A stretch of DNA of 55,495 bases, the filler included, from Sphacelaria rigidula (taxonomy: Eukaryota), in the NCBI GenBank assembly GCA_964200075.2. It is 6 parts of 6 records of this genome, joined end to end, with 100 filler letters (N's around TTAATTAATTAA, not from the genome) between each part and the next. Parts side by side here need not be neighbours in the genome. Positions count along the whole stretch, not along the records: positions 1 to 9,167 come from CAXNAA020009143.1; 5 more parts are not named here. One strand, written 5' to 3'. The translations under genes were made by a program, and so were the position numbers. A model generated the notes under the pieces. It did not search any database, was not told the origin of the DNA, and saw only the letters and a list, made by a program, of their open reading frames with translations. This document shows, in pieces, positions 1 to 55,495 of this stretch; within the stretch, counting starts at the first letter, position 1, and each line of letters opens with the position of its first letter.

Positions 1-149
1 TCATCAAACGAAATACCAAACTGTAATCAAGTGCGAAAGTGTTGAGAGTTGAGGGTGCCATGTGCGGCAGAACTAGCCAAAAGAAAACGGCTGAGATTGG
101 ATTCTCGCGGACAGTCAGTTTTGTGCCGCGTGGTGCCGCACAAGCTGTG

Positions 150-446
150 GCACAATTCCCGAGCTCAATACTCCGTCGTTTCGATGAAATTTTGACGTGA
201 TGTACAGGAATAATGTGCAAACATCCCTCTTGTTCCTCCCGTGTGTTGTTTTTCTTTTCTTCGTGAGTTATTGGCGACGGAACATTTCACAACAGTTTTT
301 CGGAACAAAATCGACAATAACTCACGCAGAAAAACAAGAACAAAAACATAGGAGGAAAGGCTCGGTATTCGCACACACGTCCTATGCATCGTGTCAAAAT
401 TTTATCGGAAACGATCCAAAATTGAGCGCAGGAAATGCGTTTGAAT
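150..446. mobile_element. Foldback MITE, copy 1 of a tandem pair
   Basis: Imperfect whole-length inverted repeat (GAGCTCAA..TCGATGAAATTTTGAC ... GTCAAAATTTTATCGG..TTGAGCGC). Aligns with 493-798. Confidence 0.7.
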
Positions 447-492
447 TATTCGTAGCTGGTCCACCTCCATATGCTATACCGTAGTGACCGCT

Positions 493-798
493 TGTTGACG
501 GAATGACGCATTTCCTGCGCTCAAGTGTGGATCGTTTTCGACGAAATTTTGACACGATGTACAGGACGTATTCGTGAACACCCCATCTTCCATCGCCTGT
601 TTTTTTTCTTTTTCTCCGTGAGTTATCGGTAAAGGAACATTTCAGAACAGTTTTTCTGGAACAAAATTGCCAACAACTCACGAAGAAAAAGAAAAAACAG
701 GGGATGGGAAGTGGGGCGTTCGCGCATATGTCCCGTACATCGTGTAAAAAGTTCATCGAAAACGATCCAAACTTGAGTGCAGGAATGGCATTTCAACA
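493..798. mobile_element. Foldback MITE, copy 2 of a tandem pair
   Basis: TGTTGA..GCATTTCCTGCGCTCAAGTGTGGATCGTTTTCG ... CGAAAACGATCCAAACTTGAGTGCAGGAATGGCATTTCAACA inverted arms. Confidence 0.75.
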
Positions 799-1284
799 TT
801 CCTGGTGGCTTCTTGGGCGGCCCAGCCTGTAGATTGCGTTCAAAAGTAGTACGCTGCAGACAGTATCAAGTCTATTGTATTGTCTATGGCAATATAGAGT
901 TGCTTTCATACTGTGTGAAGTACCCGTGGTACCGATGTTGCATAGTTTCCAAGCTATGGTATGTCGTAATTGACAACAAATTCGATACTGTACACAGTAC
1001 ACCTTTCCCGTGTGTTATCTGCTGTGAAAGAGTGTGCTATTTTGTTTCTCTTTTTTTTTCCCCACAATATCTGCAAAATCATTTTGATGTCAGCGCATGT
1101 TGTTTCATGGCGACACATGCTGATTTTTGTTTTGCATTTCTCTCGAGAACCAACTTCCCACCCCATATAATATTACTGCTTCTCTTGAAGTGTCCGCAAG
1201 CTGTCGTCTCGGGTACTATGCCTCCCGTTTCTCTACCTTCGGAATAGCCTTGAACACTGCTGCTACCTCTAGATGTTTCAGGGG

Positions 1285-1355
1285 GGGGGGCGTACTCATT
1301 TGTTGCTTGCCTTAGTCATTTGACCATTGACCACGCATCCCTTTCGAGACGGAGC
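1285..1355 (-). mobile_element. Poly(C)-tailed retroposon, 5'-truncated copy
   Basis: G-run + CGTACTCATTTGTTGCTTGCCTTAG...GAGACGGAGC, flanked by the 14-bp direct repeat AGATGTTTCAGGGG (1271-1284, 1356-1369). Confidence 0.85.
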
Positions 1356-1424
1356 AGATGTTTCAGGGGTGGGACAAATAAAATCGTGATTCGTTCCTCA
1401 TTCAGCGATTGTCGTCGCTGTGGT

Positions 1425-1522
1425 TGGTGTTGTTGTTGTTGTTGTCTTCACATTGAAAACCGTTCCGGTATCTGCGCGGGATATTCGTACTGGGCGTCTG
1501 ATGCGGACGCCTTCCGTGGTCA
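1425..1522 (-). mobile_element. Retroposon 3' end with (CAA)n tail and GGCGTCTG/CGGACGCC stem-loop
   Basis: (GTT)n, then GTCTT..ATCTGCGCGG..GGGCGTCTGATGCGGACGCC.TCCGTGGTCA. A second copy lies at 46018-46115. Confidence 0.6.
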
Positions 1523-2119
1523 GGCTAGCTACCTATAATAAGTTCTGACACTTTCTACGATAGTGCCCCCCCCCCCCCAGAACGTGCCTGGCTTTGGGAT
1601 GTAAAATCTTCACCTCAAATGAAATGGAAAAGGCCGGGCACCATGGGCAGCTAGGAATTCCTACGCTTGGGTTCGTTTTCGCCAGTGTTGCCCACATGAG
1701 GCGCTTCATGCATAGCCTGAACCCAAACATCAGGCGCTGTATGACCATTTTTTTCGTGACAATATCGGGCTGTGTTGGGGGGGGACTATCGTAGAAAGTG
1801 TCGTATGAGAAAAAAAAAAAAAAACAGAAAAAACTCACAAACGCGATACAAGCAAAAGTGGAATTAGTAATAATAATAGAAAAAGAGAACAAATAAGGTT
1901 AACCTCAAAAGATCCGGTGCCGGAGGTGGCCAATCGGACTTCAGAGGGAGGCACCCAACTTTCCAACTCGACGCGCGAGGCCAAGTAGAACTGAAGATAG
2001 GGTTCGACTACGGGCGAAAATCAAGGCCCAAAGACCACCAAAGCGATCGCAAAAATCAAGCACGCGATTTGTACATAAATTGTGATTTCTACATGTTTTT
2101 GGCTCGTGATTGGTGCGAC

Positions 2120-2620
2120 GGTACATGAAACGTACATATTCCCGCGTAGCGATTCATAGGTATAACTTCGAAGGTAAATGGTCCCTACCTTCCATTTGTA
2201 TGACATAAAAACACGCGTACATGTTTCCCACCACCTTTGATTCATGCAGCATCATGATTCATTCGTACATATTCCCCACCTTTCATCCATACGACATGAT
2301 TCGCTGATACGTTATTCTCCCCTTCCATTCGTGCAGCATGAACCATACGCACATCGTCCCAGCCTTGCATTCATACCAAGTGAGCCGAGAGTACCGTAAA
2401 TGTTTTCCACGTTCCATTCATGCAGCATGGATCATACGTACATGTTCCCCACTTTCTAGCCGTACGACGTTAATCGCGCGTACATATTTCCCATCTTTCC
2501 ATACATGCAGCATGGATCATACGTACTTGTTCCTCACTTTTTAGTCATGTGACGTGACTCGAGCGCACATGATCCAACGTTCCACTCATGCAGTATGTTT
2601 TTTACGTACATGTTTCCTTC
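2120..2620. repeat. Degenerate ~40-bp minisatellite (CGTACATGTTTCCC..TTCCATTCATGCAGCATGAATCAT-like); resumes at ~3620-3870
   Basis: Repeated CGTACAT/TTCCATTCATGCAGCATG motifs at ~40-bp spacing. Confidence 0.75.
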
Positions 2621-2626
2621 CTGAGA

Positions 2627-2975
2627 CGGGTGCCCCGGTGGCTCAGTTGGTAACCTCGAAACCTTCCAAGGTGGGTTGGATCCTCGATGAAGTCACACGA
2701 TGTGGGGTTTGTCTCAGGTCATGCTCAGCAGTGGAGAGCGACCATGTCGTCGGTACGCAAGGGTCGACCTCACGGTCGACGAGGGCAAAGGGACTGCTCA
2801 ACCCCTTTTGCGATAAAAAGCATGGCAAGCACCGCAGAATGAAGGTGGAGTACTTGAATAAAAATAAATGGTAGTAATCCCGGTGTTGACCTTTCCTCCT
2901 GTGTGACCCCGGCTGATACGCCCACATATACCGCAAGGTGTAGACTGGCGCCCAAAATTGATGGGATGGCAGCAC
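2627..2975 (+). mobile_element. tRNA-derived SINE, older degenerate copy
   Basis: A-box TGGCTCAGTTGG at the 5' end. Colinear similarity to 50690-51055 (CCTCCTGTGTGACCCCGGCT..ATATACCG..GTGTAGAC.GGCG..GATGGGA). Confidence 0.75.
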
Positions 2976-3162
2976 ATGAAACGGATACATCTGCCGTTTC
3001 ATGGGGCGCGACTCTTGGGTGGCGTGGCCTCCTTGCACGTGGGGTTTGCAAGTCAGAGCGTGCAGGCCGCGAACGCCTCCGGGGCCAAATCCACAATAAA
3101 CCCGATGTCAAGTGCTGTAACTCACACGTGGCACATGGAAGTAAACATGATACAGCGGGTAT

Positions 3163-3453
3163 GCTTTTGATAGCCTTTCTGTGGTTTCATGTTTTGTTCT
3201 GTGGTATAGTTGGCCTGAATATACTGTATTCAACGCTATGAAGACCTGCGATGACGGCACCGGCACTGGTGACTCTCGGAGGTTCGCGTGAGTTCCGCTG
3301 CAGTCCGCAGGCCATACCGTACAGCATAGCACAGCAGCGCTCGCATCTGCGTGCCCAGAGAAACTCTTCTAGCTTTTTATTCTCCCGAGCTAGGCTTTTG
3401 ATAACCTCTCTGTGGTTTCATGTTTTGCTCTGCGGTACAATTGGCCTGAATAT
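3163..3453. repeat. ~60-bp direct repeat pair (3163-3222, 3394-3453)
   Basis: GCTTTTGATA.CCT.TCTGTGGTTTCATGTTTTG.TCTG.GGTA..TTGGCCTGAATAT occurs twice. Confidence 0.8.
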
Positions 3454-4159
3454 GTCAAAGAGCCTGAAGCCAGCTACAAACAGCACCAGTACTGCAAGAG
3501 TCGTCCCCGCATGGTCGCATCACTCCGACAGCGCGCATTCTACAAGCAGCACGGTGCAGGACAGCACGGCACCGCACAGCACAGTATACAGCGGACAGCA
3601 GAGAACAGTGCGAGATGAATCAAGTGTACATGTTCTTTCACTTTCCATTCATACAGCATGAATCATGTGTACACGTTTTCTCATCTGCCAGCGGAACAGC
3701 ATGAATCAAGCGTACATGTTTTCCGTCCACCATTCGTGCGGGACGAATAAATGTGACATTTTCTACACCAGTGATTTGTACAAGAAATGAGCTTCGTATA
3801 CATTTTGCAGTCTTCATTCGTGACACTACTTGGAGTGTACACATTCCCAGTTCGTGAGTCGTGCGGTACGACCTTGATCGTACGATTTTACCGTCCGTGG
3901 TTCATACTGGATGACGCTGTGGCGCACGATTCGCACTCAACTTTCATGAGGATTCATCTCATATGTACTCCGACCCGTCGAACCCTTGAAGATTTCTCCT
4001 ATATACTCGTGTGTTCATCCGCTTCATCCACTATTTGGAAGAAGTAGGGTGCTGAGTAGCGGTGAAGATTGCTCGGTGCGTTCTTGAGCGAATTTTCGAT
4101 GTACCGGGACATAATCTCGTTTATTAAAATTAGTAGGCGAAGCTTGCAACAACAGACAT

Positions 4160-4725
4160 ACCTCCCACAGATGGGGGTGACTTGATGTGAAGTACGCGAT
4201 TATGGCTGAGCGTTCAAAATCGGCACCCAAGTAGGACTGAGGACCCTCAACAAAATTGGCGAAGGACTTGAGCATGGGATGCATCGTGTTTCACTGTACT
4301 GCACAAACACACTCACGCACTATCTTGTGTCGTAGTTGTCACTGTGTTGTGGTGTGCTTGCACCTTACAAGGACGGCTTGGCCTCCGCTGGGATTGCCTT
4401 CGCTGCGATATTGTCGTTGTGTTCGTCTCTGTAGAAACATAAGTTAGTCGGCACGCAGTGTTGTCTGCACACTGACTATTGAAAACTTCATGGTGCATTG
4501 GCTGTTTCCTCTTCCGTGAAACGATCAAGGCGCTGCCCTCTGCTGCGGCACTCTGTTTACTTTGTGCTATTCGTCGGGGCACTGTACTGTCTTGCGTTGG
4601 AAGATGTGAGTGTGGGCGTGACTGGCCGTGATACTTGACCGCACGCACACTAGGTTTTGGACTACTCTCCAAGCACTTTCAAGTCGAAAGGAGCAATCTA
4701 ATCGGTAGTTGCTATGTAAAACTAT
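4160..4725 (+). repeat. Unclassified interspersed repeat; other copies at ~25575-26025 and ~40262-40628
   Basis: Shared blocks ACCTCCCACAGATG, GAGCGTTCAAAATCGGCAC, TGTTTCAC..CAAACACACTCACGC, GTCGGCACGCAGTG and TTGACCGCACG.ACACTAGGTTTT on three separate contigs. Confidence 0.8.
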
Positions 4726-5003
4726 CCCACTAGCTTCTCAGTCCACCCGTTTTTACTTGTACAGAACACGGAAACGTTTAATTACATGTTTGCATGCATG
4801 GTTTCGATGCACTGTTTCCATTTTTTTGTTCCGAATTTGTTCACGACTTTTGTCCACGAAAACGTTGCCGTGAGTACACGGGCCATTCTCAAGAGCGGTC
4901 TGGTCCTGACTGTCGAACGGCTCTCGAGCTGTCTTCCCCTTTCATGCCGACAGGAGTCTTTCCAACGGCACGGCCGTGATTTTCTCCGTTCGTCCTCTCT
5001 GCA

Positions 5004-8000
5004 GATTCGTGCCAAACCGAGTAGTCGAGACCGCAGTGAATTGGTTCCGCGGGCCACAGCTACGGCACATTTACCGCATGTTTCCGGAAAAAAGTGATTG
5101 ATTGATTGAGTGATTGATCCATTCCTTCATTGATCCATTCATTTCGCACCTCGAGTGATTCCCGTGGGATCCAGCCGTGAATCGTCACTGGTGGTCACCC
5201 CCGCTCGCCTGATTGTTCGGTCGTCTGGTATTGACAACAGAAGTCAGTAAGTCCGAAGAGTGCTCGTGCTAGCGTGGCCGGCCTCTACAATGCAATGGTG
5301 ACCAGCTTCACGGCCTCTACCATACCCAGCGCCGGGCAGATATCGCTTGGCGTACATATCGGGAACCTTTTCAAGGTGTGGAGATTTTTTCTGATAATAC
5401 TGGTTTTTCATATGATGGTGGGTCTGTTGCAGAATCTATGTTCGTTGTCGCGTGGGCCAGTGACTGCTGTTGCAGTATCCGTTCCTGCGTTGTGTTACTT
5501 GTAGTAGTAGTAGTAGAAGTCGTAGTGTATTTGCGGGAACGCATGTGGAAAAATGTGTGTCATCTGCGCGCCACCTGCGCGCGCGGTCGTGTTTGGTTGT
5601 GTTCTCTGTCGTATGTTCGGCGTTCACACACTCTTCGATCGTCCCGTTGGTCACGTGTGTATGCGTGCCCATGTTCTTGCTCGTGTGGTCGTACAACGGC
5701 TGGCGTATACATCGAAAAATTATCGGGCAGACGCATATTCTGGACATGTTTGGATCGTTCTTGGATCCCATCGGCTACAGGCTGGACTTGAACAGCTACT
5801 TCGACAAGGACGATGTCCCGGTAAGAAAACAAAACACACATCAAGCCGCACCTCGAGAACGTACGGTGTAGGCACAGTGGACCTTAAGACGATGCTTAAT
5901 TTCCTCACACGGGTAGGGCGCTTGAGACCATTGCTATACTACGTGGAAATCGCCAGCGGTTCGCGGTGGTCTAGTACACACTGCAGTACGGTAGTAGACG
6001 TCATGACGATAACTTTTCGAGATCCAATTTGTTGTTTACGCCCTCGCGATCCCATAGTCACTCGATATGTGGGAGATACTCACAATGCACACCCTGGAAA
6101 ATAGACTACATCGTCAAAACGTGTACTGCGTACAGTGTCGACTATTGCGTATATTGCAATAGACGAAATATATCCATACTATACGCAGTACATTTTTTGA
6201 GATCGTAATCTATTTCCCAGGTTGTGTAACAACGTGCCAGCGAGTTCAGCATCGTTGTGCCACTGTAGCGGGACATCCCGGCGATGGTTCCTCGAAACTT
6301 GTGTTTCTACTTCCGTCCCCGAGGTGACTTCTGTGTACATCGAAATGCTCATCGTGAAGGGGTACCATCACTCCAACGCTGACATAAGCTCCGACCCTGC
6401 TCGTACCTCGGCAGTACATGGGCAAGGCGAACGCTATGGGGGGAACGGCGAACCTGTGGTTGAACCTGTTTTGCTACAGCACGGTTCTGGCGGTGTTCAG
6501 AGTACACCCTTCTGTCGCGCTCAAGGTGCCGCTAAAACAAAGCGCGGAAACTCACGCACAACAGGAGTGCTGATTCTGCGTTTCAGAATGTCTGTCAAGC
6601 TCCACCCTTTCAGTTTTTTTTCGTGTTTGGGTTGTTTGATTCATGTCAGCTTTGGTTGGATTTGCTGGGTTAGATTGTTGTTGTTCTCTTTTGTTTTCTT
6701 TTATTTATTTGAAATGTTTTTTTTTTTACATTTTGGGGTACGCCTTATTTGTTCATCGCGGAAACTCACGCACAACATGAGTGCTGATTCTGTGTTTCAG
6801 AATGTCTGTCAAGCTCCACCCTTTCAGTTTTTTTTTCGTGTTTGGGAAGTTGTTTGATTCACGTTAGCTTCGGTTGGATTTGCTGGGTTAGATTGCTGTT
6901 GTTTTCTTTTGTTTTCTTTTATTTATTTTTAAAGTTTTTTTTCAGCATTTTGGAGTACGCCTTATTTGGTTTGCTCGAGTTTTGGCCAGCGTGTGTCGTC
7001 CTTCATCATCCGCGGGGTACGTGTATGTTGTGATCACAGCTGCTCTTGTAGCGGATAACCTAACGCGCATCAACAAATCATACCGGTTCAATTCGCCGCC
7101 GCTCCTCCCCCCGCAACCATCGCAGCACTCGTGACGTCAATCGTGCTACGTCGGAATAGTCTCCTGCTTTCCAGAACGTAGTATCAGTCACAACAGAAAG
7201 AACGTGGTACTTGGCAGCAGTAGATCTCTCCTACGCTTGTCTTGAGTCTTCCGGTTGTCGTTTCCGCCTCAACCATCTTTGGATGTTCATTTTTTCATCT
7301 CAGGTGTCCATGATCTACTACGGAGCAAGGGTGGTGACGGATTACATCGTCATGGTACTCGAGCCTCTGCGCAAGTGAGCTATTTATTCATGGTTCCCTC
7401 TTTGACGGAAACGTTGCAAAACCTTTTGTCTCCGATCGATTCCCTCTGTACCGAGGATTACCATGCCAAGATCATTCTCTCCTCTTGTACTGTAGTAGTA
7501 GAGCAGCAGCCGACGTCTTGTGGCCAGTCACCCGGGAGAGCGATTTTTGAAATTTCGGTCGTCGATCTCTGAATACACGCGGCAGTTGTTACCCATAGCT
7601 TGTTCGACTTTTATGCTCGCGTTACGTGCCTCTGACTTGGCACCATGTGCCTTGTCGAGCGAATCGAACGGGGACTCCAAGGATAGTAGCGGTGGCTGAC
7701 AGCGGCGGTAGCAGCACTACTTTCGCCTCTTGCAGTAGTTGCATTTGCCCGCATGTGCTGCAAACCGTTGTGATGAGCGCGAGTTCCTCCGTCGTCGACC
7801 CAAAGTCGCACTGTGTACGCTGCACCTTTCTCTGTGCATGCGGAAGTTTTCGCTTCGATCGAAACCTCCGACGCCCCTTGAACTCAATCCAGAGCTCCAC
7901 GTGGCATGCCACGATATACGAGGAGCACTCTATTTTCATCCTCCACTATCCTCAACCGTACGCCATGCCCCGTCTGCGCTCTGTTGCAGTACTTGGTGCA

Positions 8001-8825
8001 AACGCTGGATGATGACAATGTAGTACATTGCCGAAACGTGTACTGCGTACAGTATGGAATCTGTCGTCTATTGCAATAGACGCAATAGTCGATACTGCAC
8101 GCAGTACTCTTCTTGAAAATGTAATCCATTGTCATCATCCAGGGTGTGAATTGGGGACGCGGTGATGCATGTAATCGTCCCGTCATCTCCCTCTTTGAGC
8201 GTAGGCTCGTACTGAGGGGTATCACGGATTTCACTCTCCGCATCGCCAGCAATTGCTCACGCCGCACTGGCAATGGCGGCGTTCTAGTTGCGTTGGGAGG
8301 GTTCGCACGGAGCAGAGGGCAAAAACAAACCCTTTGTCGATCTTTGCATGAAGGAGGCTTACGCTTGCGTGAACTATTGTTTCGACCGAATACTTTAGTA
8401 ACATGTTTACAGCGACACAACTATGAGAGGGAGCGACTGTCGCAGTAAAAGAGGAAATCGAGGGTTTGCTTTTGTCACCCGGGGAATATACTTCGCAACG
8501 TACGGTACATTCGATGACAGTTACTGTAATGTTCAACTGCCTTTCTCAAGTCGCTCTCTTGTTTCTCTGGCCCCCATGACACGTCAGTCTCTATGTCATG
8601 TACATGTCCTTGTTGCCAACTACGCAGAAAGTCGAAGATTATTGGTCTTTGAATGATATCGCAAGTTGTACATGTTGAATGTTTCGCTGCAAATTTTGTG
8701 TTCGGATTACTCGTCTCTCTGCCCGTGTAGACCATGCACCCTGACCGAAAGCACATCAAAGCTTATCCCTGCTCTAATGTTTGCTGCATTTCTCTCAAGG
8801 TGTGCCTTGGCTGTGGCCCGTAAGG
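5004..8825 (+). CDS. Putative multi-exon gene or pseudogene, possibly a membrane protein (candidate exons ~5004-5093, ~5241-5374, 5781-5820, ~6389-6525, ~7304-7374, ~8762-8825)
   Basis: Several GC-rich AG...GT-bounded segments with coding-like translations (e.g. LLVPRQYMGKANAMGGTANLWLNLFCYSTVLAVF, VSMIYYGARVVTDYIVMVLEPL). Phases could not be made fully consistent and no family was recognised. Confidence 0.3.
6088..6226. mobile_element. Small (~140 bp) palindromic MITE with CACACCCTGG termini
   Basis: CACACCCTGG...CCAGGTTGTG ends and internal GTACTGCGTA/TACGCAGTAC arms. Inverted copy at 7999-8148; degenerate copy at ~830-960. Confidence 0.75.
6542..6967. repeat. Tandem duplication of ~210 bp (6542-6749, 6757-6967)
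   Basis: GCGGAAACTCACGCACAACA...TTTTGG.GTACGCCTTATTT occurs twice at high identity. Confidence 0.9.
7999..8148. mobile_element. Small palindromic MITE, inverted copy of 6088-6226
   Basis: CAAACGCTGGATGATGACAATG ... CATTGTCATCATCCAGGGTGTG inverted ends. The core is the reverse complement of the 6116-6197 core. Confidence 0.75.
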
Positions 8826-9167
8826 TAAGGCAGATGGTGGTTGTTATGGTCGGAATTCCTTGCAAATGGTGCTTGACATAATGAAGTCGCAACCTGATTC
8901 CATTGCCGTGTCGGTCATGTTTCGTTTCATTTTATTTTTTCTTTGTGCACGGCCTCCTTACCGGTGACCATGCGGCACAGTCGTGACTATTGTGTTCCCT
9001 AGAGACCGGCTGTAGATTCTCAGTCTGCTGTTTTTCCTCTTTTTGTTTTTTTTATTCATTATTTTACTGTTCATTTTTTTCTCTCTTCCCCCCTTCTCTC
9101 CCTTCTTCTTTTTTTTTTTTTTTTTCTTTTCTTTTTTTGTTTCTTTTTTTGTCTGTTTGTCTTCCTT

Positions 9168-9267
9168 NNNNNNNNNNNNNNNNNNNNNNNNNNNNNNNNN
9201 NNNNNNNNNNNTTAATTAATTAANNNNNNNNNNNNNNNNNNNNNNNNNNNNNNNNNNNNNNNNNNNN
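9168..9267. other. Artificial contig linker (44 N + TTAATTAATTAA + 44 N); identical linkers at 18434-18533, 27700-27799, 36966-37065, 46231-46330
   Basis: Identical 100-bp spacers with a six-frame stop motif. The flanking segments are 9167, 9166, 9166, 9166, 9165 and 9165 bp, in descending size order. Confidence 0.98.
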
Positions 9268-9335
9268 TACTGTTTTGGGCTCGAACCTCATTTCATTGAT
9301 GAACCTCATTTTATAGAATCCTCTGTTCACTGCTG
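9268..9335. mobile_element. Terminal fragment related to the 48105-48537 MITE
   Basis: TCGAACCTCATTT...AGAATCC.CTGT...CTG resembles the right end of 48105-48537. Confidence 0.5.
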
Positions 9336-10050
9336 TATGTAAAACAAAGGTTGGGCAGAAGTACATTAGGCGCGGGGCTGGGGCGCTGGAACGTGTTTAG
9401 GAAGTGCCTAGCTCACGTTCGGCTCTGCAGCCCGAACCGGATAGGGCGATACCCGTTTTTGTTCCTGAAGGATACACCCTATTAAGTGTGTTCTCCATTT
9501 ATCAATCTAGATGTTATCGTAAACTCCGAGCTGCTCACGTTTATCTTCAAGTCAGATCCGAACGAGAAACCTCTCCACTTGGCCGGCCTGATTACTGCAC
9601 TCATAGCGGAAACAGCTTTCGAGAGATCTCCACGGGAGCTTCTCTCGTGCCTAGAATTCGTGACTTACTGTAAGGAGACAGCGAAGTAGGCGCCGGGGAT
9701 GCATTGAACCCCTAGCTTCAGGAAGTTCAAAACTTAGTCGCAGAGTTACACTGGGCACTACCCCCCAGATGGGAATCGAGAGAGCACAAAGGCGCTAAAG
9801 GAAGGTGACTGCAGTATACACTGTGAATTGTTTCCCTCCCAAACGTGTTTTCCTTGGGGTCTCATCCCGTGAACGAAGTTCAGTCGTGCAGTAGAAACTA
9901 TTTCACGAGTTTGTTTTATAAAAATATTTCAACTGTGCAGTAAGGAATCTTCACGTGTTCGTTGTCAACTCAAGGCAGCATTATTTGGACGTCGGACGCG
10001 ATCAAATAATCTCTGCGGGTACAATGTGCTGGCCCTGCTCCTCGAGCATT

Positions 10051-12574
10051 TCAACCAAGTGTTACTGGCAGTGCCATGTTCACGTGACTAGATTGATGCC
10101 AATCCAGAACAATTCGATCTACCGCCTTCGCGGCCGACATGAAACCAGGGACTGCGGTATGATTTTGTATGTGATTGCCCTCGCCTCCACCACGAGTGCC
10201 ATATCTCACCCCAGGTCCAACTTGTTCACTGGTAGACTCGTTGAGTTCTGCGTCCACAGAACCTTCTGATAGCAACGTCCCTGGTCGAGAAATCTCCTCT
10301 CCACTGCCGAGAAAACTCGCCTGGTCTTCGTCATCCCCCACCATTACCCCACTACCTGTCGCCGGCGCTGTCGTTTCACGCGGTTCCGGCGTGTTCAACG
10401 GCATACTTCGGGCGTAAGAAACCCCCCTTGTAACATTAGGGTCCCGTTCGCACAAATGCGCCCTCCGCACGGCCTGCATCAGTGGATAATAGTTTTATTG
10501 GATATTCGGAGCGGTGAAAGCCTTTTGTCAGTAGTCTTTGAGACCCCGCAACAGGAGAGACACATGTTCTACAACACGTGAGACGGATTGAAGTAGCCCA
10601 GCCTGGCCACGCGCCATCTGGGAAACTTGGTATTACGTGGAGGATACGGAAGCGGTGCACGCGGGAGAAGAAATGAGGCTGCTTCACCTGTGCCTTTTGT
10701 TCCTCTCCCCGGTAAAATGAATGAATAAAGCTATACAAACTGACTGTACCCGTCTTTGCGGGTGCTGAACACTCTTCCTCTATCATGTGTTGCCTCCTAG
10801 GTCCAGAAACATTCCTGGGGGGAATCAGTAGATGAGCTTAGGTAAACTTGAGTGATGTGTCTACACACACCTATACAATATATAGATATACATCTTCGTA
10901 AATTATTATTTTCTAGACTGACCATGTGGCTTGAAAATACGAAGCGACGAAATACGGAAAAAGGGGGGAATGTTTTCTTCTCTTCGATACTGTACTATTG
11001 TTGCGATCCCCCTCTTCCCCATCGCTCCATGTCGCTGAACGACTCGCCTTCCAGTTCCAAGCGAATGATGCCTGTTTTGCACCCACGATCGCAGTCATAT
11101 TCGGGGCGCGCAACCTGTTCCCTGTTCCTGACAGTATTGCGTCGTCTATCTTCTTCAGAAGGGCATCCACGCGTTCGCCGTCTAGCGCGGATGCGGGCGG
11201 GTGGCACCAGTCCCAGTTCCACTTGGCAGACGGAGGGGGCAGCGCGTCGGGGGACTGCACGACGTTCAAGTGATGCCCCGCACGGTGTGTGTGGAGGGGG
11301 GATATTGAGGTATATTTTGTATACGCTGATTGGTCTACATGCATCACTGGTTGTCAAGAGCGAAGAACCGGGGTCTGTATACGATAAAAATACAGTACGA
11401 AAGAGAGGTGAAGCTGTGTTGAGGGTTGGATGAAGAGACATATTGGATGACTGGAGGTGCCGCTAAACGAGCCAGACGTTCGTGACTATCGCATAACTCC
11501 TGAGGTTCAGAGCACATGAAAAAGATATAAGCTTGTCAAGAACTGCGTCCTCTGCTGGTCTGCTGGCTTTGATGATGACCTGGCCACGTCATTTCCGGCT
11601 CGCGCCCAGGCAAATGCACACGTTTCGTTGCTGGGCTTCGTGCTTCACAGCACGGCAAAAACGCCGTTGCTTCCTCCCGTGCGAGCGTCCTTAAGGCTTT
11701 AGCTTGAACGATGTATCGGCTTGTGCTCCGCTCGCCCCGCCTCTCGAAAAGGACAGCAACATATTGTGTTTCATATATCACCGTTTTCGATTATCTTTTC
11801 GCGTAAAGGTCAAAGTCCTAGAGACCACCGAGATGTCACACGGTTCAGGCTCGGTTATAGATTCAGCTCTGTCCCTCAAGTCTAATGGCGAGAGATGTTC
11901 ATCCAACAAACAGGCAACAACCACACATTGTTTCGAAGATAGCGATTACCTCGTCTGTGTCTCGACGGCTTGTCGAACGCCAGCCAGCTGCCCTTTCAAT
12001 CTGGTTATACTCGTCGTCGCCATTAGATACCCCGTCCCGCACGTGACGGGTCCCCATAAGCCTATCGTTGTCGCCACCACCACAACCAGTAACACCGTGA
12101 GCAAACCCGTGTCTGGCATCCGTGGCTGCTACATCGTGGGATTCCCAACAGTCACCCCCTTCGACCGTTTTGCATCCTTCCATATCTCCGTCATCCTCCG
12201 GACCTCCACTACGCCCACCCACGCGGTTCCGAGCTCCGGTTCCCGGTCCCACCGATGCACGACTTCCTAGTCCGATTTCCCTAGTGGTGATAATTTTTAT
12301 TACTGGTAAGTCTAGCAATGCGCAAGACGACCAATCGGCTTTGACCGCACCACCGATGCTTCCAGGTCCACTTCTTTCGTCGTCGTCGTGGTCGTCGTTA
12401 TTGTTGTTGTTAATCTTTTTCGTCGTGGTGGCGGTGGCGGCGATGGCGGCGGCGGCGTAAGCGTTGCGTTTGGAACTGGTGGCGCTTCCTAGTTTTCGAT
12501 GACGGATGGAGTCAGCGCATCCCCTCTTTGATGGTGATGAAGTGCTTTGAGGCAGCACCTCAGACTGCACATCC
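10051..12574 (-). CDS. Hypothetical low-complexity protein, 3' part (exons 12574-11950, 11254-10991, 10473-10051)
   Basis: Three long open frames bounded by cag|...|gt sites that join in phase 0/0, with Gly/Ser/Asp-rich composition. No family recognised. Confidence 0.45.
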
Positions 12575-12672
12575 CTGTGTGTGTTGTAGTAAAGCGGCCG
12601 AATGTTTGCCGTTCAGTAGGAGTGCTACTTCTAATGTGCGTGTATGCATGTATTCGTGTGTGGATGTGTATA

Positions 12673-13193
12673 CTTCCTCTGTCCTATAAGTAAAGGTACT
12701 TGAATTTGCCCGGGCCCTTGACGATGTCCGATCGTTTTTTTTTCATGAACTCTACGGTGTTTTTTGGGTTAAGAAAATGTGTTTAAAATTTTGCAGCTCA
12801 TGCTTGAACCATGCCGCCGAACGACTGCAAAAAAAGTTGTCGGCCCAAAAATGACCGTTTTTTGCCCCTTTGCGAGGGGAGAAAAAGTGTCGTTTTTTTT
12901 TTTAAATCGCCCCCGCCTTCCCTGGGTCTTGCTGCCAGGAATCCCCACGCGATTAAAAAATGAAAAGAAAAAACGACACTTTTTTCCCTTCGGAAAGGGG
13001 CAAAAAACGGCCATTTTTGGGCCGAGTACTTTTTTGCAGCCATTCGGCGGCATGGTTTAAGCACGAGCTGCACTTTTTTAGACACGTTTTTTCAACCTAA
13101 AACACACCGTAGAGTTCATTAAAAAACAAAAAGACCGGACATCGTTAAGGGCCCGTACAAATTTAGGTGCCTTTACTTATGGGACAGAGGGAG
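12673..13193. mobile_element. Stowaway-like (Tc1/mariner-type) foldback MITE, 521 bp
   Basis: TA|CTTCCTCTGTCC...GGACAGAGGGAG|TA termini with TA duplication and ~240-bp inverted arms. Confidence 0.88.
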
Positions 13194-13682
13194 TATGTAT
13201 GTATGTATGCATGCATGTAATCTGCATGCATGTGTAGCCAAAATATACCAAGGCGTAGTAGAGGTAGCATGTAGGATCCTCGGTGATGACCAGAGGACAA
13301 GGGCATCCTGTGGACGATGATCCTTGCTGTGTAGCTCATGCCTGATGGTACGGGCCGCAGGTGTTTACTCCGTGAATATAACAAGTGAGAAGAAATGACT
13401 TGCTGAGCACGAGGCCAGTGCTACTGGAGGAGTCCCTCGTGGATAGTCCTCTTGTCCAGATCGTCTGGCAGAGGCTACAATATCTAGATATTATTCTTCC
13501 GGCACTCTGTCAGGGGAGTCTTGGTTGAGGAGAAAGGTTGGGCAGCAGCTCATAGAGCCAGTAGCCCGCAGACAGGAGGAGACACAGCCTGAAGCGCACA
13601 GCATTGGGAGAACGCTCCGTGAGCTGGAGGACGCACAAGTCAGGCAAGAGTATCTCCGTGAAGTGTTTGAAGTTTAGACGAC

Positions 13683-14500
13683 ATGACTCAAGCGGCGGCA
13701 GCGCCGCTGGTGTTAGGTGAGCCATTACAGCCGCCAAAGTATGGTGAAGTATGGACCGAGAAGGCATCTCGCGTGTTTTTTGCAAGATACGTTGAATACG
13801 TACAGAGGTGGAGCCTAGCTGATGCAGAAGGAATCATACGGCATGAGAGGGTGAGCATAGGTCACCTCATTCCTGCCTACATTCACCGCTGCTTTGAAGA
13901 CATGTACAAGGGCGGTCGGGTTATGATCTCCGATGAATTCCTTGATGCTGTGAAGCAGCATGCCGGGTATACGACAACCAGTGGAAAGCATGGCGCTACG
14001 CGGGCTGCAGCAGACGTACGTAGGGTACTTACAATGAAGCAGAGCGATGGAAAGTCCGTGAAGGATGGTGCTATGATGGTTAGCTCAGACATAAAACGGT
14101 TTTTTGCTGAAAATTTGATGGTGTAAGCAATGTACCGTGCAGAGGACAGGAGTTGGTTGCCTGGCCCAGCCAAGCCGGTTTCCATAGCTTTGGTGGGTGG
14201 GAGTTCGCCCCCGGACTTCAAGGCATATGTTAAAAGTGTACTAACGTATGTTGACGGCTGGAAAAGGAACCCGACAGTGGTGTTCAAAACACTATTTGAG
14301 GCGGCCGACCAGTGGAAGTTCATTGAAGCACATGGCCGGCGCGACTCTGCAACAAGTGCAGGTGTTTTGCACCACAAACAGCAACAGCAACAGCAACAGC
14401 AGTCGTCTTCGCGAGAGTCGTCCACTCGCGCGTGTTACAACTGCGGCGACACCGGACATATAATAAAGGACTGCCCAAAGTCTCGCGCTCAAGGCGCTGC
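13683..14500 (+). pseudogene. gag: Gag with CCHC zinc knuckle, disrupted
   Basis: ORFs 13683-14126 and 14130-14687 are in the same frame, split by one stop. CYNCGDTGHIIKDC = CX2CX4HX4C. Confidence 0.85.
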
Positions 14501-14939
14501 ACAGGGCAATGCACGAGATTTATCAGGACCCCGGGCGGTCGTCACGGTGGACGGGACCGTGCCAATCAGGGACGCGGGCGCGGCGGCCGCGGCAGCAAGC
14601 AATCGGCGGAGGATGGTGGTTCCTCCGCTGCTGTTTCTTCCACTACATCATCAGGTGGTGACTCTGGATCTTATGGTTCGTCCGTAGCGGGGTGAACAGT
14701 GTACGTGGGAAACGGAAACACTTCGGTGGGGAGTGCTGGAGCGAATAGCTCGCAACCCATTGGCCAGGCAGGATCTGTGTCTGGTACGTTCCCTACGGCT
14801 GCGACGGCGGTTACAGCGCCGTCTGCATATTCAGCGACATGGTCTGGTTGGACCGACGATTCGCAGCTATCTATGCCAAGTGCTGGAGGGCAGCCCTGGC
14901 GTCAGGTGACTTATTGGCACAGAACAGGGTTCTTCGGCA

Positions 14940-15330
14940 GGCGTGGTACCTGTCGATCGCAAGGGTGAATGCTTACGCGCAGATTTAGCCTTGGCTGGTT
15001 CTGTAGGTTCGTTTATGGCCCGCGTTATTCTGGATTTTGGGTCAGCTCTCACGTCGATTGGTGTGGGGTTGCTCGAACAAGTGTCTTCGCAGTTTGGAGG
15101 CGCTCAGCTTCAAATTCCGTGTTAAAACGGACCGCAAACGGCGCAGACCGCCACGAGTGCTCCCGTGACGGTTACAGACAAGACACTGCCCATTGTTGTT
15201 AGCGTTCGCACGCCGTGGGGGGCGGTGCAGTTGCAACCTACTACTTTCGCTGTCATGCCCGGTAGAGACAACGTGGTTCTATTTGGCATGGCGACAACCA
15301 AGGAGCTGGAAATTGATTTGTGTCCGCTGG
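14940..15330 (+). pseudogene. Retroviral-type aspartic protease remnant
   Basis: VILDFGSALTSI (degenerate D-S/T-G site) and downstream VVLFGMAT (IL/LG motif); in-frame stop at 15123-15125. Confidence 0.7.
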
Positions 15331-15689
15331 CGTCGAAACTTCCAACTACCTTTTGGCTAGGCGGGTGATCGTCCCCGTGTTGTCGTTTCGAAGTTACAGC
15401 AAGAAGGATACAGGTGAAAAGGAAGAGGAAGCTCCTGAAAGTGGAGCCGTACAGCCTATGAGGGTGCAGCCCCAGTCACAGGCGATGGCTGAGAAGGCCC
15501 AGCCCCATTGCAACGATCCGGTGAAGGCCGGGTGGCTAGCTTCGTGCATTGCACTTTTGATGGCGTTTGGGTTACTATACTGCAGTTTGCGGTCAAGCTT
15601 GGAGAGAGCGGCGATAAAAATGCCGGGAAATTTCTGCTCCCGACGGGTGAGCGAATCCAAGGTGGGGGCGCACATTCCCCCTCCCCACG

Positions 15690-16100
15690 AGGATATGGTG
15701 CATGGTGGGGATAAGGTGCATGGCACTCGCCCGGAGGAGGTGATGAAATTAAATTTCCTCAGCGATGGAGCGAGTGGTCAGCTGGAATATGGTGGGTTGG
15801 ACGGCGGAGATCCGACCCAAGATAATTTGGTGATCAAAGACGATGTGAGCAACTTCGTGTGGTCTCAGCCCGCGGAGTCTAGTGTGGAGGCGAAGAAGGT
15901 GGAGCATGTTCTGACATGATTCAAAGCAAAAGCGATGGGGTCGACGGAGGTATGGGTCGGCGATACGGGATGTCATGTGAAGAATTGTGCGGTGAGAGCG
16001 TTTAATGAGGCGCTGATGGATCACAGATTTCGGATGGTCAACTCGCCGTTGTCCCATCGTAAATGTAAGCGAATGATGCGTGATATTTCTCATATGATGT
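15690..16100 (+). pseudogene. Integrase core remnant 1
   Basis: LVIKDDVSNFVW...EVWVGDTGCHVKN resembles the DDE core pattern (LVxxDxxSxFVW...WVSDxGxHFKN). Confidence 0.7.
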
Positions 16101-17009
16101 CAGGTCAGGTGCTTAATGAGGATGATGCGGTGCCGTAGGAGAGATCGTCGATGCGCAAGCTTCTGTGGAGGCAGAGTAGTTGTCGCATTGGTTCGGCAGT
16201 AAGGATACGCTGTTTGATGGCATGCTGAGATGCACCATGGGGGTGCTAGTTGTGGCTGCTAGGAGCCACCGTACGAGAGGACTTATTGCTCCATGGTGTG
16301 CAGAAGGCAGTGGTTCCAGTGCTGCTACTTCGCAGGAGCGGACTGGAAGCCTACAAAGCGGGGATCACCTGAGATGAGTGATATAGTGGTGAGCTCCGAA
16401 TTGAATATTGTTGAGGAGCAAGTACTTGTGAGAGTGCTTGTTGAGCATGAGGACATACATCATGATGACTGGTAGTTCCGAATCGTTTTCTGACGATGAG
16501 AGGTTGATATAGTGTGCCTTTTGGATCATATTTGTGTTGCTGTTCGCGCATGAAGCATGACAGTAGAGCAGGTGTGCTCGTGTTGCGTTCGCTGGAAAAT
16601 GCCGGTGTACGCGTGGAATTTGGTATGCGTGTGCTGTGCTGCTCTGAATGATGCATGGTTTGTGCAACACGGCTTGCATCGCAGGTCCTGAGTCAAATAT
16701 TGGCGTGCATGTACGAAATGTCGTATGCTGAGTGGAATAGGAATGCATGTACGGATTTTCGTATGCCCAGTGGGATCTTGGCATGTATGTGTGGAATTTT
16801 CGCTCGAATGCTACTGATGTGCATGGTGTCTGATGACCGTCAGGGTGAGACAGTTAACAAAATACTGACTGTAGGAGACGGTGATCGCTGCTGATGACGT
16901 GAAAATGAGCTGAAATTACAAAATGCGTAGGCTCGTTCTCTGTGAGCAGAGATCACACAAGTTTTCGTGTGTTTGAGGATCAAAGAAATCATGCACGTAT
17001 GACAAACTG

Positions 17010-17400
17010 ATCCTTGCCCGTGGAACGTTTTTGGCGATACTGTTCAAGGTATTGCGCCAGGTGAGGTGTTCAATTTGATTTTTTTACATCGGCAGAAGCG
17101 AACTTGATGGTACTAACTGCCTAATGGTTTGCTGTACGTTTGTTATTCCGGATGATTTGTCGAATTCGTGTGGTTGGAACCAACCGAGGCTTGCACTGCC
17201 GAGGTTACCGCTAAGTATTTGTTGCAATGGTGCAAGACTTTGGGGGTGCGGCGTGTGTGGGTTAGTGATACCGCCAAGCGCTTTAAGAACCAAGTACAAG
17301 AATCGCGCAGCAGAGCGACGCGCTGGAGGTGCAGCACCCATTTGATGTTGCGTACACCCATTGGTCGAATGGTTCTGAAGCAATGGTCATGTTATTGTTT
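17010..17400 (+). pseudogene. Integrase core remnant 2
   Basis: FVIPDDLSN / WLEPTEACTAEVTAKYLLQWCKTLGVRRVWVSDTAKRFKN, frameshifted. Confidence 0.75.
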
Positions 17401-17886
17401 CGGTCGATTGAGATGGGTTCGGTTCTGAGAAAAATACGTAGAAGTCTTTTCGGAAGATAAATGTTTCTGCGCCTGAATTTTTTGCGCAGGAATTGCGTAA
17501 ACTGAGGTTGACTCGGGCGCTGACAAGTGAGTTAGCGTCGGAATATAGCATTTGTTTGTGATTTGGAGCATGCGAATTCGCCTTGGTTTTTTGTTGGTTG
17601 TCAACCTCGTTCGTTTGTCTTGAACTCGCTTTGGGGGTGCTGTAGCAAAAATATACCAAGACGTTGTAGAGGTAGCATGTAGGATCCTGGATGATGACCA
17701 GAGGACAAGGGCATTCTGTGGATGATGACCCTTGCTGTGTAGCCCATGCCTGATGGTACGGGCCGCAGGTGTTTACTCCGTGAATATAACAAGTGAGAAG
17801 AAGGGACTTGTTGAGCACGAGGCCAGTGCTACTGGAGGAGTCCCTCGTGGATAGTCCTCTTGTCCAAACGTCTCGCAGAGGCTACA

Positions 17887-17976
17887 CATGCATGTATGTA
17901 TGTATTAATGTTTGTATGTGTGTGTACGTATGTATGTATTTATGTACAGTACGTACATACGTATTAATGTGTGCTG

Positions 17977-18010
<34 letters not shown>

Positions 18011-18433
18011 TGTATGTATGTATGTATGTATGTATGAATGCATGTTTGTATGTATAACAATGTTTTCGTGATATTGAGAGTAGAGCATACGATTGAGAGC
18101 GGAAAGCGGTCAATCAACTAGTAAATGAACCGTTTCAGTTCCGAAATGCCCTTCCACGAGGCCCGATATGCTTTCTGTAGTAGCTTGCTACCGAGGCCCT
18201 CGATATCCCCGAGTAGGATATCGGCGTGTAGCTGTAAGCACACGCTAGTGTTAGAGGCGAAGAAAAGCACACACGGAATGAAAATCTGGCTACGTCAAAG
18301 TGAATGACCAAAGCAACTCTCAGTCAGCGCTCTACTCTCAATCTCACGAAAACGTTGTTGTATGTATGTATGTATGAATGTATGTATGTATGTATGTATG
18401 TATGTATGTATGTATGTATGTATGTATGTATGT
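17887..18433. repeat. (TATG)n microsatellite; also at 13194-13232 and 12640-12672
   Basis: Direct inspection. Confidence 0.95.
18055..18360. mobile_element. TA-flanked MITE, 306 bp, inside (TATG)n
   Basis: TAACAATGTTTTCGTGATATTGAGAGTAGAGC ... GCTCTACTCTCAATCTCACGAAAACGTTGTTG TIRs, with TA on both sides. Confidence 0.85.
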
Positions 18434-21093
18434 NNNNNNNNNNNNNNNNNNNNNNNNNNNNNNNNNNNNNNNNNNNNTTAATTAATTAANNNNNNNNNNN
18501 NNNNNNNNNNNNNNNNNNNNNNNNNNNNNNNNNAGCTGCAGGCGCATAAGTGGCATCGTCTCACGGTTCCTGCTCAAGGGGGGGGGGGGGGGTATTTTGG
18601 GCCACTGCTTGCACGAAATTCCGAGGCAAATCGCCGCTGAAATCAGCAACGGTTGCTCGAACGGGCTTGTTATAGATACACGACGCTCATTCATATCGAT
18701 TGACACCGTTTTGAACCAACTGTAAGCGCATCGCGAGTGTTGCAGGTCATCTGACACACTTTATCAGCCTTTTTTCCCGTGCAATCAAACAACCCCCCCC
18801 CCCCTATCGTAGAATGGCTCATTCATCATAAAAAAGGCACCGCAGTACACCTCGGAACACCACAAACCACAGCACACCACGGACAGCACCGCACCATGAT
18901 ACAGTGCAGCCCCAAACATGTATATCGCTCTGCGTGCGGTCCTGTCACCGATAACCTCAACTTCGAGGACATAATGTCGGGGCAGCTTCGAGGAATCTTG
19001 GCGGGTAGTGGCGACGTGTCTTGAGGGGAAGTGAGTCGAACGTAATTGTGTGCAAACAACAAGCAAGCGAATAGACGCCCAAGCCAAATCCATGTGTCCC
19101 AAACTCTACATTTCGTGCTCGGTGGTCTGCTGGCGGCGTTTGCCCCCGGCCACGCCGCTGCCAGTGGCGCCTGGAACGCGTATGCAGCGGCGGTATCCTC
19201 TACTATTCATTGCTGTGTCACTTGGCCATCGGATGAGCGTGGTCCCCCTCTCTCCCCGGCTTTTTGTCAGTGATTTTGTGCTCTAGGTCGGCCGGGGTCG
19301 GCGGGGCTTTTACAACATTGAGGGGGTCGGAGAGGGGTACGAGCTGGGCCAGCCTAAAAACGGATTTAAGGTCTAAAAGCAATATCTCGTCGACACAGAT
19401 GAGTTGGGCCGTGATCCGCATATCGTATTGATTGTCTAATCAAGGGGAAGGTGCTGATCTGCTTGAAAGTTCGGGCTCACACTCTCTCGTTGATTAAACC
19501 CCATGTCTAGTAATTTCTATACCTGACGGAGATGGCGTCCGTACTAAGACCTATATGAAACCCCCGATCAATGCATTCAGCGGATGACGAGTTGTGGTGT
19601 GGACATTCTCTGGAGCAAGGGGAGACGACAGATACCCTCACCTTCACCTCATTCGTTATCTATCCCGAGATATGGCGCACATACGTTTCTATACTAAAAT
19701 CAATATATTACGAGCAGAGGCACTAGATGCTCTAAATCTAGGAATCGCGTCTCAGTTTTTGAGAGTCATTCCATAAAAATTCATGTGGTGAACCGCTAGT
19801 GCATCATAGAAAAAGATGAAAACAGTTTGTTACCCTTTTTCATTCTTTTTCTTTTTTTTTTCGTGTTTTTAGTGGAATTTTGAGGAGAAATGAACAGTGC
19901 TCCTAGGCCTCATCTCAATGTTTTAGCTCAATTTTTAAAATTATGATTTTAAAGTTAGAACACTTCGTATGACAGCCAATCCAGAATCTGACGGGACTCG
20001 AATTTGTGCCAAATCGGGGGGACCCAGATTCGCGAAACTCATATTCGTGTGTACTCCTGTATGGCTTGGCTTCACAGATTTTTGTTGAAATTGTTTGAAC
20101 ACGAACGTTCATTTTCTGGGCTGGTGTGGTTTCACAGTAGTGAAGCCGAAGAACAGGCAGGCAGGGAACCATTCTTCAAGAGCAGCGTCGTACCATGGTA
20201 CCCTAGGGTATAATGTTGTGAAGTACACCGCACAATCACAGTACGCCATAATGCCGTGTGATAATACAGGATGATAAACTCGGTATGGCGAGAACAGTGC
20301 ACAGTGTGCGACAAGAGTTCACAACTGCAGTGTCATTCATCACCCTGCAAGTGCCGCGACAGCAGAGTGTATGTAGGAGAGTACACTACCGTTCGTTATG
20401 ATGATACATACAGCAGACAGTGCAGCATAAAATTTTGCCATCACCGCAGGTACGGCGTCAACACTTCTTATCCGCTTGTCAAACCCCGTGCGGAGCTGCT
20501 CCAGCAGCCGGCGCTCGCAGGCACCGTCTGTGCAGTCACGAGACTGTCTGCTGCTGTTGTTACAAAAATACCAAACGCCTGTTGCCCCATCACTGTGATA
20601 CGTATGTCAGTTGCTACAGATTCGGGGGATCTCGATTTTCCACGGATCTGTGCTCAGATTCGTGTAAAACCGTTTTCAAATCGTGACAGACGAATCTGAG
20701 CTTCCCCCATTTGGGCCGAATTGGGGTCCATACAATGCGTATCCGGATCTGAGGTCCCCCGATCTGCGTACAGATCCGTTTTTTTCACTGACATACAGAG
20801 TGGTCTTAGCATGAAGAACCACAAAAGTGTGTCGAATAAAAAATAAAAACGGGCCTCCATTTTTTTCAACTTTTTTCATAGAGGTTAGAGCGTTCTCGTG
20901 AAGAAATGGTTTTTACCAGACTAAAACGCCCTCAACCAGAGAAAAAATGAATAAAAAAAACTGTTTCACTGATTTTTGTTAATTATGCCCTGGCGAGGGC
21001 CCACACAAAATTTCAATACACAAGAACCAAACGTGGGCCGGTGAGTGGCCTGTGAAATTCTGTTCCGAATTTCTACCGACACGGTTTTTGAAT

Positions 21094-21369
21094 GGCGGAT
21101 GCGCCGGCCAAGATTTAGAGTTGGAGCGTAAAATTTGGTATGGACAACGCATAGGGCATAAAAAGAAATTGGAAAGAAGCACCAGAAGGGCTTTTTTTTT
21201 CGTGATTTAAGGGCAATAATCAGTTTTCAGGTATCAGTAAAACGCCCTTAACTCACGAAAAAACAAAAACTTCTGGTGCTTCTTCACAAAAACATTTATG
21301 CCCTACTCGTATGCATTGTCCATACCAAATTTGACGCTCTAACTCTAAAAATTGGCCGGCGCATTCGCC
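21094..21369. mobile_element. Foldback MITE, 276 bp; degenerate partial copy at ~20880-21050
   Basis: GGCGGATGCGCCGGCCAA..TTTAGAGTTGGAGCGT ... ACGCTCTAACTCTAAA..TTGGCCGGCGCATTCGCC. Confidence 0.82.
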
Positions 21370-21882
21370 TACAAACTTCCAATCCGCTTCTAGGCTGGCC
21401 CGGCTCGTAGGGATTTTGAAGAAGGATTGTACGTTGATATCAAGGGTTGAAAAATGAACAAACGACCCGTCTTAACAATCAGGTCGTTGTATCCCTCAGG
21501 ACGGGGAAGGCTACCAACGCCATGTTTTCACTATGTTAGCACCGACCAACTTCGTTATTCGTAGGTAACTGAGCACGATTTCCCGAGACAATAATTACAA
21601 AAAGACGCGTTATATTTGAGTCGCTAGCCGCTTCATCGATCGCCCTCTGCCGAACGTCCTTGGTTCAGGACCCGCCGCAAAACCAAATATAAGAGTAATG
21701 AGCACCATAATACCTTTTTGTGCCATGGGAGCCCCGGGCCCTGGACGGTCGATACCATCTCCACGTTTCGCACACAAATAGTACTCTCGGAACCGACTGA
21801 CTAATGTGGGGGAGCGGCAGGTGTCAACATCGATGACGCCATTAATGGTATTCAGGAAAACATCATGCACACGCCTCCGTAC

Positions 21883-22064
21883 ATTATAGCCGAAGCCGTA
21901 GAGTTTCCCCGTCACTGGATCAAGCTTGGGGTGCGCCGTGAAATTCTTCGTAATGCCGCCGTTGAACTCCGAGTACGAGACCTTGCCGATTGTTTCCATC
22001 ATCCCGTCGCATAGCACTCGAAGGGCGTACGGCATCCCTCCTTCCCCAAGAGCCATCATGCGGC
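21883..22064 (-). CDS. CCD: Carotenoid cleavage dioxygenase (carotenoid oxygenase family), internal exon
   Basis: GRMMALGEGGMPYALRVLCDGMMETIG...NFTAHPKLDPVTGKLYGFGYN contains the family TAHPKxDP iron-ligand His motif; cag|...|gt boundaries. Confidence 0.93.
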
Positions 22065-22869
22065 CTGCTCGTAGTACCGAGATTGGCGGCCCGTGGATAA
22101 ACACGCGTGAGGAAACGTACGCTTCCGAGATTTCTCAAAGCTGGATAAAAAATTTGCAGCCAAGGGGTTATGGCCCCGGAGGTCAGGCGGTCATATTGCT
22201 CCGAGAGGGGATCTGGCGCTGGAGTACATGATGTCGGCAAGGAAAATTGCCGTAAGGGTAGTGCGAGCAACCGATGGTGTATCTCTACTTCAACGACTCG
22301 GGCCGTCAGTATGAAGCTCAAAGGGGTCCGGGGCGCGCGCACCATCACGAAAGAGAGCCGGAGACACCATAGCACCGGCATTGCAGATACACCCACCGGG
22401 AAAATGTAATACATGAACAGATGAACAAGACGGCTGCTAACAATCGGATGCAACCAAGCTGATCCACTACACCAATGCACGACTTGCCCTCCATCATTCG
22501 TTCAAAGTAGCGTTTGAAGCGTTTTCCGAATATGTGCCTCGCACAATATATGTGCCTCGCACGATGTTGCGAGGTGCGCCACGACGTAGCAACATCCACC
22601 TCTCAGTTCCCGCATCAGACCTAAATGTTTTACTTCAGCCCAAATGTGAAGGATATTCTTTGAACCCGAACGGCGCACAAACCTGTGTACAGGTGAGAAT
22701 AATGTGAAAACACTCTGATCGAGACAAACAGCGTTATTTTTCAGATAGATGAGTAGTGAACTTCGGAAGATTCAATAGAATGAAGCAAATAGTTATACCC
22801 GGTGCCGAGTCCGACACCATTGTTCCGTTTGAAATCGCCTAGTTACTCAAAATCTCACTGCGGGATTGG

Positions 22870-22946
22870 GACTGATCATGCGTGACTCGAACCTGCGCCA
22901 CGTCGTACTTCGTACTACTGTTTCACCATATCCCAGGCTAACTCCC
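22870..22946 (-). mobile_element. Degenerate tRNA-like SINE head
   Basis: The minus strand has TAGCCTGGGATATGG (A-box-like) and GGTTCGAGTC (B-box); no clean cloverleaf. Confidence 0.35.
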
Positions 22947-23603
22947 ACAAGTTTTGAGTCCTTGAAAAAAGTATCTCTGTTTCTGAACAGAATATCTTGT
23001 AATCGCACGAAAAATTGAGAAACGTTTCACTGCACATCGTTGTGACATCCCTACGCAAATGCTGTTTTCTGGCAAAACCCTCACGGTATATACCCCCACG
23101 GTGTCTCTCCCAAACTCTCTCCCATAATACCGTGATATGAACCCAGGTTTGTTTCGCAACCCTCGTATCTACCCCCTATCCTACAAGGGGGTGCAGGGTA
23201 CTTTAAAGACCAATAATGAAGTCGGTGGACGTAACTAGATGATCTCCTGAACTGAAATCGGCCCCGGCATCAAGCGATCGTGGCCGGAATCAGAGCAGGT
23301 AAGTGCACTCTCTTCGCGAGATTGGTTTGACTTGATCGCGAGTCAGAAAAATCAAACTGGAATGGTGAACAAAAAATACAGTAAGGCGGATGACGTTCGG
23401 AGTTGCTTCGATACCACGCCGCACCACGTAGAAGCGGGGAAGTAAAGCTTATCTTCACCTAATGAGTCATAGATGGGCGTTTAATTACTTCTGCAGTCTG
23501 TGCGGCTTCTTGTGGGGGCCTTTATACGGTGGTCATAATAGGTTTTAACTACTAACCTGAAAAAATATACGAGGCTCATCAGGCGGGGGGCGGGCAGGCG
23601 GGC

Positions 23604-23696
23604 GGGGGAGGGAGCGTACTCATGTGCTGCTCGCCTTAGTCGTTTGGATATTGAACGCGCATCCCCTCCGAGATGGAGCACCGTTCCTACTCATGA
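23604..23696 (-). mobile_element. Poly(C)-tailed retroposon, old truncated copy
   Basis: G-rich run + GCGTACTCATGTGCTGCTCGCCTTAGTC...GGAGCACCGTTCCTACTCATGA. Confidence 0.75.
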
Positions 23697-24895
23697 CAGA
23701 GACATCTTCAATGTTTGGGAGCTCATCATGTTTCTTCCAAACATGAAACAAAGACCTTTTATATATTTTATTCCTTCCTGAGTCCCGGGGGCGGGCGGAA
23801 CTGAGAGACGTGCCATTTCCTACCTGGGCAACAAAATATGGCGCGAGTGAACGGTGCGGAAAAAAACGAGCGCTTGTGAAAAAAACTGCGACGAAAGAAG
23901 TTAGAGGTACAGGTTGGTTCCCCTACAGGAGGGTTAGACGTATCTTCGGCGATTCCCAACCAAAAGTCCGAGGGATGGGACCTGAAATCTTGAGGAGAGG
24001 TACGAACCGACACCATTGCTGACGCATCCTCTACTCCTTTACTGAGTTAGGTGAATGAACTTGGCTGAATGGCCGAAAACATCCGCCCTTATTTCCGGAA
24101 CTCAAAATTGATACTTCCCCCGTCCTATAAGTCTAGGAAGTTATGGGCGTTGAATCGAATGGGTATGCCAACGTTGCCGATCATCCCATAGTTGGGTTTG
24201 CGAGGAAGATGAAGCGCAAAGGATGTTGAAAAAGCAAAACATTCGTCATCAATACTAAAATGATGTCAAGATATGCCCATTTTGACCCTTTTTGATCCAT
24301 TTATACCCCATCCTTGACCGATTTGGGACGTTTTCACGTCGAGCACTAGCAATTACATGCTAACAACATGTTGGATGGAGCGTGCGTAGGTTAACATCAC
24401 GGACACGGACATGTTCAAAAACAATGGTAGTTTCGCGATTTTTTCACATTTTCTGGCCCATCTTTCCCGATTTTTCGTGTACCCGGGTCTCTCATGCTTT
24501 CCTGGGAGAACAGCGAAAAGTGGCCGTTTTCGGACCGCCCTACGTTTTTTCAACCACGTGGCTGCATGCGTCAAGCACCCACGTTGTAGAAAGAGTGTTG
24601 GTTTTAGCTGAGAAAACGCCAACGAAGGCAATAAATCGAAAATCAAATCGAACACGGTTAAGGGGCTGCACAAGCGTAACTCGTACCCTGCGCCAATGGT
24701 AACAATCATGGTAACTCAGTTGCTCAGTTAATGTGCTTCGGTTGTATCGTGTTTGTACCCCTATGCCGTCATTTCTTGAATTCAATCTCCAACATGGTGT
24801 GAAAATGTCTTCCAAGAGCATTGTTTCTGACATGAGCTGACACCACCTCCCTTCCTCCCCGTCCCTGCAGATATTTCGTTTTCTTCGCTTCACAC

Positions 24896-25029
24896 CTGCG
24901 TGATAAAGAAGGGACGTGTTTGCGGTGTTCTCTCCTTCCGCGTCGAGGTCTGGAAGAATACCTAGCTTGGTCTTCAGGCTCAAGATCAGAGCCCTGGGAA
25001 GTGCAAGGGGCCCTTCAAGGTCTCCAAAT
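24896..25029 (-). CDS. CCD: Carotenoid cleavage dioxygenase, preceding internal exon
   Basis: FGDLEGPLAL...GENTANTSLLYHAG matches the CCD GDLxG...TANTxLxYH pattern. Joins 22064 in phase 1 (G|GC) across a 2.8-kb intron. Confidence 0.9.
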
Positions 25030-27799
25030 CTGAGAGCGTCAAAGTTGCGTGACAGCCAGAGAGAAATACAGGAACAGATACAAGTCATATTAGGTGGCTC
25101 ATATGGCTCCGGAAGCAGCGAGCACGACCAAACAGGCACAAGCTATGATGTACGGCTCATCGGGTAACAAATATAGTGTTCATAATCAGACGCGCATAGG
25201 CATCACACCCGTGACTGACGTCTCCAAGCTTGAGGAGCTCTCTCGCTCGCGATGCACTAGCCCGGTTCATGAGAGATGTCAATGGTACAGCGCACGAAAA
25301 GGGCTTGTCAGGCCTTCATGCTGCTCGGGGGTAACAGCAACACATTGTTGGCAACTGCCATGCTGCAGGGAGGCATGGCTTGTGATTTCGGGCCAACTGA
25401 ACATGTACCAGGATAGAACGTACCTCATTGATCTAGCGGGCGAAGCCCGCAACACAAGCCAGACCTTCCAAACACAGAGGCGGGTAACTCAAAGTAAATA
25501 AAAAATGGGCGATGATTGCGCAGCGTAACTCGGCACCCACCCACAATTGAAAGGTGGTCCATAATCAGAGGGCTAGAACATGGGAAATGTCCTGTTTCAC
25601 TGTACCGCAGCGAAAGTACACTTACGCCCTCTCTCATGTGTTGAAGCTGTCGCTGCATTGTCGTGTGCTTACGCATTGCGAAAACGGTTTGGATTGCCTT
25701 AGTTGCGATATTGCCGTTGTGTTGTCCCTGCGGAAACCAATGTTAGTTGGCACGCAGTGCTGACTGTACACTGTTGAAAACTCCATGATGTGTTGGCTGT
25801 TTCGTCTTCCGTTTTTAAACATACTAGGCGCTGCTCGCAACTGCGACACCCCGACTGGTGCTGTGCGCTGGAGCAGTGTACTGTGCTGTACTGCTGTAGT
25901 TTGTTGGAACATGTGAGTGCGGGCGTCAGTAGCCATGAGATTTGACCGCACGAACACTAGGTTTTAAGATTATCTCCGGGCAATTCCCAAGTAGAATGGA
26001 GCGACTCGATCGGTAGTTACCAATCAACTTCAGTCCCGCTGCAAATTCAGTCTGCCTGATTTCGTGCATTCAGACAGAGAACATCAAAGGTTGGGGGGAT
26101 CTTGTGTAAATCTTCATGGTGTCGAGAATACTTGATGGTGGACACATGTAACACATATTTCATAATATACAACATCAGCAGAATGGAACAAGTGGACGAG
26201 CGGAAAGGCGAGTTTGCCGTCGATGCAAGAAACAAGAACCAAAAAGCGAAATATTGTGCCGATAGTATCACGCCATCCAGCTTCGCGCAGGTGTACCCTT
26301 GCCGGTAGTATCTGGTACGTCGGGCTATTGGACCACGCATTTTCGTGTGCATGCGGAAAATATTTAAACAATGCACCGTCGACGGAAGGAGGAAAACACA
26401 ATAAAATACACACCCACAACCAACGCGTCCTCTTTCGTGTACCACACACGCACCCAAAGGCACCCTCACTTTAGAAAAAGAGATTTCCCTGCTGCTTCTT
26501 CCAGCTGTAGCTTTTTGGTCCGCACGTACTTGTTGGAGTAGGTGGCTTTGCCGCCGCTTTTCAGACGTACCGCATGCACCTTCCAGAGGACGCGTGATAC
26601 AGCAGTTGTTGTAGCATTAGACAAAACGAACGCATGGCGTCTTGTTGTGAAGATAGTCTATTTTGGCGTACCAACATCGTTTTACGAACTGTGTAAGGCT
26701 CCCCGTAGGTGAGGAGCAAGAAGCACGCGCTCCCGGGAGAAGCCGACATCCCATGGTTGACAAGGGAGGGGCGAACCACAGCGCTTCTCCAACGGGGTTT
26801 CAGCACATATATGCCTCCAATCGCGCAGACTTTCTCCCATGAATTAGTACTTTCGGAGAGACAAAATTAGTATGAAGGTGTTGGGGGCTTCAGGGCTCGC
26901 GGTTGCGCGCGTACGATAACTGGCGTGCACGAAAACAGCGAAACTTCTCAGGTTGTCTCAATCGCAGAATAGCGAGTGCGGCGCCATGACCCCTTGAAAG
27001 AAGTTTCCAGAAACCTCAGGGAAACCACCCCACCCTAATCCCGACACAGAGCACCACAGGGGCCACGAAAATGGCAATTCACATCTTCCCTGAACAGCTG
27101 CATATGAAAGGCCTCTAGATTGTTAAGGGTGAAATCGCATTATCCGTACATGGGAAGCGCAAGAGAGCCAGGTGTATATGGCGTGCAACTGTTTCGGGCC
27201 ATCTCTATCCCAATCGCGTTGTTCTCCAGAGTTGGCTCGACTACGTTCTGCGCCACCAACAAACGCAGAAACCACGACAACCATCTGGATACACCAAAAA
27301 AAAAAAAAGGACTTTGTAAAACCAAGTCTGTCCGCATGTCAGCCGCCGCCAATCGAATGCATCCAATTGATGCTCGCCGGTGCGCACGGTAGCTGCGCAG
27401 AGTCAACACACGTGCGCATGAACAAAAACAAAAGCAATGCGCCACCCACAGCCCACCGCTCCAAGCAAATACGCTCGACGCATGTGTGCAACCTGCACAC
27501 CATACGGAGCAAAGAGGAGCCATGACTGTACTAAAGCGCAAGAAACCACAGGGAGACGTTTATTGCCCCTTTGGAACAACGTCCTCATCTCGAAAAACGG
27601 GCGCGGGGGGGGGGGGGGGGGGGGGGGGTAATGGAGGTATGGGCACAAGGAAAAAAGGGGGGACCCCTTGTTGGGGTTATGTGGGCGATAGATTACCGCN
27701 NNNNNNNNNNNNNNNNNNNNNNNNNNNNNNNNNNNNNNNNNNNTTAATTAATTAANNNNNNNNNNNNNNNNNNNNNNNNNNNNNNNNNNNNNNNNNNNN

Positions 27800-27871
27800 A
27801 TTTAAACACTTCGTGGAACGATCATCCCCATTGTGCGGAGTTGAGGTTCTCCCACGCCGCACAACATGACC
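27800..27871 (-). mobile_element. Poly(C)-tailed retroposon, internal fragment at contig start
   Basis: Near-identical to 46493-46569; followed by a G-tract. Confidence 0.8.
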
Positions 27872-27979
27872 GAGGAAGGAGGGGGGGGGGGGTTCGAAGC
27901 GCGCCGAAAAAAGAGAAGCTGAGAAGAACGTTTCTTTCATGTTTGAGAGCACCGACCATCCCCGATGACAAGATGCTAT

Positions 27980-28080
27980 ATATACCGTGGTAACGTGATA
28001 CCTTGATAGCTGTGATAACGTGATACCGTCAAAACCGTTATAACCGTGATGGCTGTGATAACCGTAACAGCGATACCACG
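27980..28080. repeat. Degenerate ~9-bp tandem repeat (ACCGTGATA-like)
   Basis: Direct inspection. Confidence 0.65.
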
Positions 28081-29044
28081 TGTTTCGTGGTCTCCGACCT
28101 CTTAGTCATGTGAACTGTACTGAGCTGGGTAACCGAAGCTGACGTTTTTCGAATATTTGCTCCCAGTGGTGAGTGAAGTCAGGTAAGGGTTCATGTCAGG
28201 GGCTTCGGTGCCCAAGAAGTCAATCGGGTGTATAATGTGTATTGTACCTTACACCCTAACTATTATAGCATATTTGATACTGGCTTCCAATGTAATAGAT
28301 GAGAAAAAAGCACGGAGAAGAAGTCACACCCAGAGACTGTCAAGATATTTTCAAAACACATTTACGAGATTCACTACAGTAGATAAAGTATATAACTCAT
28401 TGCTTCCGACGATATATCCGAAGTGGTTATTGCTGCGGTAGCGCAACTCCTGGGAGATGGTACAAGCCAATCTCCCCTGCCCCGCCCTGTGAGGCGTCAC
28501 GCCCCCGAAGACGAATGGAATGTGCGTATGATCTCGAGCTCATGGGACAGTTTTGGAAACCCTCATTCGTCCGCATGGCACATGATGAACTCATGACGCT
28601 GGAAAAAAAAAGGGTTTCCAAAATCAAATAATTATTATCATTGTTCTTGTTTTTATTTTCATTTATTATTATCATTATTACTGTGGAAGACAAGTCTTTG
28701 CAGTGACATATCAGACACTGATGCCACACATGTAAGAAGAACCAGAGCAAGCAGGCACAAGGTGGAGACGGTCCGAAAGGACCACATTACCGAGGACCCT
28801 GTAATGCCAATGATACTAGACAACTTGGGGTGATGCCAGGAAGAGCCTGATATTAGGACGGACCAACATCCCCCGAGGAACTGGTCGCCCCCTGGCGACC
28901 ACTTCTCGTCTGACCCAACTTCTTTCCCATATATCACTAGAGGAAATCATCGCCAGCCTCGAAGTTCCTTCGGCATCAGGACGACATCTCCCAAGACAGC
29001 CTCCTTAGTCCGTCTACCCTAGCGATACGCCTTCCTCACATTAA

Positions 29045-29180
29045 TACTATAACTATTATTATTACTACTATTGTTATTATCATCATCATGATCGTCATTC
29101 CCGCACATTATCCCGATCTCTCAAACCCGTGGTCACAGGCGTACGCTCGTCTTTCCAACACCGACCTGCTATTATGCCCC
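29045..29180 (-). mobile_element. Retroposon 3' end with (TAA)n tail; second copy at 46161-46230
   Basis: (TAT)n + TTCCCGCACATTA..CCGATCTC.C.AACCCGTGGTCACAG at two loci. Confidence 0.7.
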
Positions 29181-29318
29181 ACAAGAAAAAAAGCTCTCAT
29201 TGTTCCCTCCAAGACTCGAAAAAAACACCAAGCAACACGAAATAAAAAAATAGAAACATAGAAACATCAAGAAAACAGAGGAGAAATAAAATGCCCACGA
29301 GAGATGATCTGGGTGGGG

Positions 29319-29343
29319 GGGGCGTACTCATTTGTTGCTTGCC
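29319..29343 (-). mobile_element. Poly(C)-tailed retroposon, 25-bp extreme truncation
   Basis: GGGGCGTACTCATTTGTTGCTTGCC flanked by the 14-bp direct repeat TGATCTGGGTGGGG (29305-29318, 29344-29357). Confidence 0.85.
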
Positions 29344-29594
29344 TGATCTGGGTGGGGTGGAAAAAACAAACCCATCAGGTCTGCAAATAAAAGATACAGC
29401 ATAAACAGGGAAAGCAAGACGAAAGTGACTACAGTAGAATGGCTATCAAGCGAGGGTCAAATCAACAACCCCAGGTACCTTCATAGACAAATACTAAAGC
29501 TGTTCGGAAATACGACAGATCCTTACGATTTGGTGGTCCTTGATAAGCACTGAGGGAACTCCAGCGATGACACAGCACACAAATCCTCAGCATG

Positions 29595-32080
29595 GCGCAC
29601 ATTGGGCCAGGGTGCCATGTACATCCTAGCCCTCTCCTCTACGATTCGGTATCATTCGGAAACATCTTGGGCAACCTGCGTCCACGATGTCACATTTATT
29701 CCGAAGTCGGGGCAGTATTCCGTGACACTGTGTTGTGGGCGTCTTGCTGGTCCGCCTGCCTTCGCCTTCCCTCCGACCATTACTCCACGCATGACGATGT
29801 TGGGGGGGCGCTCGTCGTGCATGCGCACGGCGTGGCTGGCGTATAGGAGGATTCGCCTCATCACGGTGGCCTCGATTCACTCGCAGCCAGTTCTTCCGAG
29901 GACCTCGTGGTACGGCCGCATGTGGTAGTTGGGAGCGTTGCGGCTTGAGGTATACTTGTGAAGGCATCTCAGCAGGAGTCCCCGGTGGGCATCTCGTAGC
30001 GCGCCGAATTGGTGGTGCGCATTCGTTCAGGTCGCGCAGCGGTATAGGATGACCCCGATCACTTCTGCCTTCAGAAGACGAACCTTGGTGACCAGGGCGA
30101 TCTGCGGATATGCCCGCCCTGCTGTACTTGTAGAAGTGCGCCCAGGCCTGACCAATGCGGCTATGAATCTCGGAAGTGACACCACCAACACTAGTGATTT
30201 TGCCGCCAAGATAGACGAACTACTCAACTTGCTTTTATCTTTCGCCCGCCGCCTCCACGTCGACCACGTCCACCTTCGTGTTCGGGGAGCGCATGTGCAT
30301 GGTAACCGTCTTCTTTTCCACCTCGACGAGACCATGCCAGAGTGGTCGGCGTATAACATGCCCCCGAGCACCTTGCTGAGTTCATCCCTGGTCTTCCCGC
30401 CCCTTTTCAGCGATGCGGATAGAGTCCTTCGCCACCGCAGTATTGATCGAGAAGCGGTCGAACGCCACCGCTTGCACCGCCGCAAGGAAGATGCTGAACA
30501 AACCGGAGGAGAGCACACACCCTTGGCGGAGGCCCTGGTTAACGTCTAACCACTCAGATGTCTCTCCGCTGTCAAAGCGTGCACATGCCCACAAATCGTC
30601 GTGAAACTGGTGGATGATCGATATGATCGTGGCGGGAATGCTGTATCGTGCTAGCACCTTCCAGAGAAGAGAGCTGTCGACTGGGTCGTACGCCTGTTGG
30701 AGGTCGATGGAGCACATGCACATCGGAATATTCTGCTCTCTGGCCAATTCTGGAGTCTGCGCACCGCGTACATCATGTTGACTGTCGATAGGCCGGGTCG
30801 GAAGTCGCGTTGAGCTTCTGGGAGGATTTCTTTCCACTTGCAGTAGGCGCTGAGGCGGGTCGTAACTATGTCGTAACTATGTTGAGAACGACCTTGGCCG
30901 CGTGGGACCCAAGAGAAATACCGCGGTAGTTGCTGCATTCGTGCGGGTACTGTCTCTTGAAAAGCACCTTGATGAGGGTATATTTCCACTCTTGCGGCAC
31001 TACATCCTGATGCCACACTGTGAGGACGACATGATGGAGGCACTCAGGATGGCAGAGTCCTCGGTGAAGCCGAGCTTCAATACTTCGCCACAGATGATGT
31101 CATTCCCAACGGCCTTGCCGTTCACCAGCTCGCCCACTGCTTCCTTTCTTCTTCCATGGAGGGCTCTGCCGCGAGCGGTGCGTGCTCCGGTATCTGCTCG
31201 ATGGGATCGATGACAGAGTGGTCGAGCATAGGCGAGGTTGCGTTTTAAAGCGTTTCGAACCACTCCTTCCACCTTTATACGACAGCTTGCTTGTCCCGCA
31301 GCAAGTCGCCGGCCGTGCTCCTGATGTAAGTTGAGCCACATCCCTTCTTCCCTTCCAATTCCGAGGGCTTGATGTGTTAGTACAGCCCTGCTTGGTCCTT
31401 CTTGCAAGCAAACTCCGCTGTCCTGACGGTGAACTTGCGAATAGAGTTTTGCAGTTCAGCTCCTTGACCCGCTTGGACATCTTGTCTGTCACCCTCAGCG
31501 CCTTTTTCGGGCCAGTGTCTTCGGGTTTGGCGTGTAGTTTCTGTCATACACGTTCCCTCGTATTCCACGCCTCTCGGGGCAGATTCTGAGCCTGTGACGA
31601 CTCACTGAAACCTCTAGGTGGGGGATTCAGGCAGCGTGGGAGTGTATCCGCAATCGTCTGTCGCAGTGTGTTGGTGAAGGCCGATGCCATATTGTCGACG
31701 TCCAAGACTGCGGTGAAGTTGGTGGCATTCGGGAGGTTGGCGACAATCACCTACGAAACAATCGCTCTTCAACGTGAGTCGGATGTGAGGGTTTTCTGGT
31801 CGAAGCGCACTCCGTTGTCTCCACCACTCGGTTTCAGTCAGTGGTAGAGTGCGCTCCATCCGAGGAGACGGGAGACAGGTGGAGGCTAAGACTAGTCGAT
31901 TGTCCGTTTCGTCTTGGAGTGCACCGTGACGTTTCGGACGAGTCTCCTATCTTGCTGACGTACCAGAATGTAGTGATGTAGTCTAGGTGCCAGCCGTCCG
32001 GCCTCCGACCCCTCATGTGTGTGTGCGGCTGAGTTTCCCTCGGTAGTTAGCGTGCGAAAAATGTGTTGGTGATCGCCATT
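29595..32080 (-). mobile_element. Degenerate RTE-type LINE (APE C-terminus + reverse transcriptase + C-terminal region)
   Basis: MAITNTFF and WHLDYI (APE end); ILPEAQRDFRPGLST, IDLQQAYDPVD, QGLRQGCVLS and LYADH (RT domains); RRILLYASHAVRMHDERPP (RTE C-term). Many frameshifts and stops. Confidence 0.92.
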
Positions 32081-32585
32081 TCATGTTCCGCAGCGTATTG
32101 CAGCAAACATTGCCCTAACTTCCGACGGGAGGGCATCGGGGTGCTCGATGGTACACCGCGACGGAGAGTCAATTTCCGGGCCAAACTCTTTCTTACCCTC
32201 CGTGGTGTCGAGAAAACACTGCAGATGTGAGAAACTCAGCCCATCGTTCCCTGCTGCAGACAAACGGTGCCGCTGTTTGGTGGCTGTGATTAGCGTGGCC
32301 GGGTCGTAGTCAGCGCCCCTCCCGTTTGTGGCGATTAGTCCCCTGCTTGCTTCTACCGTTGCTGCCGCTGCCGCTGCTGCTACTGCCACTAACACTCCAT
32401 CCTCCTATTCAAACTTTCTTGGGGCTTTCCCAAACGTGTCATCATTTGCTGGCGCTAGGTCTTGCGCAAGTAGTGACCGTGCCGTGTTGGAGATGCCGCC
32501 TTTATGGGGGGAGTCAGCCGCCAGCTTTCGTTAGCGACCGTCCTGCGATGCGTTGCCCGCTGTCGGCTTCGCGCGGGTCGTCGCT
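32081..32585 (-). mobile_element. CRE-like (RLE-type) non-LTR retrotransposon remnant, region just N-terminal to the RT core
   Basis: GGISNTARSLLAQDLAPANDDTF..KF followed by SAAGNDGLSFSHLQ resembles the RT domain-0 SAxGxxGxxxxHL pattern of CRE-like elements. Confidence 0.55.
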
Positions 32586-33463
32586 TGCTCTGTGTAGACC
32601 ATGAGCCACGGGAGCATGACGCTGAGCTCTCCTCGTTTCACCGCATGGAAGCGACTCCGTCGGGAAAACCTCTCGTTTGTCGACAAGAGTTAGTGTGGTT
32701 CAGTGTGAGTGGGCGCTGCAGCTCAGTTGGCGTGTCTGCTCCCGGAAGTTGGTTCGTGCCGGCGTCATACACGAGGCAGTCCGCGCACCAAGAAGTCATT
32801 GATACCACAGTAAGCTCAAATAGATCCCGACACCAAGCAACGACTGAAAGCACTTCGCTTATTATATCACACTTCTGAGATCCAATAGCTTTCGATATTA
32901 CACTGAAACAAGTCTTTGACACCGGTCTCAACCGTTGTAATGTTAAGTAACGTGCTTGTACCAGGCGTAGTTCCAGGGTAGGGGATGTCAAGTGTTAGAG
33001 AGAACCCTATTAATAGGCACTTGAGGGGAGTACAGCACTCGCTGGAAACCTGGGGATGAAACGCATCTACTTCCTCCCTCGAAAAAGCGCAGGATTCATG
33101 TGTAAACTCTAGGGGACTTGCAGTATTTTTCTACTTAATGAGTTTCCTTGGTCTTTAACAAAGTGTAACACTGTATCGCGCACGCCATTAACACTGCGCA
33201 TTAATTAATCCATCTCCCCCATGAGACATTCCGAGAGTGTGGACTCTGGTCAATTTTCCTACTCTCTTGCGACGTTCCCCCATCCTGTCAAGGGAGCAGT
33301 AGTGTTTGCTTGTGGGTCCCTTCGCAATAGTCCAAGTGCCACCGGCGTGTTCGTATCGATTCTGAAAGAGGCATACGCGGGACTCTACACTTCGACAAGG
33401 AATTGTGCTAGATTTTCGCCGGTTGGCCAATCGCGGCGCCTGTCTCTCCTACGTCTCCTGCAG

Positions 33464-34383
33464 GTGGCTCAAAAAGATACCTTCCCAAATCAAGGATATC
33501 AACCAAGCGCCATATTCGCTTGTGCACATGAAAGGTATTATGCCAGTGAAACAACCCATGTAGGTTAGGTAAAGCGGGAAAGCAACGTAGAGCCTACGTT
33601 TGGTTTGTGCAGCTCAAAATTATACATATACTCCATATGGGATAAGCCCTCGTGTTTTTGTCGGCGCCCCTCTTTTCATGAGATGTTTCTCGAAAATGAT
33701 GTGGCTCAGATTGGTGTGCTCTCCTCGCTCCCTTCCAGTCACACTGGTCTGCAGAACACCCCGAAAGGGCTGCTTCCAGCTGACACTGCTGTTTGCCCTA
33801 TTTTCTCTCTCATGTTTCGCCCGTTTTACACCATGCAGCGATACGAGCGATGATGAGAGCCAGCAGTTGGTGACCAGCCGAAACCCTCAATCGCCAGGCA
33901 AAGATGCTGCCGTCGACGGGGAAGTATCAGGTGCAAGTCGTGTGCGATGTTGGCGTCTCGAGACGGCGCAACAATTTCCCTTCGGAGGCTTATCCTCGAG
34001 AGACGTACCTGCGAAAAGAGAAAAGCTCATCTTATGTTCAACGGAGGCCCCTGGTGATTTTGGGGAGGCATTATAGCGCACTGCACGACATTATCCCCTT
34101 CCGTGTTCCATTTTACAAAAAATGTTGGGGACAACTAAAATCTCCGGCACCCTACTTCCTGGCTTTGTGCTCCGTTTTCCTCGTTCTCCCCACTTTCCCC
34201 CTCCCTTCAACAGAAAATCTGAACAAGGCATCGGACGCCGACTTGGCCGCGGCCAAGTCATGGATGGATCGATCATTCCAGCGAAACTTCATCGCGTCCG
34301 ATTCTACAGGTTACGTACACGATCGCCGAGTGAACTTCGAAGATGCACAAGAAGCTAACGATTGGGACGACGAGTCTGTCTGA
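33464..34383 (+). CDS. CEP19: CEP19-like centrosomal protein, last three exons (33464-33534, 33839-33930, 34214-34383)
   Basis: ENLNKASDADLAAAKSWMDRSFQRNFIASDSTGYVHDRRVNF...DWDDE matches the CEP19 C-terminal pattern (DLNKxxDxELxxxKxxMDxxFxxN...FVYDxxVxF...WD). Exons join in phases 2 and 1. Confidence 0.8.
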
Positions 34384-34808
34384 TTAGAGACGAACAGTCG
34401 CATGCGGACCTAATGGACGTGAATATACATCTCGTGGCGAAGCGAACGGGCCAACGATGACCTGCTGCAGCAATCAACCATGTGGATGCGCAACTATTTT
34501 TGGTCCATCGATCACGTGGAGGTGCATCTGCTCCGTTGTGGTTGGCTTTGTTGCCTCGTATGCAGTTCAGAGAGGGGGCAATGCGTTGAAGCAGATGTAC
34601 TGACAACAGGAGATAAGGGGCGTGCAGACTACGAGGGAACATCACTTCGCGGTTAACGCGCATCACTGAAGTCGCTCCTAATCCGTAGCTTTTTCTAGAG
34701 CGTAACGATTCTTGGATCCTTTCGAAACTGGACCCCTTTCCAAGAAAGCACAATCACGACCGGGGATCACGGTTCCAGAAGCCCTCGAGGTTATATCTAG
34801 AAATCATT

Positions 34809-36754
34809 TCAAGAAGGTATAACACGACTGGGGATCCCCGTCCTAGGAATCCCTAAAATCTCATCGTAACCCCACTTGGCCAGCTCTTGAGAGTACGGCA
34901 TGTCAATCTTCTGTGATGGCCGGCCAGGCAAGCCGCCTGCTCCGGGCTTCCCCTGCAACGCTAAGCCCGCCTCTAAGTACTTCACGATGTGCACCGTCTT
35001 CGATTTCTTCGGCAAATGCGCCGAAGAAGTACGGCTACAACCACTGCTAAAACCACTCCGTGTTTTCAAGCTCCGAAGGACCCACAGCCCCCCACCAGAG
35101 CCCGGTCCCCGTCGGCGCCCTCCTCCGGCTAGACCTGCAAGCCTTCGCCCAAACTCGGTAAGTGTACGATTCTCATCTTCCCTCGATACCATTAACGTCT
35201 CCTCGTCACTGTCTGTCGACCCAAGTTCTCTCCGTTTGCAGGTACGACTTCGGAGATGAAAACCACTGTCTCCGCTTCGTATTTCACGGTTGCTGCAACC
35301 TCTGGTTTGTTTCTCCCACGGAGCGTTTAGGGTGCCAGGAGTGATGGCCTTCTGGTGATGGTATGCCATCCGGATGTTTTGCCGCAGAACGTGTAAGAAC
35401 GTGGGGTTGTTCTGGTGGTGAACATCGTTCGCACGACGTTTACATGTGCACATGCTTCCGCTTCCTGCTGCCTCCTGGGACTCTCGCCGATGGAAGGCTG
35501 CCGCGCACACGACGACCAAGAAGTCCGCTCGTCGGCCGTTCAATTCCTGGCCTGGAGAGGCAAACATGACGCCTGCTCCCTGTTGTGCTGACGGTGCTGC
35601 GAGCAACATTTTCCTGTGCAACCAAAGCATATTAAGCAGGATGCAACGTTAGAGGTCGTCCGTCGGTGGAAGGTGGTAGGATTCGAAACAAGAACATCGG
35701 CAGTTGCGCGAAGTCTCGAAATCTGATTAAATTGGCCAGTACGCAGGAGGCAAAGGCAGTCAGTTGTTTTGTGCTTTCTGTGATACCTACTGTTCGTACG
35801 CACTTCCTCAAGAGCTGCTGTAACAATCTTTCTGCTTGGTTTGTAATGCGCTTGACTGAGTGCATCGCCAAACGTCGTGGCCATCAAGCACACGGGTGCA
35901 AGAGTACGGGATGCGGCCAAGCGTACGGCAAAGACGCGTCGCGTGGGAAATTGAACCAATCTTGGTGACACCGTGTCAAAATGGGTAACCCCCGTCACGC
36001 TTCTCGGCGTGCGCCAATACGCCAACACAATCTAACGTACAGTAGAGACGAATACAATGTCATACCGACATCGATTGTCGCCCCCCGATGCGATCAGCAC
36101 CAGTTTGAACTATTACAGCACGGGCCCACAGACAAAAGATCAGGAAAAAAGAGTTGAAGCCTTAAAGTGGTCAAAACTGAAGAGACTCCGTCCACACCAG
36201 TCGTCCCTTAGGTGTCGCCCGCAACTGAGTGATGAACGAGTGAGATACAGCCAACAATGTCATGGTTCTCGAGAAACACGGGCAGAACCAGCACGTCGAA
36301 CCCTCCATGAGTAGGACGGAAAGGATACGGCTTCCGAATCTTCGCAACTTTGATCAGCCCGAATGAGTGCGTCCTGATCTGCGAGAGGCATGCTTACGCA
36401 GTAATGGAGTCGGATGATACATACACGTTGCAACATCGGGGAGTGGCGAATTGTTACAACATATGAGATAAGAAACAGGGGATACAAGAAATAATCGGAT
36501 TCAACGCTGGTAGCAACAATGTATGGTTATATATGAGCAATTGTGCTCACGGCAACCTCCACGATAAGATTCGAGCCATCGCCGGAATGAAAGCTCAGTA
36601 TCAGCGACCCGTGCTGCATTATGCTGCCGTTGATTTCTCACCAGTCACTCATGTTCCGAATGGACTCCCATGTCCCCGTTCGAGCATCGAAATAAGATAA
36701 AACCGTGGTCGATTCAGATCCCAGCCCCTCAACATCCATCTCGGGTGCGCTCTC
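34809..36754 (-). CDS. Hypothetical protein, 3' part (exons 36754-36642 and 35613-34809)
   Basis: Longest ORF in the window (273 aa) with a cag acceptor. The upstream cag|...|gtgag exon joins in phase 2 (TG|G). No family recognised. Confidence 0.45.
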
Positions 36755-37912
36755 CTGCGCGTGCCCATGTGCAGACGTGTGACATATTTTCCCCTTCGAA
36801 CATAACACTCCGCTGGCTGAGATCGCCTTCAAACCGTCCGACAGACTTGTGCCAGCCTGATGAGGGAGATTTCGCCATGAGACACACGACGGGGGGGGGG
36901 GGGGGGGGGAAGTAAAGACAGAGGTACACATAAATTACACTAAGCCTCCCGTGACTTTTCCAGAANNNNNNNNNNNNNNNNNNNNNNNNNNNNNNNNNNN
37001 NNNNNNNNNTTAATTAATTAANNNNNNNNNNNNNNNNNNNNNNNNNNNNNNNNNNNNNNNNNNNNCTTTCCCGCCCGTTTTCCTTTCTATTAGTCGCGGT
37101 CTGTTCGGTTTTAAAGGACTGTTGAAGAAACAGGGGGGGGGGGGGGTTACCCCCCCCCCCTACCCCCCGACTATTGTGCTGAAGATGGAGGAGGGGTGGC
37201 CGGGGGGGGGGCAAGGGGAGGGGGCTGAGTTTGGTTCGAATCTATTCATACCATGTCACTTCGATATGCTTGCGTCGGAGGCAGTTATCAAATCGTCTAT
37301 GTGTCGGGAAGCGGTGACGGCGATAATTTTTCTAGTCCCTGAGAACGAACCCCCCCCTGTAGTTTTCAGATAATTCCGACCACGCGCACATTCGTCAGCC
37401 ACAGCGCACACCAACACTCTCTCACTAACAAGCATTTAAAATTTTGAGCCCGAAAAGCAAAAGTACGTACCCCTTCTCCCCCCCGTATTTTTCCTCAAAC
37501 TCTGCTGGACTCACTGCTCGCTGCACGTGTTGCATCCCATGCGACTGATGAAACAGCAATTGTCGAAACATGTCACCCGCCCCCGTTAGCTCTTGCAACA
37601 AGCAAATCAACTCGTACCCTCAAGGATACATTGATGATCATCGTTCCCTCACGTATCATTCACGTACCACGTTGCCCGGCCGCACCTTCAATGCCCCTAG
37701 CGAAGTATATGTTAGTGGTCGATACAAAGCATCAGTATCGAGATGAAGAGCCCGAAACACTATCTCTTCCCTTAGGGAGTTGATTCTTATCATACTTGAG
37801 TGGCCTGGGCAACTAAGGAAACCCGTCAGTCATTATTCGATGCCGACACACTTGACACCCCCCCCCTTCCATACCCCCCCCCTCCGGCCCACCCTCACCC
37901 TCTCTGAAAAAG

Positions 37913-38402
37913 GCGCTCTCTACAATGTGCGAGGGGGAAAGCTTTTCCAGCGACGAGCAGTTGCCATCCCCGAAGTCGAAGTTCAACCCCCGCAAACAGC
38001 AAAGCCCCCGTCGCCAGCAGTGGAAGAGCCAAAAAAAGGCCTCCTCAACGCGTACCTCCGGGTCCTCAACAAAAAGCCCATGCGGACCAAGATCGTCACC
38101 TCCGGAGTCATCTGCGGCATCGGTGATCTCATGGCGCAGGCCTTGATGATCACACAGGGGGCCGCCGCGGGCGCGATTACGCTGGGCAAGTTTGTCGGTA
38201 GGTTAGAGATGCAGCGCTTCGTCATCTACGCTTTCCTGGGCGCCTTTTGGATCGCCCCGGTCGTTCACTACTGGTTCGACGCCCTCGAGCGGGCGACGAA
38301 GTCGCCGCAGGGCCCGCCTAAGACCTTCGCCGGGCGTATGGGCAAGGCGTTGAAGATGGTGACGCTCGACCAGACTGTCGGCGCGCCCATAGTGAACGCA
38401 GG
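37913..38402 (+). CDS. Mpv17/PMP22 family membrane protein, penultimate exon
   Basis: YLRVLNKKPMRTKIVTSGVICGIGDLMAQ...APVVHYWFDALE...KMVTLDQTVGAP; donor GG|gtaagt. Confidence 0.93.
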
Positions 38403-41400
38403 GTAAGTTTGGTATCCATTTTTTCTTGTCTTGTGGTGGCGGTGTGGTGTTTTGATGTCCTGGTGTTACTAGTGATCCCTCTTTTATTAACAAGGTGAGT
38501 GTTGCGTCGGTCTTGGCACAAGTCTTGGGTGCAGTAAACGTGGTTTGGTCCTTGAGTGTGTACGTGTCCCACGTGTTTCATGACGTGACGGGCGCCTGTG
38601 AACGCGGCCTGGGCGTGGCACGAATGAATGCACTACCGTGTATTATTTTACCATTTTTTCCCGAGACACATACTGCCGCCTCACCGCGCCCACTTGCTCA
38701 TGCTCAGCACACACTTTATGCTTTGCTTCTTGCATGTGCTGCGAGGTGACGACCCAGACGGTCGCGTGAAGCCGATCGCGTGTAAAACTGCACCATAAGT
38801 TACTCCCATCCTCTGCTGGTCGGCTTGGGTGCTGTGGATGGTGTAAGTCCGCACCTGTGTCTAAACTGTACTATATTCTACTACTGAGTGTTGTACGGTG
38901 TATTCCTTGGACACAAGCTACCGAATACTTGGCTCATCCTAAAACAAAACGTCGAGCGAACACGGAGCATTTGCTGGTGGATGTGCTACCGAGGCGGCCA
39001 GTTATGCACCGTCTCTCTCGGTTTTGCATCGAAGTATCTCAAGAGGAAGAAGAAAAAACTGTGGGTTTGGGGGTATGTCCGGAAAAGTCAAATCCAGCCA
39101 CCCATGCTTCTGCGCAAAATCTCGGCGAAGAGATTTTGTTGCATGACTTCAGTTTCGCGTTTTAGAATTTGTTCTCCTGGCTTTCAAAAGTGCGCGCTTT
39201 GCATGCTTTAAGGCGTACACGCGTCTCCATTACAGTCGCCCGTCGATAGAGGTATGTCAAAGCCGAGGTTACCGGTATTTTTAGCAGCCACAAATACTGC
39301 TGAGCATACTGGGAATATGGAGTTGGGGAGACCTCTAGTAAGCGAGACTTGGGATGCACTGTTTTCCATCATGCGTACGATATGTGCAACTGCAACGAGC
39401 CCTAAAAGCGTTTGGGTACGTGCTTGGCTAAGCTTTTTCGCCGTCGAGGAGGTGTCCGGATTTCAATAGTGTGCACTAAAAACCAATCCGCGATGCGCCG
39501 AAACTATCGTGTATAGTGAGCGGTGTGTTCCATGCTTGCGCACAGGCACATGAATGTACAACGGTGTCGAGTGAAACATATGCTTTGGTCCCAAGATGTT
39601 GTGGCTTGGATCAGAGTAAGTAGTGGAAAAAGTGTGGAGCGTGCGGTCCACACGTCAGCCGACGTTTTAAACTGATGATTTCTGCTCAAGACAATCACAC
39701 ATGCTGCTTCACGATACGATGCATTTTGATGCAGCTCGGTTATCGCAGCACGTATTTTTTCGTTCAAAAAGCAACAAGGCCTCTACTTTTTCACGCCGAT
39801 GCACCCCTCTGGTACCGTACAGGTGCAAGATTGATGCTAGATGTGTTTGTTGTTGGGTTATCGACCGTTTTAAACAGTCGAAGGTGTAAATTGTGGGGAG
39901 TAGAGAATACGGTTCGGATTGTTTTTGATGTATTGGGAGTATGTACCGTTACTGAAGTACGTCAGTGACCCTCGTGCTTCACCCTGTAACGTCCAGCCCA
40001 CCACAGATTTTCGAATACAGGTCGCGCGCCCACTTTAGAATCTGGTACTCGGGAACTTGGGCACCATTTGAAATGCCCGAATCCCAAACGAAAAGCTACA
40101 TAGTGGTCGTCCGTAGCCCTCAGAGGAAATGAGATTTCGAGAATCAGTCGAAGGAGGAGGTTTTTGAGTGATGGTGCCACCTATATCGCCTACTGCCAAT
40201 GTTGGCTTCAGTAGTTGGACCTGTCGTATTTCGATTGGCACAGCACACCTATTCATCGGCTCACCTCCCACAGATGTAGGTAACTCAAAGTGGCCGAGCG
40301 TTCAAAAATCGGCACTCGGCAAAAATTGAGGAACCGTCTGAAATGAGGGGAAGAACTTTGACATGAGACGTGTGCTGTTTCACCATGCTGCAGCGCAAAC
40401 ACACTCACGCCCTCTCGTGCTGTAGCTGTCACTGCGCTGTGGTGTGTTTGAAACTTTGCGAAGACGGTTTTGTCTCCGCTGAGGTTGCGTTAGTTGCCTT
40501 ACTGTCACTGCCTTCGTCTTTACACAAAGGAGGGAAATATGTTTGTCGGCACGCAGTGCTGCCTACACACTGTCGGAACCTTGATAGTGTGCCGGGTATT
40601 CCGTCTTCCGTCAAACGAACAAGGCGCTTCCCGCACCCATGATCTCTAATATGCATCGCAACACTCCACGGCTATCATTGTGTCATGTGCGCTGGAGAGT
40701 GCCCCAACAGTTGTACACTGCTGCATGCCGTGTTTCGGTCTGCACAGAATTGGGGTGGGATCAAAGTGCTGTACACAAAGTTGGAACGATTACGTGACGA
40801 ATGTGCAGCTGTCTGCTGCGTCTTCTGTGGTGCTTCAGTTGCAGTCGGGTGTTGTGGTCGGAGAAGACGCGCAAGGCGGACGCGCGCAGGTTGGGGCAAA
40901 CAAACTGAGCCAGCACGGAGCTGTTGTATCCCAAGTGATTGACGGTAGCAGCTGTCTGACTTGCAGCGACGCGATGTGTCGGCCAATCACAGCTATTTCA
41001 CCACTCGATTCTCTCATCTGATTAAAGAAAGGTCGCAGCATTTTGGTATTTCGGGAGGCTCTGATTGGTCGAAAAATCGTGCCAGTCGAAATTCTCGCCT
41101 CTATATGTGGGCCCTGTGCCTATTTATTTGAACAGATGAGCGCTGTGCGTTTGTACGCACGGGAATGAAATAGTGTTCGAGAACCCCTGTCCGCTTTTTT
41201 TTTCCGGCCAAGCCACGTGAGCGTAGGTTTTTGTAGTGTTGAGTAGGTGGTGCGTGGGAAGAGTATGCGTGAGCCCGATGGACTACCCTCGCGGTCGAGG
41301 GGTTCAAGCGGTCGTTGCTCAAGTGGTGAAGTACAGTCCCATCAGAGCTACCAAACTTGTCAACTCTATCTATCCCCCTTTATGCCTGCTGTCTGGCCTC

Positions 41401-43704
41401 AAAAGGTTTTGGAAACACCTACAGTTGATGTAAGAAGCATTTGCTGACGATCGGAGAGCCTGCGCACCCCTTATCCTCTGTAAAAAAAACATGGAAACCC
41501 CTGGATTGTAGCCGGTGAAACTGCTTGAAAATGATGCCAGAGTTGGAGGGATTGACGCCCAAAACGGATATAGCCCCTCGAAGATGGACTGGAGGACGTC
41601 TGACGTGACATTTTTACATTGCAGTGCGTTCGCTCCTTGCATGTATCCTCACCTACTGCAGGCTTCGTCGTTTTCCATGAGTGACTCCTCATCGTTGTTG
41701 TGGTGTGGATATTTCGTCAACGGGCCGATGAGGGCAACTCATGTACACGCAGAGACTTGATCAAGATGCAAATGAAACTACGAAACGAGAGGTTGAATGA
41801 CCCCACTCAGACAGTGTTGGACACGTCTCGTTTGGTTTTCGGCCGTCCGAAGCCGTTTTAGTTTCCTTGGTTACCGGTGTTTTCCGATATATTCCCGGTC
41901 CTCGGTGCCCACCATCTCACAAGTGCACGTTGCATTTCCGTACCCTCCGTGTACTCCCACACCGAGCGAGAACCTGTTACCCGTACACCCTCATTTCTCA
42001 GTGAGATGACTTGTACCTGTCTTTTGTGGGTGCTGCTTGAATCGGCATCTACTCGTCAATATTGACCCTCCCACCAGCTACCCACTCAGCTGTCGAGTGT
42101 TCAAGTGGCTCTTCAGCTTCCGGTGCACTATCGCTTGAGCATCCTCTCTCTCAGGGTCTAGATTTTGAACCATTGTCGGGGCGTGAGACGAAGAAGTGTC
42201 TCACCTCCGACCTTGGTTTGAAGTTCAGACTATCAAGGAAGAGTTGCTCGATTGACGTACTGCGGAAGCTGAAGAGCTCCGAGCATGCACTGAAAGTAAT
42301 CCAAACAAGCCCCAGAGGCACAGAGCGGACGTGAGAGTTTAGAGGTTGCGCGCGATAGGTGAGGGCACCCTGCACCGAATGGTTCTGCCCGCAGAATATT
42401 TACGCACACATGAAACCGCGAGCGTGTGCTTGCTCTGCACCCGTGACTTGACAAAAAAAAATCCGCAAATACTACACATAATACGTGCACGGGTTCGAGA
42501 GATCGGGCTGATGTGCAAAATAGTGATGATGCCGCTAGTTCTCACTGCACACGGAAAGACTGAACGTTTCTCGCGAGATTTGCCCGCTGTATCAATCAGA
42601 CGGTAAAATATGCCCTTGTGAACACGGAATTTTACTAATAATTGAGGACGGGTTTTTTCCTGGGGGTGAATCAGTCCTGGGAACTTTCGTAAACATCGAA
42701 ATATTTGGGGGGGGGAAAGGGAGGATTTGTAAAATCCCGTGTCAAAGAAGAAGGATTGTGACAAATAATAACGTTTTTTTCTTGTACAGGAACGAACGGA
42801 GAATAAAATTGTTCGTGTATATAAGACCGTTTCTTACGGTTGGCTTTTTTAAAGGAGCGTCCTCCCCACTTCTAGAACATGTGACACGAATTTTGGCCCC
42901 CGAACAGAAGATATCTCCCACCATACGTCTTGAACAGTTTGCATCACCCCACCGACCGGGGTTGAGCCCGCTTTTCCCGACTTCCTTGGCTCCGAGGTTT
43001 CGGCAAGGGCCTCTTAACAAAGCTACAGCCCGCAGCACAATGTCGGGCACACAATTTGTCGGTGTTTTCGGTGAAAATATGTGGTTTTCTCCTGTTGTCG
43101 CTTCTCGGCTCTTCAATCGATGCTTTCCCGGGGTACCTCCGTCGTTTCTGGAGAGACAGATAGAGAAGTGCTGGGCGATGCCATGACATGTTCGAAAGAA
43201 GAGAAGAGTCTGTTTTCCCGTCGTATCCGTTGATAAAGAAAAAGCCGCGAAACAAAAAGATGAAGGGCAATCTAACGGGAACGGTTAAAAAAATCCTGTT
43301 GAAAAAAAATGTGCTTTTGGCGCTTTTCCGTCCTTTTACGACCGAAAAGAGAGTTGGGCGGATGTTGACAGCTTGGAATGATTTGCTCTACTCGCTAAGG
43401 CCGTCCCAGGGCAACTTTGCGTTTCCCATTGGCCGCAGTTTCATTTTCAGTGACAAACGGTCAGGCGCCAATTTTTCACCTTCCATTTCGGTCACCACTC
43501 GGTACAAGCTGCAAAAGTGGTGGATGTTCGCCAGTAACATGCACACACATGTGGCTGCAGTGATTTTGTTCTCGATAAAATGGTCTTCCGCCATCGGCTG
43601 CTGGTGTCCTTTGGTGCACCCAGAATTGATTCCACAAGGTGCTTGAATTCCGGCTGCTCTTTATCATGTCCTTTGTTTCGACACACTTCCCTTGGAGGAC
43701 GGGA

Positions 43705-43782
43705 GGGGGGAGGGGGGGCTCATCTGTTTCTCGCCCTGGTCAAATGACCATTGATGACGCATCCCTTTCGAGACGGAGCACC
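43705..43782 (-). mobile_element. Poly(C)-tailed retroposon, old truncated intronic copy
   Basis: G-run + CTCATCTG...TGACCATTGATGACGCATCCCTTTCGAGACGGAGCACC. Confidence 0.75.
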
Positions 43783-44044
43783 TTACGGAGGTGGAACGGA
43801 CCCTCCCTCCCCGTCATTTTTCAAACAAGGAGAAAGTACCCGTACTCGCGTTATGTTGAAGTCGCACTTCCCATCCCGTCCCGGCGTCCCGTGGGGAGCT
43901 GTGTAACGTTTCGGAAAACTTGGAGGCCGTGCCCACCTCCCCGACATTTTTTTTTTCATCTGCTGTCTTCTCCCCCACCCCCTCCCTCTTTGTTCGCCGG
44001 TACCTACCCCAACATCGTTGGTATGTGTAATGCAACACGTACAG

Positions 44045-44285
44045 GATGATGTTTTTGTTCCCGTTCATCGCCGCTATCATGACCGACGGGATCGGCATGC
44101 AAGCCGGTAAGGCTGCGGGGTCCATGGTGAAGAACAAGCTGTGGGGCACCATGGTGACGTGCTGGAAGATCTGGCCGGTGGCCAACCTTATCAACTTCGC
44201 CTTCGTTCCCGCACCCCTGCGTGTTCTTTTCATGAACTTTGTGGGCCTGGGCTGGAACATATACCTCGCTGGCGCGGTGAATTAA
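44045..44285 (+). CDS. Mpv17/PMP22 family membrane protein, last exon
   Basis: WKIWPVANLINFAFVPAPLRVLFMNFVGLGWNIYL signature. Joins 38402 in phase 2 across a 5.6-kb intron; TAA stop. Confidence 0.95.
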
Positions 44286-46017
44286 ATTATTACTTGCGTA
44301 CTATCACTGATTGTTGGAAAAAACAAGTGTTGCTTGGCCACATCCACGAGCGTTTTTTCGTGTAGGTGGGGTACTTACTTACGGACATGACTGTATTCTG
44401 CCATCTCTCATATATATACATTCATATATATGTAGCTCGCACGGCGGGATATGATATGGCAACAATAATAGTTTTTTCTTTCCGATACGGTTGAGAGGAC
44501 TGGGCAATCGTTTCCTCTCGAGCAATGATCAGGAACGTGGGAAAGATGGATGGGGGTGGTATCCCCCGTGTTGGATATTTTTCCTGTTGCTGTGTCGAAC
44601 GTCGGTAAAAAGTTGGCTGAGCAGTGTACCACAGGAATTACACGGACGATGTTCCCTCTTGCTTGCCCGAAGGCTAGTGCAAGAGTTGAGCAAGACATAC
44701 ACGCGGGGCGAGAAGGAGCTGTAATTAGCAGAACACGGCAAATAGGTTAGGTCGTTCGTTTTCTTGACATTCGTCGCGTTGTTCTCGCCCCCCTTGATAT
44801 TTTTTGGTATATTATTTATTGGATGAAAATGGGGGGAAGCGGAACACGTGGGTCCGTTCGCGTCCAGTGTTTTGTCATCCTTTAAAGGTGGGAGAGAAGA
44901 GACGAAACCTTAAGCAGCAAACTGCATCCTGTTTTTTTTCTCTCTCTCTTGTATTTTCGCCACCTGCTATGATGGGGGGAGGGCACCCTAGAAAAGTGAG
45001 GGCCGGGACGGTGTGAGACCTTGTTGGATTACCGAGGTGCTCAAATCTGTGATGTGTCGAGTGTATGTATGTGCTGTGTTTGTCTCGGGTAGTTTGTGTA
45101 TACTGTACCTGGATTATTATCCCAGATGAAGAAAACGGGGAGAAATATTGGGGACTATTAAGTGTAAATGTACTCTTCGTGCTTGAGGCTGCGTCTCGGG
45201 GAACTGGTGATTCCGGCTGAAGCGGAGTGAAAGTGGATTTTGAATGCGCATGCTGCTGTGTTTGTTGGCTGTTGGTCGGAAGGAGGCAAGTGTTTTTTTT
45301 TTCTTCATTTGTGTTTGCGGTGGTCGTGCGAGGCATGAGTTATTTCGACGTGTCATGTTTCAATGTCCCAACCGCTTGCGGTGTAATCGTTTGATGTTTT
45401 GAGTGCTCATATCTCCCCCCTCCCCCCCCCACCCCGAAACGAGCCGAACCATTGGGAGCTACGCGGGTAAAGCCAGGCGCATGTTTTTTTTCGAGGAGTT
45501 TTAGTGTACGAAGAAAACATTAATGCAATGCTCATATTTTTTTCTTTTTCTGTCGTTCCCTTTTTGTACCATGCGAAGAGACTTGTGCACACCCTGTTTC
45601 CTCGCTCTCGTGCTGGCCTTTACCTCAGGGTGCACAGTTTGCGTTCTAGCATCCGAATGTACGCGGGGCACGAAAGCTCTGTGCTCGGTAGTGCTCCGTG
45701 CACTGGCATGATGATGATGACCATGATGAACTACGCTCCACGGCTCCAGGTCCATTTTGTTGCCGCGGGAGACATCTCTCGCCATACCAATGTTGATCGA
45801 TTCGCTGTATTCTGGGGCGACTTTGCACGAATTACACGCGAAGAAAAGCGAAACCACGCACACGCACACGCAGTACAGGAACAAACGCACAATACAAGAA
45901 GGAACACGCGACAAAGGAAGCGAGGAACGAGGCGGAAGAAATATACCTCCGAACGAGTAATCGTTTAATGTATACTTGAAAAGGAAGAAAGGCAAATACG
46001 CATATATTTGTATGTTT

Positions 46018-46115
46018 TTGTTGTCGTCGTCTTTGCAGAGAACCGATTCGATATCTGCGCGGTACTTCTATTTCCACAACGGGCGTCTGATGCGGACGCC
46101 ATCCGTGGTCACACG
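46018..46115 (-). mobile_element. Retroposon 3' end with (CAA)-like tail, copy 2
   Basis: Colinear with 1425-1522, including GGGCGTCTGATGCGGACGCC.TCCGTGGTCA. Confidence 0.6.
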
Positions 46116-46330
46116 TTAACTATACAGCTGAAAAACTCGGGAACCGAATATGAACGACCATATTATTATTATTATTATTATTATTATTTCCGCACATTAG
46201 TCCGATCTCGCGAACCCGTGGTCACAGACGNNNNNNNNNNNNNNNNNNNNNNNNNNNNNNNNNNNNNNNNNNNNTTAATTAATTAANNNNNNNNNNNNNN
46301 NNNNNNNNNNNNNNNNNNNNNNNNNNNNNN

Positions 46331-46762
46331 AGTCGCATGAAGAGTGAGCTGCATCCTGCCAAGATTGTTCGGCCCGAAGCCAACTGGTTATCTTGCATTT
46401 GGATGACAGCCTACAATGAGTTGCCTCATTTTCTGGTATTGCCACTTCCAGGGACAGCCACCGGTTCAACACTGCTTCATGGGTGCCTCACCATTTAAAC
46501 ATTACGTATAGTAGTACGATCATCCCCATTGTGCTGAGTTGAGGTTCTCCCACGCCGCACAACATGATCTAGCTCGACTACCATCATGGTTACCGCAGAA
46601 AAAAACGCAAGCGCGCGAAAAAATCGGTAACCTGGTTGCCTAGCTTACGCAGCGAGTGGCGTGCTTTCAAGCGTCACCGCGAACCGACGCCAACCCCATC
46701 GGGGGTCCGCCCCGACAAAGCCGGGACGGAGCACGCCGGGCTCTCGCCGGACCAGGCTGTAT
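46331..46762 (-). mobile_element. Poly(C)-tailed retroposon, 5' two-thirds (probable true 5' end near 46762)
   Basis: 46331-46530 is the reverse complement of ~51430-51620; followed by a G-tract. Confidence 0.8.
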
Positions 46763-46897
46763 TGGGGAGGGGGGGGGGGGGCGGGGCCATTGGTTGGTTG
46801 CCGGAGTGTGTTTTCTATTCACCGAGCATCTCTCTTGAGACGGAGNNNNNNNNNNCGGGGAGGGGGCCCGCGGGGCTCTCGCCGGCCCGGGCGGTTT

Positions 46898-47069
46898 GGG
46901 GGGGGGGGGGGGGGGGGCGTACTCATTTGTTGCTTGCCTTAGTCATTTGACCATTGACCACGCATCCCTTTCGAGACGGAGCGGGGTTCACTCATGATCT
47001 TGCATGCCGTAGTTATAAGACCATTGACCTCGCATCCCTACAAAGCCCAGAAGGGGCACGCCGGGTTTC
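46898..47069 (-). mobile_element. Poly(C)-tailed retroposon, truncated copy with both 3' monomers
   Basis: G20 + CGTACTCATTTG...GAGACGGAGC..CTCATGATCTTGCATGCCGTAG...CCCTACAAAGCC. Confidence 0.85.
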
Positions 47070-48104
47070 GCGGACAAGGAGGGAGAGGGGTCATCTATCC
47101 AGATCATATATATACAAATGTATTATATATGACACATATTGATATATTCCGTATATAGTCGTGTAGTCCGTCAGTGTCGGTCTAAATCTGGATCCAGGGA
47201 AACTGGGTAATTCAAAACGAGCGAGCGATGATGCGCACGACATACGTGTGTTCTTGTATCTTCGTTCTCGTTTTTGAGGGCGCCTGTTTATTGTTGCTCG
47301 CTTGTTGTTGCTGCTGCTGCCTCAAATCATGCAAAGCGAGGGTCTTCTTGACTCGTGCAGAGAGACAGGAGAAACCCGACGATTTTGAGAAAGTGAGGAC
47401 ATAAACATGAACATAAAACAGAATGGAACTTGACAAAAGAATACTGGCGGATCAATATAAAACTGCGTTTTTCTTCGATGGTGTCAATACATCTGTCTCT
47501 GTCTCTGTTTCTGTCTGTCTCTCTCTTTGCATGTTTTTCGATTAGGGTACACACTTGCTAGTTTTTCACTTCAGGAGAATATAGAAAAAAAACATTTGCG
47601 GGTCTTCCTCCTCCCGCAGCTACCTAAGCGGGGCCGCAGTCTCGCCACGCGCGCTAACCACAAATATATCACGATTGCGATGATAGTTGACAGTCCTCTC
47701 GGAAGCGAACGTTCAAGTGTTCGGTTCTCCTTTTCAGCCTCCTCCCGCCTTTGCTCTCGAGGAGGTGCGGTGGACGACCTCAACCTCTTGTGGCGCCGTA
47801 CGTCTTTTCGAAACAACATCGCTGGATGACCCCTTTCAAAGCCGGTAACACCTACGCTGTAGCTGAGCAGCTCCTGTCTTGCTCTTACGAGAACCACTCT
47901 CAATGACAATATACCGTGGATTCAGTACAGTAGCCGTCAACCCTTTTGTCATGCATATATATATATATATACACACACACATATACAAGGTTCCCTTTCG
48001 GGAGGTTGGTACGGGCCTCCCGGGGGTGACGCAAGTCGAAAATAAACCAGTGTTATTCTTGTTTCATATTATGGAGCCAATTTTGTGGGAAAATATGTAC
48101 CTTC

Positions 48105-48537
48105 CAGTAGATAACAGTGGATTCTCGAAAATGGGGTTGAAAAAAAATGAGGTTCGACTCAACACCCGTGCTTTCTCTGACCTAAATTCATGACAAATGG
48201 CTCTTATATGGACCACCCCATCCCTCCCGACCTCCCTAAAACTTTTTCGAGCGATTTCTAGCCTTCCGTTCTCCCGAAGGGTATGTGCGAAAGCACGATT
48301 TTGGGGACAAGAAACTTCCTTTTTCACCTCAAAATCGAGGCAAAAATGTGCTTTCGCACGTACCCTTTGGGGGACCGGAAGGCTAGAAATCCCCCGATAT
48401 GGTTTTAGGGAGGTCGGGAGGGATGGGGTGGTCCATATGAAAGTCGTTTGTCATAATTTGGTCAGGGAAAGCACGGTTTTTGAGTCGAACCTCATTTTTT
48501 TTCAACCCCAATTTCGAGAATCCACTGTCAAATACTG
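48105..48537. mobile_element. Foldback MITE, 433 bp
   Basis: CAGTA..ACAGTGGATTCTCGAAA.TGGGGTTGAAAAAAAATGAGGTTCGACTCAA arms, inverted over ~200 bp. Confidence 0.88.
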
Positions 48538-50689
48538 CCACATTCCGCAGTTTCAACTGTCTCAGACCAAGAGTGGCGGGAAAAGCGGTGGACACTTCCA
48601 GCATGAAGAGCTCGCTTCACGGGCGGTGTGCGGAGGTGAAAAAAGCCCCATCACGCACGAAACCCATCACAGCACACATCGCAAGTGATTGCTACTGAAA
48701 TAAGGTCGCGTCCCGGTAGTACACGGCGAACTCGTGCAAGGTTCTCTAAATGCCTGCCCGACCCCGCGCGCATGGATTTCAAATCACACTTATATACAGT
48801 ACAGTATACATGTATGATACTGCTTGCTGTCTGTGTGTACGTGGTGTACCACCCCTCGCTCTGCCACATCTAGTACAGCGGTCGGTGTTGCAGCTGAGTG
48901 TGCATTCGCCCTAGGTGGCGCACGCAAGAGTAATAGGTCGCCTCTGCCGCTATAGTTCCTGCCTGTATCTTGAGCGGAGCTGTATCGTAGCACAGCCGCT
49001 ATGGGGCGCAAGCCGGCTGTAACAATTCATACCGCGTGGAAATTTCTACACTGTCTTGAAGTCATACTGCGCGCAATTTCCACTTTTGTACGAGTACTGT
49101 GCACGTCGCAGAAGGCAATAGCTTCTATACTGTGCACAGTATATGCTTTTAAATCGTATACTGACTGTAGAAAGCTCTTGTCTAGGGTGTAATACATTTC
49201 CATACATATCAGGCGGTGAGATCGTGACATTATCCACAGCACATGGCCGAAGTGGAAGTGAGGTAATCGCCGAAATATTCGCGTGCAAAGCCTGTGCGGC
49301 CGTACTCCGAGTTGATAACGCTAGAAGAACACCAGTGCAACGGCCATTTCGGCTACCGGCCTGTTTGCACGGCCGTCCCGGTAGTGATGGGACCGTCTGT
49401 ACCGGGATGTCGCCCCCAGTGCCAGGTATGCCGGCAAGGGTCCGTGACACTACCCACTGATCGCGCGACAGGAGCTTAATCTTCGACTGTCGAGATTTTT
49501 TTAAGCGGAAATGTTCAGCTCCCAACCCTCACATATACGGCGGGCCATAAACGACGCTTGTTTGCTGGGTCCTCGAGCGTTCGTCCATAACTGGGCGAAG
49601 ATTGATGATGAGGCCGGCAGGATCCGTCGCAGCCTGCGTGCTCAACTGTCACTGTACCCACTGTATCTAGCCGTCATCAGACAGCAGGGTGTTGAAAAAA
49701 TAAAATGCCACGCACCGTGGGTATCCACCGTATCAATGCACTCCAGGCCATCAACGACTTCTCCTACTGCAGCTGTGACTGCGACCCCTTCCTCTAATAC
49801 CAATCTACACATTCTTCAGTGTTCTTCACCATGCTTTTGTGGATTGTTGTGTTCGCATAATTGGGGCATACGTTACGCAGATATGACCGTGTTGGAGGCT
49901 TCACGCCAAAACTAAATGATGAGGGATCTCAGATCATTCGACTTGTGTTTGCTGCTGACTAAGTCAAGGCAATATCCAGCTGTTTTCTACTGCTTTGCTC
50001 CCATGTTCTCGCGACATTCGCTGCATAACCGCTGTCTTCGTGTTCCCAAATCGTCGAGAACGCAAAGAAAATCACGGTGAAAAAATACCCCGCCATGAGC
50101 AGGCTGTTGTGGTTCTTGTTTGAAGTTTTCCACGATCTTGGGGAAGGCTTTTGTGGTTCGGGATCGACACCGCGGGAAAAAGAGCCAGCGTGGGCGACTT
50201 TCGATGGCCAGAACACGCGCCACAGGTATTAGATGACACCGAAAGCTGAAAGGTAATGTACCGCTGCACCTTCTTCGTGGACTGCAAAAGAAACCGCGTC
50301 ATAAGATGCCTTGCCGCCTAAGGAAACTCGGCGAAAGTGGTGAAAAAAGTGAAATTATACATGTACATATATACTATTAATAGTTTATGTATTTGTGGAC
50401 GAACACGTTCCTGCGGTTCCTGCGGTTCCTGGGGTAGGTCCGTGATTCCGATCTCTTAGACAACAGCCACGATTATCGTTTCCCACGACCAACAGCTTGC
50501 TAGCTGTCTGGTTCCCAAGAAGATAATGAATCTCTCTAGGACTGTCTACCTGTGTATGCTCCACACTACACCCATTAACCCAGATTCTACTGCAAGTAGA
50601 GCATGACACAGCGTCCACGAAATATAGCCCGTATTCCGTGAGAGCATTAATCGTGTTGTCATAAGGAATATAGTTTTATCAAGTCAAAT

Positions 50690-51015
50690 GCCGGTCGCCC
50701 CGGTGGCTCAGTCGGTAACTTCGAAACCGTTTGACGGTTGGGTCGTGGGTTCGAATCTCGGAGCGATCTGGGATTTTCGGTGAGCGACTATGTCGTGGGT
50801 ACACAACATTCGACTCAACGGCCGACGAGGGAAAGAGACTGCTGAATCTCTCTCGGCGATGAAAAATAAAGGCGAGCACCGCAGAAGGGAGGAGGAGAAC
50901 TAAAACAAACAAAGAAGAAAAAACTCCTGTGTTGGCATTCCTCCTGTGTGACCCCGGCTCGTGCGCCCAGATATACCGAAATGTGTAGACCGGCGTCCAG
51001 AATAGATGGGACGAC

Positions 51016-51055
<40 letters not shown>
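50690..51055 (+). mobile_element. tRNA-derived SINE with (CA)n tail
   Basis: A-box TGGCTCAGTCGG, B-box GGTTCGAATC, (CA)~20 tail, and TSD CAAGTCAAAT/CAAGTCAGAT (50680-50689, 51056-51065). Confidence 0.88.
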
Positions 51056-51058
<3 letters not shown>

Positions 51059-51426
51059 GTCAGATTTTTTTCGCAAAAAATGAAGACCTGGTTTGTTCAG
51101 CTGAGTATATAGTTCATGCGTTGTTGTAAGCGCAACACGTATTTTCACACGTGTTTCGAGCGGCCAAGTCGAGCTATAGGGTGGATTCACGGATAAAAAA
51201 AGCCGCCGAGGGGGTTGGCTAACCTTTCGACTGCACAGCCTTATTTTTCAATAATCTTCACTGCAGGAGCATTAAGTGCAGGACCGCGGAGTCATATTTC
51301 TTGTTTTGATTCGGCATGATGATATAATAATAGACTAACCCCCGGTGATTTCAAGTGTTGACCGAGGTCTACAAAGCAACTCCCTCCTCGCCCCTCCCCC
51401 CCTATTCCCCATCCTTCTCCTGCCCC

Positions 51427-51760
51427 GCGCAAAGGGGATCGTACCATGTGATGTCTAAATGGAGAGCAACCTATGGAACAGTGTGTAACCTGTGGCTGTC
51501 TCTGGAAATGACGATACCACAAAATGAGGCAACTCGTTGCAGGCTGTCGTCCATTTGCAAGATAATCAGTACGCTTCAGGCCGACCACTCGTAATAGGAT
51601 GCGGCTCATCCTCCATGCGACTCACCGAACACATCACGGGTGCTTCGCGCCTGGTGATTGCGAGCCGGTCTGGCGGAAACCCGGCGTGCTCTGTCCCGGC
51701 TTTGTAGGGATGTGAGGTCACATGTCTTATCACTACGGCATGCAAGATCATGAGTATACC
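51427..51760 (+). mobile_element. Poly(C)-tailed retroposon variant ending at the inner monomer
   Basis: Ends ...GCATGCAAGATCATGAGTATACCCCCC. Degenerate 20-bp TSD CCCCATCCTTCTCCTGCCCC / CCCCGTCCCTCTCTTGCCCC (51407-51426, 51761-51780; 17/20). Confidence 0.82.
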
Positions 51761-51816
51761 CCCCGTCCCTCTCTTGCCCCTGACGGCGTGTGCTGGGTTT
51801 CGTTTGTATGCCAAAG

Positions 51817-51985
51817 GTGGAAGCACAGGTGCTGGCGGGCGCGAAGCTCATGGAGGCTACCTCTGGTGGAGGAGGGAGGCGTTGGGGCACAAGAGGTCCC
51901 GTATGTTCCGGACAGGCGTATTTTATCACGGACGGTCAGCCGTGCCACTTGCAAGCGTTCATGGACGAAATTCTTGTTGGTCTCG
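51817..51985 (+). CDS. 3-beta-HSD / SDR42E1 / NSDHL-like extended SDR, internal exon
   Basis: VEAQVLAGAKL...SGQAYFITDGQP...FMDEILVGL matches the family GQAYFIxDGxP motif; aag|...|gtaagt boundaries. Confidence 0.85.
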
Positions 51986-52168
51986 GTAAGTAAGCGAAGC
52001 GCACGCTGACCACGTACTTCGAAGTATGAAGTCATAATCTTACGCGCTAGTACAGAAAGACTCGATTTTTTCATTTTCTTTGTTGAGATGCCTAGGTCCG
52101 CCGCGGGAGTGGGGGACGATGGAAGGGTATGGCTGTTTTTTTTCATTATTTTTATTCGCCCCTGCACG

Positions 52169-52170
<2 letters not shown>

Positions 52171-52202
<32 letters not shown>

Positions 52203-52225
52203 TGTGTGTGTGTGATGTGTGTGTG
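52171..52225. repeat. (GT)n microsatellite; (CT)n at 55001-55035, (TA)n at 54095-54117
   Basis: Direct inspection. Confidence 0.95.
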
Positions 52226-53329
52226 TTTTCTTGTCGAGGGGTGTTATACCCGGTTGAGATGTTGCTCTGTGTGCAAGTGTTCTGGACTGACGGAATAGTA
52301 GAGAGCGTTCCCATCATGTGTTGTCGGGCACCTGTGTGAGTATGATTTGTCTAGATAGTGACCTTGTATGGATGTACATGGTTTGTACGTGACGGACGAT
52401 TCGCTTGGCGGAACTTCCAGCTAAGCCACCCTACAGCGCTGAACGCCGGGCATGCGAAGTTGCGCAAACTTTTCTCTTAGGTTTCTCTGACTCGTGGGCA
52501 ACTTTTGTCCATCGCTCCCCCTTTTTTTCCCGTCACACTTCCTATCCCCCTCCCTCCTCGGGACGAGTCCATGGTCTTGAGGGATCAACGCACCTCCGGT
52601 ACGCTCCTTTTATTTTGGTCTCGCGGATTGGATCATGATCGCCAGTATTCCCGCCCCGCGTCTACTCTCGTAAAAAAAATATCATACGATTTTAGTGTAC
52701 TTCCGTCCTCTCTGACCCGAATAAACCCTGATAAATCTCCTTTGAGCGGTCTGGTGCTGGACATATCGTAATTTGGCTTACACAGTACCTTTTTAGGGGA
52801 GGTGTTGTGTGGGAGTGTGCGGTATATTGAAGGAAGGGCACAATGAGAGTGCTCGGCTGGTGAAACATGGTGGGCATGGAGAATTTGCCACACAGACGGA
52901 CGACATTTCCGGCTCGCCGTTGATATGTTTCCTGATATGCAAGTCGTTGCTGAGCAATAAAACCCTTTGGAATTTGATGGACTGCGGGCATGCTGTTCGA
53001 ATACCCGATGATGAAAGCGCGAGGCAGGTGCGCACGGAGGGAGATATGACTCGATTGATCCCTTGAGTGTAGGGAGTGGTCTAGACGAAGGGGAGGGCGG
53101 GGGGTTGGAAGCACAAGAAACAAGGTGAGACGAGCCCTAGCTGTGTGTGTGCGTGTGTGTGTCAGAGTGTATACATGTTCATGTGAGTATTCAAGGTCCG
53201 CGCCTCCTTGTCCTTTTTGGGCCCCCCACGTGTACATAGACAGTGGCATGCGAGAGAGATACAATAGTTTTGATTCTTGTGAACATTGCACACCTTGGAC
53301 AGCTGTGGTATACCTCATCCAGCGGGGAA

Positions 53330-53460
53330 AGGGTACCGTTGAGATATACCACATAACTCGGCCAGTGGAAATAGGTATCGCTGAGTATTACCGTAAGAAC
53401 AACTCGGCCAGTGGAAGTAGGTACCGCTGAGTTTTACCGTATAACGTAGCGCTGAGTTAC
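53330..53460. repeat. ~46-bp tandem repeat, about 2.5 units
   Basis: AACTCGGCCAGTGGAA.TAGGTA.CGCTGAGT.TTACCGTA twice, plus partial units. Confidence 0.8.
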
Positions 53461-54258
53461 GCGAAAATGAGTTCACTCGAGTTTATGTCAGTTGAGCTGT
53501 CTGAGGCGTGGTACACTGTGACGTGTTGGTGAGTTGAACTTCCGAGTGACGTAGTGGCACTGTTATTATATGGAATATGTCTTAGTCAAGAGTAACGGGT
53601 TTTCATTGGATCGCCTTTTGGTATGGTATCGTTATTGTCCATTTAGAGCTCTCGTGTGTGGTACTCAGTGTTGAATTGAATCTGCCGAGAAGAGCTGGTT
53701 TCCATGTTTTGTTTTGTTTTCCGAACTATGGTGTGATGAGCTTGGGGTTGCCAACGGGTGAACAAGAATTATGTCTACTTTTTGTTTTTTTTGCCGTTTT
53801 CGTGAGAATTTCTCTCGAGTTTTAACTCGCAGAGAAATTTAGAGGACAACAGCTTACTGATTTTTCAGGAGTTGTGGACATTGTTTCTAGTTTAGAATTT
53901 GGTGGTTTGTGAATTGATGTATTCATCATCGAATGCATTGATTAGTTTGTTGATCAGATGGTTGTTTCGTACCGCGTATTTTTTGTTGTTGTTTGATATG
54001 TTTACATTGTTTCCTGGAAAATGACGATCTCGTGACCACGTCAAAATTCCGAACAAACCAGCTAATTTGCGACAAGTATAGTCGATCAATATACATAATA
54101 TATATATATATATATACATATTCATCACGTTCAGGTATCAGCACTCCGGATAATATATGTATATATACATACATGAATAGGATGGTAACATGGTCAATGC
54201 TGGGCGTGAGTGTATCGATTTCGTTTACTGCTGTTGCTGTGACTACCCTCCTGAACAG

Positions 54259-54338
54259 ACTTTTCAACGAATAAGATCCTACGACTACCCACCGTTGTTG
54301 GACGACTGACAGCCTGGGTGGCAGAACTCATGTGCAAG
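54259..54338 (+). CDS. 3-beta-HSD / SDR42E1 / NSDHL-like SDR, next exon
   Basis: DFSTNKILRLPTVVGRLTAWVAELMCK fits the xxLP...AWxxE segment. Joins 51985 in phase 1; cag|...|gtgag boundaries. Confidence 0.78.
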
Positions 54339-54397
54339 GTGAGCCGCGTGGGTAGTGTCTGCTGCGCGGTCGACTGGGTGGAGATGGATTTCCATGT

Positions 54398-54877
54398 CAT
54401 GTACGACCATATTTTATGGCGACGACTCTCGCTTTGTACAAATATGAGGATTTCGGTCCGTCTACAGGCGATTTTCTCCCGTGAATTGATTTTTCGGACT
54501 CCAGTCTGTGGGCAATGTTAGTCGGCTAGCTGTGAGAAAACCAGATCAACTCTCCGATTCTCTGGACGTTGACTGTCGATACATCACCTTTCTGCTCAAA
54601 TCGGGACACTCCCGCATCTTCCCCGATTTTTTTTTAAATCGGGAAAAAATCGGGGGAGATGCAGGAGTGTCCCGATTTGAGCAGAAAGGTGGTGAACCGA
54701 AAGTGGACATCCAAAGAACCGAAGAATTGATCGGGTTTTCTCACAGCTGACCGAACAATATTGCCCAACGGACTGGGTCCGAAAAATCAATCCACGGGAG
54801 AAAATCGCCTGTAGACGGACTTAAACCCTCATATTCGTGCAAATCAAGATTCGTTGTCATAAAAGATGGTCTACGAG
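54398..54877. mobile_element. Foldback MITE, ~480 bp
   Basis: Inverted arms along the whole length (GTCCGTCTACAGGCGATTTTCTCCCGTG / CACGGGAGAAAATCGCCTGTAGACGGAC; CTGCTCAAATCGGGACACTCC / GGAGTGTCCCGATTTGAGCAG). Confidence 0.88.
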
Positions 54878-54998
54878 TAGTTGTTTGTCTCAAGAAAAGA
54901 AGACGGGCCAGCAGTTCTTGCGTCCGGCTAGGTAATGCTCCGTACCGACTGACCCATACATTCCCTCTTACAGTACCGTTTTGGAACGTGTCTTGAGG

Positions 54999-55038
<40 letters not shown>

Positions 55039-55421
55039 TTCTCTCGCATGAAAATGATTTTATCTTGTGTAATAATGATACTGTGTGTGTACGTCAGGTC
55101 GTTACTTGTTTTTTCACTATTATAGGAATATCCAGATGAAGTGTAGATTGGTGTATCCATCGATCGATTGTCGCAGATTGAGTCATCTGTTGCGAATCCG
55201 GTCGTGTTCCCAATACAGGCACACTCTTGTATATACATATTTTCTTCACATGTTTTCTTCTATCTTCATGTACACAAGGGTTTCGGCGGCTTTCTCCGCG
55301 AGCTTCAGTGGACCGACAGCCAAAAGTAAGAGACATGATAAAATAAGGGAAAAAGGAGCGCTAAGACGGAAAATAGACGAGGAAGGGGATAGGAATTAAG
55401 ATATATCTGCATGGCCCAATG

Positions 55422-55495
55422 GGTGCTCCATCTCAAAAGGGATGCGTGGTCAATGGTCACACGACTAAGGCAAGCAACAAATGAGTACGCCCCCC
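55422..55495 (+). mobile_element. Poly(C)-tailed retroposon, truncated copy running into the contig end
   Basis: GGTGCTCCATCTCAAAAGGGATGCGTGGTCAATGG...CAAATGAGTACGCCCCCC. Confidence 0.85.

Follow-up and report, generated by a model that had tools for sequence, protein, structure and literature searches.

Several short repeats in the genome of Sphacelaria rigidula raise the question of how a retroposed sequence can come to end in a run of C instead of a run of A. The copies finish with ...AAATGAGTACG(C)n, and a sequence-only reading had chained them with longer pieces into one non-coding retroposon of ~650–680 nt that carries poly(C) in place of poly(A). The window examined here, meaning the whole 55,495-nt stretch drawn from assembly GCA_964200075.2, consists of six ~9.17-kb stretches with N/TTAATTAATTAA spacers between them and an extra 10-N gap at 46846–46855, and each copy within it was read in the C-ending orientation. 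We consider it likely that the pieces belong to two related brown-algal non-LTR families, an autonomous LINE and its partner, which were inserted by target-primed reverse transcription (TPRT) with GGGG priming.

The repeat itself is real. Every piece listed earlier was returned by self-BLAST, and together the pieces sit in five of the six stretches. The pattern AAATGAGTACGCCC, with at most one mismatch, occurs at four sites (1288–1301, 29320–29333 and 46915–46928 on the minus strand and 55479–55492 on the plus strand) and in none of 100 shuffles; exact ...AAATGAGTACG(C)n ends likewise number four in the window and zero in the shuffles. The LINE-type 3' ends and their flanks are as follows.

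1271–1284, minus strand: target-site duplication (TSD) on the tail side of c1, sense CCCCTGAAACATCT, an exact 14-nt repeat.
1285–1290, minus strand: six tail C of c1 that are absent from the empty site; the G run is 1281–1290, and four of its letters belong to the TSD.
1291–1355, minus strand: c1, the last 65 nt of the LINE, comprising 19 codons, the TGA stop and GTACG, 100% identical to L002 and L005.
1356–1369, minus strand: TSD on the 5' side of c1, a 14-nt repeat.
23604–23780, minus strand: c6, an older LINE 3' fragment of ~177 nt, 77% identical to L005, with 49 codons at 53–55% identity.
29305–29357, minus strand: c2, made up of a TSD (29305–29318), four extra C (29319–29322), the last 21 nt of the LINE (29323–29343) and a TSD (29344–29357).
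43702–43782, minus strand: c3, an older LINE 3' unit (83%) that begins at GGTGCTCC, its C tail interrupted.
46769–46845, minus strand: a diverged LINE-type 3' unit with C13, beside the 10-N gap, 74% identical to L005.
46898–46982, minus strand: c4, a C20 tail (46898–46917) and a 65-nt LINE 3' unit (46918–46982), 100% identical to c1.
55318–55495, plus strand: c5, a LINE copy with internal deletions, its tail cut by the end of the window.

The three TSDs described earlier, of 14, 14 and 20 bp, were all recovered, two of them exact and the third agreeing at 17 of 20 positions. That of c1 is AGATGTTTCAGGGG at 1271–1284 and 1356–1369 (exact, 14 bp), that of c2 is TGATCTGGGTGGGG at 29305–29318 and 29344–29357 (exact, 14 bp; CCCCACCCAGATCA in the C-ending orientation), and the third flanks a longer piece that is described below. 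Read in the orientation of the element, all three begin with exactly CCCC, preceded by A or T, at a background at which CCCC starts at 0.58% of window positions. The evidence on the target comes from these three TSDs, while none convincing was found for c3, c4, c6 or the unit at 46769. The upstream TSD copies, which give the empty sites, have 4 C and the filled sites have 10, 8 and 6, so that 6, 4 and 2 C arrived with the insert; this shows that the C run came with the element rather than from a microsatellite at the target. A fixed 3' end, TSDs of 14–20 bp and an insert-borne C run together bear out the earlier assignment to retroposons moving by a TPRT-like route.

The same observations bear on the explanation that the C run was the target's own, through insertion into C microsatellites, or an artefact of sequencing or assembly, for example two-colour poly-G. 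Long G/C homopolymers are indeed in excess in the window (nine of 12 or more, against three of A/T), but the upstream TSD copies have CCCC only where the 3' junctions have 10, 8 and 6 C, and the runs are internal, keep a constant side and strand, and recur in four independent public contigs, which leaves this explanation barely credible. The poly-G sequencing artefact was rejected outright, as the runs are internal, oriented, TSD-flanked and recurrent across independent assemblies.

What kind of element the C run terminates became apparent from public contigs. A 22-letter pattern run against metagenome contigs gave four loci, L001 to L004, three of which (L002, L003 and L004) carry the LINE family; L001 was dropped as unrelated, its match being limited to the 22 nt. 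From genome contigs, a scan recovered L005, which is 5.3 kb long and had been assigned to a bacterial MAG; this MAG contains no other copy of the LINE. Viral contigs gave no match to two DNA patterns or to the LINE protein. Public contigs that share the 3' end thus encode endonuclease and reverse transcriptase (RT) domains. Up to the C run, L002 aligns with L003 over 3638 nt at 79.5% identity and with L005 over 3774 nt at 95.5%. In the public contigs, reading frames of 1253, 1426 and 1382 codons stay open up to the TGA within AAATGAGTACG; the 3' terminus of the LINE reads …AAC AAA TGA GTACG followed by (C)n, which leaves a 3' UTR of 5 nt. Because the frames terminate at that TGA, the supposedly non-coding end consists of the last 21 codons, the stop and the 5-nt 3' UTR.

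The translated frames P0001 and P0002 contain PF00078 (RVT_1; E 1e-30 and 8e-33) and, N-terminal, PF03372 (Exo_endo_phos; E 7e-13 and 3e-11), whereas PF14529 scored 24.1 bits in P0001, under the cut-off of 27.4, and 29.2 in P0002, over it. A CCHC motif lies C-terminal of the RT in the translated LINE frames, and the nearest solved structures for the RT are human LINE-1 ORF2p and R2 (E 3e-22 to 4e-18). Among named proteins, gene models of Ectocarpus sp. CCAP 1310/34 come closest, with 42–71% identity, and relatives at E ≤ 1e-3 amount to 159 proteins among 8000 scored candidates. The element has the features by which apurinic-endonuclease (APE)-type non-LTR retrotransposons are recognized, namely an RT, an apurinic-like endonuclease, a fixed 3' end, TSDs of variable length, no long terminal repeats (LTRs) or terminal inverted repeats (TIRs), and 5' truncation, although the 5' ends of LINE copies cluster at 65–69 nt. 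The alternative of an LTR element or a DNA transposon, raised earlier as one that could overturn the whole assignment, was checked, and a fragment of either kind is ruled out by the APE+RT frame and by the lack of terminal repeats, no LTR or TIR having been found in L003 or L005. L002, L003 and L005 yield no TSD, because their contigs stop at or before the 5' end of the element. At the sense 5' end of L005 (5109–5259, plus strand) there are two to three 62-nt tandem repeats, which may represent monomers of a 5' UTR or satellite DNA of the flank.

The AAATGAGTACG(C)n pieces of the window are shown by these alignments to be the coding 3' end of a putatively autonomous APE+RT LINE of about 5 kb with a single ORF, intact frames of which are known from public contigs only. 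They correspond to its last 7–49 codons and the stop, and the statement that the repeat has no ORF does not hold for them. By tblastn, six window pieces (in c1, c3, c4, c5 and c6) fall on the last 15–49 residues of the LINE protein; c1 and c4 are 100% identical to L005 across 76–78 nt, and c6 retains a decayed, C-rich tail at about 23565–23611. The copy c5 joins positions 4388–4456, 4487–4525 and 4930–5003 of L003 in the sense direction and has two deletions, of about 30 and 404 nt. There is no full-length LINE within the 55-kb window, the 10 longest window frames gave no match in Pfam, and the LINE remnants there are dead, shortened 3' ends of 21 to ~177 nt. Elsewhere in the window, 30382–31018 on the minus strand is a decayed RT of a different LINE (PF00078, E 5e-10), 31–35% identical to P0001 and P0002.

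The longer pieces are of another kind.

27800–27871, minus strand: c7, an internal fragment of the partner, cut by the start of its stretch, 98% identical to 46516–46567.
46331–46762, minus strand: the 5' 432 nt of the partner (N1-like), cut by the start of its stretch, with no frame of more than 63 codons.
46983–47069, minus strand: the 3' 87 nt of the partner, ending ...CATGAGTGAA CCCC, immediately upstream of c4 and 87.5% identical to 51676–51762.
51407–51426, plus strand: TSD on the 5' side of a partner copy, CCCCATCCTTCTCCTGCCCC, 17 of 20 positions agreeing with 51761–51780.
51427–51760, plus strand: partner copy, 5'-truncated, 334 nt, ending ...CATGAGTATA and CC, with no frame of more than 65 codons.
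51761–51780, plus strand: TSD on the tail side of the partner copy, 17 of 20 positions agreeing with 51407–51426.

The pieces 46331–46762 and 51427–51760 overlap at 80% identity over about 175 nt, giving a joint length of ~570 nt (432 + 138), and no frame of more than 65 codons and no match to the LINE protein was found in the long partner pieces. The partner end, ...GGCATGCAAGATCATGAGT(A/G)(T/A)A(C)n, resembles the LINE end at 82% over 50 nt and 74.6% over 59 nt. Judged by these comparisons, the long pieces are a predicted non-autonomous, non-coding partner of ~570–600 nt with the 3' module of the LINE. A search of Rfam with E up to 1 returned only a chance-level lncRNA match (E 0.57), and the tRNA search was empty; the partner, whose true 5' end is uncertain, does not have the tRNA, 5S or 7SL head and Pol III promoter of a strict SINE. 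Its first ~50 nt (GGTCCGGCGAGAGCCCGGCGTGCTCCGTCCCGGCTTTGT..., in 46331–46762) recur at 85% just before the 3' module (51663–51709), and the start of the partner is thus a duplicate of the stretch lying ahead of its end.

That all pieces come from a single non-coding retroposon of ~650–680 nt, with an RNA bearing true poly(C) in place of poly(A), has the advantage that overlapping pieces do chain to that length, that the long ones have no ORF, and that the C runs and TSDs are as first described. The chain, however, crosses the composite at 46898–47069, in which a partner 3' end (46987–47069), CCCC, a 65-nt LINE unit and C20 follow one another; once the LINE unit is taken away, the partner totals ~570 nt. 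In addition, the AAATGAGTACG end is the stop region of an APE+RT frame of 1253–1426 codons. We therefore hold a single element to be very improbable and retain the reading of two families, LINE and partner.

Such a pair has a precedent. As described in the accessible text of PMC12477816, Ectocarpus transposable elements include seven RTE-X families with 16418 copies, among which RTEX-N1_Ec32, non-autonomous and ~600 bp long, is the most abundant single family of that genome (>6000 copies, 2.48 Mb); its 3' end is conserved with that of the autonomous RTEX-1 and RTEX-2, and these elements are very abundant and often 5' truncated, with very short non-autonomous forms among them. The same source has, as in the present case, an autonomous EN+RT LINE accompanied by a ~600-bp non-coding partner that is conserved only at the 3' end, and the ~570 nt found here, with 82% identity over 50 nt and 74.6% over 59 nt, agree with such a partner. 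Likened by descriptions and numbers rather than by sequence, our LINE and partner match RTEX-1/2 and RTEX-N1_Ec32 as their counterparts, so that, going by the parts of PMC12477816 available, the LINE/partner pair is already classified in Ectocarpus. What had appeared as a "non-coding poly(C) retroposon" becomes an ordinary LINE with its non-autonomous partner, already curated in Ectocarpus.

The earlier suggestion that the repeat may be "Sower" is plausible, by size figures, for the long non-coding pieces. In the accessible text of a 2011 review (PMC3145265), Sower is the most abundant repeat of the first Ectocarpus genome, at ~2.5 Mb or 1.2%, likewise non-coding and unclassified at the time. 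Since ~2.5 Mb and 2.48 Mb agree, Sower is probably RTEX-N1_Ec32, as judged from size and abundance figures only; a classification here would not be the first, the 2025 paper, in its accessible text, having grouped the non-autonomous element with RTE-X LINEs (PMC12477816). That text, which displays "terminal motifs" in its Fig. 1C, does not mention a (C)n tail, a CCCC target or tandem 65-nt units for the Ec32 RTEX elements (PMC12477816). No open paper linking a non-LTR element to a poly-C tail was found, the spelling "poly(C)" being unsearchable. Within the limits of these sources, the homopolymer C tail, the matching target and a sharp 65–69 nt class discussed below are possibly an unreported twist.

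As for the mechanism, we infer TPRT primed from a GGGG-3'OH to be the best reading. The bottom strand would be nicked just 3' of GGGG, because each TSD includes, at its start, the whole CCCC of the target. The four G would then base-pair with a C run located at the 3' end of the RNA or close to it, and prime the cDNA, the synthesis of which probably starts in the C run, because no copy but c4 (AAA) has an A after it, and a second nick 14–20 bp away would produce the TSD. The LINE protein presumably copies the partner in trans. GGGG-3'OH priming had been proposed from the outset and fits TSDs that start with CCCC; on that proposal, the RNA would end in poly(C). Most likely each copy inherits its C run from its parent, with slippage altering the length: a run of C is beyond what polyadenylation can produce, and it is common to two families. 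Transcripts possibly read through the run. Templated variation of this kind is found in the repeat tails of other 3'-end-specific LINEs.

The competing explanation of the tail, in which the C run is not inherited but is added post-transcriptionally by a C-adding nucleotidyl transferase or, untemplated, by the RT, faces the difficulty that two families with different 3' bodies both bear the run, and in other LINEs whose tails are not A, the tail is taken over from the template. Tail lengths that range from 2 to 20 or more would suit such an addition, and C-adding rNTases are known in some organisms, according to the available part of bioRxiv 10.1101/422972; on balance, we find it improbable and continue with an inherited run.

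Once formed, old C tails would be good targets for further insertion, which would lead to head-to-tail arrays. C runs of 12–20 are located 10–15 nt upstream of partner 5' ends at 27881–27892, 46769–46781 and 46898–46917, the first of them being a C12 run 11 nt upstream of the 5' end of c7, at a background of 3.6% for CCCC 10–20 nt upstream. Such positions are as expected if the TSD begins in an older tail. Tandem units separated by C only fit either insertion into long tails or end-to-end template jumping. For c4, where only CCCC stands between the partner end and the LINE unit, an arrangement that does not agree with a TSD of 14–20 bp, template jumping is the better fit.

Two known systems help to place this mechanism. 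In human L1 and Alu, as proposed here, a homopolymer tail pairs with a homopolymer of the target, TSDs start with the base of the tail, old tails draw insertions and a non-coding partner is copied in trans. The L1 analogue of the present arrangement is a TTTT/AA target with poly(A), in place of which we found tails that are C runs and targets that start with CCCC. The tail here is therefore C and not A, which polyadenylation does not explain, and the 3' UTR is 5 nt; in contrast to Alu, the partner has the 3' body of its LINE. In that respect it resembles stringent pairs of the UnaL2/UnaSINE1 type in eel, in which the LINE and the partner have a common 3' module and the tail is inherited and not poly(A); very short 3' UTRs are known from RTE elements. 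The differences from the stringent LINE/SINE pairs are that the tail unit is a single base, that the module lies inside the last ~21 codons, and that a conserved stem-loop is no more than a candidate here: folding predicts a pair of small hairpins within the last 65 nt, one of them with a GAAA loop, but their changes are one-sided only (0 of 15 pairs changed on both sides), and the 3' module folds no better than shuffles (z 0.15). The peptide G(C/R)VVNG, located 6–10 residues before the stop, is kept in relatives down to ~40% identity (proteins P0001–P0037), and the DNA matching it is the best-conserved stretch of the non-coding partner, which hints that this stretch may be conserved as nucleic acid. 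A C/G tail with microhomology to its target provides a natural test of how much the pairing of nick and tail weighs in TPRT.

The 5' side of the copies is less easily explained. A variable 5' truncation had been claimed, but the ends are not spread freely: four of the six LINE-type copies in the window (c1, c3, c4 and c5) break within 3–4 nt of one point, 65–68 nt from the tail, and the remaining two measure 21 and ~177 nt. In c5, the last joint is at this breakpoint, where the larger deletion ends exactly, and the similarity between partner and LINE begins near it as well.

Eleven public runs of the same organism, represented throughout by Logan contigs and including two rows tagged "algae metagenome", extend these observations; four of the eleven (X1, X3, X4 and X6, the "RNA?" label of X6 being a guess) were aligned to L005 at 85% likeness. 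Pieces aligned to L005 number 123775 in X1, 54091 in X3, 94040 in X4 and 4184 in X6, and 13528 of those in X1 are at least 99% alike to L005; summed depths and contig counts from such runs are not copy numbers. All 30 bins of L005 are covered in all four runs, one of them (3697–3872) being nearly empty, with 261 in X1, and no piece among those listed in the four runs spans the whole of L005. The summed depth in X1 is 9.79M in the 3'-most bin, which holds the last ~70 nt and the tail, 2.20M in the next, and 261 to 0.87M in the other 28, and an excess at the 3' end is evident in all four runs. Loose ends at the outer edge of the C/G run amount to 1499 in X1, 671 + 285 in X3, 1407 + 390 in X4 and 91 in X6, and their consensus continues with further homopolymer, followed by unlike flanks (agreement 0.35–0.43). 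The copies thus meet many different flanks at one fixed 3' junction, the C run, and their tails are often longer than the 12 of L005.

The best-supported 5' boundary lies at places 171–173, i.e., 65–67 nt from the tail, where 315 loose ends at place 173 in X3, and 51 at 173 with 28 at 171 in X6, pass into continuing homopolymer. In addition, joints that go back by 73–81 nt, from 171–175 to 95–101, occur in many contigs of all four runs, and the joint from 173 to 95 is found in 43 contigs of X1, 12 of X3 and 33 of X4. These joints are head-to-tail repeats of the unit with its C run, and neither the sharp 5' mode at 65–69 nt nor the arrays are predicted by simple truncation.

One way to account for both is to see the 65–69 nt unit not as a truncated LINE copy but as a minimal non-autonomous retroposon in its own right, or as the outcome of end-to-end template jumping, which multiplies independently and forms head-to-tail arrays. 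The sharp 5' mode, each of whose loose ends in X3 and X6 runs into homopolymer, the backward joints in four of four runs, the shared breakpoint of four of the six window copies, including the deletion joint of c5, and the onset of partner–LINE homology near the 65–69 nt point all speak for such a unit. However, the complete identity (100%) of c1 and c4 with the LINE gives no sign of a separate lineage, contig counts do not equal copy counts, and arrays would also arise by insertion into long old tails; we regard a self-multiplying unit as a real possibility, although rather less than probable. A wider reading would bring these elements together in a brown-algal LINE lineage in which an inherited C homopolymer replaces the A tail, priming is from GGGG-3'OH, the recognition module of the RT lies within the final ~21 codons, the old tails of the lineage itself are preferred targets, and the 65–69 nt terminal unit multiplies as a minimal retroposon in head-to-tail arrays, the genome filling with long G/C homopolymers in the process. 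We put this forward tentatively, as a reading that falls a little short of an even chance, and keep to the LINE and partner inserted by TPRT with GGGG priming as the more limited account.

A C-tailed LINE may account for many of the long G/C homopolymers in these genomes. In the window, most long G/C runs lie away from the LINE and its partner, at 27605–27628 (24), 36891–36909 (19), 18578–18592 (15) and 37133–37160 (G14 TTA C11). The window's remaining C/G runs of at least 7 letters have no common upstream sequence, and no TSD was found there outside the LINE/partner family; these other long homopolymers may be tails of other families. Apart from the homopolymers, a block of short tandem repeats at 17888–18433 gives many staggered self-matches at 80–98%. 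An inverted repeat joins 1547–1578 and 1777–1802 (96%, 27 nt, about 230 bp apart), its arms reading ACTTTCTACGATAGT(G) and then, inward, C13 and G8; it resembles a small MITE with homopolymers just within its termini, and TATCGTAGAA, which is related to it, adjoins C12 at 18793–18804.
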